Part shown: positions 1 through 64,000 of the stretch, one piece after another | Position numbering within the stretch: the first letter of the stretch is position 1 | How the letters are laid out: every line of letters begins with the position of its first letter | DNA from: Escherichia coli | GTDB taxonomy: Bacteria > Pseudomonadota > Gammaproteobacteria > Enterobacterales > Enterobacteriaceae | Length of the DNA: 64,000 nucleotides | Strand: one strand, 5' to 3' | NCBI RefSeq assembly: GCF_051903065.1 | Contig: NZ_CP178438.1 | Program-made: the position numbers and the translations under genes | The notes under the pieces: model-generated | Database searches by the model: none | What the model was told of the DNA's origin: nothing | Seen by the model: the letters and a program-made list of their open reading frames with translations, nothing else

Positions 1-982
<982 letters not shown>

Positions 983-1010
983 TTAGTTACTGCAGTAGAG
1001 GATTTTTTAC

Positions 1011-1250
<240 letters not shown>

Positions 1251-1305
1251 GGCCTTTGGCAACGATTATCTTATGAGATTGGGGCAATTACGCGCCCTCG
1301 TCAAA

Positions 1306-4300
1306 TCATTGCGCTTTTTCTTTACGCGGTTGGCGCAACACTTCGTTGATTTGCGGATCGTCCAGCGGACCCGAAATGTGATAGCGCAAAATGGAGACTT
1401 TGCTCCACAGCGGCCCCAGCACTTTACTGGCGGCAAACACTGCCGCGCCAACAATGGGGTTAACCGCAAAAGCCGCAGCCACGCCCACCGTCGCAGAAAT
1501 CTCTGGTGCGACAACCGCTTCCATATTCAGGTCGCGACGTACCAGATTTACCGACCCTTTCATGGCGATATCCGCCTCCAGGCCATCCACCAACGTGTCG
1601 TCGGTGTGCATAACGCCGTCTTTAATCCACGCGGTGCTGCGAATGGAGTCAAAATAGAACCCTTCGCCAAAAGTGTCTCTGAAATCAAAACGCAGCTTAC
1701 GCATCAGGGCATCTACGCTCAATAAGCGCAGCAATTGCCCGGCATGTCCGGTATTGATTTCGGTAATTTCGCCTTTACCCAGTTGAGTATGAATGATGCC
1801 ATTCAACGTCGCCTCATCTGGCTGCCACGGTGCTTTACGCCAGTGTAAATCGTAATCCACATTAAATGACGACTGCCGTATGGGCGTCGTGACACCAAAA
1901 AATTCTGCGGCGGCATCAATTTTCTGCCCGCGCAGTTTTCCTTTCAGCGAGGTACGTTCATTCCCCGGATTATTAACCCATTCACCATCGGCAGTAAGCC
2001 GCGAGAAACCGGTATCAATCAGTCCATTGGTCAGCGTTAATGTATCGCCAGAAATGGTGAGATCACTGTCAATACGACCGAATTTTTGCCCCCAGAACCA
2101 GCACTCTGCGCATCGTATTTGTGCGTCCGGCCAGCCACGGAAGTTAATGCGCTCCGTTGTCGGGAAAGGTGATGACGGTGTTGAATCACCACGAGTTTTC
2201 GCCACGCTCGGGTTGTAATAAAGATATTTGATATTCGCCAGCCACGGCGCGTTATTACGCATCGCTAGCGTGGCGTTGATTTCACGCCCTTGCGCCTCAA
2301 CCTGGGTGCCATTTGCCGTCGGTTGCGAAACAATACTCAGGTTATTCCATTGCTGATTTCCCAGTGACAACATAGGCGTACGTAACGTTATGTGTTGTGG
2401 GAAACTCGCTGCACCACCGACACTCTCCGCCGCGCCTTTCTGGAACAGGGCCAGCCACTCGGCACCATTCATCGGCGGCATATTGAGTTCAACGCCACTT
2501 TGTTCCGGCAACGGCGGGAGCGTTTTACTGTCTGCCGCCCAAATAGCACGGTCGAGCGTCAGCTTTTGACCGAGCAACCAGCGGCTATTGAAATGATTAT
2601 CCGCACCAGCCTGTCCGGTTAATTCAAAGCTGTTGAGATTGCCATCAACCTTAACGTTTACCGCTAGTGGTTCGCCCGCAGGTTTGGCTAACGGTGAAGG
2701 TAAGTGACTGCTCACATTCTTCAGATCGCCGTTCAGCTCTACGTTATAGGTCGCGCCAGCATGATAAGGCAGATCAATGCCCACTTTACCATCCCACGCC
2801 ACGCTGCCACTCAATGCTTCGTTCACCGCTTCAGGCAGAACGCCGGTTTTCGCCGGTTGCCAGTTACCGTTGAGGTTTACCGCTACCTGGTAGGCTTTTG
2901 CCCCTTCTTTGGTGGAAAAATCCACGTTCAACGGCTGATTAAACCAGCTTGCTGTCAGCGGTTCACTTTGCAGATCGCCATTGATAAAGCTGAATTTACC
3001 GCTCAAATTTTTCAGGGTGCTGTCGAGTGGTTTGATAAACAGACTGTTATTACGCAGCGTCACTTCACCTTTCGCGGTTACCAGCTCGCCGTTCAGCGGG
3101 ATATCAAGATGTAAGCGAGCATTCACATCGCCGTCGAGCTGGAGTTCTTGCAGGGTCGCACCCAGAGAATCTTTCAGCGGTGTCTCATCAAAGTAAGGGC
3201 CAACGGCTTTACCCGGACCTTTAATGTCAGCGTCAATCAGCAGTTTTTCTTTTGAGTAGTCAGGGATCACTGCGGTGAGATTACTCGCGCGCACGCCGCC
3301 CAGATTAACGCCATCGGTTTTCATCCATAAACCGTCGTTAATAAAGTCCAGTTCAATATCAAAGTTAGTTAATGCAGGCCAGTCCGGCTGGAAGGCAAAC
3401 TTCGCGTTGCGCAGCGGCACCAGCACTTCAAACTGACCTTCGTTGTGTTTATAGGGGAAGAGTTGCGGATTGCCACCATAAACCAGCGTCGCGTTATCCG
3501 CTTCACCGCCCTGAATCGCGCCACTTAAGTAATCAACCAGGTCTTTACCCATCAAGTTTTCCGGGAAATAGCGCCAGGCTTGTGAACCATCATCGGTACT
3601 GATGCCAGCCAGAATACCCAGCCAGGGTTCATCGTTAGCAGGTTGCAGGTAACGAAAACCGCCGCGCGCATGGACGGCTTTGGCTTTAACGTCAATATTA
3701 CGCCCATCCAGCTGGAAACCTTTGTCATTGTTCAGCCAGCTTATAGTTGCCTGGCCGTCGGCGATTTCCAGTGGCGCACGGAATACCGTTTCGTAAGGCA
3801 TCTTTGCCTGCTTCATCGACGCGGTAAGCAAACCATTTTCAACGCTGCCGGAAAGCGTCCCGGAGAAGTGTTCCGCACCCGGTAATAATTTCCATTGCTT
3901 CCAGGCCAGATCGCTCCACGATGCCTGAAAACGGGTCTTGTCTGCCGCCTGAAGCGGGATATCCAGCGCCAGAGTGTTAATCTTGCCGCTCGGTTGTGTG
4001 GAGCGCCAAACATCACCCAGTGCAGGTGAAAGTTTCGCGGCCAGCGGGCGTATGCCCTCCAGGCCTGCCAGCTCCAGATTACTGGCGCGAATCCGGAGTT
4101 CGTCACTGCGTTTATTGTCTTTGCCGCCAACGTCCTGTTCCGGTATCCAGGCCAGCGTCAATGCTCCGCTCGGCCAGGGTTTGCCGTCCATCGTGATCCG
4201 TGTATCGGGAATAGAGAACTGCCATCCCGGATTTTCACGCGTAATATGCGCGGTCAGATTATCCACCGACAGCGTATGCGTTTCCTTCTCGCCCAACCAG

Positions 4301-5106
4301 CTGGCACCGCCCTGTTTCAGCCAGACGTCGCCACCGGTTACATCGCCTTTATCGATCGTCATCCAGCCTTCAAGGGAGAACTGCGCCGTTTCCAGCGCAA
4401 TATTGTCCTGCATCCATTTACCGAGCCACGGCTTCAGGTCGATGTCATCCGCCTGGAGCCAGACGCGACCATTGCTTAACAACCCCTCATCATCGCGCAA
4501 ATCCATGCGCACCTGCATTACGCCGTGCTGTCCGGTAAGGCTGGAGAGGCTTACCTGGCCTTCCGCACGGTGTCGACGAGGATCGTTCAGCCAGGTGAGT
4601 TGTGGGATCGCCAGCTCGGCGCGCTGACCGGATGGCGTCAGGAAACTGACTTCACTGTCGCGGAGATCGAAATGGTCAAATTGACGAAGAAACAGATCGC
4701 TGATGTGACTGGCTTCCAGACTGTCATCGCTACCACCGCTGGTGATAGGAGTGTTGGTGCGAAAGCGCAGCTGCCAGAAAGTGAGATCGCGAAACTGCCA
4801 GCGCATATGTAACAGGCTCTGCCAGACATCCAGCGCCAGAGTAACGCGTTTAACCGAAAATTCGCCGCCATCTTTTAGTTCTGCACGGATGTCGTGTGCT
4901 TCAAGCGTCGGGCCAAAATTCTGCCAGCTGGCTGAGAGCTGACTGGCTTCAACCGGCATGCCAGTCGCGGATTCTATTTTGTTGAGGATTTCCGGACGCC
5001 AGGCGTCAAGATGCGGTAAAGCAATACGCAGGCCGCTAACCAGCAGGGCAGCGATCACAACGAGCGCGGCTCCAGTAAGCAGTAAAATCCCCGGCAATCG
5101 CCTCAC
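1306..5106 (-). CDS. yhdP: AsmA-like envelope protein YhdP (1266 aa)
   Basis: ORF-track 1266-aa ORF, N-terminus MRRLPGILLLTGAALVV, GTG start; size and sequence match YhdP. Confidence 0.9.
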   Translation of the reverse strand: MRRLPGILLLTGAALVVIAALLVSGLRIALPHLDAWRPEILNKIESATGMPVEASQLSASWQNFGPTLEAHDIRAELKDGGEFSVKRVTLALDVWQSLLHMRWQFRDLTFWQLRFRTNTPITSGGSDDSLEASHISDLFLRQFDHFDLRDSEVSFLTPSGQRAELAIPQLTWLNDPRRHRAEGQVSLSSLTGQHGVMQVRMDLRDDEGLLSNGRVWLQADDIDLKPWLGKWMQDNIALETAQFSLEGWMTIDKGDVTGGDVWLKQGGASWLGEKETHTLSVDNLTAHITRENPGWQFSIPDTRITMDGKPWPSGALTLAWIPEQDVGGKDNKRSDELRIRASNLELAGLEGIRPLAAKLSPALGDVWRSTQPSGKINTLALDIPLQAADKTRFQASWSDLAWKQWKLLPGAEHFSGTLSGSVENGLLTASMKQAKMPYETVFRAPLEIADGQATISWLNNDKGFQLDGRNIDVKAKAVHARGGFRYLQPANDEPWLGILAGISTDDGSQAWRYFPENLMGKDLVDYLSGAIQGGEADNATLVYGGNPQLFPYKHNEGQFEVLVPLRNAKFAFQPDWPALTNFDIELDFINDGLWMKTDGVNLGGVRASNLTAVIPDYSKEKLLIDADIKGPGKAVGPYFDETPLKDSLGATLQELQLDGDVNARLHLDIPLNGELVTAKGEVTLRNNSLFIKPLDSTLKNLSGKFSFINGDLQSEPLTASWFNQPLNVDFSTKEGAKAYQVAVNLNGNWQPAKTGVLPEAVNEALSGSVAWDGKVGIDLPYHAGATYNVELNGDLKNVSSHLPSPLAKPAGEPLAVNVKVDGNLNSFELTGQAGADNHFNSRWLLGQKLTLDRAIWAADSKTLPPLPEQSGVELNMPPMNGAEWLALFQKGAAESVGGAASFPQHITLRTPMLSLGNQQWNNLSIVSQPTANGTQVEAQGREINATLAMRNNAPWLANIKYLYYNPSVAKTRGDSTPSSPFPTTERINFRGWPDAQIRCAECWFWGQKFGRIDSDLTISGDTLTLTNGLIDTGFSRLTADGEWVNNPGNERTSLKGKLRGQKIDAAAEFFGVTTPIRQSSFNVDYDLHWRKAPWQPDEATLNGIIHTQLGKGEITEINTGHAGQLLRLLSVDALMRKLRFDFRDTFGEGFYFDSIRSTAWIKDGVMHTDDTLVDGLEADIAMKGSVNLVRRDLNMEAVVAPEISATVGVAAAFAVNPIVGAAVFAASKVLGPLWSKVSILRYHISGPLDDPQINEVLRQPRKEKAQ

Positions 5107-5173
5107 CCGTCACTCCTTGTCTGCTAAATATGTGACTCAAAAACCCTTTGCCGGATGGCGGCCCAGCATCTGT

Positions 5174-6643
5174 TTACATCATTACGACGTCAAACTGCTC
5201 CTGGTTATAGAGCGGTTCAATTTGTACTTTAACCTGTTTACCAACGAAAATTTCCACTTCCGCCAGCGAGTGTGACTCTTCGCCTTTCAAGGCTTCAGCT
5301 ACTGCCGGAGAAGCATAGACCAGGAAACGGTCGGAGTCGTAAGCATGGTGTACACGAACAATCTCGCGCATGATTTCATAGCATACCGTTTCCACGGTTT
5401 TCACCGTTCCGCGACCGTGGCAGGTTGGGCATTCGTTACACAGTACGTGCTCAATGCTTTCGCGGGTGCGTTTACGCGTCATCTCCACCAGCCCCAGCGC
5501 CGAAAAACCATTAACGCTGGTTTTCACCCGGTCTTTGCTCAACGCCTGCTCCAGCGAGTGCAGCACTCGGCGGCGGTGATCTTCATTATTCATATCGATG
5601 AAATCAATAATGATAATCCCGCCCAGATTGCGCAACCGTAACTGGCGAGCGATAGCCTGCGTCGCTTCAATATTGGTATTGAAAATGGTGTCGTCAAGAT
5701 TGCGATGACCGACAAACGCTCCGGTATTGATGTCCACGGTGGTCATCGCTTCGGTCTGGTCGATAATCAGATAACCACCGGATTTCAGTTCTACTTTGCG
5801 TTCCAGCGCTCGCTGGATTTCGTTTTCGACATCAAAGAGATCGAAAATCGGCTGGCGTCCGGTGTAATGCTCCAGCTTGCTGGTCATCTCGGGAATGTAC
5901 TCCGAGGTGAACTCAAGTAATGCTTCGTAAGTCAGGCGTGAGTCAACGCGAATGCGGTCCAGTTCGGCATCGGCGAAATCACGCAGAACACGCTGCGCCA
6001 GCGCCAGTTCGCCGTACAGCTGATAACGGGTCTGCGGGCGTTTTTTACGCTCCATAACTTTGGTCCAGACGCGTTTCAGATAAGCGGCATCGGAGGCCAG
6101 TTCAGCCTCGCCAACCCCTTCCGCTGCGGTACGGATGATAAACCCGCCCTGCTCGTCGCAATACTCTGCGACCACTTTTTTCAGGCGTTCACGTTCTGAT
6201 TCGCTTTCAATACGTTGGGAAACACCAACGTGAGAAGCCCCTGGCATAAAGACCAGATAGCGAGAAGGCAGCGTGATATCGGTGGTCAGGCGCGCCCCCT
6301 TAGTGCCAAGCGGATCTTTCACCACCTGCACCATCAGATCTTGCCCCTGACGAACCAGTTCCGAGATGTCGCGCACCGTGAATTGCTTTTGTTCTTCACC
6401 CGCCACACATTCGGTGTGCGGCATGATGTCAGATGCATGAAGAAACGCGGCTTTATCCAGCCCAATATCTACAAAAGCCGCCTGCATACCCGGAAGTACA
6501 CGACTTACACGACCCTTGTAGATATTGCCTACTATTCCGCGTCGCGCCTCACGTTCAATATGAATTTCCTGCAGAATACCGCCATCAATATACGCCACTC
6601 GCGTTTCCGAAGGCGTTACGTTTACTAACAATTCAGCCGTCAT
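5174..6643 (-). CDS. rng: Ribonuclease G
   Basis: 495-aa ORF; start moved to internal ATG giving [22 protein letters not shown] (489 aa), the RNase G N-terminus. Confidence 0.9.
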
Positions 6644-7226
6644 GTTTATCCCTTTTCTCACGCAGTGCGTTAAAATTACTTAATAATTCATACGTTTCAA
6701 CCAGCGGTAAGCCGACTACGGCGTGATAGCTGCCATTTATCTTCCTGACAAAACAGCCACCCAGCCCCTGAATACCGTATGCACCTGCTTTATCTAACGG
6801 TTCACCGCTGGCGACATAGCCCGCGATGTCTTCGTCTGTTAACGTTCTGAAAGTCACATCGGTGATCACCAGGCAATCGAGAATGTGCTGGCTGTCGGCC
6901 AACGCCACTGCCGTCATCACCTGATGGGTCTGACCCGATAATTTGCGCAACATCTGCGCCGCATGCTCTGCGTCACGCGGTTTCTCCAGCACTTCTCCGT
7001 TCAGGATAACGATAGTATCCGCACCCAGCACCGGGAGATCCTTCGCCGTTTGCGCGACACCTGCCCGTGCTTTCTCGCGCGCCAGACGCACAACATACTG
7101 TTGCGCGCTCTCCTGCGGCTGACGCTGCTCCTCAATGCCCGTAACAATACGTTCAAAGGTCACGCCAAGTTGCGCAAGTAACTCCTGACGACGCGGAGAA
7201 CCGGAAGCTAAATACAGAGAAGTCAT
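6633..7226 (-). CDS. yhdE: Maf-like nucleotide pyrophosphatase YhdE
   Basis: 197-aa [20 protein letters not shown], Maf family; sits upstream of rng as in the mre-maf-rng cluster. Confidence 0.85.
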
Positions 7227-7234
7227 AGAAACCT

Positions 7235-8826
<1,592 letters not shown>

Positions 8827-8891
8827 AAGTTATGCGTATTCTCGTATCAGACCAGGCAGGGTAAACAGACGCTTCCCCTGCCTGCATCCGA

Positions 8892-10061
<1,170 letters not shown>

Positions 10062-10239
10062 TTACAAATCTCTGCCTGAGTCCAGAAAGGCTTAATGCAT
10101 CAGCAGCATTCCTCGCCTGTTTGCAACCGCATAAGGTCATTCATCTGCATATGTGCTGCAACAATCTGGCGAGCAGACAAGCACACTCCCATGAGACGCA
10201 GCGCGCGTTATTCTACGTGAAAACGGATTAAACGGCAGG

Positions 10240-12180
10240 TTAAACCGAGTATCTTTGTGAATATTTTTTCACGTTAGTATCAAGTGGCTGTGAGGACGCG
10301 AAAAAATCCCCTTGCCCGCCTGTAACACCGCGCTGAATCAGGGTCTGCCACTCGCTTCGCGAACGCACACCGGTGGCGTAAACTTGGGTGCTGGTCCCTG
10401 AGCAGGCTTCCACCAGGCTTTGAACCAGCAGCTGGTTCTCCGTTCGCTTCTCAATGTTTCTGACCAGCCCCGGATGGAGCTTGAGTAACTCAACATTAAG
10501 TTCTTTGATCCAACTGGTGCTTACCAGCGTCAAACCAGCCTGGTTGACGGCTACCCGTACCCCTAAAGCATTCACTAAACGAATAACAGGTTGTAAACGA
10601 CTGATATGTTGACCTACATCGGCCTCTGCAAGTTCAATAATTATGCGTTTTCGTTGTGATTTTTCACATTGCATTAACGTATCGCGCAGCCAACGCTGAA
10701 AACGCGGGCGAATCAGCGACTCAACGGTAACCTGAATCGCCAGATTTTCCTCTGGCCAGTAACGCAATAGTGGAATAAGACGGCTGATTTGCAGACGGTC
10801 ATACTCTTCCGATAAGCCAAACTGCAAGACCATCGGCATATACTCCGCCGAGCTAACCTCTTCATTACCATCGAAGATGCGGCACATGAGTTCGCGATGA
10901 TGAACCTGACCTTCGCGAGTAACCGCCGGTTTTTGATAAAGGCGCGGGCCGCCGCGACTGAGCATTTGCTCGATAAGCGTACGCCAGCGAACATTACCGC
11001 GTCCTTTTTCAGGCAACGAGTCATCGTAAATAGCCCAGCTATTGCCGCCCTGCAATCCCGCATTACGCGTGGCAGACTCTGCATGTTCCATTACCTGCTC
11101 GGTATCCTGACCACTACGCCAGGCGCAGATACCAATGTGGATCATATCGTCGCGATCGAGCATTTTATTGTTCGGCAAGGTATCGACGGCTTTGATTAAC
11201 TGACCGGCGATGCTCTCTGCCTCTTTTAACGTCCGGTGCGGTAACAGCGCAGCAAAATCACTGCGGTGGTAACGCGCCAGCAGTGCGCCAGGGTAGCGCA
11301 TCATAAATGTCGACAGCAGATTCGTCAGAGTGAAGAACTGTTCTTCAACCTGGCTGTGCCCCCAGGTATCGCTCAACATATTGAAATCCGGCAGACGAAT
11401 CATCATCACGATCCCGTGGGTACCTACTTTCTCCTGATCTTCCAGTAACGTTGCTAACTGATTATCGAAAAAGAGTCGGTTATTCAGGCCGGTTTTCACG
11501 TCCTGTGCGGCATAAGAGCGGATCAGCGTATCAAGACGGCTGTGTTGTTCGCGTGCGTTCTGAATTTCACGAAGCAGCGTATCCAGCGCACTGCTGGTTC
11601 TGGGCGGCCATTCATAGATGGTTCCCAACACATTAGAGCCACGCTCACCGTTTAAGATACGAGTAGCCCGGGTTTCCAGCAATTCTTGCCCGGCAAGTTG
11701 CCGTTGTAACCAGCGTACCGCCAGAAAGAGCATAAGAATGATAAAGCCAATCGCCCCTGTGAGCGGCGCGGTGGTCATCAACGAATGGAAATAGTTGCCC
11801 ATCGGATCCTGATAAACCAGACGCAACGACATCCCCGGATGCTTTATCAACGGAACGCTCAGTTCACGAAACAGATCGCTGGTGCCAACCGGACGATAAC
11901 TACCATTTCTGGCCAGGGTATAAACCTGCTTATCACCATGGAGCAGGTCTACACGAACGATATCTGCCGACATCATTAATTCGGTAATTTGTGGCCTTAA
12001 TGCGCTGAAGTCATTCGACACAAGGTGGGTATCAATCGCCGTCGCCACCGCCTGAACGCGATGACTAAACTTATACTGAATGGCGTTGTAGAAACTTAGC
12101 GAACAGCCCAGCAAAGTCACAAAAATTGTTAACCCGGTGAGCAGCGTAACAAAGGCCGAAAATTTCGTCGTTAATCTCAT
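10240..12180 (-). CDS. csrD: CsrD, regulator of CsrB/CsrC sRNA decay (degenerate GGDEF-EAL protein)
   Basis: 646-aa ORF MRLTTKFSAFVTLLTGLTIFVTLLG; size and sequence match CsrD. Confidence 0.9.
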   Translation of the reverse strand: MRLTTKFSAFVTLLTGLTIFVTLLGCSLSFYNAIQYKFSHRVQAVATAIDTHLVSNDFSALRPQITELMMSADIVRVDLLHGDKQVYTLARNGSYRPVGTSDLFRELSVPLIKHPGMSLRLVYQDPMGNYFHSLMTTAPLTGAIGFIILMLFLAVRWLQRQLAGQELLETRATRILNGERGSNVLGTIYEWPPRTSSALDTLLREIQNAREQHSRLDTLIRSYAAQDVKTGLNNRLFFDNQLATLLEDQEKVGTHGIVMMIRLPDFNMLSDTWGHSQVEEQFFTLTNLLSTFMMRYPGALLARYHRSDFAALLPHRTLKEAESIAGQLIKAVDTLPNNKMLDRDDMIHIGICAWRSGQDTEQVMEHAESATRNAGLQGGNSWAIYDDSLPEKGRGNVRWRTLIEQMLSRGGPRLYQKPAVTREGQVHHRELMCRIFDGNEEVSSAEYMPMVLQFGLSEEYDRLQISRLIPLLRYWPEENLAIQVTVESLIRPRFQRWLRDTLMQCEKSQRKRIIIELAEADVGQHISRLQPVIRLVNALGVRVAVNQAGLTLVSTSWIKELNVELLKLHPGLVRNIEKRTENQLLVQSLVEACSGTSTQVYATGVRSRSEWQTLIQRGVTGGQGDFFASSQPLDTNVKKYSQRYSV

Positions 12181-12331
12181 CCTTGTGTTAACTCCGATAG
12201 TGAGGAAGCGGGCATACTAGCAAATCAGATTTATCTCGCAATTTATTGCGCTTCATCGGCTTTGCTTTTCCATTAGCGAGTATAGTCTTCAGAAATTATT
12301 TTCCAATCCATCATGCACATGAGGACCACTT

Positions 12332-13306
12332 ATGCAGGCGTTACTTTTAGAACAGCAGGACGGCAAAACTCTCGCATCAGTACAGACTCTGGACGAAAGT
12401 CGCCTGCCGGAGGGCGATGTCACGGTCGATGTTCACTGGTCGAGCCTGAACTATAAAGATGCGCTGGCGATTACCGGTAAGGGAAAAATCATCCGTAATT
12501 TTCCGATGATTCCTGGGATCGATTTTGCCGGAACTGTACGCACCAGCGAAGATCCGCGTTTTCATGCCGGTCAGGAGGTGTTACTCACTGGCTGGGGCGT
12601 TGGTGAAAACCACTGGGGTGGGCTGGCGGAGCAGGCGCGAGTGAAAGGTGACTGGCTGGTTGCCATGCCGCAAGGGCTGGACGCGCGTAAAGCAATGATT
12701 ATCGGTACTGCCGGTTTTACCGCCATGCTGTGTGTGATGGCGCTGGAAGATGCCGGTGTTCGCCCGCAGGACGGGGAGATTGTCGTGACGGGTGCCAGTG
12801 GTGGCGTCGGCAGTACCGCCGTGGCGCTGCTGCATAAGTTGGGTTATCAGGTCGTTGCCGTTTCCGGTCGCGAAAGTACCCATGAATATCTGAAAAGTTT
12901 AGGTGCCAGCCGTATTCTCCCTCGTGATGAGTTTGCCGAATCCCGTCCTCTGGAAAAACAAGTCTGGGCTGGGGCAATTGACACTGTTGGCGACAAAGTG
13001 CTGGCAAAAGTGCTGGCGCAAATGAATTACGGCGGCTGCGTGGCGGCCTGTGGTCTGGCGGGTGGTTTTACTCTGCCAACCACGGTCATGCCATTTATTC
13101 TGCGTAATGTCCGTTTGCAAGGGGTGGATTCAGTAATGACGCCACCAGAACGCCGCGCACAAGCCTGGCAGCGACTGGTCGCCGATTTACCGGAATCATT
13201 CTATACCCAGGCGGCAAAAGAGATATCTCTGTCAGAGGCACCGAACTTTGCCGAGGCCATCATTAATAACCAGATCCAGGGTCGCACGCTGGTGAAGGTT
13301 AACTAA
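12332..13306 (+). CDS. acuI: Acrylyl-CoA reductase / zinc-type alcohol dehydrogenase-like protein
   Basis: 324-aa ORF MQALLLEQQDGKTLASVQTLDESRLPEGDVTVDV, MDR-family fold. Confidence 0.85.
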   Translation: MQALLLEQQDGKTLASVQTLDESRLPEGDVTVDVHWSSLNYKDALAITGKGKIIRNFPMIPGIDFAGTVRTSEDPRFHAGQEVLLTGWGVGENHWGGLAEQARVKGDWLVAMPQGLDARKAMIIGTAGFTAMLCVMALEDAGVRPQDGEIVVTGASGGVGSTAVALLHKLGYQVVAVSGRESTHEYLKSLGASRILPRDEFAESRPLEKQVWAGAIDTVGDKVLAKVLAQMNYGGCVAACGLAGGFTLPTTVMPFILRNVRLQGVDSVMTPPERRAQAWQRLVADLPESFYTQAAKEISLSEAPNFAEAIINNQIQGRTLVKVN

Positions 13307-13985
13307 CCATTTAGCAAGGAATAATAAGAGAGGGAACTCATTTTGAAATCATTATTCAATCGGTTAACGGGAAAAGCGGTTAGCCGGACAGCTTTCGTCG
13401 AACACCTTGGTCATGAAGTTGTACAACATCATCCAAACTGGAAAGTCATGATTTCGACTGACCATAAATTGATGCGCATTGATACTCCACTAAACAGCTA
13501 TTATTGATACGCCTCCGTCGCCTGTTAGGTTTATGGTGCTTTGCCTGGGCGACGCTACGCTTAACCTGTTACTGATTTCTGGTACCATGGGGTGAATAAT
13601 CTGATTTTATTTGGCTACAAATTAACCACTCGAACCTATTTAATGCTGAGCATTGTCAGTCGGTTAATTTTGCGTGCTTTAGCATTCACATCTATCCAGA
13701 CGATGCAGTGAAAATTGGGTAATCCCCAGCAACCGCTGCGTAATGTCGTCTATCTTGTCGCGATCCTGGCATCCCTACATTATTTGTGGTCTGTGAAGAT
13801 TATCTCATTGCAGCCCCTCATCTTCGCAGGGCTGGCTTTACAGCTTTTCACCTTACGTTATAAGAAGTTCCGTCGATGATGGCGCTAATTTCGTGAATTG
13901 TGCGGCTTGTTGCAAATTACACGGTGTTGAAGGTTATTTACATGTTAGCTGTTGATTATCTTCCCTGATAAGACCAGTATTTAGC

Positions 13986-14012
13986 TGCCAATTGCTACGA
14001 AATCGTTATAAT
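13986..14012 (+). promoter_or_regulatory. Candidate sigma70 promoter for accBC (-10 TATAAT at 14007-14012)
   Basis: Perfect TATAAT about 270 nt upstream of accB ATG; -35 not clearly assignable; accBC is known to have a long leader. Confidence 0.3.
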
Positions 14013-14283
14013 GTGCGACCTCGTCCTCCCTGACGCAGTTTTTGCGCTGCGGAAAAGGTGACATTGGCGCAACGAAGGTATATTTTGTTTTTTGCCGGAG
14101 GATAGCAGCAGATCGCTGCACAATGTCCGTCAAGTCTAACATTGACACTCTGGGGCAAAATAGACCGGCGTCCCGGCCTGCTGGAATTTATCGCTATGCA
14201 TACAGCTGTCGGGGCATACGCTTTACAGACGGCGGTGAAACGCCTGTCACAATCACACTAAACAAAGAGTACGGAACCCACTC

Positions 14284-14754
14284 ATGGATATTCGTAAGAT
14301 TAAAAAACTGATCGAGCTGGTTGAAGAATCAGGCATCTCCGAACTGGAAATTTCTGAAGGCGAAGAGTCAGTACGCATTAGCCGTGCAGCTCCTGCCGCA
14401 AGTTTCCCTGTGATGCAACAAGCTTACGCTGCACCAATGATGCAGCAGCCAGCTCAATCTAACGCAGCCGCTCCGGCGACCGTTCCTTCCATGGAAGCGC
14501 CAGCAGCAGCGGAAATCAGTGGTCACATCGTACGTTCCCCGATGGTTGGTACTTTCTACCGCACCCCAAGCCCGGACGCAAAAGCGTTCATCGAAGTGGG
14601 TCAGAAAGTCAACGTGGGCGATACCCTGTGCATCGTTGAAGCCATGAAAATGATGAACCAGATCGAAGCGGACAAATCCGGTACCGTGAAAGCAATTCTG
14701 GTCGAAAGTGGACAACCGGTAGAATTTGACGAGCCGCTGGTCGTCATCGAGTAA
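14284..14754 (+). CDS. accB: Biotin carboxyl carrier protein of acetyl-CoA carboxylase
   Basis: 156-aa [31 protein letters not shown] with Ala/Pro linker and EAMKMMN biotinylation motif. Confidence 0.95.
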
Positions 14755-14764
14755 CGAGGCGAAC

Positions 14765-16114
14765 ATGCTGGATAAAATTGTTATTGCCAACCGCGGCGAG
14801 ATTGCATTGCGTATTCTTCGTGCCTGTAAAGAACTGGGCATCAAGACTGTCGCTGTGCACTCCAGCGCGGATCGCGATCTAAAACACGTATTACTGGCAG
14901 ATGAAACGGTCTGTATTGGCCCTGCTCCGTCAGTAAAAAGTTATCTGAACATCCCGGCAATCATCAGCGCCGCTGAAATCACCGGCGCAGTAGCAATCCA
15001 TCCGGGTTACGGCTTCCTCTCCGAGAACGCCAACTTTGCCGAGCAGGTTGAACGCTCCGGCTTTATCTTCATTGGCCCGAAAGCAGAAACCATTCGCCTG
15101 ATGGGCGACAAAGTATCCGCAATCGCGGCGATGAAAAAAGCGGGCGTCCCTTGCGTACCGGGTTCTGACGGCCCGCTGGGCGACGATATGGATAAAAACC
15201 GTGCCATTGCTAAACGCATTGGTTATCCGGTGATTATCAAAGCCTCCGGCGGCGGCGGTGGTCGCGGTATGCGCGTAGTGCGCGGCGACGCTGAACTGGC
15301 ACAATCCATCTCCATGACCCGTGCGGAAGCGAAAGCTGCTTTCAGCAACGATATGGTTTACATGGAGAAATACCTGGAAAATCCTCGCCACGTCGAGATT
15401 CAGGTACTGGCTGACGGTCAGGGCAACGCTATCTATCTGGCGGAACGTGACTGCTCCATGCAGCGCCGCCACCAGAAAGTGGTCGAAGAAGCACCAGCAC
15501 CGGGCATTACCCCGGAACTGCGTCGCTACATCGGCGAACGTTGCGCTAAAGCGTGTGTTGATATCGGCTATCGCGGTGCAGGTACTTTCGAGTTCCTGTT
15601 CGAAAACGGCGAGTTCTATTTCATCGAAATGAACACCCGTATTCAGGTAGAACACCCGGTTACAGAAATGATCACCGGCGTTGACCTGATCAAAGAACAG
15701 CTGCGTATCGCTGCCGGTCAACCGCTGTCGATCAAGCAAGAAGAAGTTCACGTTCGCGGCCATGCGGTGGAATGCCGTATCAACGCCGAAGATCCGAACA
15801 CCTTCCTGCCAAGCCCGGGCAAAATCACCCGTTTCCACGCACCTGGCGGTTTTGGCGTACGTTGGGAGTCTCATATCTACGCGGGCTACACCGTACCGCC
15901 GTACTATGACTCAATGATCGGTAAGCTGATTTGCTACGGTGAAAACCGTGACGTGGCGATTGCTCGCATGAAAAATGCGCTGCAGGAGCTGATCATCGAC
16001 GGTATCAAAACCAACGTTGATCTGCAGATCCGCATCATGAATGACGAGAACTTCCAGCATGGTGGCACTAACATCCACTATCTGGAGAAAAAACTCGGTC
16101 TTCAGGAAAAATAA
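14765..16114 (+). CDS. accC: Biotin carboxylase
   Basis: ORF-track ORF starts at upstream ATG; true ATG at 14765 gives [26 protein letters not shown] (449 aa). Confidence 0.95.
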
Positions 16115-16129
16115 GACTGCAAAAGCGTC

Positions 16130-16156
16130 AAAAGGCCGGATTTTCCGGCCTTTTTT
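16130..16156 (+). terminator. Rho-independent terminator after accC
   Basis: aaaaggccggattttccggcctttttt: GC stem followed by T-tract. Confidence 0.6.
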
Positions 16157-16222
16157 ATTACTGGGGATCGACAACCCCCATAAGGTACAATCCTCGCTTT
16201 CTTCACCCATCAGGGACAAAAA

Positions 16223-16465
16223 ATGGACACTCGTTTTGTTCAGGCCCATAAAGAGGCGCGCTGGGCGCTGGGGCTGACCCTTTTGTATCTGGCAGTTTGG
16301 TTAGTAGCCGCTTACTTACCTGGCGTTGCCCCCGGTTTTACCGGCTTTCCGCGCTGGTTTGAGATGGCCTGCATCCTGACGCCGCTGCTGTTTATTGGAC
16401 TGTGCTGGGCGATGGTGAAATTTATCTATCGCGATATCCCACTGGAGGATGACGATGCAGCTTGA
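16223..16465 (+). CDS. yhdT: Small inner-membrane protein YhdT
   Basis: 80-aa hydrophobic ORF overlapping the panF start, as in the yhdT-panF arrangement. Confidence 0.8.
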   Translation: MDTRFVQAHKEARWALGLTLLYLAVWLVAAYLPGVAPGFTGFPRWFEMACILTPLLFIGLCWAMVKFIYRDIPLEDDDAA

Positions 16466-17906
16466 AGTAATTCTACCGCTGGTCGCCTATCTGGTGGTGG
16501 TGTTCGGTATCTCTGTTTATGCGATGCGTAAACGGAGCACCGGCACCTTCCTTAATGAGTATTTCCTCGGCAGCCGCTCTATGGGCGGTATTGTGCTGGC
16601 GATGACGCTCACCGCGACTTATATCAGTGCCAGTTCGTTTATCGGCGGGCCTGGAGCTGCTTACAAATACGGCCTTGGCTGGGTATTGCTGGCGATGATT
16701 CAGCTTCCGGCAGTCTGGCTTTCACTCGGTATTCTCGGCAAGAAGTTTGCGATTCTTGCGCGCCGCTACAATGCAGTGACGCTGAACGATATGCTGTTTG
16801 CCCGCTACCAGAGTCGTCTTCTGGTGTGGCTGGCGAGTTTGAGTTTGCTGGTTGCGTTCGTTGGTGCGATGACCGTGCAGTTTATCGGCGGTGCGCGCCT
16901 GCTGGAAACCGCGGCGGGTATTCCTTATGAAACCGGGCTGCTGATTTTTGGTATCAGCATTGCGTTATATACCGCCTTTGGTGGCTTTCGCGCCAGCGTG
17001 CTGAACGACACCATGCAAGGGCTTGTGATGCTGATTGGCACCGTTGTGCTGCTTATTGGCGTGGTACATGCCGCTGGCGGCTTAAGCAACGCAGTACAGA
17101 CCTTGCAAACCATCGATCCGCAACTGGTTACGCCACAAGGCGCTGACGATATTCTGTCGCCTGCCTTTATGACGTCGTTCTGGGTACTGGTGTGCTTTGG
17201 CGTTATAGGCCTGCCGCATACTGCGGTGCGCTGTATCTCTTATAAAGACAGCAAAGCAGTACACCGGGGGATCATCATCGGTACGATTGTAGTCGCAATC
17301 CTGATGTTCGGTATGCACCTGGCCGGAGCGTTAGGTCGTGCAGTGATCCCCGATCTCACCGTACCGGATCTGGTGATCCCGACGTTAATGGTAAAAGTGC
17401 TGCCACCGTTTGCTGCCGGGATCTTTCTGGCTGCACCTATGGCTGCGATCATGTCGACAATTAACGCCCAATTGCTACAAAGTTCCGCTACGATCATTAA
17501 AGATCTCTATCTGAATATCCGTCCGGATCAAATGCAAAACGAGACGCGTCTGAAGCGGATGTCGGCGGTAATTACGTTAGTTCTCGGCGCGTTGCTGCTG
17601 CTTGCCGCCTGGAAGCCGCCAGAAATGATCATCTGGCTGAATTTGCTGGCCTTCGGTGGGCTGGAAGCCGTTTTCCTGTGGCCGCTGGTGCTGGGTCTTT
17701 ACTGGGAACGCGCCAACGCCAAAGGCGCGCTAAGTGCGATGATCGTTGGCGGCGTGCTGTATGCCGTACTCGCGACGCTGAATATTCAGTACCTGGGCTT
17801 CCACCCTATCGTGCCCTCGTTACTACTAAGTTTGCTGGCTTTCCTGGTCGGAAACCGTTTCGGTACATCCGTCCCGCAAGCTACCGTTTTGACTACTGAT
17901 AAATAA
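16455..17906 (+). CDS. panF: Sodium/pantothenate symporter
   Basis: ATG at 16455 gives [28 protein letters not shown] (483 aa), the PanF N-terminus. Confidence 0.9.
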
Positions 17907-17917
17907 AGAGTTTTGCC

Positions 17918-18799
17918 ATGCCTTGGATCCAACTGAAACTGAACACCACCGGCGCGAACGCGGAAGATCTTAGCGATGCGCTGATGGAAGCGGGTGCCGT
18001 TTCTATCACTTTTCAGGATACCCACGATACGCCAGTATTTGAGCCGCTGCCGGGCGAAACGCGCCTGTGGGGCGACACCGATGTGATTGGTCTGTTCGAC
18101 GCTGAAACCGATATGAACGACGTGGTGGCGATTCTGGAAAACCATCCGCTGCTCGGCGCAGGCTTCGCGCATAAAATCGAACAACTAGAAGATAAAGACT
18201 GGGAGCGCGAATGGATGGATAATTTCCACCCGATGCGCTTTGGTGAACGACTGTGGATCTGCCCTAGCTGGCGTGATGTGCCGGACGAAAACGCCGTCAA
18301 CGTGATGTTAGATCCAGGGCTGGCGTTTGGTACGGGTACCCATCCAACCACCTCTCTGTGCCTGCAATGGCTCGACAGCCTCGATTTAACCGGTAAAACA
18401 GTCATCGACTTTGGCTGTGGTTCCGGCATTCTGGCGATCGCGGCGCTGAAACTGGGTGCAGCAAAAGCCATTGGTATTGATATCGATCCGCAGGCGATTC
18501 AGGCCAGCCGCGATAACGCCGAACGTAATGGCGTTTCTGACCGTCTGGAACTCTACTTACCGAAAGATCAGCCAGAAGAAATGAAAGCCGACGTGGTGGT
18601 CGCTAACATCCTTGCAGGCCCGTTACGTGAACTGGCACCGTTAATCAGCGTCCTGCCGGTTTCAGGCGGTTTGCTGGGCCTTTCCGGTATTCTGGCAAGC
18701 CAGGCAGAGAGCGTTTGCGAAGCTTATGCCGACAGCTTCGCACTGGACCCGGTCGTGGAAAAAGAAGAGTGGTGCCGCATTACCGGTCGTAAGAATTAA
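17918..18799 (+). CDS. prmA: Ribosomal protein L11 methyltransferase
   Basis: 293-aa [37 protein letters not shown] with [13 protein letters not shown] AdoMet motif. Confidence 0.9.
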
Positions 18800-19060
18800 C
18801 CTTCGCATCGCCGTAGGGTGACGCAGGGCGAAGTGCGAGCAAGCTCACAAAAGGCACGTAAATTTGCTGATTATTTACGCAATTTTGCGTGCCAAAATTT
18901 TCATTCATAAAGAAAAATTGAGAACTTACTCAAATTTCTTTGAGTGTAAATTTTAGTCACTATTTTCTAATATGATGATTTTTATGAGTAATTATCGCGC
19001 TACGCTCATTTTAAATGCAATTCTTTGATCCATCTCAGAGGATTGGTCAAAGTTTGGCCT

Positions 19061-19088
19061 TTCATCTCGTGCAAAAAATGCGTAATAT
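19061..19088 (+). promoter_or_regulatory. dusB-fis operon promoter (-35 TTCATC, 16-bp spacer, -10 TAATAT, GC-rich discriminator)
   Basis: Hexamers read at 19061-19066 and 19083-19088, followed by ACGCCGCC; AT-rich tracts upstream (18,880-19,060) fit the known upstream Fis/IHF site region. Confidence 0.65.
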
Positions 19089-19127
19089 ACGCCGCCTTGC
19101 AGTCACAGTATGGTCATTTCTTAACTC

Positions 19128-20093
19128 ATGCGCATCGGACAATATCAGCTCAGAAATCGCCTGATCGCAGCGCCCATGGCTGGCATTACAGACAGACCTT
19201 TTCGGACGTTGTGCTACGAGATGGGAGCCGGATTGACAGTATCCGAGATGATGTCTTCTAACCCACAGGTTTGGGAAAGCGACAAATCTCGTTTACGGAT
19301 GGTGCACATTGATGAACCCGGTATTCGCACCGTGCAAATTGCTGGTAGCGATCCGAAAGAAATGGCAGATGCAGCACGTATTAACGTGGAAAGCGGTGCC
19401 CAGATTATTGATATCAATATGGGTTGCCCGGCTAAAAAAGTGAATCGCAAGCTCGCAGGTTCAGCCCTCTTGCAGTACCCGGATGTCGTTAAATCGATCC
19501 TTACCGAGGTCGTCAATGCAGTGGACGTTCCTGTTACCCTGAAGATTCGCACCGGCTGGGCACCGGAACACCGTAACTGCGAAGAGATTGCCCAACTGGC
19601 TGAAGACTGTGGCATTCAGGCTCTGACCATTCATGGCCGTACACGCGCCTGTTTGTTCAATGGAGAAGCTGAGTACGACAGTATTCGGGCAGTTAAGCAG
19701 AAAGTTTCCATTCCGGTTATCGCGAATGGCGACATTACTGACCCGCTTAAAGCCAGAGCTGTGCTCGACTATACAGGGGCGGATGCCCTGATGATAGGCC
19801 GCGCAGCTCAGGGAAGACCCTGGATCTTTCGGGAAATCCAGCATTATCTGGACACTGGGGAGTTGCTGCCCCCGCTGCCTTTGGCAGAGGTTAAGCGCTT
19901 GCTTTGCGCGCACGTTCGGGAACTGCATGACTTTTATGGTCCGGCAAAAGGGTACCGAATTGCACGTAAACACGTTTCCTGGTATCTCCAGGAACACGCT
20001 CCAAATGACCAGTTTCGGCGCACATTCAACGCCATTGAGGATGCCAGCGAACAGCTGGAGGCGTTGGAGGCATACTTCGAAAATTTTGCGTAA
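19128..20093 (+). CDS. dusB: tRNA-dihydrouridine synthase B
   Basis: 321-aa [38 protein letters not shown]. Confidence 0.9.
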
Positions 20094-20118
20094 ACAGAAA
20101 TAAAGAGCTGACAGAACT

Positions 20119-20415
20119 ATGTTCGAACAACGCGTAAATTCTGACGTACTGACCGTTTCTACCGTTAACTCTCAGGATCAGGTAACCCAAAAACCCCTGC
20201 GTGACTCGGTTAAACAGGCACTGAAGAACTATTTTGCTCAACTGAATGGTCAGGATGTGAATGACCTCTATGAGCTGGTACTGGCTGAAGTAGAACAGCC
20301 CCTGTTGGACATGGTGATGCAATACACCCGTGGTAACCAGACCCGTGCTGCGCTGATGATGGGCATCAACCGTGGTACGCTGCGTAAAAAATTGAAAAAA
20401 TACGGCATGAACTAA
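20119..20415 (+). CDS. fis: Nucleoid-associated protein Fis
   Basis: 98-aa [101 protein letters not shown], recognised as Fis in full. Confidence 0.95.
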
Positions 20416-20440
20416 TTCAGGTTAGCTAAATGCTTGATTA

Positions 20441-20476
20441 AAAAGGCGCTACTCGGCATGGGGAAGCGCCTTTTTT
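20441..20476 (+). terminator. Candidate terminator after fis
   Basis: aaaaggcgct...agcgcctttttt inverted repeat with T-tract. Confidence 0.5.
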
Positions 20477-20500
20477 ATAGGTGTCACAAAGGGAGTGACC

Positions 20501-21196
20501 ATGAGAACAGGATGTGAACCGACCCGGTTTGGTAATGAAGCTAAGACCATTATTCACGGTGATGCCCTTGCCGAACTTAAAAAGCTACCTACTGAAAGCG
20601 TCGATCTGATCTTTGCCGACCCACCGTATAACATCGGTAAAAATTTTGATGGTCTGATCGAAGCCTGGAAAGAAGATCTGTTTATCGACTGGCTGTTAGA
20701 AGTGATTGCAGAGTGCCACCGCGTTCTGAAAAAGCAGGGCAGCATGTACATCATGAACAGTACGGAAAACATGCCCTTTATCGATCTCCAGTGCCGCAAG
20801 CTTTTTACCATCAAAAGTCGCATCGTCTGGTCATATGACAGTTCTGGAGTGCAGGCGAAAAAACACTACGGCTCCATGTACGAACCCATCCTGATGATGG
20901 TGAAAGACGCAAAGAACTACACATTCAACGGTGATGCTATTCTGGTAGAAGCCAAAACCGGATCGCAGCGCGCGTTGATCGATTATCGCAAAAATCCTCC
21001 ACAGCCTTACAATCATCAAAAAGTACCGGGTAACGTCTGGGATTTTCCGCGCGTGCGTTATTTGATGGATGAATATGAGAACCACCCGACGCAAAAACCG
21101 GAAGCCTTACTGAAACGCATTATTCTCGCCTCTTCCAACCCAGGCGATATCGTTCTCGACCCGTTTGCCGGTGATGCTGCCAACTTACTGATTTAG
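20501..21196 (+). pseudogene. yhdJ: DNA adenine methyltransferase YhdJ, 3'-truncated by IS1; reading frame runs 8 codons into the IS1 inverted repeat to a TAG
   Basis: MRTGCEPTRFGNEAKTIIHGDAL...DPPY motif...DPFAG then GDAANLLI* encoded by the IS1 end (GGTGATGCTGCCAACTTACTGATTTAG); native YhdJ is ~294 aa by recall. Confidence 0.8.
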
Positions 21197-21224
21197 TGTA
21201 TGATGGTGTTTTTGAGGTGCTCCA

Positions 21225-21500
21225 GTGGCTTCTGTTTCTATCAGCTGTCCCTCCTGTTCAGCTACTGACGGGGTGGTGCGTAACGGCAAAAGCACCGCCG
21301 GACATCAGCGCTATCTCTGCTCTCACTGCCGTAAAACATGGCAACTGCAGTTCACTTACACCGCTTCTCAACCCGGTACGCACCAGAAAATCATTGATAT
21401 GGCCATGAATGGCGTTGGATGCCGGGCAACAGCCCGCATTATGGGCGTTGGCCTCAACACGATTTTACGTCACTTAAAAAACTCAGGCCGCAGTCGGTAA
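21225..21500 (+). CDS. insA: IS1 InsA (transposition inhibitor / N-terminal part of transposase)
   Basis: 91-aa [40 protein letters not shown] with GTG start. Confidence 0.9.
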
Positions 21501-21922
21501 CCTCGCGCATACAGCCGGGCAGTGACGTCATCGTCTGCGCGGAAATGGACGAACAGTGGGGCTATGTCGGGGCTAAATCGCGCCAGCGCTGGCTGTTTTA
21601 CGCGTATGACAGGCTCCGGAAGACGGTTGTTGCGCACGTATTCGGTGAACGCACTATGGCGACGCTGGGGCGTCTTATGAGCCTGCTGTCACCCTTTGAC
21701 GTGGTGATATGGATGACGGATGGCTGGCCGCTGTATGAATCCCGCCTGAAGGGAAAGCTGCACGTAATCAGCAAGCGATATACGCAGCGAATTGAGCGGC
21801 ATAACCTGAATCTGAGGCAGCACCTGGCACGGCTGGGACGGAAGTCGCTGTCGTTCTCAAAATCGGTGGAGCTGCATGACAAAGTCATCGGGCATTATCT
21901 GAACATAAAACACTATCAATAA
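21419..21922 (+). CDS. insB: IS1 InsB reading frame (expressed as InsAB' transposase by -1 frameshift at the A6C motif near 21476)
   Basis: 167-aa ORF in the -1 frame relative to insA; TTAAAAAACTC slippery motif at 21474-21484. Confidence 0.8.
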
Positions 21923-22015
21923 GTTGGAGTCATTACCCGGTGATAAAATGGCATTCAGCTCGTTAATAAGAGAGTTAACTTATTAAGCGTTAGCGTTTAT
22001 TACTGAGGTAACACC

Positions 22016-22237
22016 ATGAAAAGATTAATTCCTGTGGCATTGCTCACCGCATTGCTGGCGGGCTGTGCTCACGATTCGCCCTGCGTTCCGGTTTATGACG
22101 ATCAGGGGCGTCTGGTTCACACCAATACCTGTATGAAAGGCACAACTCAGGATAACTGGGAAACGGCTGGGGCTATTGCTGGCGGAGCAGCAGCTGTTGC
22201 TGGCCTGACGATGGGGATCATCGCTCTGTCGAAATAA
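22016..22237 (+). CDS. yhdV: Small lipoprotein YhdV
   Basis: 73-aa ORF MKRLIPVALLTALLAGCAHDS: lipobox LAGC plus Gly/Ala-rich C-terminus. Confidence 0.75.
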   Translation: MKRLIPVALLTALLAGCAHDSPCVPVYDDQGRLVHTNTCMKGTTQDNWETAGAIAGGAAAVAGLTMGIIALSK

Positions 22238-22463
22238 CTGAACAGGGCGCGGAGTTTCGCGCTCTGTTTAACGATACAGTATCTTTACATAAGATAAAAT
22301 ATTGCTATATTCTGCTGGCTAATTCTCTGCTGATTTAGCATGTTATATCGCGTTATTTCGCTGCTTTCGAAATAACGCATCAATTTAACTTTCGCACTTC
22401 CCACCAGAAATATACTCACGCTAACAATCATTATTCTGCTTAGTAAAACACGCGTAAATATTT

Positions 22464-22482
22464 TGCGCCAAAATGTGGCGCA
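22464..22482 (+). promoter_or_regulatory. Inverted repeat TGCGCCA-N5-TGGCGCA, candidate enhancer-binding (NtrC-like) site
   Basis: Near-perfect palindrome about 100 bp upstream of the sigma54-type promoter. Confidence 0.4.
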
Positions 22483-22571
22483 TGTTTCATTTTCGCACCA
22501 TTGCGGGGCGCTGTTTTTATTATTTCCTGTCTACACTCAGCTTATTGCGACGCGAAATCGTGCGCAAAACA

Positions 22572-22587
22572 TGGCACTACTTTTGCT
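22572..22587 (+). promoter_or_regulatory. Sigma54 (RpoN) type promoter for yhdWXYZ: TGGCAC-N5-TTGCT
   Basis: GG at 22573-22574 and GC at 22585-22586, the correct 12-nt offset for -24/-12 elements; about 80 nt upstream of yhdW ATG. Confidence 0.6.
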
Positions 22588-22667
22588 TATAAGAGGATGG
22601 CCACAGACAGGTAAAAGACGTTTCCCAAACGTCCTATAACGATAATTTTCGCCTCACAGGAAGCATT

Positions 22668-23693
22668 ATGAAAAAGATGATGATAGCCACACTGGCTGCC
22701 GCCAGCGTGCTGCTTGCCGTTGCAAATCAGGCGCATGCTGGCGCGACGCTTGATGCCGTTCAGAAAAAAGGTTTTGTGCAATGCGGGATCAGTGATGGAT
22801 TACCTGGGTTCTCTTATGCCGATGCTGACGGTAAATTTTCAGGTATTGATGTTGATATTTGTCGTGGTGTTGCCGCTGCTGTATTTGGTGACGACACGAA
22901 AGTGAAATATACCCCGCTCACTGCAAAAGAACGCTTCACCGCTTTACAGTCAGGGGAGGTGGATTTGCTCTCCCGTAATACGACCTGGACTTCATCTCGC
23001 GACGCCGGGATGGGAATGGCATTTACTGGCGTCACTTATTACGACGGCATTGGCTTCCTGACGCACGATAAAGCGGGGCTAAAAAGCGCGAAAGAACTGG
23101 ATGGCGCTACCGTCTGTATTCAGGCGGGTACTGATACCGAACTCAACGTTGCCGACTATTTCAAGGCAAACAATATGAAGTACACACCGGTGACTTTCGA
23201 TCGCTCTGACGAATCAGCGAAGGCACTGGAATCTGGTCGCTGCGATACGCTGGCCTCGGATCAGTCGCAACTGTATGCCCTGCGCATCAAATTAAGCAAC
23301 CCGGCTGAATGGATTGTCTTACCGGAGGTTATCTCTAAAGAACCGCTTGGGCCGGTAGTTCGTCGTGGCGATGATGAATGGTTCTCGATTGTACGCTGGA
23401 CGCTTTTCGCCATGCTAAATGCTGAAGAGATGGGCATCAATTCCCAGAACGTCGATGAAAAAGCGGCTAATCCAGCAACGCCTGATATGGCACATCTGCT
23501 GGGTAAAGAAGGCGATTACGGCAAGGATCTGAAGTTGGATAATAAATGGGCCTATAACATCATCAAACAGGTGGGTAACTACTCGGAAATTTTTGAGCGT
23601 AACGTAGGTTCAGAAAGCCCGCTGAAAATTAAACGTGGGCAAAATAATCTCTGGAATAACGGCGGTATTCAGTACGCACCGCCCGTGCGTTAA
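22668..23693 (+). CDS. yhdW: Polar amino-acid ABC transporter, periplasmic substrate-binding protein
   Basis: 341-aa ORF with signal peptide MKKMMIATLAAASVLLAVANQAHA; first gene of a four-gene ABC operon. Confidence 0.85.
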   Translation: MKKMMIATLAAASVLLAVANQAHAGATLDAVQKKGFVQCGISDGLPGFSYADADGKFSGIDVDICRGVAAAVFGDDTKVKYTPLTAKERFTALQSGEVDLLSRNTTWTSSRDAGMGMAFTGVTYYDGIGFLTHDKAGLKSAKELDGATVCIQAGTDTELNVADYFKANNMKYTPVTFDRSDESAKALESGRCDTLASDQSQLYALRIKLSNPAEWIVLPEVISKEPLGPVVRRGDDEWFSIVRWTLFAMLNAEEMGINSQNVDEKAANPATPDMAHLLGKEGDYGKDLKLDNKWAYNIIKQVGNYSEIFERNVGSESPLKIKRGQNNLWNNGGIQYAPPVR

Positions 23694-23760
23694 GTCGGTG
23701 TGAGGTAACGAGCGTCGCTACGGCGGCGCTCTCTTCAGCGTTATGCTTTCCGAGGTTTCT

Positions 23761-24942
23761 ATGTCTCATCGCCGCTCAACCGTTAAAGGCTCACTCTCCT
23801 TTGCCAACCCTACGGTTCGTGCCTGGTTATTCCAGATCCTTGCCGTTGTTGCTGTTGTCGGCATTGTTGGTTGGTTATTTCACAACACTGTAACGAATCT
23901 CAATAATCGTGGCATTACTTCAGGTTTTGCCTTTCTGGATCGCGGCGCTGGCTTCGGTATTGTCCAGCATTTGATCGATTACCAGCAGGGCGACACCTAC
24001 GGACGCGTTTTTATTGTCGGCTTACTCAATACGCTACTGGTTTCTGCATTGTGTATTGTGTTCGCTTCTGTTTTGGGCTTCTTTATCGGTCTGGCGAGAC
24101 TTTCGGATAACTGGCTGCTACGAAAGCTTTCCACAATTTATATTGAGATCTTCCGTAATATTCCCCCGCTGCTGCAAATCTTCTTCTGGTACTTTGCCGT
24201 GTTGCGCAATTTGCCCGGACCACGCCAGGCTGTGAGCGCGTTTGATCTGGCCTTTTTGAGCAATCGTGGGCTTTATATTCCGTCACCGCAGCTGGGAGAC
24301 GGATTTATTGCGTTTATCCTGGCTGTTGTTATGGCTATAGTCCTTTCTGTTGGGCTATTCCGCTTTAATAAAACATACCAGATAAAGACCGGACAACTGC
24401 GCCGCACCTGGCCGATCGCTGCAGTGTTGATCATTGGTTTGCCTTTACTGGCGCAATGGCTTTTTGGCGCAGCACTACACTGGGATGTCCCAGCCCTACA
24501 AGGCTTTAACTTCCGCGGCGGGATGGTTTTAATTCCTGAACTGGCAGCCTTAACGCTGGCACTTTCGGTTTATACCTCTGCATTTATCGCCGAGATTATC
24601 CGCGCGGGGATCCAGGCAGTGCCTTATGGTCAACATGAAGCGGCTCGGTCACTGGGATTACCCAACCCGGTTACGCTACGCCAGGTCATTATTCCCCAGG
24701 CACTGCGGGTGATTATTCCACCGTTAACCAGCCAGTATCTCAACATCGTCAAAAACTCCTCTCTTGCCGCCGCTATTGGCTATCCCGATATGGTTTCGCT
24801 GTTTGCTGGCACCGTGCTGAACCAGACGGGGCAAGCCATCGAGACGATAGCCATGACCATGTCGGTCTATCTGATTATCAGCCTGACTATCTCGCTGCTG
24901 ATGAATATCTATAACCGCCGCATCGCGATCGTGGAACGCTAA
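23761..24942 (+). CDS. yhdX: Amino-acid ABC transporter permease
   Basis: Start at ATG 23761 (RBS GAGG upstream) gives MSHRRSTVKGSLSF, 393 aa, multi-TM. Confidence 0.85.
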   Translation: MSHRRSTVKGSLSFANPTVRAWLFQILAVVAVVGIVGWLFHNTVTNLNNRGITSGFAFLDRGAGFGIVQHLIDYQQGDTYGRVFIVGLLNTLLVSALCIVFASVLGFFIGLARLSDNWLLRKLSTIYIEIFRNIPPLLQIFFWYFAVLRNLPGPRQAVSAFDLAFLSNRGLYIPSPQLGDGFIAFILAVVMAIVLSVGLFRFNKTYQIKTGQLRRTWPIAAVLIIGLPLLAQWLFGAALHWDVPALQGFNFRGGMVLIPELAALTLALSVYTSAFIAEIIRAGIQAVPYGQHEAARSLGLPNPVTLRQVIIPQALRVIIPPLTSQYLNIVKNSSLAAAIGYPDMVSLFAGTVLNQTGQAIETIAMTMSVYLIISLTISLLMNIYNRRIAIVER

Positions 24943-24951
24943 GGAGTCATG

Positions 24952-26055
24952 ATGACAAAAGTATTGCTGTCTCATCCCTCGCGCCCGGCGAGCCATAACT
25001 CAAGCCGCGCGATGGTGTGGGTGCGAAAAAATCTGTTCTCCAGCTGGAGCAATAGCCTGCTGACTATTGGCTGCATATGGTTGATGTGGGAACTGATCCC
25101 ACCGTTGCTGAACTGGGCATTTTTGCAGGCTAACTGGGTTGGCTCAACGCGTGCCGACTGCACAAAAGCCGGTGCCTGTTGGGTCTTCATCCACGAACGA
25201 TTTGGTCAGTTTATGTATGGACTTTACCCACACGACCAACGCTGGCGAATTAACCTGGCATTACTGATTGGCCTTGTGTCAATCGCACCAATGTTCTGGA
25301 AAATACTCCCGCATCGCGGTCGCTATATTGCGCTCTGGGCAGTGATTTACCCACTGATTGTCTGGTGGCTGATGTATGGCGGTTTTTTTGCTCTTGAGCG
25401 GGTTGAAACCCGGCAATGGGGCGGGCTGACGCTAACTTTAATTATTGCATCAGTTGGGATTGCGGGGGCGCTACCGTGGGGGATCTTACTGGCGTTAGGT
25501 CGCCGCTCCCATATGCCGATTGTGCGTATCTTATCGGTCATTTTTATCGAGTTCTGGCGCGGCGTACCGCTGATTACCGTATTGTTTATGTCTTCGGTCA
25601 TGCTGCCTTTGTTTATGGCAGAAGGCACCAGTATCGACAAACTGATCCGCGCGCTGGTTGGCGTGATCCTGTTTCAGTCAGCATATGTTGCGGAAGTCGT
25701 GCGAGGTGGATTACAGGCGCTGTCTAAAGGGCAATATGAAGCGGCAGAGTCGCTGGCGTTGGGTTACTGGAAAACTCAGGGGCTGGTTATTCTGCCACAG
25801 GCGTTGAAGCTGGTAATTCCTGGGCTGGTAAATACCATCATCGCACTCTTCAAAGATACCAGCCTGGTGATCATTATCGGGTTGTTCGATCTTTTCAGTA
25901 GCGTTCAGCAGGCAACCGTTGATCCCGCCTGGTTGGGTATGTCGACGGAAGGGTATGTTTTCGCCGCGCTGATCTACTGGATCTTCTGTTTCAGCATGTC
26001 ACGTTATAGCCAACATCTGGAAAAACGTTTTAACACCGGGCGTACACCGCATTGA
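24952..26055 (+). CDS. yhdY: Amino-acid ABC transporter permease
   Basis: Second ATG of ATGATG after AGGAG gives [18 protein letters not shown], 367 aa. Confidence 0.85.
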
Positions 26056-26062
26056 GGACACT

Positions 26063-26821
26063 ATGAGCCAAATTTTACTGCAACCTGCTAACGCGATGAT
26101 TACGCTGGAAAACGTCAATAAATGGTATGGACAATTCCATGTTTTGAAAAATATAAATTTAACCGTGCAACCGGGAGAACGGATCGTTCTGTGTGGCCCT
26201 TCAGGTTCCGGTAAATCGACAACCATTCGTTGTATTAATCATCTGGAAGAACATCAACAGGGACGGATCGTGGTAGATGGCATCGAACTTAATGAAGATA
26301 TCCGCAATATTGAGCGCGTCAGGCAGGAAGTGGGAATGGTCTTTCAGCATTTCAATCTCTTCCCTCATCTGACCGTTCTACAGAACTGTACCCTGGCACC
26401 GATTTGGGTACGCAAGATGCCAAAGAAAGAGGCTGAAGCTCTGGCGATGCATTACCTTGAGCGGGTGAGAATTGCCGAACATGCGCATAAGTTTCCCGGA
26501 CAGATTTCAGGTGGTCAGCAGCAACGCGTTGCCATTGCGCGCTCGCTGTGTATGAAGCCGAAAATTATGTTGTTTGATGAGCCCACATCGGCGCTCGATC
26601 CGGAGATGGTGAAAGAGGTGCTGGATACGATGATTGGGCTGGCGCAATCGGGTATGACAATGTTGTGTGTAACCCATGAGATGGGGTTTGCGCGAACCGT
26701 CGCTGACCGGGTGATTTTTATGGATCGTGGCGAAATAGTGGAGCAAGCTGCACCGGATGAGTTTTTTGCGCATCCTAAGTCAGAGCGTACGAGGGCATTT
26801 TTATCGCAGGTAATCCATTAA
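26063..26821 (+). CDS. yhdZ: Amino-acid ABC transporter ATP-binding protein
   Basis: 252-aa ORF with Walker [10 protein letters not shown], signature [13 protein letters not shown] and Walker [12 protein letters not shown]. Confidence 0.9.
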
Positions 26822-26844
26822 TTGAATGTTAGTTCGAAAAGCAT

Positions 26845-26870
26845 AAAGGCCATCCTTTCGGATGGCCTTT
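26845..26870. terminator. Perfect palindromic hairpin aaaggccatcctttcggatggccttt, likely bidirectional terminator (yhdZ on +, rrn operon on -)
   Basis: Inverted repeat read directly, between convergent yhdZ and rrfF. Confidence 0.6.
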
Positions 26871-27010
26871 CGCTTGATTTGATGTCTGGCAGTTTATGGC
26901 GGGCGTCCTGCCCGCCACCCTCCGGGCCGTTGCTTCGCAACGTTCAAATCCGCTCCCGGCGGATTTGTCCTGGTTGGGAGAGTGTTCACCGACAAACAAC
27001 AGATAAAACA

Positions 27011-27040
27011 AAAGGCCCAGTCTTCCGACTGAGCCTTTTG
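27011..27040 (-). terminator. rrn operon terminator hairpin (T1-like)
   Basis: aaaggcccagtcttccgactgagcctttt flanked by A/T runs, immediately 3' of the 5S gene on the minus strand; resembles the rrnB T1 region. Confidence 0.6.
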
Positions 27041-27049
27041 TTTTATTTG

Positions 27050-27169
27050 ATGTCTGGCAGTTCCCTACTCTCGCATGGGGAGTCCCCACACTACCATCGG
27101 CGCTACGGCGTTTCACTTCTGAGTTCGGCATGGGGTCAGGTGGGACCACCGCGCTACTGCCGCCAGACA
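27050..27169 (-). rRNA. rrfF: 5S rRNA, distal copy
   Basis: 120-nt match to reverse complement of E. coli 5S rRNA, with a few variant positions. Confidence 0.9.
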
Positions 27170-27206
27170 AATTCTTTTCTAATCTGCCGAACTTTAACCT
27201 AAAAAG

Positions 27207-27282
27207 TGGTGCTGATACCCAGAGTCGAACTGGGGACCTCACCCTTACCAAGGGTGCGCTCTACCAACTGAGCCATATCAGC
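27207..27282 (-). tRNA. thrV: tRNA-Thr
   Basis: Reverse complement reads GCTGATATGGCTCAGTTGGTAGAGCGCACCCTTGGTAAGGGTGAGGTCCCCAGTTCGACTCTGGGTATCAGCACCA (76 nt). Confidence 0.9.
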
Positions 27283-27294
27283 ACGCTAAATTTG

Positions 27295-27414
27295 ATGCCT
27301 GGCAGTTCCCTACTCTCGCATGGGGAGACCCCACACTACCATCGGCGCTACGGCGTTTCACTTCTGAGTTCGGCATGGGGTCAGGTGGGACCACCGCGCT
27401 ACGGCCGCCAGGCA
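27295..27414 (-). rRNA. rrfD: 5S rRNA
   Basis: 120-nt match to reverse complement of E. coli 5S rRNA. Confidence 0.9.
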
Positions 27415-27506
27415 AATTCTGTTTTATCAGACCGCTTCTGCGTTCTGATTTAATCTGTATCAGGCCGAAAATCTTCTCTCATCCGCCAAAACAGCTTCGG
27501 CGTTGT

Positions 27507-30409
<2,903 letters not shown>

Positions 30410-30592
30410 TCACAACCCGAAGATGTTTCTTTCGATTCATCATCGTGTTGCGAAAATTTGAGAGACTCACGAACAACTCTCGTTGTTCAGTGTTTCAATT
30501 TTCAGCTTGATCCAGATTTTTAAAGAGCAAAACTTCGCAGTGAACCTTTGCAGGTACACTCTGAAGTATTTTTTATTTAATCACTACAGAGA

Positions 30593-30668
30593 TGGTGGAG
30601 CTATGCGGGATCGAACCGCAGACCTCCTGCGTGCAAAGCAGGCGCTCTCCCAGCTGAGCTATAGCCCC
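30593..30668 (-). tRNA. alaU: tRNA-Ala (16S-23S spacer)
   Basis: Reverse complement reads GGGGCTATAGCTCAGCTGGGAGAGCGCCTGCTTTGCACGCAGGAGGTCTGCGGTTCGATCCCGCATAGCTCCACCA. Confidence 0.9.
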
Positions 30669-30710
30669 ATAACATGTAGTTAAAACCTCTTCAAATTTGC
30701 CGTGCAAATT

Positions 30711-30787
<77 letters not shown>

Positions 30788-30855
30788 GTAGAGGTTTTAC
30801 TGCTCATTTTCATCAGACAATCTGTGTGAGCACTGCAAAGTACGCTTCTTTAAGG

Positions 30856-32397
<1,542 letters not shown>

Positions 32398-32549
32398 AAA
32401 AGTTTGATGCTCAAAGAATTAAACTTCGTAATGAATTACGTGTTCACTCTTGAGACTTGGTATTCATTTTTCGTCTTGCGACGTTAAGAATCCGTATCTT
32501 CGAGTGCCCACACAGATTGTCTGATAAATTGTTAAAGAGCAGTTGCGAC

Positions 32550-32860
32550 GCGGCTTTCAGCTCACTGTCGCGAGGTGGCGTATATTACGCTTTCCTCTTT
32601 CAGAGTCAACCCTGAATTTCAGGATTTTTTCTCTTCGTTGTTCCGACCATCCTGTGAAGTGTTTCACGTTGTCGTCTCAACGGAGGCGCATTATAGGGAT
32701 CCCAATTTTTTGCACAAGTATTTTTTTGATCTTTTTTTCTGTTTGTTGTTTTTTCACCCTTTTTGCTGCAATCGCACACAAAACGGTGCTTTTTTGCATA
32801 CTAAAAGACTTGCACAAGGCCAATAATGCCCCCAAAGTCATTAGTAAATCATTTATTGCT
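32550..32860 (-). promoter_or_regulatory. rrn operon promoter region: P1 (-35 TTGTGC at 32712-32717, -10 TATAAT at 32690-32695, GCGCC discriminator), candidate P2 (~32565-32590), AT-rich UP/Fis-site region upstream
   Basis: rc of 32685-32720 reads CTTGTGCAAAAAATTGGGATCCCTATAATGCGCCTCC; T/A tracts at 32720-32800. Confidence 0.7.
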
Positions 32861-32869
32861 GAGGTAAGT

Positions 32870-33424
32870 ATGTCTGATGTTTTACGCCCATACCGCGATC
32901 TTTTTCCACAAATCGGTCAGCGCGTAATGATCGACGATAGCAGTGTCGTGATTGGTGACGTTCGTCTGGCTGATGATGTGGGGATCTGGCCGCTCGTTGT
33001 GATTCGTGGAGATGTACATTATGTACAGATCGGAGCACGCACCAATATCCAGGATGGCAGTATGTTGCATGTCACTCATAAATCCTCATACAACCCAGAT
33101 GGCAACCCATTAACCATTGGCGAAGATGTCACTGTTGGTCACAAGGTGATGCTCCACGGCTGCACCATTGGCAATCGAGTTTTGGTTGGGATGGGCTCAA
33201 TTTTACTTGATGGCGCAATAGTAGAAGATGATGTGATGATTGGTGCGGGTAGTCTGGTCCCACAAAATAAACGGCTGGAGAGCGGATATCTGTATCTCGG
33301 TAGTCCCGTCAAACAGATCCGCCCGTTAAGTGATGAAGAGAAGGCTGGGTTACGCTATTCCGCGAATAATTACGTGAAATGGAAGGACGAATATCTGGAT
33401 CAGGGTAACCAGACCCAGCCTTGA
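32870..33424 (+). CDS. yrdA: Gamma-carbonic-anhydrase-like hexapeptide-repeat protein YrdA
   Basis: ORF-track ORF is artificially extended upstream through the rrn promoter; ATG at 32870 gives MSDVLRPYRDLFPQIGQRVMIDDSSVVIGDV (184 aa). Confidence 0.85.
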   Translation: MSDVLRPYRDLFPQIGQRVMIDDSSVVIGDVRLADDVGIWPLVVIRGDVHYVQIGARTNIQDGSMLHVTHKSSYNPDGNPLTIGEDVTVGHKVMLHGCTIGNRVLVGMGSILLDGAIVEDDVMIGAGSLVPQNKRLESGYLYLGSPVKQIRPLSDEEKAGLRYSANNYVKWKDEYLDQGNQTQP

Positions 33425-33657
33425 TCATCTTCACTTTGTTCCTGAATTAAGTTTTCCGCTTCTTCTTCCAGGTCCCAGCGATGCTGACGAAAACTCGCTA
33501 ACCACTGTTCTGGCGTATCTCCAGTAAAGCGATACGCCAGACTCTCGCCAGAGATCGCGCATGTCAGTTGCATGCCATTCACGAGAGCGGGAAAACATAC
33601 ACATTTTTTATTCTCGACCCACTCTTCTCTGTCCGGAAACTGGATGGCCTGATTCAC
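33400..33657 (-). CDS. yrdB: DUF1488 small protein YrdB
   Basis: 85-aa [44 protein letters not shown] start. Confidence 0.8.
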
Positions 33658-34472
33658 GCGGACAATTCCTCCTGCAATTGCTTTATAACTGGTTCTACAT
33701 CAGGCAGAACGCCATGCCAAAGAAGGAAGGCATGAGCCGCCTGTGCCACCAGCATTCCTAAACCATCAGCAGTACGCTTTGAGCCTCGCTGCTCACACCA
33801 TGCCAAAAAAGGAGTTTTTCCTTTCTGATAGAACATGTCATAGCAATAAATGCCTGGATGAATGAGCGATGACGGGATCGCCGGAATATCACCACTGATG
33901 CCACTGGATGTTGCATTAATAATGAGATCAAACTCATGACCTTCCAGTTCGTCCATACCCAACGTCTGAATACTGCCAGTGTGCGCAAACAATTTAGCCA
34001 ACTCTTCCGCGCGGGATACCGTTCGATTAGTGATTGTCACCGCACAGTCCAGGGAAAGAAGTGGCAGTAGTACGCCGCGAGATGCTCCACCAGCGCCGAT
34101 GAGCAGAATACGTAAACCAGGACGGATAAAAGACAGACGTTCCAGATCGCTTAACAAGCCTATACCATCGGTATTGTCCCCCAGCAGGCGTCCATCTTCT
34201 AAACGCTTGAGGGTATTAACTGCTCCAGCCAACGCTGCCCGTTCAGTAAGCTCATCCGCTCTGGCAAAAGCCTCTTCTTTAAAAGGCACCGTCACATTCG
34301 CACCTTTACCACCAGCACTAAAGAAAGCGTTCAGTGTGTTGACGAAATCATTGATGGGTGCCAACACGCGCCCATAGGGATGTTCAATATTCAGTTGCTG
34401 AGCAAATTGCTGATGAATGAATGGCGATTTGCTGTGGGCTATCGGATTACCAAAAACAGCATAGGTTTCCAT
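33654..34472 (-). CDS. aroE: Shikimate dehydrogenase
   Basis: Start at internal ATG gives [28 protein letters not shown] (272 aa). Confidence 0.9.
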
Positions 34473-34476
34473 TATG

Positions 34477-35049
34477 TTACCCCTGTCGAAACAGTTCACC
34501 CGTCAGGGCATCGCGGATTTCTGAAGGATTTAAACGCCCCCCCGTTTCACCAGGCACAACCGGGAACGCCGCGCCAAATTGTGCGCGAACTTCGTCTACT
34601 GTTCGACAAGGTGGCAATCCACTCAAGTTGGCACTGGTAGAAACCAGCGGTTTACCATAAGCTTGGCACAAAGCAACCACCAACGGATGGTCGGTGACTC
34701 GTACAGCAAGCGAATCAAAGCGGCCCGTCAACCAGCGCGGTGTTGTCGCAGGCGCGGGAAAGACAAAGGTGACTGGACCTGGCCAGCGGGAAAAAATGGT
34801 TTCACGCTGCGCGTCAGTCAACATGGTGTCATCAATATAGGGTTTAAGCTGCTCGTAATTTGCTGCGATTAAAATCAGCCCCTTATCAACCGGACGCTGT
34901 TTTAACTCCAACAGTCGCATCACTGCTGTTTCGCTATCAGGATCGCACCCAACACCGAAAACGGCTTCCGTTGGATAGGCGATGACACGTTCTTCATTGA
35001 GAACATCTATCGCAGCTGCGATAGCGTCTCCTTGCAGGTTATTATTCAC
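34477..35049 (-). CDS. tsaC: Threonylcarbamoyl-AMP synthase TsaC (YrdC)
   Basis: GTG start at 35049 gives (M)[36 protein letters not shown], 190 aa. Confidence 0.85.
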
Positions 35050-35053
35050 GTTA

Positions 35054-35596
35054 TTATTCCGCCGAAACCGGCTTTCCACATTGTTTACTGGCACAAAAGT
35101 GTTTTACACCCTGCGCGGTTTTCTTTTCGATGAGTAGCGGATAATGACACTCAGGGCATTCTCCAGCTATGGGTTTGAAGTTAATGGCAAATTGACACTC
35201 CGGGTAGCGATCACAGGAGTGAAATGTTTTGCCATAACGGGAGCGGCGCTGGACCAGATGGCCCGTCCGGCATTGGGGACATGTAATTGCTGTTTCGTCC
35301 GGTTTATCGATAAGTTCGGTATGTTCGCATTCAGGGTAGTTACTGCAACCAATAAACATACCAAAGCGTCCCTGGCGTAATACCAGATTTGCGCCACATG
35401 CAGGGCAAACCTGCCCCTCCAGAACTTTGACAATATGTCCATCCGCTGAAGATTTCAGAGGACGGACGTAGTCACACGCCGGATACTGTGAGCAGCCAAG
35501 AAACGGACCGTGTTTCCCGGATCGAATAACCAGTTCAGCCCCGCACTTTGGGCAGGACTCATTATTACGCACCGTGAACAGTGCTGATTTCGCCAT
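35054..35596 (-). CDS. yrdD: Zinc-ribbon DNA-binding protein YrdD (topoisomerase I C-terminal-domain-like)
   Basis: 180-aa ORF with repeated CPxCG / GCSxYPxC zinc-ribbon motifs. Confidence 0.8.
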
Positions 35597-35624
35597 AACA
35601 ACTTATGCTGAATTAAAGAAATGA

Positions 35625-36098
35625 TTAATGCAGCATACCTTCATTCACTTCAAAGAGTAATTCTTCCATTTGCTGGTACGCATTTTCGCAGCCCGGAATA
35701 TTGAACAACACCATCAGGATCACCCATTTCAGGTCTTCCAGGTCGAACTCTGCGGTATCCAGCGCGAGCACTCGCTCTATCACCATTTCACGGGTTTCAA
35801 GGTTAAGCACCTGAATTTGCTCAAGGAAAAGCAGAAAACCACGACAGCTGGCATCCAGTCTTTCACACTCCTCAGGGGTATAAATACGCATGGAGAGTGG
35901 ATCAGAGGCCAGTTGCATCGGTTCTGCCAGTCCTTCCTGATAATCCGCAAGCTTTTCCAGCCAAAGCAGGGCATTGTAGATATCTTCTCGATCAAATCCT
36001 GCGTCGGTAAGATCCTGTTCAAGTTTGTCTTGATCCACACGCAACTCAGCTTCTGTGTGAATATAGGTTTCAAACAAATACATTAGTACGTCGAACAT
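35625..36098 (-). CDS. smg: Smg protein (DUF494)
   Basis: 157-aa acidic [33 protein letters not shown]. Confidence 0.85.
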
Positions 36099-37194
36099 GG
36101 CATGCCCTCCTCAATCGGACATAGCCGCCGGGTACAGCTGCGATCCATCCTGCTAACTCCAGTTCGAGTAGTTGAGTAACTACCTCTGGCACAGGTTGGC
36201 CGGCACGTTCAGCGACGACGTCAACAGGTGTTACCTCATCTCCTACGTTAGCCAGGAGCTCAGGAAATGGCAATGCCACGTCTTCCTGATCTGGTGAATA
36301 AAATGAATTTTCAGGGGCGTCTGGCAACCAGTGCAATCCAAATTGCAAGTTTTCCAGAATTTCTTCCGGTTCCGTCACAAGAATCGCACCTTGTTTTATT
36401 AACCAGTGAGGCCCTTCGCTTCCCGGATTCCCTAATGGACCTGGCAAGGCAAAAACTTCACGCCCCTGCTCAAGCGCACAACGTGCTGTCACCAGCGAAC
36501 CACTGCGCAAAGCCGCTTCCACCACCAGTACACCTTTACTTAGACCACTGATAATGCGATTTCTTCGTGGGAAATTGTAAGCAAGGGGTGGAACATCGAG
36601 GGGAAATTCCGAGACAAGTGCCCCACCATGTTCAAGCAAACTGATAGCCAGTCGGGCATGGCGACGCGGATGAATGGTATTAAGTCCATTCCCCAATACA
36701 GCAATGCTGACGCCATTTACCTGTAAGGCCGCTTTATGCGCCACACCATCGATTCCACGCGCCAGTCCACTCGTAATTGTCACTCCACGCTTCGCCAGAG
36801 TTTCGCAAAATAATCGTCCCCATCGCTCGCCATACCATGAATGCGCCCGACTCCCCACTACGGCAAGCTGAAATGAATGCAGCGCGTGCAGTTCTCCTTC
36901 AACAAACAGTGCGCCGGGGTAATCTGTCGTCGCCAGAAGTTGAGGAGGATAAAATTCGCTGTCCGCAGGGATTAAATGATGGTTGGGTTGCTCCAACCAA
37001 CAAAGTGAGCTTTCGATACTCTTTCGTGGAAATGAAAGAAAGCGTTGTGCCTGCCGCAATGTAAGCCCTGTTTGCTGCAATACAACCGCATCAATATGCG
37101 ACTGTTTTGCCAGCCAGTGAGCGATACGGACCATATCATCGCCGTACAAGCTGCTGACGCTCATTAAACGCAGCCAAATTTCTGTATCGACCAT
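36070..37194 (-). CDS. dprA: DNA processing protein DprA (Smf)
   Basis: 374-aa [31 protein letters not shown]; overlaps smg start. Confidence 0.85.
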
Positions 37195-37323
37195 CCTTAT
37201 CTCCCTGCCATAAGCAGCCTTAGCAATCTTTGCGATTGGTCAGTGATGCTGTCAATCAGAGGGGGATTTGTCTAGAATAGAAGAAATAATCTTTCTAACT
37301 CCTGAACACATCTCTGGAGATTT

Positions 37324-37833
37324 ATGTCAGTTTTGCAAGTGTTACATATTCCGGACGAGCGGCTTCGCAAAGTTGCTAAACCGGTAGAAGAAGTGAATGC
37401 AGAAATTCAGCGTATCGTCGATGATATGTTCGAGACGATGTACGCAGAAGAAGGTATTGGCCTGGCGGCAACCCAGGTTGATATCCATCAACGTATCATT
37501 GTTATTGATGTTTCGGAAAACCGTGACGAACGGCTGGTGTTAATCAATCCGGAGCTTTTAGAAAAAAGCGGCGAAACAGGCATTGAAGAAGGATGCCTGT
37601 CGATCCCTGAACAACGTGCTTTAGTGCCACGCGCAGAGAAAGTTAAAATTCGCGCCCTGGACCGCGACGGTAAACCATTTGAACTGGAAGCAGATGGTCT
37701 GTTAGCCATCTGTATTCAGCATGAGATGGATCACCTGGTCGGCAAACTGTTTATGGATTATCTGTCACCGCTGAAACAACAACGTATTCGTCAGAAAGTT
37801 GAAAAACTGGATCGTCTGAAAGCCCGGGCTTAA
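37324..37833 (+). CDS. def: Peptide deformylase
   Basis: 169-aa [28 protein letters not shown] with [14 protein letters not shown] and HEMDH motifs. Confidence 0.95.
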
Positions 37834-37847
37834 GGATAAGAACTAAC

Positions 37848-38795
37848 GTGTCAGAATCACTACGTATTATTTTTGCGGGTACACCTGACTTTGCAGCGCG
37901 TCATCTCGACGCGCTGTTGTCTTCTGGTCATAACGTCGTTGGCGTGTTCACCCAGCCAGACCGACCGGCAGGACGCGGTAAAAAACTGATGCCCAGCCCG
38001 GTTAAAGTTCTGGCTGAGGAAAAAGGTCTGCCCGTTTTTCAACCTGTTTCCCTGCGTCCACAAGAAAACCAGCAACTGGTCGCCGATCTACAGGCTGATG
38101 TTATGGTTGTCGTCGCCTATGGCTTAATTCTGCCTAAAGCAGTGCTGGAGATGCCGCGTCTTGGCTGTATCAACGTTCATGGTTCACTGCTGCCACGCTG
38201 GCGCGGTGCTGCACCAATCCAACGCTCACTATGGGCGGGTGATGCAGAAACTGGTGTGACCATTATGCAAATGGATGTTGGTTTAGACACCGGTGACATG
38301 CTCTATAAGCTCTCCTGCCCGATTACTGCAGAAGATACCAGTGGTACGCTGTACGACAAGCTGGCAGAGCTTGGCCCACAAGGGCTTATCACCACGTTGA
38401 AACAATTGGCAGACGGCACGGCGAAACCAGAAGTTCAGGACGAAACTCTTGTCACTTACGCCGAGAAGTTGAGTAAAGAAGAAGCGCGTATTGACTGGTC
38501 ACTTTCGGCAGCACAGCTTGAACGCTGCATTCGTGCTTTCAATCCATGGCCAATGAGCTGGCTGGAAATTGAAGGACAGCCGGTTAAAGTCTGGAAAGCG
38601 TCGGTCATTGATACGGCAACCAACGCTGCACCAGGAACGATCCTTGAAGCCAACAAACAAGGCATTCAGGTTGCGACTGGTGATGGAATCCTGAACCTGC
38701 TCTCGTTACAACCTGCGGGTAAGAAAGCGATGAGCGCGCAAGACCTCCTGAATTCTCGTCGGGAATGGTTTGTTCCGGGCAACCGTCTGGCCTGA
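37848..38795 (+). CDS. fmt: Methionyl-tRNA formyltransferase
   Basis: 315-aa ORF (M)[48 protein letters not shown] start. Confidence 0.95.
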
Positions 38796-38840
38796 TAGTC
38801 CACTCTTCTAAGCCCGGTCTTGCCGGGCATTTTTATACTT

Positions 38841-40130
38841 ATGAAAAAACAACGTAATTTACGTAGCATGGCGGCCCAGGCCGTTGAACAAGTCGTCGAG
38901 CAAGGGCAATCATTAAGCAACATTCTGCCACCGCTCCAGCAAAAAGTTTCCGATAAAGACAAAGCACTTCTTCAAGAGTTGTGCTTTGGCGTACTGCGTA
39001 CGCTTTCGCAGTTAGACTGGCTGATTAATAAGTTAATGGCCCGTCCGATGACCGGCAAACAGCGGACCGTGCATTACCTGATTATGGTTGGTTTGTATCA
39101 ACTGCTTTATACCCGCATTCCACCTCATGCTGCGCTGGCTGAAACGGTTGAAGGCGCTATCGCAATTAAGCGTCCGCAACTTAAAGGGTTGATAAACGGT
39201 GTATTACGCCAGTTCCAGCGTCAGCAAGAAGAGTTATTAGCCGAGTTTAATGCCAGTGATGCACGTTATCTGCATCCTTCCTGGTTGCTGAAGCGTCTGC
39301 AAAAAGCGTATCCAGAGCAGTGGCAATCCATCGTCGAAGCCAATAACCAGCGTCCGCCAATGTGGCTGCGCGTTAATCGTACGCATCATTCCCGCGACAG
39401 CTGGCTTGCATTGCTGGATGAAGCAGGAATGAAAGGTTTCCCGCATGCGGATTACCCTGATGCTGTACGTCTGGAAACACCTGCACCTGTTCATGCGCTA
39501 CCTGGTTTTGAAGACGGATGGGTTACCGTTCAGGATGCATCAGCACAAGGTTGCATGACCTGGCTTGCGCCACAAAACGGTGAACACATTTTGGATCTTT
39601 GTGCCGCCCCCGGCGGTAAAACAACGCATATCCTTGAGGTGGCACCAGAAGCGCAGGTTGTTGCGGTTGATATCGACGAACAGCGCCTCTCTCGGGTTTA
39701 CGACAATTTAAAACGCCTTGGTATGAAGGCGACCGTGAAACAAGGTGATGGCCGTTACCCTTCTCAATGGTGTGGCGAGCAACAGTTTGATCGCATTTTA
39801 TTAGATGCGCCTTGTTCAGCAACCGGTGTGATTCGTCGCCATCCGGATATTAAATGGTTACGTCGCGATCGCGATATCCCAGAACTCGCGCAATTGCAGT
39901 CTGAAATTCTCGACGCCATTTGGCCGCATTTAAAATCCGGTGGAACCCTGGTCTATGCCACCTGTTCGGTGTTACCGGAAGAGAATAGCCTGCAGATTAA
40001 AGCCTTTTTGCAACGTACCGCTGATGCCGAACTTTGCGAAACAGGAACACCAGAGCAACCGGGTAAACAAAATCTGCCTGGTGCCGAAGAGGGCGACGGC
40101 TTCTTTTACGCTAAGCTAATCAAAAAGTGA
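38841..40130 (+). CDS. rsmB: 16S rRNA m5C967 methyltransferase RsmB
   Basis: ATG at 38841 gives [27 protein letters not shown] (429 aa). Confidence 0.9.
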
Positions 40131-40151
40131 TGAGATAACGGGTCGCGACTG

Positions 40152-41528
40152 ATGAAAATTATCATTCTGGGTGCCGGCCAGGTTGGCGGCACACTGGCGG
40201 AAAACCTGGTTGGCGAGAACAACGATATTACTGTTGTCGATACCAACGGTGAGCGTCTGCGGACCTTACAGGATAAATTTGACCTGCGGGTCGTGCAGGG
40301 GCATGGCTCTCATCCACGCGTATTGCGGGAGGCAGGTGCCGACGACGCCGATATGCTGGTTGCTGTAACCAGTTCAGATGAAACCAATATGGTTGCCTGC
40401 CAGGTAGCCTACTCACTTTTCAACACCCCTAATCGCATCGCTCGTATCCGCTCACCAGACTACGTGCGCGATGCCGATAAGCTATTTCATTCAGATGCTG
40501 TGCCGATTGATCATCTGATCGCACCAGAGCAGTTGGTTATCGATAATATTTACCGACTGATTGAGTATCCCGGCGCATTGCAGGTGGTGAACTTCGCTGA
40601 GGGTAAAGTCAGCCTGGCTGTGGTTAAAGCCTATTATGGCGGCCCGCTGATTGGTAATGCACTTTCGACCATGCGCGAACATATGCCACATATCGATACT
40701 CGTGTGGCAGCAATTTTCCGCCACGATCGCCCCATTCGTCCGCAAGGTTCGACCATTGTTGAAGCTGGTGATGAAGTGTTCTTTATTGCCGCTTCACAGC
40801 ATATCCGCGCGGTGATGAGTGAATTACAGCGACTAGAAAAACCGTATAAGCGGATCATGCTGGTTGGTGGCGGTAATATCGGTGCAGGGCTGGCGCGTCG
40901 TCTGGAAAAAGATTACAGCGTTAAACTCATCGAACGTAATCAGCAGCGCGCTGCCGAACTGGCGGAAAAGTTACAGAATACGATCGTCTTTTTTGGTGAT
41001 GCGTCGGATCAAGAACTGCTGGCCGAAGAACATATCGATCAAGTTGATCTGTTTATTGCCGTCACCAACGATGACGAGGCCAATATCATGTCCGCCATGC
41101 TTGCCAAACGTATGGGTGCGAAAAAGGTGATGGTATTGATCCAGCGTCGCGCTTATGTGGATCTGGTTCAGGGGAGCGTAATCGATATTGCGATTTCACC
41201 ACAACAAGCAACTATTTCTGCGTTGCTTAGCCATGTGCGAAAAGCAGATATTGTTGGTGTTTCCTCATTGCGCCGCGGCGTAGCAGAAGCTATTGAAGCC
41301 GTTGCTCACGGTGATGAAAGCACCTCACGCGTTGTCGGCAGAGTCATTGACGAAATCAAGCTACCGCCAGGAACGATTATTGGAGCGGTGGTACGTGGAA
41401 ACGACGTGATGATTGCCAATGACAATCTGCGCATTGAGCAAGGCGATCACGTAATTATGTTCCTCACAGATAAAAAATTTATTACCGACGTCGAAAGACT
41501 CTTCCAGCCAAGCCCTTTCTTCTTGTAA
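40152..41528 (+). CDS. trkA: Trk potassium uptake system NAD-binding protein TrkA
   Basis: 458-aa [33 protein letters not shown], tandem Rossmann/RCK domains. Confidence 0.9.
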
Positions 41529-41530
41529 TT

Positions 41531-41556
41531 AATAAGGCGTCTAATGACGCCTTATT
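41531..41556 (+). terminator. Candidate terminator after trkA
   Basis: aataaggcgtctaatgacgccttatt inverted repeat followed by T-rich tract. Confidence 0.5.
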
Positions 41557-41657
41557 ATTTCCCTTTGATTATCAAGGATTAATTAAATTCATTCCTGGCA
41601 GGAAAATGGCTTAACATTTGTTAGACTTATGGTTGTCGGCTTCATAGGGAGAATAAC

Positions 41658-42068
41658 ATGAGCATTATTAAAGAATTTCGCGAATTTGCGATGCGCGGGA
41701 ACGTGGTGGATTTGGCGGTGGGTGTCATTATCGGTGCGGCATTCGGGAAGATTGTATCTTCACTGGTTGCCGATATCATCATGCCACCTCTGGGCTTATT
41801 AATTGGCGGGATCGACTTTAAACAGTTTGCTGTCACGCTACGCGATGCGCAAGGGGATATCCCTGCTGTTGTGATGCATTACGGTGTCTTCATTCAAAAC
41901 GTCTTTGATTTTCTGATTGTGGCCTTTGCCATCTTTATGGCGATTAAGCTAATCAACAAACTGAATCGGAAAAAAGAAGAACCAGCAGCCGCACCTGCAC
42001 CAACTAAAGAAGAAGTATTACTGACAGAAATTCGTGATTTGCTGAAAGAGCAGAATAACCGCTCTTAA
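41658..42068 (+). CDS. mscL: Large-conductance mechanosensitive channel
   Basis: 136-aa [57 protein letters not shown]. Confidence 0.95.
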
Positions 42069-42283
42069 CAAGCGCCTGAAAGCAGAAGACCAGTGGTAAA
42101 AAAGTGATTTACTTTCTTGCCACTGGCCTCCCAGTTGCCCCGATTGCCATGTTTTCCTTTTCGCATGTAACTGCCTTTCCCCTTCTTATTTTTCTCTACG
42201 CGCTGTCGGAATAAGGGATCATGTAGTAATGCTTCTATCGCATTATCCTTTATCTGCCCTTTAGTATGCTGATATCGGCTCAT
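42065..42283 (-). CDS. arfA: Alternative ribosome-rescue factor A
   Basis: 72-aa [52 protein letters not shown]; 3' end overlaps mscL 3' end by 4 nt. Confidence 0.85.
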
Positions 42284-42338
42284 AAAAACTCCAGTTGGTT
42301 ATTTAACGGCGCGAGTGTAATCCTGCCAGTGCAAAAAA

Positions 42339-42764
42339 TCAACAGCCACTCTTAACGCCAGTTGCTCCTTGTTCAAGAGCTTCAAGAATCGAGCAATAAA
42401 CACTGCTATGGGCAGTCCCACAACAGGCATCGTTAAGGCGTTGCAAGGAACGCTGCATACTCTGCAACTCGGCTATCCGTGCTTCGACTTCCTGCAATCT
42501 TTCCTGCACAATGCCTTTTGACTCCTGACAGGTATGGTGTTCAGGATCGATGCGGATCGACAGCAACTCGCGGATCGACTCCAGACTGAAACCTAGTTGT
42601 CTGGCATGGCGGATAAATTTCAATCGCTGGAGATCGCTTTCGGTATACAGGCGAAACCCACCTTCGGTACGCACTTCATGCTCCATCATCTGCTGCTTTT
42701 CGTAATAACGAATCGTGTCGGGTGTTACTTCCGCCATTTTTGCCAGCTCACCAATGCGATACAT
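42339..42764 (-). CDS. zntR: Zn(II)-responsive MerR-family regulator ZntR
   Basis: Start at internal ATG gives MYRIGELAKMAEVTPDTIRYYEKQQMMEHEVRTEGGFRLY (141 aa). Confidence 0.85.
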   Translation of the reverse strand: MYRIGELAKMAEVTPDTIRYYEKQQMMEHEVRTEGGFRLYTESDLQRLKFIRHARQLGFSLESIRELLSIRIDPEHHTCQESKGIVQERLQEVEARIAELQSMQRSLQRLNDACCGTAHSSVYCSILEALEQGATGVKSGC

Positions 42765-42774
42765 ACATACTCCA

Positions 42775-43143
42775 CTAGTTATCGTTGATTTTGTCCAACA
42801 ACTTGTCAGCATAATCGCCGCGTAAAAAATCGGTACTCAATCCAGCTTGTCGCAGCTTCAATTCCAGTAATGACAATCGACGGCTAACCTCTTGATATTG
42901 CGGATCATCGTGACGGATACCTCTCAGGATATCCAGAAGCTGAATTGCTTCCCTCCGCTGCTCAAGTTCTGGCGGTAAGCAACCGGCATTCTTCAGCAAG
43001 CGATACCCCGCACGTAATTCCGGTGGCACATGAGAATCATCATCCAGTATCAATGGTTCGCCGCTACCTGCCAGGTTATCAAACTCACCTTTCGCTTGCG
43101 CTTCTGCTATATGACGCTCTGCCCACTGGTCAAGTAACCACAT
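42775..43143 (-). CDS. yhdN: DUF1992 protein YhdN
   Basis: 122-aa ORF MWLLDQWAERHIAEAQAKGEFDNLAGSGEPL. Confidence 0.8.
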   Translation of the reverse strand: MWLLDQWAERHIAEAQAKGEFDNLAGSGEPLILDDDSHVPPELRAGYRLLKNAGCLPPELEQRREAIQLLDILRGIRHDDPQYQEVSRRLSLLELKLRQAGLSTDFLRGDYADKLLDKINDN

Positions 43144-43209
43144 AAATACTCCAGGGGATGAACAAAAAGAGTACAGCTATTGTAGATAAGTGGGGATGCT
43201 ACGGGTATA

Positions 43210-43237
43210 AAAAAACCCGCCGGGGCGGGTTTTTTTA
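43210..43237 (-). terminator. Rho-independent terminator after rplQ (end of alpha operon)
   Basis: aaaaaacccgccggggcgggttttttt: GC hairpin with flanking A/T runs on both sides. Confidence 0.65.
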
Positions 43238-43249
43238 CGTTGCTTCAGA

Positions 43250-43657
<408 letters not shown>

Positions 43658-43673
43658 TTAACCTGTGATCCGG

Positions 43674-44663
43674 TTACTCGTCAGCGATGCTTGCCGGTGG
43701 CCAGTTTTCCAGGCGCATGCCCAGAGACAGTCCACGGGAAGCCAGCACGTCTTTAATCTCAGTAAGAGATTTTTTACCAAGGTTAGGCGTTTTAAGGAGC
43801 TCAACCTCGGTACGTTGTACCAGATCACCGATATAGTGGATAGCTTCTGCTTTAAGGCAGTTAGCAGAGCGGACAGTCAATTCCAGATCGTCAACAGGGC
43901 GCAGCAGGATCGGATCGAACTCTGGTTTCTCTTCTTTCACTTCAGGCTGACGTACATCACGTAAGTCAACGAAAGCTTCCAGTTGTTCAGCCAGAATGGT
44001 TGCCGCACGACGAATCGCCTCTTCAGGATCGATTGTGCCGTTGGTTTCCATTTCGATGACCAGCTTGTCCAGGTCGGTACGCTGTTCTACACGCGCTGCT
44101 TCAACATTGTAGGCAATACGCTCCACAGGGCTGTAGCATGCGTCGACCAGCAGACGGCCGATTGGGCGCTCATCTTCTTCCGAATGAATTCGGGTAGAAG
44201 CCGGCACATAACCACGACCGCGCTGAACTTTGATACGCATGCTAATAGACGCGTTCTCATCGGTCAGGTGGCAGATCACGTGCTGCGGCTTGACGATTTC
44301 GACATCACCGTCGTGGGTGATATCGGCTGCAGTCACAGGGCCAATGCCAGATTTATTCAAGGTAAGAATAACTTCATCTTTGCCCTGAACTCTCACCGCC
44401 AGCCCTTTCAGGTTGAGCAGGATTTCCAGGATATCTTCCTGAACGCCTTCTTTGGTGCTGTACTCATGTAGTACACCATCAATCTCAACCTCGGTCACCG
44501 CGCAACCCGGCATCGATGAGAGCAGAATACGGCGCAGTGCGTTACCCAGAGTATGGCCAAAGCCACGCTCTAAAGGCTCAAGGGTCACCTTGGCGTGCGT
44601 CGAACTCACTTGCTCGATATCAACCAGGCGCGGTTTTAGAAACTCTGTCACAGAACCCTGCAT
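43674..44663 (-). CDS. rpoA: RNA polymerase alpha subunit
   Basis: 329-aa [56 protein letters not shown]. Confidence 0.95.
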
Positions 44664-44688
44664 TGTGTCCTCTCTTTGGTACTAAGCT

Positions 44689-45735
<1,047 letters not shown>

Positions 45736-45748
45736 TCAATCACCCCGA

Positions 45749-46114
<366 letters not shown>

Positions 46115-46204
46115 CTACTATTTAATATGTACGTTCCATGCTGAAAAGCCCGTTTTCAGGATACTCAAATGGAAACGCACAGACATACAAAAGATTGGCT
46201 GGCT

Positions 46205-46233
46205 AATCTAGCCAGCTCAACCCAACTTTGCAA
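46205..46233 (-). promoter_or_regulatory. Candidate alpha-operon promoter (-35 TTGCAA, 17-bp spacer, -10 TAGATT), upstream of the rpsM leader
   Basis: Hexamers read on the minus strand between rpmJ and rpsM; the rpsM leader (46106-46200) is the known S4 autoregulatory target. Confidence 0.45.
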
Positions 46234-46251
46234 GAAAAATATGCGAAAAAA

Positions 46252-47731
<1,480 letters not shown>

Positions 47732-47738
47732 CTGCTAC

Positions 47739-48872
<1,134 letters not shown>

Positions 48873-48877
48873 CTACC

Positions 48878-50185
<1,308 letters not shown>

Positions 50186-50212
50186 TTACTCCCGTGATTC
50201 AATTGGTGACAA

Positions 50213-50521
<309 letters not shown>

Positions 50522-50532
50522 GTAACCCTACC

Positions 50533-51795
<1,263 letters not shown>

Positions 51796-51859
51796 CTAAT
51801 GTCAACTACTACTGAGACCCGAAAATCAGGTCGTTAAAAATCCCCATATCGAGGGCGCG

Positions 51860-51890
51860 GCATTATAACACCGCTTCAAGGATATGGGTA
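51860..51890 (-). promoter_or_regulatory. spc operon promoter (extended -10: TGtTATAAT at 51862-51870; -35 weak)
   Basis: rc reads ...CCTTGAAGCGGTGTTATAATGCCGCGCCC, in the rpsQ-rplN gap. Confidence 0.5.
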
Positions 51891-51922
51891 GAAAAAATAA
51901 ACGGCTCATTTCTGAGCCGTTT
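51891..51922 (-). terminator. S10 operon terminator (after rpsQ)
   Basis: Minus-strand transcript: aaacggctcagaaatgagccgttt hairpin followed by TTATTTTTTC. Confidence 0.65.
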
Positions 51923-51947
51923 ATTCGTATCGAGAGAGTGTACTGTA

Positions 51948-53876
<1,929 letters not shown>

Positions 53877-53881
53877 CTACC

Positions 53882-54163
<282 letters not shown>

Positions 54164-54176
54164 TTATCCTCTAAAA

Positions 54177-56572
<2,396 letters not shown>

Positions 56573-56592
56573 TCAATCGCTCAATGACCTGA

Positions 56593-57075
<483 letters not shown>

Positions 57076-57081
57076 CCGCGC

Positions 57082-57109
57082 ATTATACGCAAATCTGAGC
57101 CTGACGCAA
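57082..57109 (-). promoter_or_regulatory. S10 operon promoter (-35 TTGCGT, 16-bp spacer, -10 TATAAT, GCGCGGG discriminator)
   Basis: rc of 57082-57109 reads TTGCGTCAGGCTCAGATTTGCGTATAAT followed by GCGCGGGC. Confidence 0.65.
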
Positions 57110-57282
57110 GCATCGGGCAGAAATTAATCGCAACGCGCAGATTGCGAGCTGCATTCCACGAAATTTGTAAGGTTGTGAAGATAGCGTTTTTCACCGGAAT
57201 CAGGTTAACAAATCAGCGCTCTCTCTGTTGCTGAGCATCCGGAGTTATTCGATGGTGATACTCCAATTACAGAGGATGTTTT

Positions 57283-57750
57283 ATGGACACTACCCTTCCC
57301 TTTCTAATTTTGTACGCTTGTTTATCAGCCCTACTTTTTTTCTGGGATGCAAAGCATGGCTTGTTACCTGACAGATTTACGTGCCCGTTACTCTGGTCAG
57401 GTCTTTTGTTCTATCAAGTTTGTCATCCTGATGGTTTAGCCGATGCGTTATGGGGGGCAATTATTGGTTACGGCACATTCGCTGTCATTTACTGGGGGTA
57501 TCGCATACTGCGCCATAAAGAAGGATTAGGCTATGGTGATGTGAAGTTTCTCGCCGCCCTTGGCGCCTGGCATTCATGGGCCTTCTTACCACGACTGGTT
57601 TTCCTTGCTGCCTCATTCGCTTGCGGAGCCGTAGTTATTGGTCTGCTCATGAGAGGAAAAGAATCATTAAAAAACCCGCTGCCTTTTGGGCCATTTCTGG
57701 CGGCTGCGGGTTTCGTTATAGGCTGGGATAGTTTGCTGATAGGCCGTTAA
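57283..57750 (+). CDS. Type IV prepilin peptidase-like membrane protein (peptidase A24 family), short form (155 aa); probably corresponds to the terminal gspO gene of the T2SS locus found here in K-12
   Basis: 155-aa hydrophobic ORF with LLPDRF and [18 protein letters not shown] motifs (the two catalytic-Asp motifs of prepilin peptidases); RBS GAGGA 8 nt upstream; convergent with bfr. Confidence 0.7.
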
Positions 57751-58223
57751 TCTTTAACTTTAATTTGTGATTGCAGGTAATTTTGTAGGCCGATTTTACC
57801 GATGAGATCCAGTTCAGTTTCGAGCCAGTCGATATGACCTTCTTCATCGGCAAGGATCTCGATCATCATATCGCGGCTAACATAGTCATGAACGCTGTCG
57901 GCATACGCGATAGCCTCACGCAGATCCTTCGCACCTTCCAGCTCTAATCGCAGGTCGGATTGCAGCATCTCTTCGACATCTTCACCGATCCCTAGCTTAC
58001 CTAAATCCTGTAAGTTGGGGATTCCTTCTAAAAACAAAATACGCTCGATATATTTATCAGCGTGTTTCATCTCATCGATGGATTCATGGTATTCGACGTC
58101 ATTAAGACGCATCAGTCCCCAGTTTTTAAACATCCGGGCATGGAGAAAATACTGATTGATTGCGACAAGCTCATTTCCCAATAGTTTATTGAGATAATTT
58201 ATGATTTTAACATCACCTTTCAT
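57747..58223 (-). CDS. bfr: Bacterioferritin
   Basis: 158-aa [59 protein letters not shown]. Confidence 0.9.
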
Positions 58224-58295
58224 TTTATAGTCCCTCCGCTTCCACTATTAGAGCGTAGATGGGGCTAGCGGGATGTCAAAAAATAAGCGTGGGCT

Positions 58296-58490
58296 TCAGG
58301 CAATCTCTTTAAATTCTGGCATCTGCATCAACTCGTCCTGCATCACTTCGCGCGCGGCGCGAATGCACTTACCACATTGATTTCCCACAGGAATAAACTT
58401 ACGCAATTGTTGGAAAGATTGCGGATGAAACTGACGGACTGCCTGGCGAATTTTTTTGTCACTTACACCATTACACAAACAAACGTACAT
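58296..58490 (-). CDS. bfd: Bacterioferritin-associated ferredoxin
   Basis: 64-aa ORF MYVCLCNGVSDKKIRQAVRQF...GNQCGKC with [2Fe-2S] Cys motif. Confidence 0.9.
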   Translation of the reverse strand: MYVCLCNGVSDKKIRQAVRQFHPQSFQQLRKFIPVGNQCGKCIRAAREVMQDELMQMPEFKEIA

Positions 58491-58523
58491 GATTGCTCCC
58501 GTTCAAATTCTGCGCAAAGTGTA

Positions 58524-58546
58524 AATGAGAATAGTTATGATTACAA
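58524..58546 (-). promoter_or_regulatory. Candidate Fur box upstream of bfd
   Basis: rc reads TGTAATCATAACTATTCTCATT, a partial match to GATAATGATAATCATTATC; bfd is Fur-regulated by established knowledge. Confidence 0.35.
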
Positions 58547-58622
58547 TAGCACAGTTTTATTTGCGCCATAGTTCAGCGAGCAAAATTACGACTAAATATT
58601 TCGAGCTCAAATTACGGGCAGC

Positions 58623-58647
58623 AAAAAGGGCGCCGAAGCGCCCTTTT
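58623..58647 (-). terminator. Rho-independent terminator after tufA
   Basis: Minus-strand transcript: GGGCGCTTCGGCGCCC hairpin followed by TTTTT. Confidence 0.7.
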
Positions 58648-58672
58648 CAATTCAAAACTAATTAACGTGTAA

Positions 58673-59914
<1,242 letters not shown>

Positions 59915-59927
59915 TTAACCCTTAGGC

Positions 59928-62054
<2,127 letters not shown>

Positions 62055-62138
62055 TTATCTTTTAGGCGTTCAATTTAAGTAGCCCAAAGCGGGCTGCTTA
62101 CTGGAAGCGCCCGCCTGGTGACTAAAACTCCGAAGGGA

Positions 62139-62624
<486 letters not shown>

Positions 62625-62705
62625 TTAATTCAGGATTGTCCAAAACTCTACGAGTTTAGTTTGACATTTAAGTTAAAACGTTTGGCCTTACTTAACGGAG
62701 AACCA

Positions 62706-63183
<478 letters not shown>

Positions 63184-63205
63184 GAAATATACAACGATCC
63201 CGCCA

Positions 63206-63493
63206 TCACCAGGCCATCTGGCTGGAGTGCTTAACCGTAAGTCTGACGAAATCAGTATAGTCAATGGGAATGATGTCGTTCGAAATTTGACCAGTCAAAC
63301 CGCGGGCAATAAGGTCTTCGTTCAGGGCATAGACCTTAATGGGGGCATTACGCAGACTTTCAAGGTAGCGGTTACCGTCAACTGCGGCAGTTACGCCATC
63401 TTGCAATAATAGCAGTTCGTCGCCTTCACTGAGCAGACGCAGCAGCGCAGCAAAATCCGTCAGCCAGGGTGAACGATGTAACGTGTGCAGCAT
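63206..63493 (-). CDS. tusB: Sulfur relay protein TusB
   Basis: 95-aa [37 protein letters not shown]. Confidence 0.9.
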
Positions 63494-63500
63494 AAACGCC

Positions 63501-63859
63501 TCAAAACCTCAAAATAACATCGTAGTTGGCGAGTTCGCGGCGTAAGGCATCTGCTTCGAGCGGCGTGGCTTCGACAACAAAGGGGGTCTGCGGATCTAAC
63601 CCGCGTTCGCGCAGTGAAGCCGCACAAACCCAGCACTGTTCAATGTCGTACAGACCCAACAATTTAAAAGTGGCAATGTAATCACGCGCCAGCACTGCAT
63701 CGGGCTTTTGTCCTGGCAGTAGCTGAAAAACGCCATCAGCAATAAAGAAGACGGCCAGCTCGTCAGTTAACGCGGAAGTTGCCAGTAAAGCATCTAAACC
63801 TTCCCGCCCGGCAGCGGTACCATGAGGCACAGTAGAAAAAACAAACGCAATTCGTTTCA

Positions 63860-63860
<1 letters not shown>
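63501..63860 (-). CDS. tusC: Sulfur relay protein TusC
   Basis: 119-aa [42 protein letters not shown]. Confidence 0.9.

Positions 63861-64000
<140 letters not shown>

Follow-up and report, generated by a model that had tools for sequence, protein, structure and literature searches.

A 54-codon reading frame between acuI and accB of Escherichia coli is almost certainly the remnant of a known pseudogene, yrdF

A stretch of 64,000 nt of Escherichia coli DNA (contig NZ_CP178438.1; hereafter, the window) contains a TTG-initiated open reading frame (ORF) of 54 codons in the long interval that separates acuI from accB. In a preliminary description, this frame was put forward as a possible unannotated gene for a small protein, with the alternative that the whole interval could be a purely regulatory region, namely a long accBC leader. 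The locus thus raises the question of what the frame is and of what fills such a gap. The order of genes in the window is csrD (minus strand), acuI (plus strand), the gap, accB and accC, and the gap, described as being of about 1 kb, measures 977 nt from the end of acuI (13306) to the start of accB (14284). The ORF exists and its translation had been given exactly, but its position had to be corrected by 14 nt rightward, to 13343..13507 of the plus strand including the stop codon, instead of 13329..13493. The purine-rich stretch noticed ahead of the TTG was also found (GAGAGGGAA, 13328–13336, 6 nt upstream). The plus strand of the gap also holds another ORF of 54 codons and one of 89 codons, so the length of the ORF alone does not place it above chance. 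The features of the region are collected in Table 1.

Table 1. Features of the acuI–accB region, in coordinates of the window.
Feature	Position	Strand	Basis
acuI (yhdH), intact	12332..13306	+	324-aa ORF; so named in all matching RefSeq records; piN/piS 0.09 (12 strains)
Shine-Dalgarno-like GAGAGGGAA, native yrdF ribosome-binding site	13328..13336	+	read from the sequence; conserved in orthologues
yrdF', 5' stump, codons 1–48 of the 276-codon yrdF (K-12 pseudogene b4697)	13343..13485	+	K-12 annotation; identity to WP_000838294.1
54-codon ORF: 48 yrdF codons, 6 out-of-frame codons (PLNSYY) and TGA	13343..13507	+	ORF list; sequence comparison
TTGATAC at the deletion junction, one copy of a 7-nt direct repeat	13479..13485	+	comparison with the 65-codon allele
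yrdE', C-terminal two-thirds of an msrQ/yedZ paralogue (K-12 pseudogene b4646)	13486..13879	+	K-12 annotation; msrQ alignment
Normal msrQ–accB spacer: accBC promoter and long 5' leader	13880..14283	+	392-nt equivalent in the Citrobacter-like locus L027
Conserved block around the accBC promoter	13944..14021	+	near-invariant against E. albertii and a Citrobacter-like genome
accB	14284..14754	+	156-aa ORF; RefSeq annotation

The RefSeq annotation of K-12 MG1655 shows two pseudogenes between yhdH/acuI and accB, yrdF (b4697, 143 nt) and the abutting yrdE (b4646, 394 nt), located at positions 3404495–3404637 and 3404638–3405031, which correspond to 13343–13485 and 13486–13879 of the window, respectively. 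Over the 977-nt gap, 14 positions distinguish the window from K-12, and 52 of the 54 residues encoded by the ORF are identical. The surrounding 1051-nt region was matched in 5425 of 5426 complete E. coli genomes with 95–100% identity, being 100% identical in strain ECNB21-M121, and the 54-aa peptide of the window is identical to "hypothetical protein" entries of O157:H7. The frame can therefore not be called unannotated, as the K-12 record already lists it as pseudogene yrdF and other records carry it as a hypothetical protein. Both yrdF and yrdE are also stated to be pseudogenes in a table footnote (PMC7648144), and a search of the literature for yrdF/yrdE and b4697/b4646 returned only this footnote plus the use of yrdE as a marker site. 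The finding is thus already known in K-12, where the stump is catalogued as a pseudogene, and we consider it almost certain that the 54-codon frame of the window is this same remnant, a leftover of yrdF.

Elsewhere, the treatment of these sequences is uneven. The PGAP annotation of the ORF is inconsistent, with a blank in most records and a "hypothetical protein" (WP_000838293.1) in some, and the pseudogene label that PGAP gives to the yrdE remnant is either "YedZ" or "cytochrome b family". In GenBank, the 54-aa peptide is entered many times as a "hypothetical protein". In public records, the stump peptide also bears misnomers such as "GTPase domain-containing protein" (WP_249538683.1) or "initiation of DNA replication", and a database entry of 205 aa (P0012) consists of AccB fused to the stump, which is probably an assembly artefact.

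An intact form of the gene, of 276 codons and starting from the same ribosome-binding site and TTG, was found in 669 of the 5426 complete E. coli genomes, always on the chromosome and, in every case examined, at the acuI–accB locus. Over codons 1–48, the window does not differ from this intact gene (WP_000838294.1), and the similarity between the long allele and the window stops exactly at position 13485. The type strain of E. albertii also has yrdF with the same TTG, in this case with one nucleotide missing close to the 3' end, a loss that alters the last residues (L011, 5001–5816). The sequence GAGAGGGAACTCATTTTG is identical in the long allele of E. coli, in E. albertii and in an orthologue of 78% identity encoded by a metagenomic contig (L009). 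The ribosome-binding site and TTG start are genuine, and intact orthologues with protein identities as low as 78% keep both. Values of dN/dS calculated for intact yrdF among E. coli, E. albertii and the 78%-identity orthologue were 0.12–0.13, with 0.08 for codons 1–48, and the intact gene is under purifying selection. In some lineages, intact yrdF is itself decaying, as in strain 2013C-3492, where a stop is found at codon 152 (L021, 1365–2066).

Regarding the protein family, an exhaustive HMMER search (phmmer) returned 1013 representative sequences related to YrdF, the top hits listed being mostly of about 260–300 aa. The Pfam family DUF1444 (PF07285) was matched by 51 of 58 aligned family members (best E = 5.8e-20), and intact YrdF itself gave 16 bits (E = 0.009), below the gathering cut-off of 23.8, as well as a match far under the cut-off with NCBIfam PRK13668; the current PGAP name of the intact protein is "DUF1444 domain-containing". 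Judged by full-length transitive homology, intact YrdF is a divergent member of the DUF1444 family, an assignment that applies to the parent gene and not to the stump. No match of the 54-aa peptide with Pfam or NCBIfam families was detected, DUF1444 included. The AlphaFold2 model of intact YrdF has a mean pLDDT of 90.4, and residues 1–48 are modelled as a helix (15–29) and two strands (34–37 and 43–47) of a larger domain, so the stump would have no self-contained fold. A Foldseek comparison of this model with the PDB retrieved no solved structure at E <= 0.001 and provided no functional clue.

A scan of genome contigs with a YrdF alignment detected only E. albertii and a Haloferula locus of 32% identity. 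A tblastn search of YrdF against plasmids (PLSDB) gave no true plasmid carriage: the matches corresponded to three mislabelled records of chromosome size (4.8–4.9 Mb) and to a 354-kb E. coli record that matches the 48-codon stump only. In addition, a YrdF homologue of 62% identity was observed on a metagenomic contig (L005, 1–5501) among KfrA_N, Aca2/YdiL and ResIII-like genes, neighbours that hint that some members of the YrdF family travel on mobile elements.

The DNA that follows the stump derives from a different gene. Positions 13486–13879 of the window align to nucleotides 197–585 of K-12 msrQ with about 78% DNA identity, and the conceptual translation of yrdE is 70–72% identical to E. 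coli MsrQ, the functional msrPQ genes of E. coli being located elsewhere, beside hiuH. The remnant yrdE' has lost the first ~65 codons, has a 1-nt insertion near 13583, and carries an in-frame TGA at 13709–13711 in place of a CGA of msrQ. The last six codons and the stop of the ORF come from this msrQ-like DNA (…AAACAGCTATTATTGATACGC…), translated in a frame other than that of msrQ, with the TGA (13505–13507) falling within the msrQ-like codons TTA TTG ATA CGC, and the six C-terminal residues differ among strains (PLNSYY, PPNSHY or PLNSHY).

Several observations concern the 3' ends of these msrQ sequences. At 13874–13891 of the window, yrdE ends as …KKFRR-TGA-TGG-CGC-TAA, and the MsrQ of a Citrobacter-like genome ends as …KKFRQWWR-stop. 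The first stop, which the K-12 annotation of yrdE uses, may itself have arisen by a nonsense change, two codons ahead of the original one. The MsrQ of E. coli has a C-terminal extension (…RSLFNRLRKQVHNKLSV) that is found neither in yrdE nor in the MsrQ of other genera, which has 199 aa. The motif SLFNRL of this MsrQ tail (L010, 3060–3119, the 3' end of K-12 msrQ) is the same as residues 3–8 of YrdF (window 13349–13366), a resemblance that was significant for the peptide (6 of 5000 shuffles) but not for the DNA (544 of 2000); it is either a coincidence or the trace of a very old fusion.

Comparison of the complete genomes revealed three structural alleles of the locus: the short one of the window, with 54 codons (4746 genomes; window 13343–13590), the long one of 276 codons (669 genomes; L001 1594–2590, with intact yrdF at 1594–2424) and a rare intermediate of 65 codons (6 genomes; L023 1237–1434). 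Strain HS-02 and contig L026, which showed further odd junctions, were left out because of their scattered 1-nt indels, typical of assembly error. In the short allele, yrdF codon 48 is followed at once by the msrQ paralogue from codon ~66 onward. The sequence of the 65-codon allele is ATTGATAC GGGTCACCAAACGGTGGAAAACACCC TTGATAC TCCACTAAA, with 26 nt between ATTGATAC and the second TTGATAC, and that of the window is ATTGATAC TCCACTAAA, from which it follows that the short allele corresponds to the 65-codon allele after a loss of 33 nt across its two TTGATAC repeats. A separate deletion marks the long allele, in which about 80 nt of a decayed msrP' 5' end are kept (to codon ~25), followed by msrQ' from codon ~98, and this junction is identical in E. 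coli and E. albertii (L001 2425–2600; L011 5816–6000). Nucleotides 197–295 of msrQ' are kept in the short allele (window 13486–13590) and missing from the long one; neither of the two can thus be derived from the other by a single deletion, so their deletions are independent, and the polymorphism would be older than the species split or introgressed. The TGA of msrQ' is common to all alleles, which indicates that msrQ' was dead before either deletion took place.

The gene order preceding these losses can be approached through two relatives. In a Citrobacter-like genome (L027), csrD is followed by acuI-msrP-msrQ-accB-accC-yhdT-panF, with an intact msrQ and an msrQ–accB spacer of 392 nt, and in the metagenomic contig that carries the 78%-identity yrdF, acuI-yrdF is followed by the Tat-signal N-terminus of an MsrP. 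The ancestor of Escherichia would thus have had the order acuI-yrdF-msrP'-msrQ'-accB, with yrdF as a DUF1444-like gene encoding 276 aa. The 65-codon allele would have come from the loss of some 2 kb, msrP' included, by which yrdF codon 58 was fused to msrQ' codon ~66, and a subsequent slippage deletion of 33 nt between the two TTGATAC repeats would have led to the common 54-codon allele. We infer this two-step order from the three present-day alleles. The ancestral position of yrdF beside msrPQ hints at a link of YrdF with oxidative stress. The DUF1444 protein YtpQ of Bacillus has been tied to iron and oxidative stress.

To analyze selection on the stump, 12 strains with the short allele were taken from across the range of identity, including the window and L002–L004. 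Over its 48 codons, the stump showed 13 nonsynonymous and 3 synonymous changes, a piN/piS of 0.78 and a nucleotide diversity of 0.032, the last value being raised by the choice of strains with a query that contained the stump, which does not raise its N:S ratio. In the same strains, acuI presented 15 nonsynonymous and 47 synonymous changes (piN/piS 0.09, diversity 0.018), accB presented 1 and 10 (piN/piS 0.02, diversity 0.006), and the 404-nt spacer before accB had a diversity of 0.002. The counts of the stump and of acuI differ significantly (Fisher p = 4.6e-5). The comparison of synonymous and nonsynonymous substitutions, proposed in the preliminary description as a check on the frame, thus gave no sign that purifying selection acts on the peptide; the stump changes as neutral DNA does, and the spacer before accB is strongly constrained. 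In all 12 strains, the frame was open at 54 codons and the ribosome-binding site and TTG were kept, although at the ~3% divergence observed over 165 nt less than one stop gain is expected, which makes the openness of the frame uninformative.

The last part of the gap is the one that corresponds to the regulatory reading of the preliminary description, which holds for the final ~404 nt and fails for the ORF, placed in pseudogene debris about 480 nt upstream of a promoter-like site. The gap of ~1 kb is, in sum, composed of ~570 nt of pseudogene debris and 404 nt of ordinary accBC promoter and leader. The best sigma-70-like site in it is CTGCCA-16-TATAAT (10 of 12 matches, 13985–14012), and a block of 78 nt (13944–14021) is near-invariant among the window, E. 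albertii and the Citrobacter-like genome, its few differences being those at window positions 13991 and 14004. Li and Cronan reportedly mapped a distal accBC promoter with a long leader, with which this conserved, promoter-like site agrees. Separately, the spacer at 13880–14283 was seen to be far more constrained than the synonymous sites of the flanking coding genes. The sole Rfam match obtained for 13200–14400 at a permissive E-value, Ysr190, lies in the accBC promoter/leader and was rejected, its 25 bits falling below the gathering score (66).

As for the expression of the stump, intact yrdF is followed in the long allele by a strong terminator hairpin (L001 2487–2515), with an 11-bp stem, a T-run and a fold z of −4.2, which the window has lost through its own deletion, and no intrinsic terminator was predicted in the window between acuI and the accBC promoter. 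Without a terminator after acuI, and with the ribosome-binding site and TTG surviving, the stump may still be co-transcribed with acuI and translated; on these sequence features, co-transcription is plausible. The 54-aa peptide, if made, would be a by-product, a fragment of a fold followed by six out-of-frame residues and unmaintained by selection. The ribosome-profiling supplement of the preprint of Stringer et al., the only searchable one, had no entry for yrdF or for coordinate 3404495.

Three other explanations of the frame were weighed against that of a pseudogene remnant. That it is a chance open frame without coding ancestry could be thought from the equal or longer ORFs of the same gap and from the frequency with which TTG starts occur by chance, but the 48-codon homology makes the ORF more than that, and its identity to an intact gene under selection, at the same position and with the same ribosome-binding site, refutes the idea. 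A second proposal is that of a functional small protein kept or co-opted after the deletion, for instance a micro-protein derived from the N-terminus of YrdF. The conservation of ribosome-binding site, TTG and open frame in the 12 short-allele strains extends to the 65-codon allele, which, together with the lack of a terminator before the ORF and its call as a CDS by several annotation pipelines, speaks for this proposal. Nevertheless, its pattern of substitutions is significantly unlike that of acuI, its variable C-terminal residues come from out-of-frame msrQ sequence, and database entries contain at least 36 distinct variants of the peptide, in three 90% clusters. The fragment would also be an incomplete subdomain of the parent fold as modelled, it matches no family, the one ribosome-profiling supplement searched (Stringer et al.) does not list it, and the K-12 curators regard it as a pseudogene. 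Consequently, we regard a retained function as very improbable, and the claim of a new small-protein gene gives way to that of the 5' stump of a deleted gene, a pseudogene in K-12, with a six-codon out-of-frame tail and a neutral substitution pattern. A specific form of the same proposal, by which the stump would be co-transcribed and translated into a 54-aa chimera (YrdF 1–48 plus six new residues) with a lineage-specific activity in 87% of E. coli, seems just as far from probable; if true, it would be a case of a gene remnant serving as raw material for a new micro-protein.

The other explanation is that the stretch forms part of the long accBC regulatory leader, with the ORF as an upstream or leader ORF. 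The length of the gap and an unusually long accBC leader, together with the autoregulation of accBC (review PMC3896788), would fit this view. However, the promoter-like site and the block conserved in the Citrobacter-like genome are located ~480 nt downstream of the stop of the ORF, the 404-nt spacer alone matches the msrQ–accB spacer of genomes with an intact msrQ, and nucleotide diversity is 0.002 in the spacer versus 0.032 in the stump. Furthermore, growth and cell dimensions were those of the wild type when a kanamycin cassette was placed immediately after yrdE, a site that separates the stump from the accBC promoter and leaves the stump itself undeleted (bioRxiv 10.1101/359208), and the strains with the long allele (12%) have about 755 nt more DNA plus a terminator at this place with accB unchanged. 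A leader role for the ORF thus appears even less probable than a functional peptide, and the best explanation is that the stump plays no role in the control of accBC.

Taken as a leftover of yrdF, the frame is one candidate small protein struck off, and the long acuI–accB gap is explained. The consequence for biology is small, and the practical value lies in annotation: the same 165 nt are left blank, called a hypothetical protein or spuriously named, and the pseudogene label used in K-12 is the correct one. The locus is also a compact case of a gene that decays step by step, as the species still carries three structural alleles of it.

With respect to known systems, the stump resembles the validated small proteins of E. 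coli (<=50 aa, supported by ribosome profiling and tagging) in its size, its Shine-Dalgarno-like site and its location between annotated genes, but it differs from them in lacking purifying selection, in deriving from a truncated larger gene and in its absence from the supplement of Stringer et al. MsrQ/YedZ, the heme-binding subunit of the periplasmic methionine sulfoxide reductase (Ferric_reduct, PF01794), is homologous to 13486–13879 of the window, whereas yrdE' lacks the N-terminal third and has a frameshift and an internal stop, and the ORF runs through it in the wrong frame. The stump itself is without any DUF1444 signal. Intact YrdF (WP_000838294.1) has the same first 48 codons, ribosome-binding site and start codon as the window, from which codons 49–276, the 3' UTR and the terminator hairpin are missing. 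Finally, yrdF of K-12 (b4697) is found at the same locus, 37 nt past acuI/yhdH, with the same TTG and the same 143-nt extent up to yrdE; there is no structural difference between them, and the window, which belongs to another E. coli strain, departs from it within the ORF by only 3 nucleotides (H24Q, V27I and one synonymous change).

Follow-up and report, generated by a model that had tools for sequence, protein, structure and literature searches.

An IS1A copy joins a truncated yhdJ to yhdV and accompanies loss of yhdU, acrS and acrEF in an Escherichia coli lineage

The yhdJ-yhdV joint

The DNA considered here is a 64-kb stretch of E. coli sequence (the window), of which the fis-yhdW locus forms a part. 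The gene order at this locus in K-12 MG1655 is fis, yhdJ, yhdU, envR/acrS (on the opposite strand), acrE, acrF, yhdV and yhdW, which agrees with the order from fis to yhdV that a preliminary description of the sequence had given. In the window, a single intact IS1A stands between the first part of yhdJ and yhdV. The features of the joint are as follows.

20501-21169, + strand: yhdJ′, the first 223 codons of the gene for the orphan N6-adenine DNA methyltransferase YhdJ (M.EcoKII), from K-12 comparison and Pfam
20501-21196, + strand: chimeric ORF of yhdJ codons 1-223 and eight IS1 codons (GDAANLLI), closed by TAG at 21194-21196
21170-21937, + strand: complete IS1A, 768 bp with exact ends
21170-21192, + strand: IRL, the left terminal inverted repeat of IS1, from end match
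21177-21204: promoter-like CTGCCA-16-TATGAT overlapping IRL, from a consensus scan
21225-21500, + strand: insA frame, 91 aa, from the ORF list
21419-21922, + strand: insB′ frame, a 167-aa ORF, from the ORF list
21476-21482, + strand: AAAAAAC, the -1 frameshift site that joins insA to insB′ (InsAB′ transposase), from motif search
21915-21937, - strand: IRR, the right terminal inverted repeat of IS1, from end match
21938-22015, + strand: the remaining acrF-yhdV spacer, last 78 of 252 bp, equal to MG1655 3,418,312-3,418,389 (K-12 locus L004, positions 9313-9390)
22016-22237, + strand: yhdV, an intact lipoprotein gene, from the ORF list, K-12 order and RefSeq

The element has the length, the terminal inverted repeats and the A6C-joined insA and insB′ frames of the IS1 family. 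Its end sequences give exact matches at 21170-21208 (+) and 21899-21937 (-), where none is expected by chance in shuffled sequence, and these bear out the first impression of a complete 768-bp IS1 with both inverted repeats. The 23-bp terminal repeats, GGTGATGCTGCCAACTTACTGAT and GGTAATGACTCCAACTTATTGAT, match at 18 of 23 positions. It is the sole IS1 copy within the window and is 100% identical to RefSeq-annotated IS1A copies in strains 23CRST027, ECNB21-M121 and SCU-172. In an identical copy, RefSeq annotates the part corresponding to 21225-21922 as an IS1A family transposase with programmed frameshift. The -1 frameshift at A6C is established for IS1 (Sekine and Ohtsubo, 1989, as cited in PMC12428005).

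No target-site duplication surrounds the window's IS1. The 9 bp before it (CCGTTTGCC) and the 9 bp after it (CGGTGATAA) are unrelated, as had been noticed at the outset. A misread duplication is ruled out: the flanks differ, and what the IS1 ends have in common with their surroundings is limited to GGT at the left end and a single base pair at the right. The intact yhdJ allele of this lineage has GCC GGT AGC here, so that the GGT with which IS1 begins may just as well be the next codon of the gene; at the right junction one base (C) is common to IS1 and flank. The exact position of the left junction thus has a leeway of 3 bp, and that of the right junction 1 bp. The missing duplication is what would be expected if a deletion followed the insertion. 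The element had initially been placed inside yhdJ; this holds for its left end, which touches yhdJ, and fails for its right end, which lies on the yhdV side.

The truncated methyltransferase gene

The gene was at first thought to start with GTG at 20495; the RefSeq start is the ATG at 20501. From there the product is identical to K-12 YhdJ at 221 of 224 positions over residues 1-224, the DPPY motif included. The frame is interrupted in the DPFAG motif and continues eight codons into IS1 to the TAG, just as the preliminary description had it. YhdJ′ is without the last 70 of 294 residues, and the loss begins within DPFAGSFTT, the AdoMet-binding motif I of the K-12 protein. The Pfam N6_N4_Mtase match on the product covers only model positions 1-192 of 221, and thus YhdJ′ does not have the complete domain of this β-class methyltransferase with its C-terminal AdoMet-binding motif I. 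RefSeq likewise calls the 23CRST027 counterpart partial, with a missing C-terminus. The loss of the end of the methyltransferase domain supports the prediction, made more strongly at first sight, that this YhdJ is inactive.

YhdJ (M.EcoKII) is an orphan ATGCAT N6-adenine methyltransferase that methylates only on overexpression, and in K-12 the gene is reported to be silent, with no deletion phenotype (PMC4444293). Since yhdJ is silent and its deletion has no phenotype in K-12, the truncation seen here is probably neutral. The exact 231-aa fusion ORF is found on at least 24 public draft or SRA-derived contigs; most of these break off within IS1, shortly downstream of the ORF. The carriers of this ORF are a small but real lineage.

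Extent of the deletion

Alignment of the window with MG1655 stops at 3,412,321 (L004 3322) and restarts at 3,418,312 (L004 9313). The endpoints are thus read directly from the alignment: 5,990 bp of K-12 MG1655 (3,412,322-3,418,311) are absent. The lost DNA comprises the last 216 bp (72 codons) of yhdJ, yhdU, envR/acrS, acrE and acrF, together with 174 bp of the 252-bp acrF-yhdV spacer. The initial suspicion that the 3′ end of yhdJ, yhdU, acrS and AcrEF had gone is thereby substantiated. The right IS1 end (21937) is 78 bp upstream of yhdV (22016), again as first described, and these 78 bp are all that yhdV keeps of its native upstream DNA. The first 9 bp of this remnant, CGGTGATAA, are presumed to be the target of the original IS1 insertion. 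Between the IS1 right end and yhdV (21938-22015), a consensus scan found no hybrid promoter directed outwards to the gene.

Nothing in the 64-kb window matches the deleted K-12 segment. Whether the genes persist elsewhere in a genome is less simply decided by a plain acrF search, which cannot show loss in a single genome on account of cross-matches with acrB. A chimeric query solves this problem. It consisted of the joined flanks together with reverse-complemented pieces of yhdJ-3′, yhdU, acrS, acrE and acrF, which were picked to exclude the only long word in common with acrB. The query finds one place each in the near-identical complete genomes 23CRST027 and 23CRST031 and two in ECNB21-M121, which keeps yhdJ-3′ and yhdU and is the positive control; the median is three per genome. 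The single place in 23CRST027 and 23CRST031 means that the genes have not been relocated on those chromosomes: none of the yhdJ-3′, yhdU, acrS, acrE and acrF-5′ pieces occurs elsewhere on either chromosome. The possibility, raised at the start, that the genes had merely moved thus finds no support in the window or on these two chromosomes. The arrangement that defines AcrEF-TolC with AcrS/EnvR, namely acrS, acrE and acrF between yhdU and yhdV, is not present.

Close relatives and a nested allele

The complete genome of E. coli 23CRST027 (human faeces, Ecuador) is colinear with the window at 99.96% identity. Over the 64 kb the two differ by 19 mismatches and 5 gaps, most of them within the rrn operon, and the window is thus not simply that genome. 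Only 23CRST027 and 23CRST031, of 5,426 complete E. coli genomes, have both junctions together. The number of places matching IS1 in 23CRST027 is 37, vs. a median of 11 per genome.

ECNB21-M121 (meat, China) is a clone-level relative in which the window's IS1 and right junction are found identically. To the left, a single SNP over 6,770 bp distinguishes ECNB21-M121 from the window; to the right, over 5,880 bp with IS1 included, there is no SNP. The left junction of this relative is at L004 3815, 14 bp past the yhdU stop, so that yhdJ and yhdU are intact and the deletion measures 5,497 bp. With the same right junction and another left junction, this allele identifies the yhdV side as the fixed end. 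The window's right junction occurs in only 23CRST027, 23CRST031 and ECNB21-M121 among the 5,426 complete genomes. Its restriction to near-identical genomes indicates that it is shared by descent and is not a generally reused site. It should be added that endpoints at this locus are reused independently, and hence a shared junction alone is no proof of common descent; it is the near-identity of the flanks that establishes it here.

Nested alleles that share one fixed end are what IS1 adjacent deletion classically leaves behind. The window also has one IS at the joint, 5,990 bp missing between L004 3322 and 9313, and no duplication, and ECNB21-M121 supplies the nested allele. The preliminary description had offered an IS1-mediated adjacent deletion or recombination between two IS1 copies, and these are indeed the two mechanisms to choose between.

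The fis-yhdW locus in other E. coli

The K-12 order is the usual one in the species. In about 98.4% of complete E. coli records acrF is present with an identity of at least 95%, and hence yhdV does not directly follow yhdJ in most strains, an arrangement that would have left an insertion to explain and no deletion. The best acrF match is only acrB-like (60-80% identity) in 86 of 5,427 records, from which about 1.6% of complete E. coli genomes are without acrF. A search with the fis side and the yhdW side as query finds the two joined, with at least 3.6 kb missing between them, in 54 genomes. Sixteen distinct large-deletion alleles from this list were inspected, and 15 have IS1 at the joint, one of them (L9) as a truncated copy; the other, in O157:H7 F3113, is an IS-free deletion.

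Two more nested series share one IS1 junction each, HL15/USMARC-51688/L9 and PSJ-36/LR-25. Strain PCP06238 has the inversion counterpart: an inverted yhdJ′-acrF′ segment lies between two IS1 copies of opposite orientation, and each 9-bp target is present in inverted duplicate. OZ547117 gives a same-strand signal like that of PCP06238 in the chimeric-query search. In SCU-172, IS1 lies without a duplication at a 520-bp deletion that reaches into the 3′ end of acrF.

Simple IS1 insertions with 8-9-bp duplications, all in the same orientation, occupy four other positions in or near the acrF-yhdV spacer:

NT1F10 lineage: duplication TAAAGGATA, overlapping the acrF stop
MIN9: duplication TAAATCTG
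HH107: duplication CACTCTTTA
MB51: duplication CCCGCTCCC

Some endpoints recur. MG1655 3,418,927 (L004 9928, in the yhdV-yhdW spacer) is a junction in at least four inspected alleles, and the IS1 variants of the alleles that end there differ (91-99.9% identity) and occur in both orientations. MG1655 3,418,386 (L004 9387), 4 bp before the yhdV ATG, is a junction in two alleles. The spacers are AT-rich, with a G+C content of 28% from acrS to acrE and of 35% in the surroundings of the acrF-yhdV spacer. We tentatively suggest that fis-yhdW is a species-wide hot spot of IS1 rearrangement with site-specific endpoints, owing to a local targeting signal or to selection for loss. If it is one, the signal might be, for example, DNA that is bent or bound by H-NS or IHF; selection, for its part, might favour losing the silenced acrEF/yhdJ block.

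Origin of the joint

We consider it probable that IS1A entered the spacer and that an intramolecular adjacent deletion leftwards from it then gave the yhdJ-IS1-yhdV joint. IS1A would first have inserted at CGGTGATAA, a target in the AT-rich spacer between acrF and yhdV, and would thus have come to lie 78 bp upstream of yhdV. The simple insertions at four nearby positions indicate that such a first step is common at the locus; the simple-insertion ancestor itself, with CGGTGATAA on both sides, was not found among the 5,426 complete genomes. InsAB′ would then have driven intramolecular replicative transposition, directing the left IS1 end into a target to the left on the same chromosome. The left end would thereby be joined to that target, and the intervening DNA discarded as a non-replicating circle. 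The expected product is a single IS1 without target-site duplication, with yhdJ codon 223 joined to the region upstream of yhdV. The deletion may have occurred in one step, or in two by way of an allele like that of ECNB21-M121. The structure, the deletion endpoints, the absence of the genes and the nested relative come straight from the data; we infer both the order of these events and the preference for transposition over recombination.

The final sequence is identical to the product of RecA-dependent recombination between two direct IS1 copies. By that route, a second IS1 in the same orientation would have inserted into yhdJ and recombined with the yhdV-side copy, leaving one hybrid IS1 with unrelated 9-bp flanks, indistinguishable from what is seen. 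We regard this as possible but less likely. A lineage with about 36 IS1 copies is one in which new insertions are frequent, and PCP06238 does have two IS1 copies in the interval, but they are inverted. No inspected locus has two direct IS1 copies flanking acrEF, and no IS1 is found at the yhdJ position outside the deletion carriers among 5,426 genomes. Moreover, the three nested series would each require repeated second insertions and recombination.

The polarity could also be reversed, with IS1 first in yhdJ and a deletion proceeding rightwards from its right end, the yhdJ side remaining fixed. Adjacent deletions can start from either IS1 end, and series with a fixed left junction exist at the locus in other lineages. 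This order is nevertheless improbable here: ECNB21-M121, with near-identical flanks, has intact yhdJ and yhdU yet the same right junction and IS1, and in the 5,426 complete genomes the yhdJ junction is never combined with a different right junction, nor is IS1 at the yhdJ site ever found with acrEF retained. An assembly artefact, in which two IS1-ended contigs were misjoined and acrEF lies elsewhere, can be set aside as most improbable, for although short-read contigs with the allele break inside IS1, the same join is present in the window and in two independent complete RefSeq assemblies (23CRST027 and 23CRST031), the missing genes are nowhere else on the chromosomes of those two strains, and the sister allele of ECNB21-M121 exists with a junction of its own.

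Significance

The element and the class of mechanism are already known, as is the dispensability of the genes, and the event, though real, is an ordinary case of IS1 removing dispensable genes. For the strain the meaning is narrow: the backup drug pump AcrEF and the repressor AcrS are gone, and what remains of a silent methylase gene, yhdJ, is a dead copy. What is modestly new is the population pattern of recurrent, mostly IS1-made deletions at fis-yhdW with reused endpoints. We found no literature on this allele or on recurrent IS1 loss of acrEF beyond the papers on ST11 acrF and on IS activation of the operon, which are considered below. Not every E. coli has all six RND pumps of K-12, and IS1 made most of the acrF losses that were inspected. 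With acrF lost from about 1.6% of complete genomes, the ST11 case in the literature is extended. The locus also offers a natural and well-populated set of nested IS1 deletions that can be used for studying the choice of targets by IS1.

Comparison with known systems

Adjacent deletions by IS1 were classically described at the gal and lac regions, and IS1 is known to undergo intramolecular replicative transposition. The window's allele resembles the classic deletions in having a single IS1 at the joint, no duplication, and one end fixed with the other variable; an inversion counterpart exists at the same fis-yhdW locus. It differs in being a natural chromosomal allele of fis-yhdW and not the outcome of laboratory selection, and in that recombination of IS1 with IS1 would give the same product. 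The remnant of yhdJ resembles M.EcoKII in its N-terminal 223-224 residues, which are 99% identical to those of K-12 YhdJ, and differs in that the C-terminal 70 residues, from within DPFAGSFTT, are missing.

A natural E. coli lineage without working AcrF has been described before: the entire ST11/O157:H7 lineage is without functional AcrF (Pugh et al., 2023, PMC10202319). This shows the pump to be dispensable; acrEF is silenced by H-NS, and deletion of acrF adds nothing to the ΔacrB phenotype (PMC10202319). The lesions are different. In ST11, acrF is interrupted by 45 bp of inserted DNA that contain stop codons, and acrE and acrS are kept (PMC10202319), whereas in the window's strain IS1 has deleted acrS and acrEF entirely, together with yhdU and the 3′ end of yhdJ.

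Mobile elements of the same class have also been reported to act at this locus in the opposite sense. As cited in PMC9330008, acrEF is activated in acrAB or acrB mutants by IS2 in E. coli (Jellen-Ritter and Kern, 2001) and by IS1 or IS10 in Salmonella (Olliver et al., 2005), and such insertions are known to lead to resistance by efflux. A strain with neither the AcrEF pump nor AcrS cannot recruit AcrEF when AcrAB is lost or inhibited, and going by this literature, the AcrEF rescue route would be closed in the window's strain. In the cases that PMC9330008 cites, insertions upstream of acrE switch the operon on; here IS1 has removed it.

Recurring endpoints of IS1-associated deletions

The 5,990-bp deletion from the yhdJ 3′ end to the spacer before yhdV belongs to a region in which IS1 has left several distinct alleles, and the deletion endpoints of independent IS1 alleles in other genomes coincide. 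Two endpoints recur, given here on the K-12 locus (L004), the MG1655 chromosome and the window:

L004 9928; MG1655 3,418,927; window ~22553: endpoint in the yhdV-yhdW spacer
L004 9387; MG1655 3,418,386; window 22012: endpoint 4 bp 5′ of the yhdV ATG

The junction at L004 9928, in which the breakpoint is followed by CGAAATCGT, is found in NCTC9112, BKQWHE, LR-25 and USMARC-51688. Strain 33-6 has the IS1-to-yhdW spacing of these alleles (131 bp, as read from the annotation), and the junction of 50EVA is 2 bp off the endpoint. The IS1 variants at L004 9928 are 91-99.9% identical and represent both orientations of the element. The L004 9387 junction likewise occurs with IS1 on the minus strand (HL15) and on the plus strand (J31). 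Since independent IS1 alleles have endpoints in common, the data suggest that L004 9928 and L004 9387 are target hot spots of IS1.

The lineage of the window allele carries a high IS1 load. With an IS1-containing query, 37 matching places were found in each of the whole chromosomes of 23CRST027 and 23CRST031, and 28 in that of their close relative ECNB21-M121; the median for the same query is 11 per E. coli genome.

Repeats and other genes of the window

Between tldD and yhdP (1009-1241), BLAST self-hits mark two copies of a ~142-bp stretch that overlap, the second shifted by 92 bp, and share 95% identity; possibly they form a repeat of the tandem or REP-like kind. The rrnD operon (27045-27424 and 28676-29260) has two 5S rRNA genes with a tRNA-Thr gene between them. 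The positions at which the window and 23CRST027 differ lie mostly clustered in its 23S gene, a pattern to be expected if rrn operons undergo gene conversion or if the assembly is noisy.

The yhdW gene (22668-23693) is an intact ORF of 341 aa for an amino-acid ABC transporter substrate-binding protein; yhdW of MG1655 is annotated as a pseudogene. The tufA ORF (58673-59902, minus strand) is uninterrupted. Its counterpart in 23CRST027 is annotated as frameshifted, probably through a sequencing error in that assembly.

Other rearrangements of the fis-acrF interval

In HH107 (L007 1211-3138), the yhdJ-acrE block between fis and acrF has given way to two genes, one hypothetical and the other a truncated phage gene for the terminase TerL; acrF is intact, with an IS1B flanked by a 9-bp duplication 3′ of it. 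Among the large deletions inspected, IS1 is absent only from that of O157:H7 F3113 (L023 3511-4635), an IS-free deletion within the same interval. It leaves a 375-aa ORF, annotated as an RND permease subunit, that starts at about the usual yhdJ start and is presumably a fusion of yhdJ to the 3′ part of acrF.

In a search with the chimeric query only, NZ_OZ547117.1 gave the same same-strand signal as PCP06238.

In PCP06238 (L012 5248-10008), the yhdJ′-yhdU-acrS-acrE-acrF′ segment is inverted, with IS1 at both boundaries. The two flanking copies are in inverted orientation and every 9-bp target is an inverted duplicate. This inversion is the counterpart of the IS1 deletion in the window.

Follow-up and report, generated by a model that had tools for sequence, protein, structure and literature searches.

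In a stretch of Escherichia coli DNA of 64,000 nucleotides (the window), a full-length IS1 of the IS1A type, most likely mobile to judge from its sequence, very probably marks an adjacent deletion, produced by transposition, of the chromosomal segment that corresponds to K-12 3412322-3418311. Whichever route the rearrangement took, and in whatever order its steps occurred, comparison with close relatives indicates that IS1 has rearranged this site after the strains diverged.

Structure and allele of the element

The first-pass annotation had assigned the interval 21419-21922 to IS1. Those coordinates fit the insB frame only; the complete element extends from 21170 to 21937, on the + strand, and is 768 bp long. 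The structural claims made in the same annotation, namely that both inverted repeats are complete, that insA (91 aa) and the insB frame (167 aa) are open, that the A6C slippery motif lies at 21474-21484 and that the copy is intact, were all borne out. The left terminal inverted repeat (IRL, 23 bp, 21170-21192, + strand, GGTGATGCTGCCAACTTACTGAT) and the right one (IRR, 23 bp, 21915-21937, - strand) are the same as those of IS1A and IS1R. They are complementary to each other at 18 of 23 positions and have no mismatch to the IS1 end consensus, of which they are the only matches in the 64-kb window (chance expectation 0); the same scan found no further IS1 copy in the window. Both length and ends are those of the IS1 family, whose members measure about 768 bp and carry imperfect inverted repeats of about 23 bp beginning GGT(A/G)ATG. 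Overlapping IRL, a consensus scan picked out a promoter-like site, CTGCCA-16-TATGAT (21177-21204, + strand), presumably where the IS1 promoter is to be expected.

The insA gene (21225-21500, + strand) starts with GTG and encodes a protein that is the same as K-12 InsA1, which we take to be both the repressor and the N-terminal part of the transposase. The product of the insB frame (21419-21922, + strand) differs from K-12 InsB1 by one residue (R65 instead of S65). The frameshift site, TTAAAAAACTC (21474-21484, + strand), has its A6C run at 21476-21482 in the phase of insA (TTA AAA AAC), and each of the seven IS1 copies that were compared has it at IS position 305. The arrangement, with insA and insB' in phases 0 and -1 and A6C near the end of insA, is the two-frame organization of the family. 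InsA would be made from insA itself, while a rare -1 ribosomal slip at A6C would give the DDE transposase InsAB', acting mainly in cis on both 23-bp ends. The insAB' frame as we reconstructed it through the -1 frameshift (21225-21922, + strand, 232 aa) encodes a Zn ribbon, an HTH and the DDE_Tnp_IS1 domain. The Pfam matches cover essentially whole profiles (PF03811, 1-35 of 35; PF12759, 1-44 of 46; PF03400, 1-131 of 131), with E-values from 8e-21 to 3.5e-78. In strains 23CRST027 and ECNB21-M121, PGAP annotates the insAB' coding sequence as WP_103215986.1 with a programmed frameshift, and the product name given in the relatives is IS1-like element IS1A family transposase.

A base-by-base comparison with reference copies had been proposed in the first-pass annotation as a check, and its outcome favours an intact element. 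The exact 768-bp sequence (768/768) occurs at many chromosomal and plasmid sites in E. coli genomes. Its closest references are K-12 IS1A and IS1E (type I, the 'consensus' IS1), which reside at another genomic location and share with it the length of 768 bp, IRL, IRR, insA and A6C. Identity to K-12 IS1A is 767/768, the sole change being a G instead of the K-12 T at IS position 444 (window 21613), and K-12 IS1E and IS1I are likewise one nucleotide away, at the same position. As a result, InsAB' is identical to the K-12 type I protein at 231 of 232 residues, with R130 here and S130 in K-12; R130 is also found in IS1R and in IS1B/C. The IS1R of plasmid R100 has the length, ends, gene layout, frameshift site and R130 in common with the window copy and differs from it at six nucleotides (positions 262, 298, 301, 304, 393 and 396); it carries F81 in InsA and InsAB', whereas the window copy has L81. 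K-12 IS1B and IS1C are eight nucleotides away. The differences from the reference copies spare both inverted repeats and the frameshift site. Every structural test thus agrees that, by its sequence, the element belongs to IS1, closest to K-12 IS1A/IS1E, and it is nothing new in kind.

Junctions, missing chromosome and close relatives

The sequence to the left of IS1 corresponds to yhdJ up to K-12 3412321, and the sequence to the right corresponds to K-12 from 3418312 onwards. In K-12, 5,990 bp separate these two flanks, and the interval between them, which holds the last ~213 bp of yhdJ, yhdU, envR/acrS, acrE and acrF (the AcrEF efflux pump), is absent here. Homology to K-12 stops at 21169-21172 and resumes at 21937/21938, with the complete IS1 in between. 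At the left deletion junction (21167-21172), K-12 3412321 meets the first base of IS1, with three nucleotides (GGT) common to yhdJ and IRL. At the right junction (21937-21946), the last base of IS1 meets K-12 3418312 (CGGTGATAA...), which has no matching repeat of 8-10 bp on the left. The truncated yhdJ (20501-21172, + strand), encoding an adenine DNA methyltransferase, lacks its last ~213 bp. Its frame enters IRL and ends with ...DPFAG-DAANLLI and a stop at 21196, and the Pfam N6_N4_Mtase match breaks off at profile position 192 of 221, so that the end of the domain is lost. On the other side, the lipoprotein gene yhdV (22016-22237, + strand) starts 78 bp after IRR.

No repeat of 8-10 bp flanks the window IS1, that is, the target-site duplication expected of a simple insertion was not found. 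The same script was run on five nearby IS1 insertions as controls (in MB51, HH107, NT1F10, 63-2 and 2017-19-1CC), and in 5 of 5 it recovered contiguous flanks and a duplication of 8 or 9 bp without mismatch. A target-site duplication marks an insertion event and not the element, and its absence here is explained by the adjacent deletion. An 8-bp direct repeat, CCGGTGAT (21168-21175 and 21937-21944), was considered as a duplication and rejected since each of its copies extends into an IS1 terminus; the repeat is due to a chance resemblance of the IS1 end to the native right flank (CGGTGAT...) and to yhdJ (GCCGGT). Similarly, the GGTGAT of the right flank is not the remnant of a second IS1 end, being native K-12 sequence upstream of yhdV. 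Neither the missing duplication nor the ~6-kb deletion at this IS1 had been mentioned in the first-pass annotation.

The window was compared with 5,426 complete E. coli genomes. Only two of them, 23CRST027 and 23CRST031 (human faeces, Ecuador), have both junctions base for base. A third, ECNB21-M121 (meat, China), has an IS1 and a right junction identical to those of the window; its left junction lies at K-12 3412814, about 490 bp from that of the window, so that envR-acrEF alone is gone and both yhdJ and yhdU remain intact. The window and ECNB21-M121 differ by 3 SNPs in ~37 kb outside rrnD, and 23CRST031 sides with the window at two of the three, the two that its locus covers. Most of the differences between the window and its near-identical relatives lie elsewhere, in tight clusters in the 23S gene and spacer of rrnD (27466-30438, with clusters at 27608-27618, 28676-28686 and 29182-29239), a pattern such as is typically left by gene conversion among rRNA operons or by differences in assembly. 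An assembly error could also be invoked for the IS1 locus, as a collapse across repeats that would account for both the missing duplication and the odd flanks, IS1 being present in tens of copies and a classic cause of misassembly. Two complete genomes, assembled independently of each other, nevertheless have both junctions to the base, a third genome has the right one, and gene order in the flanks otherwise follows that of K-12. In view of this recurrence of the junctions in separate assemblies, we consider an artefact to be excluded, its residual probability being negligible.

IS1 is carried by 4,970 of the 5,426 complete genomes, at a median of 10-11 places per genome. The chromosomes of 23CRST027 and 23CRST031 have it at 36-37 places and that of ECNB21-M121 at 27-28, which suggests that IS1 has moved recently in the lineage. 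The first-pass annotation had proposed such a count, and had regarded a lack of other copies, or of polymorphism among related isolates, as speaking against an active element; many copies and a polymorphic left junction are what the relatives show.

Origin of the deletions and probable mobility of the copy

The deletion in the window ends exactly at an IS terminus, and the IS has been kept intact. In addition, the junction at IRR is fixed, whereas that at IRL varies, lying at K-12 3412814 in ECNB21-M121 and at 3412321 in the window. Two other genomes, BKQWHE and MS115-1, display the same pattern of fixed and variable junctions at another right junction, which they have in common upstream of yhdW, their left junctions and IS1 alleles being different. 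That close strains differ by ~490 bp abutting IRL exactly is the pattern of an IS-mediated adjacent deletion. Such deletions start precisely at the terminus of the element and end at variable points, IS1/Tn9 being among the listed examples (PMC9330008). As far as the account in PMC9330008 goes, the IS1-promoted adjacent deletions of Turlan and Chandler (1995, cited there) resemble the present ones in starting at a terminus, in leaving an intact IS without a duplication, and in having one junction fixed and the other variable; unlike them, as they are described there, ours is a natural chromosomal case, recognized by genome comparison. The suggestion in the first-pass annotation that this IS1 is a source of rearrangement is thus borne out here by the missing duplication, the ~6 kb deleted and a near-identical relative with another left junction.

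The most likely succession of events is the following. IS1 would have inserted in the yhdU-yhdV interval, and an IS1-associated adjacent deletion would then have removed envR-acrEF, giving the state kept by ECNB21-M121. In the lineage leading to the window strain and to 23CRST027/031, a second deletion, of ~490 bp and starting exactly from IRL, would have taken away yhdU together with the end of yhdJ. For each deletion, we favour an intramolecular replicative transposition of the window copy, via IRL, into nearby DNA, which would leave an intact IS at the new junction and discard the DNA between. Alternatively, the window and ECNB21-M121 could each have reached their state by a deletion of their own, starting from an unseen simple-insertion ancestor. 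Such an ancestor would read ...ACCTCCGGTGATAA abutting GGTGATGCTGCC, with CGGTGATAA duplicated and acrF intact. No simple insertion at this right junction with acrEF intact is present among the 5,426 genomes; three have the junction, and each of the three carries a deletion.

Another possible origin of the deletions is homologous recombination, dependent on RecA, between the window copy and a second IS1 in direct repeat, which would have newly inserted to the left, first near envR and later in yhdJ, so that the transposase of the window copy itself would not be responsible. The end product would be the same, a single intact IS1 without duplication and with non-contiguous flanks, and sequence does not separate the two routes. 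Deletions commonly arise by recombination between IS copies (PMC9330008), the 27-37 IS1 copies per genome could supply the insertions, and the lineages of 63-2 and 2017-19-1CC do have simple IS1 insertions in the same orientation, in yhdJ and in the yhdJ-yhdU interval. Mosaic IS1 alleles at the locus point in the same direction, 26 of the 28 differences in the MS115-1 copy lying beyond position 444; the IS1 copies of the window and ECNB21-M121, being identical, give no information on recombination. Against this, no two-copy intermediate with the window junctions was found among the 5,426 genomes, and two events per deletion are needed instead of one. Moreover, IS1 transposition in the lineage would still be required, so that an active IS1 is not contradicted. 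We regard recombination as possible, though rather unlikely, and retain adjacent deletion by transposition as the preferred explanation.

How far the copy itself can be held to be mobile depends on what is known of IS1 alleles. More than 99.9% of the IS1 transposition in K-12 BW25113 is due to the type I allele (IS1A/IS1E). The remaining full-length alleles hardly move, and the change L81F in the HTH has been put forward as a candidate cause of this near-inactivity (PMC12428005). Movement of IS1 within the chromosome is replicative, and it is raised by transcription entering from upstream (PMC12428005). The window IS1 has the same orientation as fis and the truncated yhdJ, and a scan of the + strand found no terminator-like site between fis/yhdJ and IS1, so that its context looks permissive.

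That four of the six full-length K-12 copies with open frames barely transpose (PMC12428005) means that open frames are no proof of mobility, and the window copy might be intact yet effectively immobile, like K-12 IS1B/C/D/F, owing to S130R or to its surroundings; in that case, the deletions would date from long ago or have been made by other copies. R130 is indeed common to the poorly active K-12 types. It occurs in the IS1R of R100 as well, however, which we take to be the classic element seen experimentally to transpose. Besides, L81 and all other type I positions are kept, many unrelated sites on chromosomes and plasmids carry the exact 768-bp allele, and the left junction varies between strains that are only ~1 SNP per 10 kb apart. 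An immobile copy is accordingly quite improbable in our estimation. The preferred reading, which these observations support, is that of an ordinary full-length IS1, apparently functional and most likely still mobile. In 23CRST031 the same copy has GGG instead of GGGG at IS1 positions 495-498 (window 21664-21667) and is annotated as a frameshifted pseudogene. This 1-nt deletion is either real decay of the copy or a homopolymer sequencing error; we count it against our explanation, as indicating that the copy can decay.

The acrEF neighbourhood and the consequences of its loss

In other lineages, the equivalents of K-12 3412300-3419000 have been the site of many independent IS1 events, all oriented as in the window. 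Five simple insertions with duplications of 8-9 bp were found, three in the acrF-yhdV spacer (252 bp), one in yhdJ and one between yhdJ and yhdU; altogether, the neighbourhood has undergone at least five independent simple insertions and shows four different IS1-bounded deletions, in one orientation. IS1 also adjoins yhdU/acrS or acrF in other lineages. By the measure used here, in which the acrB paralogue (60-80% identity) is the best match to K-12 acrF, acrF is absent from ~1.6% of complete E. coli genomes (86 of 5,427 records). One might imagine that the neighbourhood is a recurrent IS1 target in IS1-rich lineages, with insertions near acrS/acrE or in the acrF-yhdV spacer coming first and IRL-anchored deletions of the normally silent AcrEF following. 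We consider this improbable; if true, it would imply a local hotspot or selection for the loss of acrEF. The activation of acrEF by IS1, IS2 or IS10 (Jellen-Ritter and Kern 2001; Olliver et al. 2005; PMC9330008) concerns the same neighbourhood and the same kind of element. In the present case, in contrast to the activation reported in PMC9330008, so far as it is set out there, acrEF and its repressor are deleted.

As the first-pass annotation had stated, the element lies near an rRNA operon and essential operons. rrnD (27052-32397) is located 5.1 kb to its right, and accBC and mreBCD lie to its left. Farther away, the tldD-yhdP spacer (1009-1241) contains two units of the naRNA4/REP type (1068-1137 and 1159-1228) and is ~92 bp longer than in K-12, which corresponds to one extra repeat unit. 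Near the other end, at 57088-58223, collinearity with K-12 breaks off shortly beyond rpsJ (K-12 3453454). There, gspB and the K-12 genes that follow it were not found; directly in their place are a gene annotated as a prepilin peptidase in close relatives and then bfr, tufA, fusA and rpsG. ECNB21-M121 matches this region at 100%, and 23CRST027 and 23CRST031 nearly so.

The IS1 biology seen here is textbook and already known; it leaves the knowledge of IS1 unchanged, and its practical value is small. The junctions are rare (2 of 5,426 complete genomes) and could therefore serve as lineage markers. For the organism, the rearrangement means that the window strain and its two closest sequenced relatives are without AcrEF, its repressor EnvR/AcrS, YhdU and a functional YhdJ methyltransferase. 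With acrEF deleted, these strains cannot become resistant through the activation of acrEF by an IS, which is a known route. The IS1 at the boundary is a likely site of further loss. To its left, ~5 kb of dispensable genes (the truncated yhdJ, fis, dusB, prmA and panF) precede the essential accBC, and to its right lie yhdV-yhdZ and rrnD.

Follow-up and report, generated by a model that had tools for sequence, protein, structure and literature searches.

Described relatives and the yhdWXYZ locus

The control region of yhdWXYZ can be compared with two described promoters that carry NtrC sites, glnAp2 and glnHp2. At glnAp2, two NtrC dimer sites lie about three helical turns apart before the -24/-12 elements, at -140 and -108. 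The layout at yhdW is similar, with candidate sites centred at -126 and -96. However, the glnAp2 sites are strong, with 13 and 12 of the 14 consensus bases (TGCACCA-N3-TGGTGCA) and scores of 19-21 bits, while each yhdW site has a moderate 10 of 14 and the scores are 12.5-13 bits. In this respect the yhdW sites are comparable to the site of glnK (14.8 bits) and to the weak sites of glnAp2 (9-10 bits). The glnHp2 operon, like yhdWXYZ, starts with a periplasmic binding protein, and its NtrC sites include CGCACCA and TAGCGCA variants resembling those at yhdW. The interval between enhancer and promoter is different in the two systems. A perfect IHF consensus, AATCAAGGAGTTG, is located there at glnHp2, whereas the IHF-like match at yhdW deviates at one position and carries no statistical weight. 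The yhdW interval contains instead an invariant 13-bp block, named block C here, that has no counterpart at glnHp2.

The analysed stretch of E. coli DNA, 64,000 nucleotides in length, is referred to below as the window. The evidence supports this region as the control region of the yhdWXYZ operon, with the sigma-54 promoter at 22571-22587 as its core. This is a correct rediscovery of an already catalogued sigma-54/NtrC promoter, since yhdWp is listed in RegulonDB and EcoCyc and genome-wide binding data have been published. The content added by the present analysis is incremental anatomy: the conservation of the region, two candidate NtrC sites in canonical register, an invariant block and a conserved leader.

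The segment 22230-22700 is 100% identical to that of strain 88-3493, and identity is 95-100% in 5,380 of 5,426 complete E. coli genomes. The K-12 yhdWp is the same locus. Its sequence is identical at 22441-22569 and across the -24/-12 elements, and the only difference, CA in the window for GC in K-12 at 22570-71, changes CTGGCAC into ATGGCAC and the sigma-54 score from 17.3 to 16.1 bits. The sigma-54 and NtrC data obtained with K-12 can therefore be applied to the window. There are two larger differences in the surroundings. The yhdW gene is intact in the window and a frameshifted pseudogene in K-12, and the window has lost acrS-acrEF, about 0.6 kb upstream, through a deletion linked to IS1. 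In the RefSeq annotation of strain 88-3493, yhdW is an amino acid ABC transporter substrate-binding protein.

For comparison, a set of 80 loci encoding YhdW orthologues (90-99% identity) in about 19 enterobacterial genera was used; the yhdV-yhdW synteny is retained in 76 of them. Conservation is given as the mean identity to the window base after aligning the 77 orthologous spacers that are distinct in sequence. The features of the region are presented below.

22016-22237: yhdV, upstream of the 430-bp spacer, which is followed by yhdW, yhdX, yhdY and yhdZ
22350-22378, no strand: far palindrome with arms GCGTTATTTCG (22350-22360) and CGAAATAACGC (22368-22378), 11 of 11 complementary, 7-nt spacer; mean identity 0.30
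22464-22480, + strand: candidate NtrC site A (distal), TGCGCCAAAATGTGGCG, centre -126; 12.5 bits, second-best 17-mer in the window
22494-22510, + strand: candidate NtrC site B (proximal), CGCACCATTGCGGGGCG, centre -96; 13.0 bits, best 17-mer in the window
22514-22538, + strand: T-rich tract and block C; block C, CCTGTCTACACTC, is a near-invariant 13-bp block at 22526-22538 (-72 to -60)
22535-22547, + strand: IHF-like match ACTCAGCTTATTG, one mismatch to WATCARNNNNTTR; follows the T-rich tract and overlaps the end of block C
22545-22567, no strand: imperfect repeat, TTGCG...CGCAA and three more pairs with a bulge; mean identity 0.55
22571-22587, + strand: sigma-54 promoter yhdWp, ATGGCACTACTTTTGCT, with the -24 GG at 22573-74 and the -12 GC at 22585-86; mean identity 0.87 (22572-87)
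22598-22667, + strand: predicted yhdW 5'UTR, from a start near 22598, 19 nt after the motif centre by the placement rule of the ChIP-seq paper
Within this leader: invariant CCACAGACAGGT (22601-12), hairpin (22617-33), invariant TATAACGATAA (22635-45) and AGGA (22658-61)
22668-23693, + strand: yhdW, an intact 341-aa ORF and first gene of yhdWXYZ, coding for a periplasmic amino-acid-binding protein
Flanking spacer, taken as background: mean identity 0.39-0.41 in the 77 spacers

The sigma-54 promoter and the proposed NtrC sites

A -24/-12 promoter about 80 nt before yhdW had been proposed in the first-pass annotation, and all its elements are present in the sequence. TGGCAC occupies 22572-22577 and TTGCT 22583-22587, the GG and GC dinucleotides are offset by 12 nt, and TTGCT ends 80 nt before the ATG of yhdW (22668). 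As a bare consensus match the site is only mildly unusual, and suggestive. TGGCAC-N5-TTGCW has a single exact occurrence in the 64-kb window, against a mean of 0.12 in shuffled sequence, and at least one occurrence was found in 10 of 100 shuffles; with one mismatch allowed, 3.2 occurrences are expected by chance. The site becomes convincing, beyond this bare match, because of its position, orientation and conservation.

Scoring with RpoN and NtrC matrices had also been proposed, and a matrix of each kind was built. The sigma-54 matrix was built from the 85 intragenic ChIP-seq motifs of Table 2 in Bonocora 2015, a set that does not include yhdW. With this matrix, ATGGCACTACTTTTGCT scores 16.1 bits, ranks second among about 128,000 positions in the window and exceeds 80% of the sites from which the matrix was made. 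The only higher match, at 46258, is a published sigma-54 site inside rpmJ. In each of the 79 orthologous loci with upstream DNA (about 19 genera), TGGCA[CT]-N5-TTGCT precedes the ATG by 91-115 nt. TGGCA and TTTGCT are invariant in the 77 distinct sequences, and the spacer bases are variable.

The experimental data from K-12 agree with this conservation in backing a sigma-54-dependent promoter. Sigma-54 ChIP-seq identified the site OS34 with the motif CTGGCACTACTTTTGCT and a fold-above-threshold of 29; the start predicted from it is 70 nt upstream of yhdW, and EcoCyc lists the site as a predicted one. In vitro, gSELEX with the sigma-54 holoenzyme gave a peak of 40-43% between yhdV and yhdX, and yhdW is among the sigma-54 promoters in RegulonDB. 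In a reporter study, yhdWp was described as a perfect consensus match, yet yhdWp-gfp was among the weakest of the 12 sigma-54 promoters tested. By the placement rule given above, transcription of yhdW would start near 22598. The entries listed for Ettwiller 2016 and the Kim 2012 supplement contain no mapped yhdW start at the expected coordinates, which is absence of evidence only.

The NtrC matrix was derived from 10 sites at glnAp2, glnHp2, glnK and nac, which were picked by consensus match upstream of the K-12 genes; the same scan recovers the literature positions of the glnAp2 sites, -140 and -108. With this matrix, a score of at least 12 bits is reached by just two 17-mers of the 64-kb window, one at 22464 and the other at 22494, and they are sites A and B. 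Site B had been absent from the first-pass annotation; it is newly noticed and scores better than site A. In both sites the right halves, TGTGGCG and CGGGGCG, are weak. The two sites can also be read as direct repeats that agree at 17 of 27 positions. Together they form an enhancer layout of two sites on the same face of the DNA upstream of the predicted start.

The mean identity in the 77 sequences is 0.77 for site A (22464-82) and 0.80 for site B. The near-invariant bases of site A are T, G and C at 22464-66 and TGTGGC at 22474-79. In site B, GCACC (22495-99) varies little or not at all, and G..GC (22506-09) is conserved; in other genera this site has up to 12 of 14 consensus matches, for example TGCACCAACAAGGGGCA, and site A drops to 5-7 bits in many genera. 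The two best NtrC matches within 200 bp of the promoter are sites A and B, exactly 30 bp apart, in 69 of the 77 sequences. For 24 of these sequences, which come from Escherichia, most Citrobacter and some further genera, the centres are -96/-126; for the other 45 they are -107/-137. This shift corresponds to one helical turn, so the helical face of the two sites is retained. On these grounds we infer that sites A and B are NtrC sites.

The earlier claim of an enhancer-dependent, nitrogen-regulated operon of the NtrC regulon is supported by in vivo binding and by co-expression. In nitrogen-starved K-12, ChIP-seq of NtrC (Brown 2014) gave a 16-fold peak, peak 17, which is assigned to yhdWXYZ and covers yhdWp at a resolution of about 100-200 bp. 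The caution that sequence by itself names no activator was fair, and this peak, the kind of comparison that had been suggested, largely settles the matter for NtrC. In window coordinates, the peak interval given in the paper corresponds to 22585-22665 and lies on the downstream side of sites A and B. We read this offset as probably reflecting limited resolution, because the published glnA peak is similarly displaced from its known sites. Brown 2014 attributes the NtrC-dependent expression of yhdWXYZ to Zimmer 2000. The genes yhdW, yhdX and yhdZ (yhdWXZ) belong to the 'NtrC-3' iModulon together with rutABCD, and a separate study places yhdX/Y/W and the rut genes in one expression gene set. During nitrogen-limited co-culture evolution, deletions of 5 bp (frequency 0.92) and 1 bp (0.58) arose in the yhdW pseudogene of K-12.

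The yhdV-yhdW spacer is absent from the in vitro NtrC gSELEX list at its 40% cut-off, and the literature searched contains neither a footprint nor a gel shift of NtrC at yhdWp. The lower strength of sites A and B fits the absence from the gSELEX list, as well as the low reporter activity and a later or weaker activation. NtrC may not be the only input to yhdW, since promoter fusions of yhdW are active in LB and induced by lomefloxacin and ZraSR has been reported to affect the operon.

Palindromes, block C and the leader

The first-pass annotation described three palindromes as an enhancer layout, of which only that at 22464-22482 belongs to it; the other two are not conserved. The arms TGCGCCA (22464-22470) and TGGCGCA (22476-22482) of this 19-bp palindrome are present as described, 7 of 7 complementary with a 5-nt spacer. 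However, the spacing does not set the site apart from a canonical NtrC site, as had been thought, and the conserved register is the canonical N3. Site A in this register, TGCGCCA-AAA-TGTGGCG, scores 12.5 bits, and the register shifted by 2 scores 8.0. The symmetry of the arms is lost in other genera (TGCTCTGATTTGTGGCGCA, TGCGCCGAAATGTGGCTTA), for instance with TGCTCTG on the left and TGGCGCA on the right. The N5 register was considered as a non-standard NtrC site and rejected; its arms are not conserved and the N3 register is the best in nearly every genus. The perfect N5 palindrome is thus a local coincidence over a conserved, moderate-affinity NtrC site.

The far palindrome also exists, with a spacer of 7 and not 6 nt and a span of 22350-22378 rather than about 22349-22381. 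K-12 has it too, but E. whittamii (L002) and one divergent E. coli (L003) lack the left arm, and in E. coli E69 (L004) this arm has a rewritten sequence. It is a lineage-specific feature that lies outside the conserved promoter. Neither exact palindrome, the 11-bp or the 19-bp one, is a conserved inverted repeat, and caution is needed in reading them. The imperfect repeat at 22545-22567 is in the sequence as a weak, bulged structure that is not conserved, and a repeat search did not report it at its thresholds. Its interior columns carry 0.1-0.5 bits, and it spans a clade-specific indel with 10-11 extra bases in most genera. The segment is a spacer of variable sequence that separates block C from the -24 element.

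Block C is nearly invariant. Its columns carry 1.5-1.8 bits each, the mean identity of the region 22526-47 is 0.85 in the 77 spacers, and 67 of the 80 related loci contain one exact copy, and no more, of its 11-mer CTGTCTACACT. Block C keeps a constant distance to site B, and the clade-specific indel of 10-11 bp falls downstream of it. Block C is fixed relative to the NtrC sites and not to the promoter. It was not found elsewhere in the window, nor in the K-12 control regions of glnA, glnH, glnK, nac, rutA and zraP/S.

The IHF-like match was evaluated with the site criterion WATCAANNNNTTR and a 5' A/T tract. It is a one-mismatch match only, of which about 0.6 are expected by chance in the 430-bp spacer by our estimate, and it is partly conserved (T22543 and TGC at 22546-48). 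It is only suggestive, as a weak candidate for a site where the DNA bends between enhancer and promoter. The literature searched contains no IHF data for yhdW.

In the leader, about 66 of 70 distinct UTRs, each folded separately, form the hairpin, and the sequence of its stem differs among them. RNAalifold found no structure on 36 leaders, an alignment in which MAFFT misaligns the variable stem. The invariant leader element ACAGACAGG (22603-22611) is a perfect complement of GcvB nt 153-161 in an exact-complement test, and with RNAduplex the long duplex of full-length GcvB with the leader was no better than shuffles. The yhdW control region has no family match in Rfam. Block C and the leader element were also considered as a possible co-varying pair, CCTGTCT being the reverse complement of AGACAGG. 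The two are lost together in the Cedecea group; loci L037, L066, L069 and L072 are exceptions. This is one phylogenetic event with exceptions, and no claim is based on it. A tentative proposal, which we hold possible and on balance rather doubtful, is that the operon has layers of control beyond those described in the papers searched, with block C, unique to this promoter, as the operator of an unassigned regulator or a dedicated architectural site that gates NtrC activation and ACAGACAGG, beside the structurally conserved hairpin, as a pairing site for GcvB, an sRNA of amino-acid transport.

Proposed mechanism and alternative readings

The reading we prefer is that yhdWXYZ is driven by the sigma-54 promoter and activated by NtrC at sites A and B, to which we assign a probability of about 0.87. 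Sigma-54 binding, the NtrC ChIP-seq peak and co-regulation with the NtrC regulon have all been published on the near-identical K-12 sequence. In this mechanism, sigma-54 RNA polymerase on 22571-22587 would form a closed complex that is unable to open by itself. Under nitrogen limitation, phosphorylated NtrC (GlnG) would bind sites A (-126) and B (-96), which are separated by three helical turns and face the same side of the helix. The active oligomer of NtrC would then loop out about 70 bp, contact the polymerase and open the promoter at the expense of ATP, with a bend probably needed in the interval of the T-rich tract and block C. The outcome would be expression of an amino-acid transporter dependent on a periplasmic binding protein, for scavenging of nitrogen.

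Another enhancer-binding protein might use the upstream palindromes and the association of NtrC might be indirect. ZraR is the protein named in this context: a 2026 preprint, citing Rome 2018, places the operon under ZraSR and links it to antibiotic tolerance, and ZraR boxes resemble site A in that they are palindromic over 17 bp and have AAAATG as their core. However, the ZraR boxes between zraP and zraS, CGAGTAAAAATGACTCG and its inverse, in which the half-sites are GAGTA and GACTC, have no counterpart at 22238-22667, and the direct targets in ZraR ChIP-exo are zraP, zraSR and mgtA only, with no yhd target. Sites A and B are, moreover, the two best NtrC-type sites in 64 kb, and NtrC is cross-linked at yhdWXYZ in vivo, which makes direct control by ZraR in place of NtrC very improbable. 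The far palindrome and the imperfect repeat could be further regulator sites of yhdWp. An 11-of-11 inverted repeat is improbable by chance in 430 bp (about 2 in 1000 by our estimate, for spacers of 0-20), and the imperfect repeat is placed where weak 'governor' NtrC sites occur at glnAp2. On the other side are the identity of the far palindrome, which is at or below background, the loss or rewriting of its left arm even within E. coli, and the location of the imperfect repeat in an indel-prone spacer. The NtrC matrix gives at most 3 bits there, and we regard such a role as improbable.

The -10 pattern of sigma-S-type promoters is CTAYRCT. The near-invariant CTACACT of block C (22531-22537) fits this pattern and could be the -10 element of a second, NtrC-independent sigma-S/sigma-70 promoter with a start near 22544. 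The activity of the fusions in LB and their induction by lomefloxacin would agree with such a promoter. Its transcription could then be blocked by bound sigma-54 polymerase; the sigma-54 holoenzyme has been proposed as a repressor of overlapping sigma-70 promoters (Shimada 2021). Yet no -35-like element is found at the right distance from CTACACT, where the conserved columns are those of NtrC site B, and the TG is one base off the register of an extended -10. The 13 invariant bases exceed the needs of a -10, the sigma-70 scan did not call CTACACT, and the start-mapping data searched contain no start site for it. A second promoter of this kind seems unlikely. The palindrome at 22464-22482 and a hairpin-like segment at 22491-22508 might also be thought to act in RNA, as a terminator or attenuator of an upstream transcript. 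In a consensus scan both are terminator-like, with stems of 7 pairs followed by T-rich tails, and a sigma-70-like promoter with 10 of 12 consensus bases, TTTACA-16-TATATT at 22284-22311, is a candidate for the upstream start. But complementarity of the arms is lost across genera (TGCTCTG against TGGCGCA) with no compensating changes, and each half of the palindrome keeps its own sequence and not the complementarity, as is characteristic of sites bound by protein. From the putative upstream promoter to site A, conservation is at background level, and no Rfam family matches. This reading is extremely unlikely.

As a discovery, the sigma-54/NtrC control of yhdWXYZ described here carries little weight; its modest value is that of a base-level map of the promoter. 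The gene yhdW is intact in this strain, so the promoter here drives a functional transporter, unlike that of K-12. In recent work YhdWXYZ has been tied to host colonisation and antibiotic tolerance.

The predicted leader of yhdW

The segment between the inferred transcription start and the yhdW initiation codon contains a stem-loop and two nearly invariant sequence elements.

22601-22612: CCACAGACAGGT, nearly invariant element
22617-22633: stem-loop GACGTTT-CCC-AAACGTC
22635-22645: TATAACGATAA, nearly invariant element

A hairpin of 6-9 bp is found at the same place in about 66 of the 70 distinct orthologous leaders, and its stems vary among the orthologues (GGCGTTT/GAACGCC, GGCACC/GGATGCC and GGCGTG/CACGCC). 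The structure of this hairpin is conserved, but its sequence is not. There is no T run on the 3' side of the hairpin at 22617-22633, and a comparison of this hairpin with Rfam gave no match.

The section ACAGACAGG of the leader (22603-22611) is perfectly complementary to nucleotides 153-161 of GcvB (CCUGUCUGU). Complementarity to GcvB of 9 nt is reached by 5.5% of shuffled leaders. In the library searched, GcvB and yhdW are named together in only two papers, and, judged by titles, neither is about GcvB targets.

Variation around the sigma-54 promoter

The window strain has CA at 22570-22571, just 5' of the TGGCAC element; in K-12 and in most relatives this pair is GC or CC. The CA pair reduces the score of the promoter with the sigma-54 matrix from 17.3 to 16.1 bits, and A at 22571 is present in 5 of the 77 distinct orthologous sequences. 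The best score with this matrix in the window belongs to TTGGCGCTGTTTATGCT at 46258-46274 (+), which is itself among the sites used in building the matrix. It matches the published sigma-54 ChIP-seq site IA26, located within rpmJ and antisense to it.

Five loci (L063, L064, L068, L069 and L076) represent four Cedecea-type yhdV-yhdW spacers, C. neteri and C. davisae included. All five retain the sigma-54 promoter and a good NtrC-type site B (at most 13.7 bits); the 13-bp block C is missing, site A is degenerate, and in four of the five the leader element ACAGACAGG is degenerate as well.

The upstream region and the state of yhdW

The following features lie on either side of the promoter region.

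21170-21937: IS1A copy, between truncated yhdJ and yhdV (context 20400-22020)
22243-22266: G+C-rich hairpin CAGGGCGCG-GAGTTT-CGCGCTCTG, directly 3' of the yhdV stop codon
22668-23693: yhdW, intact, 341 codons

The IS1A copy occupies the place of yhdU, acrS, acrE and acrF, and the window strain therefore carries a deletion of the AcrEF efflux system and of its repressor. Among 5,426 complete E. coli genomes, only 19 have a match that covers 80% or more of the yhdJ-IS1A-yhdV junction. Strain 88-3493, whose promoter is identical to that of the window, retains acrEF.

The hairpin following yhdV is probably the terminator of this gene. Its stem columns are kept across genera in the alignment of orthologous spacers; its T run is short, and it was not called by the consensus terminator scan.

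The yhdW copy of the window strain is intact, whereas that of K-12 MG1655 is annotated as a pseudogene. In a published evolution of nitrogen-limited co-cultures, small deletions within the K-12 yhdW pseudogene reached frequencies of 0.58-0.92.

Follow-up and report, generated by a model that had tools for sequence, protein, structure and literature searches.

The locus analysed here raises the question of what is carried by the 228-bp gap (positions 26,822-27,049) between yhdZ, on the + strand, and the convergent distal 5S rRNA gene rrfF, on the − strand, in a 64,000-nucleotide stretch of Escherichia coli DNA that we refer to as the window. A sequence-only reading had described this gap as a terminator zone shared by the two genes, and its dimensions were borne out, with yhdZ ending at 26821 and rrfF occupying the − strand from 27050. 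That reading was incomplete, not wrong: the approximately 130 nt between its two hairpins, which it took as spacer, are really a tRNA-linked repeat (TLR) with the rrF sRNA gene. We conclude with high confidence that 26822-27049 is the distal end of rrnD, consisting of the terminator T1, the TLR with the rrF sRNA, and the terminator T2, the last of which also provides the 3' end of the yhdZ mRNA. The rrnD arrangement T1-rrF-T2 is already known, and by analogy the O157 copy would behave like those of K-12 rrnB and rrnD in termination, RNA ends and CsrA/Hfq binding.

The source DNA is an E. coli O157:H7-type chromosome, the gap being 100% identical to the O157:H7 genomes among the matches listed, and a nucleotide search returned 1061 records with at least 99% identity to it. 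Rfam matches on the − strand comprised 16S, two tRNAs and 23S, and beyond these a 5S at 27297-27412, a further tRNA at 27210-27282 and a second 5S at 27052-27167, and their order (16S/two tRNAs/23S/5S/tRNA/5S) indicates the rrnD arrangement. In an annotated O157:H7 genome, one strand of the flanks carries yhdY and yhdZ, and the other carries 5S, tRNA-Thr, 5S and 23S. At gathering thresholds, Rfam matched only rRNA, tRNA and StyR-44, with no match inside 26822-27049, and no feature was annotated beneath the gap match in any genome among the matches listed (O157 and K-12 comparisons). Annotation pipelines leave the gap empty even though two transcription units have their 3' ends in it and it contains an sRNA gene that is already described. 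The features of the region are as follows.

26063-26821, + strand: yhdZ CDS (amino-acid ABC transporter ATP-binding protein), a 252-aa ORF that bears the name yhdZ in the annotation of an identical O157:H7 genome.
26832-26844, − strand: U-rich tract after T2, UUUAUGCUUUUCG, from the terminator scan and alignments.
26845-26870, both strands: T2 hairpin, outer rrnD terminator and yhdZ mRNA 3' end, with a perfect 11-bp stem and a 4-nt loop.
26871, + strand: probable 3' end of the yhdZ mRNA, 50 nt after the stop codon, transferred by homology from K-12 Term-seq.
26874-27046, − strand: rrF (RrF sRNA, 173-nt form comprising the T1 hairpin and the TLR body), its ends placed by homology to the S1-mapped RrB ends.
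26877-26894, − strand: second copy of the 18-nt repeat AACTGCCAGACATCAAAT, the hallmark 3' end of a TLR, an exact repeat.
26877-27044, no strand assigned: 168-bp unit (T1, TLR body and one repeat copy) absent from short rrnD alleles, from alignments and population counts.
26898-26916, − strand: TLR stem-loop 4 (GGCGGGC-AGGAC-GCCCGCC), a predicted fold with a GGA in the loop, a CsrA-type motif.
26916-26945, − strand: TLR core GAACGTTGC-GAA-GCAACGGCCCGGAGGGTG, with stem-loop 3 and a small GCCC/GGGU helix, common to tyrT and Gammaproteobacteria TLRs.
26945-26967, − strand: TLR stem-loop 2 (CAAATCCGCC-GGGAG-CGGATTTG), from the predicted fold and alignment.
26988-26998, − strand: UGUUUGUCGGU, resembling the 5S 5' end UGUCUGGCGGC, from the MFE structure and the 5S sequence.
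27003-27046, − strand: T1 hairpin, the first, leaky rrnD terminator, with 20 pairs and a GGAA loop, followed by UCUGUUGUUUG.
27045-27062, − strand: first copy of the 18-nt repeat (true rrfF 3' end plus 5 nt of trailer), from the repeat search.
27050-27169, − strand: rrfF, the distal rrnD 5S rRNA gene, from the Rfam 5S match at 27052-27167 (89.5 bits), annotation and exact ends.

On the − strand, rrfF is followed by T1 (27046-27003), the TLR body, the 18-nt copy of the 5S tail (26894-26877) and T2 (26870-26845). T1 starts 4 nt beyond the rrfF 3' end and T2 lies 180 nt further, both on this strand, and in the terminator scan each of them consisted of a G+C-rich hairpin followed by a U-rich tract. 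The T1 stem contains one G-U among its 20 pairs on the − strand and an A-C mismatch at the same pair on the + strand, the folding energies being −29.5 and −24.7 kcal/mol, respectively. This is the second hairpin of the sequence-only reading, which had set it at 27011-27040; it is real, but its size was understated, since the true span is 27003-27046 and the interval 27010-27039 is its G+C-rich core. T1 is homologous to rrnB T1, with a compensatory A-U/G-C change at 27039/27010; this rrnB/rrnD pair was already noted by Cambray et al. 2013 (PMC3643576), where rrnD T1 is also among the terminators of measured efficiency. According to Orosz 1991, as cited in PMC8144298, rrnB T1 is 87% efficient and T2 approximately 100%. 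The 5' flanks of T1 and T2 are alike (repeat family D2, 90% over 30 nt).

The palindrome at 26845-26870 was confirmed as a perfect 11-bp stem closed by a 4-nt loop. Its arms, AAAGGCCATCC and GGATGGCCTTT, occupy 26845-26855 and 26860-26870, and the loop reads GAAA on the rrn strand and UUUC on the yhdZ strand. The terminator scan detected T2 on both strands, with a stem energy of −19.0 kcal/mol for the − strand and −18.1 kcal/mol for the + strand. By alignment, rrnB T2 and the only terminator of K-12 rrnG are its homologues. At 26844, the O157 allele has A on the rrn strand, in contrast to the U of K-12 and of the remaining aligned sequences, and the O157 T2 tract, UUUAUGCUUUU, has one U fewer than that of K-12. 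The tail on the + strand, UUUCGCUUGAUUU, is the weaker of the two. Beginning 24 nt past the yhdZ stop codon, T2 has the layout of a bidirectional terminator, i.e. a symmetrical G+C-rich hairpin with A-rich and T-rich sides, placed between convergent transcription units.

For K-12, an entry in supplementary file 1 of Adams et al. 2021 (eLife 10:e62438) gives a Term-seq 3' end at 3423244 on the + strand, classified as 'primary' for yhdZ, and the context of this entry (...GGAUGGCCUUUC / ...GGATGGCCTTTC) places it one nt past the T2 stem. A yhdZ 3' end at the base of T2 indicates that both yhdZ and the rrn operon make use of the hairpin, with the proviso that Term-seq does not tell genuine termination apart from an RNA end trimmed back to a hairpin. 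The earlier proposal that the palindrome could be used in both directions is supported by this K-12 end together with the terminator-like appearance of T2 on both strands. No rrn-strand 3' end at T1 or T2 occurs in the Adams et al. 2021 passages retrieved, and neither yhdZ nor rrfF is listed in the TERMITe paper's Term-seq supplement. On northern blots, a longer RrA/B/F species, thought to include T2, is visible (PMC8144298).

The folding of the gap exceeds chance. Its − strand folded at −109.3 kcal/mol, compared with −64.9 ± 4.9 kcal/mol for dinucleotide shuffles (z = −9.0), with none of the 200 shuffles as good, and the + strand gave z = −8.6, again with none of 200 shuffles as good. Perfect hairpins of at least 11 bp with 3-8-nt loops numbered six in the 64-kb window, against approximately 0.1 estimated for random sequence. 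A structure alignment was built from 12 5S-T1-TLR-T2 units of Escherichia, Citrobacter, Enterobacter, Pseudescherichia, Pseudocitrobacter and Rahnella. Its consensus fold had 70 predicted pairs, 13 of them with double compensatory changes that were concentrated in T1 and T2. As judged from these enterobacterial units, the predicted T1 and T2 hairpins are kept across genera via compensatory changes. The core hairpin, stem-loop 3, was invariant across the 12 units, so that covariation speaks neither for nor against it. Rfam matches to MicC, ohsC, STnc40 and similar families (E ≤ 10) were dismissed, since all they recognise is the hairpin of T1. We also rejected a tRNA-like gene between the two hairpins, because by eye the TTCAAAT motif on the + strand has no T-stem.

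In K-12, rrnA, rrnB and rrnD end in dual terminators with a TLR between them (Stenum et al. 2021, PMC8144298). For TLRs (Egan & Landy 1978, Rudd 1999), a catalogue of 22 at 10 loci exists, and their hallmark is that 18-19 nt from the 3' end of the gene upstream are repeated in them (Rudd 1999, as cited in PMC8144298). The element found here lies directly 3' of an rRNA gene in the same orientation, its last 18 nt are the rrfF tail, and it contains the core common to the family. The repeat AACTGCCAGACATCAAAT is made up of the last 13 nt of 5S and 5 nt of trailer, and its two copies are exact and 168 bp apart. Both tail copies in rrnD carry the rrfF-specific A (CCAGACAT) and both copies in rrnB carry G; in two Citrobacter units the tail also tracks its own gene. 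Following the interpretation in PMC8144298, the second copy of AACTGCCAGACATCAAAT, at 26877-26894, is presumed to be the second RNase E site. The predicted partner of UGUUUGUCGGU is the repeated 5S tail, a pairing that would close the TLR. The sequence-only reading had overlooked this TLR-defining 18-nt direct repeat of the 5S tail.

When the published RrB ends were placed on the window, an RrF of exactly 173 nt was obtained. The RrA/B/F sRNAs arise by read-through of T1 and have their 5' end at an RNase E site 3 nt after 5S; they are 173 and approximately 115 nt long, have a half-life of approximately 2.5 min, and bind CsrA (approximately 100 nM) and Hfq in vitro (PMC8144298). [quoted passage not shown] Downstream of T1, RrF contains five GGA motifs, at its positions 77, 91, 96, 124 and 139, in agreement with the published 'five GGA'. 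A promoter scan of 26000-28000 found no sigma-70-like promoter, and an independent rrF promoter is therefore unsupported.

We propose that most rrn transcripts would end at T1, and that the minority reading through it would extend across the TLR as far as T2. RNase E would cleave 3 nt past the real 5S end and probably also at the repeated tail, and this cleavage would free a short-lived RrF of 173 nt, trimmed to approximately 115 nt, with the capacity to bind CsrA and Hfq seen in vitro. As RrF would have no promoter of its own, its level should follow rRNA transcription. The symmetrical T2 would also make the 3' end of the convergent yhdZ mRNA and, by forming ends for both sides, would insulate yhdZ from the rrn operon, with its very heavy transcription, and the operon from yhdZ.

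The closest known counterpart is rrnD of K-12 (rrF; PMC8144298), which has the same gene order (yhdZ, T2, TLR, T1, rrfF), 98.2% identity over 228 nt, and the same 18-nt repeat, five GGA motifs and hairpins as the O157 locus. The O157 sequence differs at 26972-26976, just upstream of stem-loop 2, where it has AACC in place of the GAGT of K-12 rrnD; this change removes part of the 5S-like GAGTAGGA, and four O157 differences from rrnB also fall at these positions. The O157:H7 genome carries a single rrn-TLR copy, whereas K-12 carries three. In the seven K-12 operons, sequence inspection located the T1-TLR-T2 unit in rrnA, rrnB and rrnD only, in agreement with PMC8144298; in rrnG a T2-type terminator comes after the 5S, and the single terminators of rrnE, rrnH and rrnC are unrelated.

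The likeness to rrnB T1/T2 claimed by the sequence-only reading held on alignment, since the gap is colinear with K-12 rrnB T1-rrB-T2 (the 'rrnB T1T2' of vectors) and 92.1% identical to it over 214 nt, as it is to vector-type small plasmids. Over 215 ungapped positions there were 18 mismatches, and the longest stretch free of them, 86 nt, lies in the TLR body. Compared with rrnB, the O157 rrnD T1 shows an altered loop and a compensatory replacement of G-C by A-U, the T2 loop is GAAA instead of UGAC, and the 5S-tail copy has the rrfF-type A. The downstream neighbours differ as well, murB being co-oriented with rrnB and yhdZ convergent on rrnD; T2 is common to two transcription units only at rrnD.

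A permissive Rfam scan (E ≤ 10) gave a single notable match, full-length, to RtT RNA (RF00391) at 26887-27009 on the − strand (24.0 bits, E = 0.012). This score is below the gathering score of 45 bits, which makes the element a relative of RF00391, not a member; the tyrT TLRs of K-12 (RtT, rttR) score 133-137 bits and each end with the tRNA-Tyr 3' end. Both the tyrT TLRs and the rrn TLR lie directly 3' of a stable RNA gene, carry an 18-19-nt copy of the end of that gene, and have in common the core GAACGTTGC-loop-GCAACGGCCCGRAGGGTG. Local alignment of the rrn element to a tyrT TLR gave a score of 40, compared with 15.5 ± 2.2 for shuffled sequences (z = 10.9, 0 of 1000 shuffles as good). The tyrT TLRs differ in their flanking hairpins, their tRNA-Tyr tail and their tandem array, whereas rrnD has a single unit between two terminators. 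The rrn-type TLR, with its GGA-loop hairpins, is predicted to bind CsrA, whereas tRNA-linked TLRs are not (PMC8144298). The 3'ETS-leuZ sRNA, derived from the glyW-cysT-leuZ trailer and described, as cited in PMC8144298, as a base-pairing sponge for RyhB and RybB, resembles RrF in having no promoter of its own and in being cut out of a stable-RNA 3' trailer by RNase E. Unlike it, RrA/B/F are proposed to act on the CsrA protein, and the two have no sequence relationship.

The element is polymorphic among E. coli strains. The TLR body (26895-27002) was present anywhere in the genome in 3944 of 5426 complete E. coli genomes, and the remaining 1482 (approximately 27%) had no rrn-TLR copy. The long allele linked to yhdZ at rrnD was detected in 3250 of 5425 complete genomes, approximately 40% being without it, and the long allele at rrnB in 2514 of 5425. 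Copies per genome ranged from 0 to 3 or more, with a median of 2 matching places among genomes with any. In short rrnD alleles, e.g. that of an APEC O1:K1:H7 strain, exactly 168 bp are missing and 5S is directly followed by T2, as would be expected for a deletion between the 18-nt repeats; the boundaries of the 168-bp unit can slide inside the repeat. Short rrnB alleles (IHE3034, strain 21B8) lack 167-168 bp and have a hairpin with T2-type flanks and a T1-type interior (GGCCCAGTCGGAAGACTGGGCC); they are no simple deletion derivative of the K-12 allele. The unit also adjoins yhdZ in Citrobacter youngae, and its absence from rrnD in E. coli is accordingly explained most simply by loss.

With the rrn-TLR missing from approximately 27% of E. 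coli, the RrA/B/F sRNAs are dispensable and natural RrA/B/F-null lineages exist. This copy-number variation (0 to 3 or more, none in approximately 27%, one in O157:H7) is a natural experiment that could reveal, beyond the deletion work in K-12, whether RrA/B/F are of physiological importance. For RrA/B/F follow-up or strain polymorphism, the searchable literature gave the original paper and an editorial only. The strain-level presence/absence, the single copy in O157:H7 and the wider distribution of the core were not found in that literature; the copy-number polymorphism and the broader repeat family may be the only parts worth following up.

This wider distribution was examined by scanning one genome per GTDB species for CGTTGC-N3-5-GCAACGRCCCGRAGGG, which yielded at least 150 occurrences at at least 120 loci. 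A tRNA or 5S gene on the same strand lay no more than 450 nt upstream in 107 of the 150 core matches listed: tRNA-Lys in 33, tRNA-Tyr in 28, 5S in 18, tRNA-Arg in 16 and tRNA-Pro in 12. Nearly all of these 107 had a copy of the 3' end of the upstream gene, mostly of 13-27 nt and typically 15-25 nt past the core, and such tail copies of tRNA and 5S genes independently confirm the hallmark of the family. Some 5S-linked units, examples being those of Superficieibacter, Siccibacter and Kluyvera, have no T1 and are placed after 5S and ahead of a tRNA gene. On the matches obtained, the putative TLR core motif is widespread in Gammaproteobacteria.

In Pseudomonas and Pectobacterium, a three-hairpin module (the core AACGTTGC-N3-5-GCAACGGCCCGRAGGG flanked by two GGA-loop hairpins) forms intergenic tandem arrays of 73-75 bp that are not beside stable RNA genes, and Stenotrophomonas has single copies with no tRNA or 5S gene detected upstream. 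No Rfam family matched the module in these three genera. A vector origin of the Stenotrophomonas and Pseudomonas core matches was rejected, since they differ from the E. coli cassette along their whole length and are consequently native. It is conceivable, although we regard it as a speculative extension that is probably not correct as a whole, that the 168-bp T1 and TLR segment is a gain/loss cassette and the module a propagating (mobile or recombination-spread) CsrA/Rsm-binding RNA found Gammaproteobacteria-wide.

These distributions bear on what the locus is for. The absence of the rrn-TLR from all positions in 1482 of 5426 complete E. coli genomes, its copy number of 0 to 3 or more, and short alleles that are clean deletions between the 18-nt repeats would all suit a plain tandem terminator, in which the TLR is a neutral or selfish repeat and RrF a read-through by-product without a physiological role. 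The weak phenotypes of the K-12 triple deletion, the half-life of approximately 2.5 min and the approximately tenfold advantage of CsrB over RrB (PMC8144298) point in the same direction. We consider this explanation possible but doubtful: the TLR body is nearly invariant across operons and genera, with 86 nt identical in O157 rrnD and K-12 rrnB while the flanking terminators differ; all five GGA motifs, on which specific CsrA binding depends (PMC8144298), are kept; and the unit is retained beside yhdZ in Citrobacter youngae (L063). It is improbable, and largely refuted by the TLR core, that the T1-T2 stretch is a decayed third 5S (pseudo-5S) left after a tandem duplication of 5S and terminator. 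Such an origin would account for the 5S-5'-like UGUUUGUCGGU at its opening and the exact 5S tail at its close, for GAGTAGGA in K-12, which matches the 5S GAGAGTAGGGA just before the core, and for the similar 5' flanks of T1 and T2 (repeat family D2, 90% over 30 nt). However, the Rfam 5S model gave no match in the T1-T2 stretch even at E ≤ 10, the interior is the TLR core, which also occurs in elements that follow tRNA genes and has no equivalent in 5S, and tRNA-linked TLRs each end with the tail of their own gene, which a pseudo-5S cannot explain.

A coding function is very improbable. ORFs of 40 aa (26818-26940, − strand), 126 aa and 140 aa overlap the gap, and an ORF named 'tpr' inside the tyrT TLR, annotated within rttR in K-12, offers a precedent for a small protein. 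All three ORFs, however, have a TTG start, those of 126 and 140 aa enter the distal 5S, both − strand ORFs cross the T2 hairpin, no genome among the matches listed has an annotated feature under the match, and the cross-genus variation is of the compensatory RNA-stem type. Small cloning-type plasmids do bear the rrnB cassette, but vector contamination or an engineered insertion in the assembly is refuted and, in our estimate, next to impossible: 18 of 215 positions differ from the cassette, including rrnD-specific changes, the sequence recurs at 100% identity in O157 genomes among the matches listed and at 99% or more in 1061 records, it has its native yhdZ-rrnD context, and other genera have the same T1-TLR-T2 arrangement.

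For the preferred reading, in which the gap holds T1, the TLR with rrF, and T2, the vector rrnB cassette carries a paralogous sRNA, and genome-to-vector matches here consequently represent native sequence. The cassette in small cloning-type plasmids is the same as K-12 rrnB at all of 215 nt and has the 86-nt exact run in common with this gap, so that the earlier warning of false positives from vector screens is reasonable. Conversely, expression vectors with the rrnB cassette express a CsrA/Hfq-binding RNA.

E. coli genomes are polymorphic for the exact presence or absence of the 168-bp T1+TLR unit, which consists of T1, the body of the tRNA-linked repeat (TLR) and one 18-nt copy of the 5S tail (window 26877-27044; retrieved loci L004:1201-1273, L007 and L008). 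Among complete E. coli genomes, 3944 of 5426 have it at some locus; it occupies rrnD in 3250 genomes and rrnB in 2514. O157:H7 carries one copy per genome, that of the window, whereas K-12 carries three.

Short rrnB alleles with a single terminator were found in IHE3034 (L007:131-300) and in strain 21B8 (L008:131-300), where flanks of the T2 type enclose a hairpin interior of the T1 type (GGCCCAGTCGGAAGACTGGGCC). The short alleles are not derived from the long K-12 allele by simple deletion, and T1 and T2 resemble copies of a single terminator that have diverged.

At rrnD, the O157 and K-12 alleles differ at two places. In the U-tract of T2, at window 26844, a U-to-A change gives UUUAUGC in O157 in contrast to UUUUUGC in K-12, and at 26972-26976, just upstream of TLR stem-loop 2, O157 has AACC whereas K-12 has GAGT. 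The AGGA motif near the latter site is kept in the O157 allele.

The two 5S genes of rrnD also differ in sequence:
27050-27169, minus strand, distal 5S gene rrfF
27295-27414, proximal 5S gene rrfD
A compensatory pair in helix I distinguishes rrfF (UGUCUGG...CCAGACAU) from rrfD (UGCCUGG...CCAGGCAU), positions 11-13 read CAG in the former and CCG in the latter, and a further difference is GGGGACUCCCC versus GGGGUCUCCCC. At this last difference K-12 rrfF has a U in the Term-seq context of Adams et al. (2021, eLife 10:e62438).

A second subtype of 5S-linked TLR, without T1, was observed within the operon, in the interval that separates 5S from a tRNA gene downstream, in five retrieved loci:
L018:36-300
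L042:16-280
L085:254-518
L106:3189-3453
L129:2852-3116
In this subtype the 5' arm (GGCAGTTCACTACTC) and a split 5S-like 3' part (GAGAGTAGG ... AACTGCC) are complementary. In Pseudescherichia vulneris (L058:143-407), a T1+TLR unit whose copy of the 5S tail is degenerate seems to lie directly against the end of a yhdZ-like gene, with no T2 hairpin.

Away from stable RNA genes, the same three-hairpin module as in the TLR was found, in which a GGA-loop hairpin is followed by AACGTTGC-NNN-GCAACGGCCCGAAGGG and by another GGA-loop hairpin. It forms intergenic tandem arrays in Pseudomonas and Pectobacterium, with a repeat of 73-75 bp and 2.8-3.5 copies in the arrays where copy number was measured, and occurs as single copies in Stenotrophomonas:
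L033:3570-3834, tandem array
L083:980-1187, tandem array
L034, L105 and L119-L121, tandem arrays
L019 and L052, single copies
No tRNA or 5S gene adjoined these arrays or single copies, and no Rfam family matched the module from the three genera at the gathering threshold.

Elsewhere in the window, a full-length Rfam match to StyR-44 (122.9 bits), a known rrn-associated element, and five further short-loop inverted repeats, each with a perfect stem of at least 11 bp, were detected:
30417-30525, minus strand, StyR-44 in the 16S-23S spacer, immediately upstream of the 23S gene
16130-16154, inverted repeat
22350-22378, inverted repeat
41530-41557, inverted repeat
43208-43237, inverted repeat
51896-51925, inverted repeat
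The five repeats probably represent further terminators or elements of the REP type.

Follow-up and report, generated by a model that had tools for sequence, protein, structure and literature searches.

Where the genes mscL and arfA of Escherichia coli converge, the last codons of arfA contain an inverted repeat, and this locus raises the question of whether the repeat is a by-product of the protein-coding sequence or an RNA element with a function of its own, and if so, on which of the two strands it is mainly selected. The locus was analyzed within the window, the whole stretch of 64,000 nucleotides of E. coli DNA examined here. With a probability estimated at about 0.95, it is the known E. 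coli arfA–mscL convergent pair with a regulatory hairpin in the arfA 3' frame. The hairpin is real, functional, and already known, and the window carries a copy of the K-12 sequence of this worked-out locus; the mechanism, the RefSeq-annotated cleavage product, and the antisense link to mscL have been known for E. coli from reports of 2011–2023, and the window adds nothing new to them. The anatomy, the fold stability, the identity to K-12, and the conservation and covariation in 80 species come from the present analysis, whereas the cutting by RNase III, the control by tmRNA, and the antisense action are taken from the literature through sequence identity.

The mscL–arfA locus and its counterpart in K-12

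The open reading frames (ORFs) of trkA (40152–41528, +), mscL, arfA, zntR, yhdN, and rplQ were recognized in the window, among which mscL and arfA are arranged tail-to-tail, with a TTAA palindrome common to both stop codons. The gene names arfA and mscL, which had been proposed in an earlier note made from the sequence, were borne out by Pfam and by RefSeq annotation: MscL matched PF01741 (E 2.4e-47), and ArfA matched PF03889 over residues 4–45 only, with a score of 89.5 bits (cutoff 25.5; E 9.2e-26). The PF03889 domain ends at residue 45, upstream of the hairpin. The mscL stop lies 4 nt inside the arfA 3' end, as the same note had described, the two ORFs sharing 42065–42068. All the features discussed are listed in Table 1.

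A segment of 801 bases around the locus found a match, annotated with mscL, arfA, and zntR, in 5,425 of the 5,426 complete genomes of E. coli. The alignment of 41500–42350 with K-12 MG1655 is gapless, the sequence of 42040–42136 is 100% identical, and neither the hairpin nor either stop codon differs from MG1655. The ArfA protein is also identical (72 of 72 aa), and the only two nucleotide differences within arfA, at 42137 (GGC vs GGG) and 42278 (AGC vs AGU), are both synonymous. At the homologous coordinates, K-12 RefSeq lists arfA, mscL, and the ncRNA yrdG (b4846, "arfA-derived small regulatory RNA"). The hairpin is thus like that of K-12 arfA (yhdL, b4550), being in the same species, in the same gene, and among the same neighbours in the order trkA–mscL–arfA–zntR–yhdN–rplQ, and the window differs from the K-12 RNase III/non-stop switch (Garza-Sanchez 2011; Chadani 2011; Schaub 2012) only by the two synonymous arfA bases. 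Since the hairpin and the stop codons are identical, the biology mapped in K-12 transfers directly to the window.

The allele at 42137 (Gly49, GGC) is rare, 11 of 5,421 E. coli genomes matching the 81-nt query at ≥99% identity; it is located just below the main stem, and in the fold its C pairs with the G at 42083, lengthening the helix by a few pairs. In the region upstream of arfA (42284–42338, −), which overlaps the zntR 3' end, a TTGATT–17 nt–TACACT arrangement was noticed by eye before the start codon; with 8 of 12 positions matched against a threshold of 9, it was not called by the consensus scan.

Table 1. Features of the mscL–arfA locus and other annotated features of the window
Feature	Position	Strand	Description and evidence
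mscL CDS (large-conductance mechanosensitive channel)	41658..42068	+	136 aa; ORF, Pfam, RefSeq annotation in matching E. coli genomes
arfA nominal CDS	42065..42283	−	72 aa; ORF, Pfam ArfA PF03889
CDS overlap TTAA, both stop codons inside	42065..42068	.	4 nt
arfA 3' CDS stem-loop	42081..42139	−	RNase III substrate and premature-termination element; fold, K-12 identity, conservation, PMC10070815
Lower stem of the arfA hairpin, 12 bp	42131–42120 / 42096–42085	−	Fold
C.A mismatch of the arfA hairpin	42119 / 42097	−	Fold
Upper stem of the arfA hairpin, 8 bp	42118–42111 / 42105–42098	−	Fold
Loop of the arfA hairpin, 5 nt	42110–42106	−	Fold
Inferred 5'-arm RNase III cut (arfA nt 165/166)	42118..42119	−	yrdG 5' end, PMC10070815; by sequence identity
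Inferred 3'-arm RNase III cut (arfA nt 189/190)	42094..42095	−	PMC10070815; coordinate arithmetic on identical sequence
arfA-derived sRNA, 54 nt (yrdG in K-12)	42065..42118	−	RefSeq b4846; function in PMC10070815; antisense to mscL 3'UTR
mscL 3'UTR (+1 to +64)	42069..42132	+	Extent from PMC10070815; complementary to arfA 3' CDS
Tentative second small stem-loop in arfA-sense RNA	42046..42066	−	AAGAGCGG-UUAUU-CUGCUCUU; fold and modest covariation
Two tandem naRNA4 (REP-type) copies	1068–1228	−	Ordinary annotated RNA feature
rrnD operon	27052–32397	−	16S, tRNA-Ile, tRNA-Ala, 23S, 5S, tRNA-Thr, second 5S
alpha-operon ribosome-binding-site element	46073–46184	−	Ordinary annotated RNA feature

Structure and conservation of the arfA hairpin

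The repeat pointed out in the earlier note, ccagtgg (42090–42096) and ccactgg (42120–42126), is present at that place, and its assignment to the last ~20 codons of arfA was right, the hairpin covering nt ~145–203, that is, codons ~49–68 of 72. The two heptamers form the core of a bigger inverted repeat with arms of 19 nt (42087–42105 and 42111–42129; 84% complementary, 5-nt gap), which was the only one found in 41900–42400 by the repeat search. Upon folding of the minus strand of the arfA 3' region, which that note had proposed as a check, a stable hairpin was obtained at the K-12 position, located within the ORF, downstream of the PF03889 domain and upstream of the stop codon. The stem-loop is ~20 bp overall and interrupted, four additional pairs being formed at its base beneath a small bulge, and it was retained when the whole arfA transcript region was folded. 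The arfA-sense RNA of 42140–42060 gave a dG of −34.6 kcal/mol as compared with a mean of −20.7 ± 3.3 for dinucleotide-shuffled sequences (z = −4.23), a stability reached by 0 of 200 shuffles, even though a shuffle control of this type exaggerates the significance for related sequences.

For comparison between species, 80 Enterobacteriaceae arfA loci were collected by one scan of species-representative genomes, making 81 loci together with the window. Convergent mscL was found in all 80 orthologous loci, and the same hairpin folds in every one. The two stop codons abut (0 nt) at 36 of the 81 loci and overlap by 4 nt at 20, including the window; a longer overlap of 6 nt was found at one locus, and arfA extends 26–65 nt into mscL at 24. 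The nominal arfA ORF ranges from 68 to 93 aa, its stop codon not being conserved but moving freely, while the hairpin keeps a distance of 17–19 nt to the mscL stop at 71 of the 81 loci. Such a combination of a mobile stop and a fixed hairpin would be expected if the arfA stop codon is rarely used, and is what the non-stop model predicts.

One member of this collection, a contig of 383 nt (NZ_CACSJJ010000125.1; L029) with an arfA/mscL junction, belongs to an assembly labelled Arthrobacter sp., and its ArfA matches the Raoultella terrigena protein (L030) at all residues but one; this contig is most likely an enterobacterial contamination of the Arthrobacter sp. assembly.

In an ungapped 66-column alignment of 77 distinct orthologous sequences, standard pairs occupied 96.3% of the hairpin cells, as compared with 41–63% when the partners were slid by 1–3 columns, and the same helix was recovered by RNAalifold. 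Compensatory changes were observed in 41 cells, mainly at pair 29–35 (C-G in 44 sequences, U-A in 28) and also at pair 30–34. The lower stem is invariant across the orthologues and gives no covariation; a constraint from the opposite strand could contribute to its conservation in part. Synonymous-codon entropy was 0 bits in arfA codons 50–55, 62–64, and 66, and ~0.5–2.4 bits in nearly all of codons 2–49. The zero-variation stem codons are outside the Pfam domain and within a tail dispensable for activity (PMC8012679). Every third codon position in the stem has a first codon position as its pairing partner in the opposite arm, and a silent change in one arm would need a non-silent partner in the other; we infer that this codon-phase pairing is the reason why the stem nucleotides are frozen and why the peptide motifs EASGK and FTTGL seem to be conserved.

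Both arms of the repeat are coding (EASGK and FTTGL) and the invariant lower stem, taken alone, offers no covariation, as might be expected if the repeat had arisen by chance or from coding constraints and did nothing at the RNA level. This reading was, however, excluded by the shuffles, by the disappearance of synonymous variation exactly in the stem codons of a dispensable tail outside the domain, and by the compensatory upper-stem changes (C-G/U-A); direct published biochemistry (PMC10070815) also stands against it, and practically no probability is assigned to it.

The two strands differ in the strength of this fold. The mirror hairpin of the mscL-sense RNA (+) gave −24.5 kcal/mol (z −2.96) and is weaker than the arfA-sense hairpin by 10 kcal/mol over the same 81 nt, because three G.U pairs turn into A.C mismatches. 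The arfA-sense hairpin was the more stable in 40 of 60 distinct orthologues (mean −32.0 vs −29.3 kcal/mol), and in this comparison it was ahead of the mscL sense by 8 kcal/mol in the window. In a wobble count that leaves out two invariant non-Watson–Crick positions (G.U at columns 10-54 and C.A at 21.43), arfA-sense-only G.U wobbles amounted to 80 cells in nine pairs, and mscL-sense-only A.C to 25 cells in three pairs. The wobble bias and the stability altogether suggest that selection acts mainly on the arfA strand; most of the mscL-sense hairpin has been kept as well, as would fit a second role on the plus strand.

The consensus scan for Rho-independent terminators made no call for the large hairpin on either strand, calling in this region only a 5-bp stem at 42074–42060 (−). 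The hairpin is followed by UCUUCUGCUUUC in the arfA sense and by CCUCCCAGUUGC in the mscL sense. An intrinsic or bidirectional terminator was rejected as the main reading, given that the mscL side carries no U tract and that the scan made no call; transcription in the arfA direction has nevertheless been reported to end prematurely at the hairpin (PMC8012679).

It is unlikely that the hairpin works mainly on the plus strand as the 3'-end stem-loop of mscL mRNA, either a terminator or a stabilizer, with its location in arfA being secondary. Such a role would fit the published end of the mscL 3'UTR at ~+64, just beyond the hairpin (PMC10070815), the cleavage of this 3'UTR by RNase III in vitro (PMC10070815), the near-fixed distance between the hairpin and the mscL stop, the conserved C.A mismatch, which in mscL-sense RNA becomes G.U, and the folding of the mscL-sense RNA itself. 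Against it, however, are the deficit of 10 kcal/mol, the 80:25 ratio of variable wobbles toward the arfA sense, the sequence CCUCCCAGUUGCC without U tract that follows the hairpin and the failure of the terminator scan to call it, and the arfA-side function, which is experimentally established (PMC10070815, PMC8012679). A plus-strand function is probably a second, non-exclusive role and not a replacement for the role in arfA.

The tentative second stem-loop of the arfA-sense RNA begins in the TTAA stop overlap and extends into the last mscL codons, with a stability of −10 kcal/mol in a 36-nt context. Its pairing was kept in 84.9% of cells among 73 distinct orthologues, as compared with 52–58% in slid controls, and one pair switches between A-U and G-C (31:21) via synonymous mscL sites. 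The support from covariation is modest; this small stem may be a 3'-end stabilizer or a terminator of the arfA RNA.

No Rfam 15 model hit was detected over 42040–42140, either at E ≤ 1 in the scan of 40000–44000 or at the gathering threshold in the scan of the whole window. The large hairpin is described in papers and yet has no Rfam model, and the cross-species alignment could seed one. This is a point of curation, not a discovery; the usable elements are the mobile stop, the zero synonymous variation, and the wobble bias.

RNase III cleavage and the antisense relation with mscL as known from K-12

The stem-loop of K-12 was placed at arfA nt 146–206, where two RNase III cuts give an mRNA without stop codon, together with a 24-nt product (nt 166–189) and a 30-nt product (from nt 190 through the stop) (PMC10070815); the passages of this paper on arfA cleavage (Morra et al. 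2023) summarize the studies of Garza-Sanchez 2011 and Chadani 2011, and further literature on this locus is PMC3581467. The hairpin alone is sufficient for RNase III cleavage in vitro (PMC10070815). According to a 2021 review, the stem-loop leads either to cutting by RNase III or to a premature end of transcription, and the truncated ArfA, which lacks 17–18 residues, is active and escapes only once trans-translation is overloaded (PMC8012679).

The cut positions were taken from the description in PMC10070815 and from the RefSeq yrdG feature, and were placed by coordinates on the identical sequence, the yrdG 5' end at NC_000913.3 3438484 corresponding to 42118 of the window. The cuts thus placed fall at the junction between the lower and upper stems, beside the C.A mismatch. 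The first cut would end the message after codon 55, in agreement with the length of 72 − 17 = 55 aa (PMC8012679). On the folded model, the reported cuts leave a 3' overhang of 3 nt as compared with the canonical 2 nt, a difference that would be within the mapping error, though the fit is not exact.

The sequence around the K-12 cleavage sites (nt 165/166 and 189/190) is conserved in the window, lying within the segment of 100% identity (42040–42136); the comparison with the mapped K-12 RNase III site, which the earlier note had also suggested, thus gave an identical sequence. The proposal of that note, that the RNase III/non-stop ArfA mechanism is conserved here, is supported by the base-for-base K-12 hairpin, its stable fold, and its conservation among the orthologues, and no sequence evidence against the RNase III/non-stop model of arfA was found.

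In the mechanism proposed for this locus, the minus-strand arfA mRNA would fold into the interrupted stem-loop of ~20 bp (42139–42081), and RNase III would cut both of its arms, after arfA nt 165 and nt 189; without RNase III, transcription would stop at the hairpin instead. By either route, the arfA mRNA would end at ~codon 55 with no stop codon, the ribosomes would stall at this end, and the 55-aa product would normally be tagged by tmRNA–SmpB for degradation. Upon saturation of trans-translation, untagged truncated ArfA would build up and rescue stalled ribosomes with RF2. The hairpin is in this sense a switch that permits the backup rescue factor ArfA only when the capacity of tmRNA is exceeded. 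In addition, the fragment of 42118–42065, whose whole sequence is complementary to the mscL 3'UTR, would act as a cis-encoded antisense RNA shortening the half-life of mscL mRNA, and the arfA element ties ribosome rescue to the expression of the MscL channel.

The antisense part of this scheme rests on published work. The mscL 3'UTR (+1 to +64) of the normal transcript spans the whole hairpin; in the absence of arfA, both the level and the half-life of mscL mRNA were doubled, and the sRNA of the hairpin fragment alone restored them (PMC10070815). The demonstrated regulation is mainly in the direction in which the arfA-derived sRNA destabilizes mscL mRNA (PMC10070815). By homology, the sRNA of Morra et al. 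2023 (PMC10070815) is the same in the window (42065–42118, −), with the same complementarity to mscL +1 to +64 and no sequence differences from their system; the literature search found no paper under the name yrdG. Morra et al. class E. coli as "proximal" and not "overlap," whereas both the RefSeq coding sequences and the window ORFs overlap by 4 nt. The earlier note had suggested that read-through from mscL could produce antisense RNA across the cleavage site: in substance this was correct and has already been published, but read-through is not needed, the 3'UTR from +1 to +64 already covering the site.

The mscL–arfA pair is also included in the ExcludonFinder 2025 list of convergent excludons from E. 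coli RNA-seq (PMC12288877). In the convergent-pair test on the DNA, the two coding sequences overlap by 4 nt, the overlap of the transcripts itself being known from published data. Like the excludons of that list, the window holds a convergent pair, the transcripts of which would overlap at their 3' ends as published for E. coli; unlike most excludons, the mscL–arfA overlap is an intramolecular RNase III hairpin, the cleavage of which removes the stop codon.

Whether the exchange runs in both directions is more doubtful. RNA of the mscL 3'UTR or of read-through could pair with arfA mRNA to form an intermolecular RNase III substrate, altering the site or the efficiency of stop-codon removal, and the supply of ArfA would then depend on mscL transcription (osmolarity, RpoS). 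The two RNAs are perfectly complementary over at least 64 nt including both cleavage sites, RNA-seq coverage led to the listing of the pair as a convergent excludon (PMC12288877), RNase III cutting of the mscL 3'UTR in vitro released a fragment of ~25 nt, and an sRNA of 49 nt from the mscL 3'UTR has been reported (PMC10070815); an mscL-derived RNA acting back on arfA was raised there by the authors as a speculation. Against this direction, an antisense partner is not required for arfA cleavage because the intramolecular hairpin is very stable and sufficient in vitro, and cross-regulation of mscL and arfA at the promoter level was not seen (Fig 6 legend, PMC10070815). Altogether, we consider the two-way exchange improbable. 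If true, it would mean that ribosome-rescue capacity is tuned by the osmotic state, and that the near-absolute invariance of the 12-bp lower stem across the 80 species reflects three constraints at once, from the hairpins of arfA and of mscL and from the duplex between the two RNAs; the small stem at 42046–42066 may then take part in the exchange as a 3'-end stabilizer of the arfA sRNA.

Other features of the window

Outside the mscL–arfA locus, an IS1 element was identified at 21173–21936 (transposase ~21225–21922, +), which replaces the 3' end of K-12 yhdJ, yhdU, envR, acrE, and acrF; the K-12 segment missing at this site is 3412325–3418310, and the AcrEF efflux operon is thus absent. This IS1 is shared by the closest genome, NZ_CP083585.1, in which yhdJ and yhdU are nevertheless retained, so that the window carries an extra adjacent deletion of 490 bp. 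In 57089–64000, downstream of rpsJ (56593–56904, −), the type II secretion cluster of K-12 (gspB/gspA, gspC, and others) is missing, and rpsJ is followed by a prepilin peptidase gene (57283–57750), bfr, bfd, tuf, fusA, rpsG, rpsL, and tusBCD, as in NZ_CP083585.1.

Follow-up and report, generated by a model that had tools for sequence, protein, structure and literature searches.

Layout of the rpsJ-tufA interval

We have analysed a 64,000-nucleotide stretch of Escherichia coli DNA, here called the window, in which a short peptidase gene, hopD, lies beside bfr and bfd between the conserved genes rpsJ and tufA. The features of this interval are the following, in window coordinates.

56593..56904, minus strand: rpsJ (ribosomal protein S10), open reading frame; first gene of the S10 operon and conserved left flank
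57082..57111, minus strand: presumed S10 promoter core, with the -10 element TATAAT at 57087..57082 and GCTTGCGT (-35 region) at 57111..57104; read directly from the sequence
57089..58620, no strand: variable segment of 1,532 bp in its compact haplotype; blastn against K-12
57272..57276, plus strand: Shine-Dalgarno element GAGGA, 6 nt ahead of the hopD ATG; read directly from the sequence
57283..57750, plus strand: hopD, 155-aa core-only A24 prepilin peptidase; Pfam PF01478
57747..58223, minus strand: bfr (bacterioferritin), allele of probable ancestral type; Pfam Ferritin
58296..58490, minus strand: bfd (bacterioferritin-associated ferredoxin), allele of probable ancestral type; Pfam Fer2_BFD
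58621..58643, minus strand: tufA intrinsic terminator (GGGCGC-TTCG-GCGCCC and T-run); junction alignment
58673..59857, minus strand: tufA (EF-Tu), open reading frame; conserved right flank

An earlier note on this DNA had described a lone 155-aa peptidase reading frame, bfr and bfd as the only genes between rpsJ and tufA, and we confirmed this content, its coordinates and the 182-bp gap between bfd and tufA (58491-58672). On the left, rpsJ lies 378 bp upstream of hopD on the opposite strand, and this spacer is near-constant across genera (367-399 bp). On the right, the stop codons of hopD and bfr overlap in TTAA (57747-57750). The Shine-Dalgarno element is kept as GAGGA or AAGGA at the equivalent position across Escherichia, Salmonella and Citrobacter. 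The elements at 57082..57111, which we take to be the S10 promoter on the basis of an S10 leader of about 172 nt, lie where the earlier note had placed that promoter. Both TATAAT and GCTTGCGT are unvarying in seven Escherichia, Salmonella and Citrobacter sequences, and the -35 octamer is preserved ungapped in the K-12 haplotype, with a different spacer.

The K-12 chromosome (NC_000913.3) carries, as the earlier note had stated, the order rpsJ, gspB gspA, gspC-gspO, bfr bfd chiA and tufA, and a tblastn search of window positions 50001-64000 found no gsp or chiA homologues between rpsJ and tufA. At the same site, the segment measures 16,638 bp in K-12 versus 1,532 bp in the window, and both of its breakpoints are sharp. 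The left one (57088/57089) falls immediately upstream of the S10 -10 box and the right one (58620/58621) at the end of the T-run of the tufA terminator. Outside these points, blastn showed 100% identity to K-12 in the left flank (55000-57088) and 99.76% in the right flank (58621-61528), where the seven differences are scattered and uninformative as traces of an import tract. At the gene level, rpsJ is 100% identical to K-12 in DNA, and tufA is 99.6% identical to K-12 and 97-98% identical to Salmonella and Citrobacter. Between the breakpoints, the sole blastn alignment to K-12 is bfr-bfd, at 77.4%.

The window hopD is identical in DNA to ECs_4188 of O157:H7 Sakai, which is annotated as hopD. 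The Sakai and Salmonella enterica genes share with it the length of 155 aa, the synteny rpsJ, hopD, bfr, bfd, tufA and the 4-nt overlap with the bfr stop; no substantive difference was seen, and the window gene is that gene. The compact layout is present in 2254 of 5426 complete E. coli genomes (about 42%), and the K-12-type block is the majority form with 3062, so that hopD or gspO occupies the slot between rpsJ and bfr in nearly all genomes. The compact hopD arrangement is thus ordinary, common and already annotated, and in itself little follows from it for the window.

HopD as a short A24 peptidase

HopD matches Peptidase_A24 (PF01478) with 79.4 bits against a cut-off of 26.5 (E 3e-22), and the match spans residues 10-118 and profile positions 2-103 of 104. 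Both catalytic Asp motifs pointed out in the earlier note are kept, D30 in LLPD and D86 in GYGD, and are followed by NPLPFGP at 131-137. Among 50 members of the HopD family, D86, G83, G85 and NPLPFGP never vary, and D30 is kept in at least 90%; 839 homologues are named 'leader peptidase HopD', and NCBIfam holds no family match for HopD or K-12 GspO. The AF2 model has six long helices (pLDDT 87, pTM 0.82), in line with a polytopic membrane fold. Its best fold match in the PDB, and the only meaningful one, is the archaeal preflagellin protease FlaK (3S0X; Foldseek probability 0.97, TM 0.59, with an E-value of only 0.41), and a PDB search with the HopD sequence profile gave no match. FlaK shares the GxGD motif and the fold, but its sequence is only 15% identical, it bears an additional soluble domain and its substrates are of another class.

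HopD also shares the A24 core (PF01478) with the bifunctional PppA, PilD/XcpA and PulO-type peptidase/N-methyltransferases, and type IV pilin-like substrates are to be expected for all of them. These enzymes, unlike HopD, carry the Cys-rich A24_N_bact domain (PF06750), which we detected in PppA (117 bits), in the GspO of C. braakii and of the Enterobacteriaceae MAG UBA5654, and in lone genes of Hafnia psychrotolerans and Tatumella. Only PF01478 was found by Pfam in HopD, and K-12 GspO also lacks PF06750. Considering that only 194 bp separate the left breakpoint from the hopD ATG, there is no space for this domain. HopD is thus an A24 aspartyl-protease core without the Cys-rich N-terminal (methyltransferase) domain, and it should, judging from this domain content, cleave prepilins without N-methylating them. 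The TadV/CpaA/FppA Flp-prepilin peptidases, of about 140-170 aa, likewise consist of the protease core without a methyltransferase domain. In this architecture they resemble HopD; however, no tad/flp locus adjoins hopD, and its nearest sequence relatives are of the GspO/PilD type.

The earlier note had raised the question of whether the 155-aa protein is an N-terminally shortened orthologue of K-12 GspO (the HofD/HopD of Whitchurch and Mattick). The two genes do have the same slot and orientation beside bfr, and the proteins share the A24 core, both Asp motifs and the absence of a recognisable PF06750 domain. At 225 aa, however, K-12 GspO has an N-terminal extension of 72 residues; its gene closes the gspC-O operon and belongs to a block, apparently foreign, with its own bfr-bfd and chiA, whereas the window has no gsp operon between rpsJ and tufA. 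HopD shows 41% identity to GspO over 138 aligned residues, versus 64-66% to the HopD of Salmonella and Citrobacter. In a neighbour-joining (NJ) tree of A24 cores, the lone short genes of Enterobacteriaceae form one clade, which roughly tracks the species tree and stands apart from the T2SS-linked GspO. The orthologue proposal therefore did not hold. In its synteny (rpsJ, divergent hopD, convergent bfr), its length and its clade, the window protein is of the HopD family. Intact frames of about 155-160 aa occur in many genera, and hopD stands as a full-length representative of a conserved family of peptidases of about 155 aa.

Origin of the two arrangements

In DNA, the window copies of bfr and bfd are 84.5-86.8% identical to those of Salmonella and Citrobacter versus 76-80% to those of K-12. 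In protein, Bfr is 96% identical to Salmonella and Citrobacter versus 88-90% to K-12, and Bfd 95% versus 88%. The K-12 copies are at a roughly equal distance from the window, Salmonella and Citrobacter. In NJ trees of Bfr and Bfd, which like the A24 tree are built on short proteins and have weak deep nodes, the window and K-12 alleles were grouped in none of 300 bootstrap replicates, the K-12 alleles fell outside the Escherichia-Salmonella-Citrobacter group, and they were grouped with the T2SS and chiA locus of UBA5654 at 95%. The genes bfr and bfd are themselves part of the swapped segment; we found no description in the literature of divergent bfr-bfd alleles or of a segment replacement at this locus.

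UBA5654 is the closest relative of the K-12 block, with the order tufA-chiA-bfd-bfr-gspO..D. Its fusA is 92.8% identical to that of E. coli, which is a genus-level distance, and amino acid identities between the block and its nearest relative are 84% for GspD, 73% for ChiA and 53% for GspL. On the other hand, the compact synteny is common to Salmonella, Citrobacter, E. marmotae, E. albertii, E. fergusonii and O157:H7 Sakai. Because the breakpoints are sharp, bfr-bfd and HopD are nearer to Salmonella and Citrobacter, and the outgroups share the synteny, we take the compact rpsJ-hopD-bfr-bfd-tufA interval to be the ancestral enterobacterial form, and the 16.6-kb secretion and chitinase block of K-12 looks like an imported one. 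In such a history, the compact interval (rpsJ, hopD on the plus strand, and bfr, bfd and tufA on the minus strand) would have been inherited vertically. A foreign gspBA-gspC..O-bfr-bfd-chiA block would have been swapped in for the entire hopD-bfr-bfd segment in K-12-type genomes. Considering where the junctions lie, the probable route would be homologous recombination with crossovers in the highly conserved flanks, namely the S10 promoter and leader and the tufA terminator. As the whole segment would have been replaced, gspO would have taken the peptidase slot, and both arrangements would now segregate in E. coli.

The earlier note had left open whether this strain never acquired the island or lost it. 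The first part stands. The second does not, given the 77% identity of bfr-bfd to K-12 and the compact outgroups, and the absent block of about 17 kb, there counted as a possible loss, is a K-12-specific segment that looks imported instead. A deletion would have removed gspB..gspM, the 5' part of gspO and chiA from a K-12-like ancestor and left a truncated gspO, and the T2SS-alpha-negative strain W has indeed been described with the wording 'gspO-rpsJ deletion' (PMC3032704). The position and orientation of hopD, convergent with bfr as gspO is, would agree with this, as would the alignment of HopD with the C-terminal 138 residues of GspO. An apparently genuine case exists in Enterobacteriaceae RIT693, where a lone 158-aa gene belongs to the GspO clade and stands beside cassette-type Bfr and Bfd. 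In the window, however, bfr-bfd are 23% diverged from those of K-12 and nearer to other genera, a pattern that a deletion could not produce. The loss of chiA would further call for a second, independent deletion, and all outgroups have the compact form. With the 41% identity to GspO and the separate clade, these data refute a deletion remnant for the window, and we consider this origin scarcely credible. The usual view that strains without T2SS-alpha are products of deletion (PMC3032704) apparently reverses the polarity, and K-12 would represent the imported form.

We also considered the reversed polarity, with the K-12-type block as the ancestral form in E. coli and the compact segment as a later re-import from a different species. 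In favour of this, most genomes carry the block (3062 of 5426), its sub-lineages have diverged deeply, by about 2.8%, and it is found in both phylogroup A and phylogroup B2 strains (PMC3032704, PMC2649431). However, the nearest alleles to the compact ones of E. coli are found in other Escherichia species. Against E. marmotae, the dS of the compact alleles (0.56 for hopD and 0.46 for bfr) lies between the values within E. coli (0.12-0.19) and those against Salmonella (at least 1.4). Every other Escherichia species sampled has the compact form, and the K-12 bfr and bfd lie outside the Escherichia-Salmonella-Citrobacter group. A re-import is therefore very improbable, and we retain the compact form as the probable ancestor.

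The probable import of bfr and bfd has consequences beyond this locus. The much-studied Bfr and Bfd of K-12 differ by about 12% in protein from the alleles that appear native to E. coli. As the 16.6-kb block carries bfr and bfd along with gsp and chiA, a pan-genome association study can count each as a separate 'accessory' hit; where bfr, bfd and tufB are listed beside gsp and chiA (PMC11390585), these hits are best read as a single linked block.

Selection on HopD and its possible substrates

The earlier note had also suggested that the gene could be a decaying remnant. As a relic without function, hopD would decay slowly and owe its survival only to chance or to the overlap with bfr. It does evolve fast, with 64% amino acid identity between E. 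coli and Salmonella versus 96% for Bfr. Within E. coli, its dN/dS is 0.26, with 11 non-synonymous changes versus 13 synonymous ones, E. fergusonii and Shigella have frameshifted or truncated copies, and a sigma-70 promoter scan of 56850-58750 gave no convincing promoter for it. The gene is also absent from more than half of E. coli genomes, but these have gspO in that slot. On the other hand, dN/dS is 0.10-0.12 at the longer distances to E. marmotae and E. albertii (dS about 0.56), the frame is kept at about 155-160 aa in many genera, the catalytic and C-terminal motifs are invariant, and the Shine-Dalgarno element is conserved. Moreover, hopD is transcribed in EHEC, where its transcript rises over time on lettuce in O157 and O26 strains. 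With a dN/dS of about 0.1, hopD is evidently under purifying selection, and we regard a relic as improbable. The fast evolution of hopD, its broken copies and its absence from 56% of E. coli genomes, where gspO replaces it, also weigh against the reading that we favour.

A peptidase serving pilins encoded elsewhere, as the earlier note had proposed, is its most likely function. HopD most likely cleaves the leader peptide of the chromosomal type IVa pilin PpdD and of the minor pilins PpdA, PpdB, YgdB and PpdC. The genes for these pilins are universal in E. coli without a peptidase gene of their own, and HopD would serve them. In favour of this function, hopD or gspO fills the rpsJ-bfr slot in nearly all genomes, and K-12 GspO, although it too has no PF06750, reportedly works as a peptidase (PMC4971541). 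We found no demonstration in the literature that HopD cleaves any prepilin, and papers citing the reconstitution of the EHEC type IV pilus do not state which 'gspO' allele served in it.

HopD may instead act on other substrates, such as T2SSbeta pseudopilins or plasmid type IV pilins, or another enzyme may process PpdD. HopD is conserved in genera, such as Salmonella, that are not known to have a T2SS, which argues against this alternative. On the one hand, prepilin peptidases are shared and exchanged between systems (PMC6668835), and PpdD is processed by PppA in K-12 (PMC4971541). On the other hand, ppdD-hofBC is present in 5424 of 5426 E. coli genomes and pppA in only 3619. A third thus lacks pppA, including a genome identical to the window, in which yghJ-pppA-T2SSbeta is absent from its usual site. 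We consider this alternative rather unlikely, and in the compact strains among the pppA-less third, hopD would be the evident candidate for PpdD/HCP pilus maturation.

Taken jointly, an ancestral compact interval, a K-12 block acquired by import and a HopD that acts as peptidase for PpdD-type pilins form a reading that we hold to be probable. A wider proposal is more tentative and, in our estimate, somewhat short of an even chance. The bfr, bfd, T2SS-alpha and chiA of K-12 would be xenologues from one gsp-bfr-bfd(-chiA) cassette, of a type that hops between genera and families of Enterobacterales via the S10-operon and tufA flanks, and HopD would be the native 'PilD' of the Ppd/Hof pilus, giving cleaved but unmethylated pilins. 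Kosakonia oryziphila, Enterobacter sichuanensis, Yokenella, Trabulsiella and Chimaeribacter would be examples of taxa with such cassettes. A broad 'mobile cassette' clade is suggested by the tree topology, but its bootstrap is only 20%, and we do not claim it.

No regulatory link between hopD and the competence regulon was found, which is a point in favour of other substrates. No consensus CRP-S site (TGCGA-N6-TCGCA) lies upstream of hopD, where the best match (57143-57158) has two mismatches, and the window holds 33 matches of this quality versus 40.9 expected by chance. A terminator scan of 56850-58750 detected a single inverted repeat of terminator type, on the minus strand at 57147-57128. 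The candidate CRP-S half-sites, TGCGA and TTCCA, are invariant in Escherichia, Salmonella and two of three Citrobacter sequences, with a variable spacer.

Gene content and junctions of the rpsJ-tufA interval

We found three genes, hopD, bfr and bfd, between rpsJ and tufA. This bears out the observation in the earlier note that the gsp genes and chiA are missing and that a lone peptidase gene lies by bfr, and the K-12 gene order given there matches that of MG1655 (rpsJ, gspB gspA, gspC-gspO, bfr bfd chiA, tufA). The region, together with window positions 1-25000, is 100% identical to E. coli ECNB21-M121, and 182 bp separate bfd from tufA.

Features of the region (window coordinates)
56593-56904, minus strand: rpsJ
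57283-57750, plus strand: hopD, 155-aa ORF with a Pfam Peptidase_A24 match
57747-58223, minus strand: bfr
58296-58490, minus strand: bfd
58673-59857, minus strand: tufA

DNA identity to K-12 is 100% through 57088 and 99.76% from 58621 on; inside 57089-58620, the sole K-12 alignment is bfr-bfd, at 77.4%. The left junction is a single base upstream of the -10 box of the S10 promoter, the -35 octamer being kept, ungapped, in both haplotypes, and the right junction is the final base of the T-run of the tufA terminator. The window bfr/bfd genes show 84.5-86.8% DNA and 95-96% amino acid identity to those of Salmonella and Citrobacter, against 76-80% and 88% to the K-12 copies, which are about equally distant from the window, Salmonella and Citrobacter. 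In neighbor-joining (NJ) analysis of Bfr+Bfd, the window and K-12 alleles grouped in 0/300 bootstraps, and K-12 paired with the MAG UBA5654 in 95%. UBA5654, whose fusA is 92.8% identical to that of E. coli, has the gene order of the K-12 block (tufA-chiA-bfd-bfr-gspO..gspD).

The hopD and bfr stop codons share a palindromic TTAA, tail to tail (57747-57750); owing to this 4-nt overlap, the convergent pair has zero intergenic space and no terminator between. Salmonella, Citrobacter and E. marmotae share this overlap; at the E. albertii locus, the bfr stop comes two codons sooner.

Origin and frequency of the two haplotypes

The compact order rpsJ-hopD-bfr-bfd-tufA is common to Salmonella, Citrobacter, E. 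marmotae, E. albertii and E. fergusonii. Considering this shared synteny, the compact form is ancestral, and in K-12 a foreign block has replaced the entire segment, including bfr and bfd. Judging from the junction positions, crossovers in the conserved flanks would be a natural route for its entry. The earlier note had left two options, that this strain lost the block or never acquired it. Deletion from a K-12-like ancestor is ruled out by the sharp junctions, the 77.4% bfr-bfd identity, the Salmonella/Citrobacter-like alleles, the UBA5654 grouping and the compact outgroups; the second option was right, the compact form being shared with other Escherichia, Salmonella and Citrobacter. The polymorphism is old, given the deep sub-lineages (about 2.3-2.8% apart) in both haplotypes.

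Compared with E. coli LH09-a, of the other compact sub-lineage, the window has 55 differences in 5 kb, 43 of them within 57100-58000 (hopD and the 3' part of bfr) and none across 2 kb of ribosomal-protein genes on the left. The dS values (hopD 0.12, bfr 0.19) are high for a within-species comparison.

Among 5426 complete E. coli genomes, 2254 have the compact layout and 3062 the K-12-type block. O157:H7 Sakai is compact, with DNA identical to that of the window and the gene annotated hopD, 'leader peptidase HopD' (ECs_4188); the exact HopD protein is found on at least 1000 contigs. The absence of gspA-O from strain W and from every B1 strain examined has been described as a 'gspO-rpsJ deletion' (PMC3032704), and the B2 uropathogens CFT073 and UTI89 carry the K-12-type system (PMC2649431). 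The layout polymorphism is already on record in the literature, and the compact hopD feature is ordinary and already annotated.

HopD and its likely function

HopD shows 41% identity to K-12 GspO, over the C-terminal 138 residues of the latter, 64-66% to Salmonella and Citrobacter HopD and 88-93% to other Escherichia alleles.

Length classes of the slot peptidase
T2SS-linked: 254-264 aa (K-12: 225 aa)
Lone, Enterobacteriaceae: about 155-170 aa
Lone, Hafnia, Tatumella, Pantoea conspicua and Rouxiella aceris: 224-280 aa

In the A24-core NJ tree, the short lone genes form one clade, roughly tracking the species tree, apart from the T2SS-linked GspO clade. With 41% identity and separate clades, the suggestion that HopD is a shortened GspO fails. 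The alternative of a decaying remnant also fails. Among 50 family members, D86 (GxGD) and NPLPFGP do not vary and D30 is kept in at least 90%, and dN/dS against E. marmotae and E. albertii is 0.10-0.12 (bfr 0.01-0.03). The Shine-Dalgarno element is conserved, and hopD is among five genes whose expression on lettuce rose with time in O157 Sakai as well as in an O26 strain. In the AF2 model (pLDDT 87), HopD folds as a bundle of six helices, for which the GxGD protease FlaK was the sole meaningful PDB match. We conclude that hopD is under selection and expressed, and is no relic. The breaks in E. fergusonii (62-aa and 116-aa ORFs; L089, 2846-3351) and in several Shigella flexneri and S. dysenteriae genomes (95-129 aa; proteins P0022, P0034, P0140) represent losses, in particular lineages, of a gene that is conserved elsewhere.

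HopD contains PF01478 alone. The Cys-rich N-terminal PF06750 was found in PppA, several GspO and the lone Hafnia psychrotolerans and Tatumella genes. Because it is absent from HopD, cleavage without N-methylation should be expected. Pfam did not detect PF06750 in K-12 GspO, which is reported active (PMC4971541). The product of K-12 gspO (L001, 15544-16221; 225 aa) lacks a detectable PF06750 (A24_N_bact), and its first 80 residues carry no Cys motifs; PppA, the GspO of UBA5654 (the closest cassette) and other T2SS-linked GspO all have the domain.

The rpsJ-bfr slot nearly always holds hopD or gspO. ppdD-hofB-hofC, without a linked peptidase gene, occurs in 5424/5426 genomes, and pppA in just 3619. 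The simplest reading is that the slot likely supplies the Ppd/Hof type IVa pilins with their housekeeping prepilin peptidase, and gspO would have displaced hopD on cassette entry. In a genome identical to the window (NZ_CP083585.1, 725001-815000; L090/L091), yghJ-pppA-T2SSbeta was not found between glcA and pheV, its site in other strains. IS1, type VI secretion remnants (tssG fragment, tssJ, tssE) and a JetD fragment lie there, with a pheV-integrated island of ~29 kb carrying a group II intron. An intact yggR (PilT-like ATPase) is close by.

Upstream of hopD, TGCGAGCTGCATTCCA at 57143-57158 (plus strand; 125-140 nt before the ATG) may be a regulator-binding site. Its half-sites TGCGA, a CRP-S-type core, and TTCCA are invariant around a variable 6-nt spacer in E. 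coli, E. marmotae, E. albertii, E. fergusonii, Salmonella and 2/3 Citrobacter; the element is missing from other genera and the K-12 haplotype. It overlaps an inverted repeat, TCGCAA-N8-TTGCGA (57128-57147).

Possible cassettes across genera and a linkage reading of GWAS matches

Yokenella, Chimaeribacter, Trabulsiella, Kosakonia oryziphila and some members of Enterobacter and Citrobacter likewise have T2SS clusters in this slot. Most of their Bfr/Bfd cluster with those of K-12, away from their own genera (Kosakonia monophyly: 0/300 Bfr+Bfd NJ bootstraps); the whole cassette clade has a bootstrap of only 20%. This wider pattern of gsp-bfr-bfd cassettes is no more than suggestive. Enterobacteriaceae RIT693 has a lone 158-aa peptidase by bfr, in the GspO clade, with cassette-type Bfr/Bfd, and, unlike the window, looks like a true T2SS-deletion remnant.

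A mastitis E. coli GWAS listed bfr, bfd and tufB as 'accessory' fitness/pathogenicity genes at the frequencies of gsp and chiA (PMC11390585). Linked, diverged alleles of the K-12-type block would yield this pattern in pan-genome clustering. The new points are modest: the direction of the replacement, the xenologous nature of bfr-bfd in K-12 and this linkage account of the GWAS matches.

In one Salmonella assembly (GCA_900456265.1; L002, 4031-4637), rplD (ribosomal protein L4) is called as 102- and 96-aa ORFs, probably a sequencing frameshift rather than biology. In draft assemblies (L004-L083), the contig with the locus is ~26 kb if compact and ~39-41 kb with T2SS in the slot, a quick haplotype proxy; the duplicated tuf gene and the rRNA operon close to it presumably break the assemblies.

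Follow-up and report, generated by a model that had tools for sequence, protein, structure and literature searches.

Two old alternative cassettes probably occupy the str-S10 inter-operon space of Escherichia coli, the short hopD-bfr-bfd form being ancestral and the long K-12 form acquired

The DNA analysed here (the window) is a stretch of 64,000 nucleotides of the Escherichia coli chromosome (NCBI RefSeq assembly GCF_051903065.1, contig NZ_CP178438.1), which extends from yhdP to tusC and is collinear with positions 3.392–3.475 Mb of K-12. Between the str and S10 operons it carries genes for a bacterioferritin (bfr), a bacterioferritin-associated ferredoxin (bfd), and an orphan prepilin-type peptidase (hopD). 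The features of this region are listed in Table 1. The genes bfr and hopD are convergent, and their 3' ends overlap by 4 bases.

Table 1. Features of the str-S10 region in the window.
Feature	Position	Strand	Remarks
rpsJ, first gene of the S10 operon	56593..56904	-	conserved left flank; 100% identical to K-12
Apparent S10 operon promoter (left edge of the cassette)	57082..57109	-	-10 TATAAT 57087-57082; -35 TTGCGT 57109-57104
Short str-S10 inter-operon cassette (hopD-bfr-bfd)	57089..58620		entire non-collinear stretch relative to K-12; 1,532 bases
hopD, orphan A24 prepilin-type peptidase	57283..57750	+	155 aa; without adjacent secretion genes
bfr, bacterioferritin	57747..58223	-	158 aa; enterobacterial-typical allele class
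bfd, bacterioferritin-associated [2Fe-2S] ferredoxin	58296..58490	-	64 aa
AT-rich motif upstream of bfd	58522..58548	-	TAAATGAGAATAGTTATGATTACAATA on the + strand; best-conserved piece upstream of bfd between the haplotypes
str operon terminator, hairpin and T-run 3' of tufA (right edge of the cassette)	58621..58647	-	assigned by sequence reading
tufA, last gene of the str operon	58673..59857	-	conserved right flank; ~99.7% identical to K-12

The product of bfr was assigned to the TIGR00754 equivalog family (267 bits, cut-off 125.55) and matched PF00210 (Ferritin) with an E-value of 1.8e-37. In E. coli Bfr, residues E18, E51, H54, E94, E127, and H130 are the ligands of the di-iron ferroxidase centre and M52 is the haem ligand; all seven were the same in the window protein and in K-12 Bfr. 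The best PDB matches were the full-length bacterioferritins 8w8z and 26rv, followed by K-12 1bcf (E-values of ~1e-90 to 1e-98), which indirectly supports the predicted 24-subunit haem-containing iron-storage shell. Bfd was likewise assigned to its equivalog family (NF007803, 148.5 bits, cut-off 75) and matched PF04324 (Fer2_BFD), and its translation contained C4, C6, C39, and C42, the four cysteines of the [2Fe-2S] cluster. To judge from its letters, the AT-rich stretch that precedes bfd probably serves as a Fur-box-like operator.

The peptidase, for which the database name is leader peptidase HopD, matched PF01478 (Peptidase_A24) with an E-value of 3e-22. The domain A24_N_bact (PF06750), which is the N-terminal domain of bifunctional peptidase/N-methyltransferases, was not found by Pfam in the 155 residues of HopD and was found in the 254-aa GspO encoded on contig L093. 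Residues D22 and D86 (the latter in GLGYGD) were invariant across the aligned HopD and GspO sequences; in the A24 family, the two conserved aspartates are catalytic. The dN/dS ratio of hopD was 0.10–0.11 in comparisons with the copies of a clade-V-like Escherichia and Salmonella, so the gene is maintained. HopD was 41% identical to K-12 GspO over 138 residues. It was 50–66% identical to the orphan HopD proteins of other genera and 42–49% identical to GspO proteins encoded within secretion operons, and the latter were likewise closer to one another than to orphan HopD. The low identity, the lack of adjoining gsp genes, and the grouping with orphan HopD rule out that the gene is the orthologue or a remnant of K-12 gspO. 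These distances suggest that the orphan and the operon-linked lines split long ago. Two hopD matches at 79–80% (L088 and L089) were discarded, as they came from error-ridden assemblies with fragmented ribosomal genes.

Comparison with K-12 revealed that the cassette is bounded sharply on both sides. Its K-12 counterpart occupies 16,638 bases (3453455–3470092) and contains gspB, gspA, gspC-O, bfr, bfd, and chiA. Within the cassette, only positions 57763–58547 could be aligned to K-12 by blastn, with 77.4% identity (170 mismatches in 787 aligned bases), and the K-12 segments 3453455–3466264 and 3467046–3470092 gave no blastn alignment anywhere in the window. The absence of the gsp and chiA genes noted in the preliminary description thus extends to gspAB, gspC-O, and chiA in full. 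The left flank (21937–57088) was 99.2% identical to K-12 by blastn and reached 100% in each 250-base step between 54000 and 57088; the right flank (58621–64000) was 99.5% identical (28 mismatches in 5380 bases), with 99.2–100% in the 250-base steps between 58750 and 63250.

At the left edge, identity to K-12 was perfect up to position 57088, one base beyond the −10 hexamer, and was lost in the 16 bases that separate it from TTGCGT; both haplotypes share this second hexamer but not the spacer. The TATAAT/TTGCGT pair is a putative S10 promoter by its sequence; a consensus promoter scan did not call it, the −35 hexamer matching at only 3 of 6 positions. At the right edge, near-identity to K-12 restarted at 58621 with GCAAAAAGGGCGCCGAAGCGCCCTTTT, where a GC-rich stem followed by a T-run can be read directly on the minus strand; the terminator scan made no call for tufA. 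The variable unit thus coincides with the inter-operon space, from the S10 −10 box to the str terminator.

The two bfr-bfd alleles are strongly diverged. Window Bfr differed from K-12 Bfr at 19 of 158 residues (12%; 139 of 155 identical in the part aligned by BLASTP), slightly above the figure of about 10% estimated beforehand from a remembered K-12 sequence, which direct comparison with K-12 proved essentially right. The difference claimed at the C-terminal tetrapeptide is real as well, with REEG in K-12 and KVKD in the window (R155K, E156V, E157K, and G158D). The several substitutions seen in Bfd amount to 8 of 64 residues (56/64 identical). By pairwise alignment, both proteins fall well under 98% identity to K-12, the level that the preliminary description had named as speaking against divergence, and identity by position gave 99–100% for the flanks. 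The only difference at a position that we assume, from the Pseudomonas BfrB-Bfd pair, to be important for Bfd binding was L68I in Bfr.

Across the coding DNA of bfd and bfr taken together, the two forms found in E. coli shared 79.1% identity (~21% apart). Synonymous sites were saturated (dS ~2.3), with dN of 0.084 and dN/dS of ~0.04–0.06; for the single genes, dS was 1.5 for bfr and not computable for bfd. The value of dN between the forms was about three times that between the window and Salmonella. The contrast between bfr-bfd and the flanks is far beyond chance. Given strong purifying selection and the retention of all functional residues, both allele classes are predicted to encode working Bfr and Bfd. 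The preliminary description had also pointed to the E. coli-like character of the neighbouring ribosomal and EF-Tu genes. This holds at the nucleotide level; at the protein level it is a weak argument, because ribosomal and EF-Tu proteins are near-identical across genera.

A simple explanation would be a deletion, in which a K-12-like ancestor lost gspA-O and chiA and bfr-bfd diverged afterwards. The gsp and chiA genes are indeed absent, a peptidase gene still adjoins bfr, and the genome paper on E. coli W speaks of a 'gspO-rpsJ deletion' (PMC3032704). However, a recent deletion from the K-12 arrangement is refuted by the saturated synonymous sites of bfr-bfd between flanks that are 99.5–100% identical, and the peptidase at 41% identity is no fragment of GspO. 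We regard this explanation as having next to no chance of being correct. The sharp edges, together with the same two observations, bear out the earlier proposal that the segment is a recombinant or ancient block and not a simple deletion derivative.

The distribution of the two forms was determined among 5,426 complete E. coli genomes. A 1,481-base query over the window block was found at full length in about 2,254 of them (~42%); by identity, 393 matches were at 99% or above and 1,866 at 95–99%. The hopD side alone was found in 2,255 genomes, and 3,156 genomes contained only a bfr-bfd match of ~78% to the short query. The reciprocal K-12 query was found at full length in 3,153 of the 5,426 genomes (~58%) with 98.1–100% identity, and as ~78% matches in 2,232. 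Intermediates between the classes were a handful at most, with one genome in the typing by the K-12 query. Identity within the short form went down to 96.8% (diversity of up to 3–5%) and within the long form down to 98.1%; diversity within a class thus reaches species-level values.

Carriers of the short form included O157:H7, O145:H28, O104:H4, O111:H8, and IAI39, and carriers of the long form included K-12, EC958, ATCC 25922 (Seattle 1946), and an avian O2:K1:H4 strain. A possible UniProt listing of the Bfr of O157:H7 as identical to K-12 Bfr was set aside, since seven O157:H7 genomes matched the window cassette at 99.9%. The long-form strains presumably belong to phylogroups A and B2 and the short-form strains to B1, E, and F. 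With the phylogroups so assumed, neither form follows a single-clade pattern. In a published comparison, laboratory strains of group A carried gspA-O and no B1 strain did (PMC3032704). These few strains and that comparison would together point to exchange of the cassettes between lineages.

The layout tufA-bfd-bfr-hopD-rpsJ is widespread outside E. coli. It was found in Salmonella (L090), many Citrobacter, Kluyvera, Pluralibacter, Silvania, Buttiauxella, and other genera. A scan with window Bfr yielded 80 loci, none of them from Escherichia or Salmonella, and loci of these two genera were reached by way of protein clusters and by looking up contigs that contain an exact sequence. The Escherichia short-form contigs compared were L083 (clade-V-like, with the HopD of E. 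marmotae), L094 (E. albertii), and L095 (E. fergusonii-like); the species labels of L083 and L095 are names found in protein clusters, not names of the contigs themselves. Nucleotide identity to the window was 95.2% for bfr, 96.4% for bfd, and 92.8% for hopD in the E. fergusonii-like contig; 92.0%, 94.4%, and 86.3% in the clade-V-like contig; 91.2%, 90.2%, and 85.2% in E. albertii; and 84.5%, 85.6%, and 68.8% in Salmonella. Combined bfd and bfr of Citrobacter were 85–87% identical to the window. A similar grading was shown by tusB, a neighbouring non-ribosomal gene (93% for L083, 90% for E. albertii, and 77% for Salmonella). The identity of the short cassette falls in the order of the species tree and therefore indicates vertical descent of the ancestral Escherichia version. 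The occurrence of the same layout and allele class, with graded identity, in Salmonella, Citrobacter, E. albertii, and others also speaks against a deletion within E. coli.

The same data bear on the converse possibility, namely that the K-12 form is native and the short cassette was imported into some E. coli from another genus or Escherichia species. Window Bfr is 94–98% identical to the Bfr of Phytobacter, Citrobacter, Enterobacter, and Kluyvera, and Bfd shares 63 of 64 residues with that of Citrobacter amalonaticus; the flanks would allow recombination across genera, and the long form is the majority form. Yet at the DNA level the nearest relatives are other Escherichia (90–96%), then Citrobacter (85–87%) and Salmonella (85%), as vertical descent predicts, the fast-evolving hopD gives the same order, and the internal diversity of the short form within E. 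coli also speaks against an import. An import of the short cassette is accordingly very improbable in our view.

In contrast to this gradient, K-12 bfr and bfd were 76–83% identical to those of the E. fergusonii-like and clade-V-like contigs, E. albertii, Citrobacter, and Salmonella alike. The cluster of K-12 Bfr consisted of E. coli, 'Escherichia', and Shigella boydii, and all else among the 5.8 billion proteins searched was at 90% or below. When K-12 GspL was searched outside E. coli, the matches were E. ruysiae (85%), contig L093 from Logan run ERR3904647 (60%), and Superficieibacter (53%). The E. ruysiae locus had the full long layout, with identities to K-12 of 96.2% for bfr, 94.9% for bfd, 91.9% for chiA, 86% for gspL, and 92–96% for gspD-G; the long form is thus present in E. 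ruysiae at species-level divergence from K-12.

Neighbour-joining trees were built from Bfd and Bfr, 219 residues only, with 300 bootstraps. The window allele was placed with the other Escherichia short forms, Citrobacter, and Salmonella, and the K-12 allele with Superficieibacter and other alleles adjacent to secretion systems. K-12, E. ruysiae, L093, and Superficieibacter were joined in 93% of the 300 bootstraps, and a single group of all Escherichia alleles appeared in 0 of 300. The window allele and the clade-V-like Escherichia were joined in only 70% of the bootstraps, and the wider Escherichia-Citrobacter-Salmonella group in only 5%. The earlier reading of the window segment as a variant block holds, with its direction corrected: the window block is typical of the lineage, and it is the K-12 block that carries the exotic allele lineage.

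The searches turned up no close donor for the long cassette: the one with K-12 Bfr gave nothing above 90% outside its own cluster, and the matches to GspL were likewise distant. As there is no near-identical donor (Superficieibacter is ~18% away in bfr-bfd), the direction and source of the transfer rest on the shape of the tree. Base composition marked neither cassette as foreign (GC content of 48.8% for the K-12 island, 44.6% for the short cassette, and 50.9% for the window). Silencing by H-NS is common for acquired DNA. In K-12, gspC-O and chiA are silenced by H-NS (PMC5797941).

Across the order, the tufA-rpsJ gap was found in three states: with bfd-bfr alone (Erwinia, Pantoea, and Xenorhabdus), with hopD beside bfd-bfr, and with a complete gsp operon that may be accompanied by chiA. 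A gsp operon at this same site was found in Citrobacter amalonaticus S646, C. braakii, Enterobacter sichuanensis, Trabulsiella, Yokenella, Kosakonia oryziphila, Superficieibacter, Chimaeribacter, and Rahnella. This distribution brings in a further alternative, a very old polymorphism without any transfer between genera, in which balancing selection would have kept both forms since before the genera of Enterobacteriaceae split and lineages would have sorted or retained them. Such a history would fit the finding that several genera, and even the single named species Citrobacter amalonaticus (L006 and L015), have loci both with and without the secretion system at this site; it would also fit the partial clustering of alleles by cassette class rather than by genus and the occurrence of both forms in E. 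coli at 42% and 58%. Nevertheless, both forms would have had to survive side by side across many speciations; those Citrobacter cassettes that include a secretion system carry Citrobacter-like bfr-bfd, so cassette class and allele are not strictly coupled; and Chimaeribacter, a member of another family, falls among the alleles of Enterobacteriaceae, which resembles transfer. We therefore hold an old polymorphism of this kind to be unlikely, though less so than an import of the short cassette.

The flanking operons offer a means of replacement. The nucleotide identity of rpsJ was 95–99.7% across the sampled Escherichia species and Salmonella, and rpsJ with its leader was 91–99% identical across other genera. 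Among genera of Enterobacteriaceae, tufA was 94–98% identical, with exact runs of 89–206 bases. Between genera, the flanks as a whole contained exact runs of 70–206 bases, and bfr-bfd was only 79–87% identical. A few tens of exactly matching bases suffice for homologous recombination in E. coli. Conserved flanks with such long exact runs would therefore permit replacement of the whole cassette, even across genera.

Taken together, we consider it likely that E. coli carries two old alternative str-S10 cassettes, inherited and exchanged as units, of which the short one is ancestral and the long one was acquired. The cassette boundaries, the frequencies of the two forms, the graded identities, and the placement in the tree are direct observations behind this interpretation. 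The short cassette, 1.5 kb with hopD, bfr, and bfd, would go back to a time when Escherichia had not yet separated from Salmonella and Citrobacter, with vertical transmission ever since. The long cassette, 16.6 kb with gspAB, gspC-O, bfr, bfd, and chiA, would have entered the lineage of E. coli and E. ruysiae from outside; its donor may have been a more distant lineage of Enterobacteriaceae with a secretion system at the same site, of which Superficieibacter is the nearest sampled and still distant representative. Each cassette has its own bfr-bfd allele lineage. Replacement would occur through homologous recombination within the extremely conserved operons on either side, and the coexistence of both forms in E. 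coli may predate its diversification. A broader proposal is also conceivable but rather doubtful: that the str-S10 gap is a site of cassette exchange throughout Enterobacteriaceae, where flanks that rank with the most conserved DNA of the genome let whole cassettes be swapped even between genera, whether or not they include a type II secretion system and chitinase, that both Escherichia cassettes are kept across species boundaries by balancing selection, and that K-12 Bfr and Bfd are xenologues that were inherited together with the secretion-chitinase module and may have co-adapted with it.

The variable presence of the T2SS-alpha among E. coli strains has been described, and the short form was called a deletion and its peptidase 'GspO' (PMC3032704, PMC3707838); on the interpretation favoured here, to speak of a deletion reverses the history. 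In an association study of mastitis, bfr and bfd appeared as accessory genes at exactly the frequencies of gsp and chiA (PMC11390585), which is explained by the existence of two allele classes. No description of two bfr-bfd allele classes or of their polarity was found in open-access papers and preprints. In pan-genome tools, bfr and bfd are split into two 'accessory' genes whose distribution follows that of gsp and chiA perfectly, and association studies may score iron-storage genes when the true signal is the whole cassette. K-12 Bfr and Bfd, the basis of nearly all biochemistry and structures, represent only ~58% of E. coli and are not typical of the genus; the Bfr of O157:H7, O104:H4, O111:H8, and roughly 42% of complete genomes is 12% different from that of K-12.

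Earlier work and existing annotation already cover the genes, the haplotype, and the variable presence of the secretion system. The locus represents no new kind of system; it is ordinary population genomics in which the K-12 reference is the outlier, and it would offer a natural example of how ultra-conserved flanks drive the replacement of cassettes. Insertion of bfd, bfr, and hopD between the str and S10 operons has been reported for Salmonella (PMC6735719). The S. enterica insertion has the same layout and gene lengths as the window, and its Bfr and Bfd fall within the 90% protein clusters of the window proteins, with genus-level divergence at the nucleotide level. The short cassettes of E. 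albertii and of the E. fergusonii-like and clade-V-like Escherichia also have the window layout and differ from it only at the species level. K-12 (b3336 and b3337) resembles the window in the tufA-rpsJ gap, in the order and orientation of bfd-bfr, and in the lengths of the proteins (158 and 64 aa), but differs in the presence of gspAB, gspC-O, and chiA (T2SS-alpha) and in having GspO instead of HopD. The K-12 layout is found again in Superficieibacter sp. (UBA5654; tufA-chiA-bfd-bfr-gspO..C), the nearest sampled relative of the long cassette outside Escherichia, in which Bfd belongs to the 90% cluster of K-12 Bfd, the bfd and bfr DNA is 78% identical to the window and 82% to K-12, and the Gsp proteins are 43–84% identical.

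At the loci of Citrobacter amalonaticus S646 and C. braakii, the gsp operon adjoins bfr and chiA is apparently absent. The bfr-bfd alleles of both loci are Citrobacter-like, not K-12-like, and the coupling of cassette class to allele class is therefore not strict. Another genome labelled C. amalonaticus carries hopD in place of the gsp operon.

The long cassette is itself uneven. Regions 13930-16394 and 21469-21978 of the K-12 locus (L001) were compared with the E. ruysiae contig (L091). Identity was 92-96% for gspD-G and lower for gspA (77.6%), gspC (79.2%) and gspH (82.5%), which is a second layer of mosaicism within the island. This E. ruysiae contig comes from a draft, and the genes after tufA on it resemble coaA, birA and murB, the neighbours of tufB; the assembly has probably joined the two loci through the duplicated tuf genes.

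The full long layout of gspA, gspC-O, bfr, bfd, chiA and tufA was found on a 41-kb Logan contig from ERR3904647 (L093). Its identity to K-12 was 84.5% for bfr and 60% for GspL, and in the tree it was placed together with K-12, E. ruysiae and Superficieibacter. L093 may thus far lie nearer to the lineage of the donor. GspO is 225 aa long in K-12 and E. ruysiae vs. 254 aa in L093; approximately 31 residues of the L093 protein, including a Cys-rich stretch, are absent from the two shorter proteins. The Pfam domain A24_N_bact was not found in K-12 GspO.

Coordinates of the features discussed in this part
Feature	Sequence	Position	Remarks
gspO of K-12	L001	25544-26221	compared with L093 11627-12391
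tufA followed by coaA-, birA-, murB-like genes	L091	16223-21164	
Tandem array, 91-base unit	window	1009-1255	2.7 copies, 92% match
IS1 element (InsA/InsB ORFs)	window	21172-21937	yhdJ truncated by IS1

Elsewhere in the window, comparison with K-12 showed that IS1 replaced approximately 6 kb of the K-12 sequence (3412324-3418311), comprising the 3' end of yhdJ, yhdU, envR/acrS, acrE and acrF. Since both acrE and acrF are gone, the strain is without the AcrEF efflux pump. In a set of 5,426 complete genomes of E. coli, the contiguous IS1 junction was shared by only 2-3. The tandem array, located in the tldD-yhdP intergenic region, has REP/BIME-like palindromic content; it was found in K-12 too and looks ordinary.

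In a published table of accessory genes with fitness association, bfr and bfd are both listed (PMC11390585, Table 3). Their strain proportions, 0.812 vs. 0.375, are exactly equal to those of gspA-O and chiA (PMC11390585). Such proportions would be expected if the pan-genome clustering had split the two bfr-bfd allele classes.
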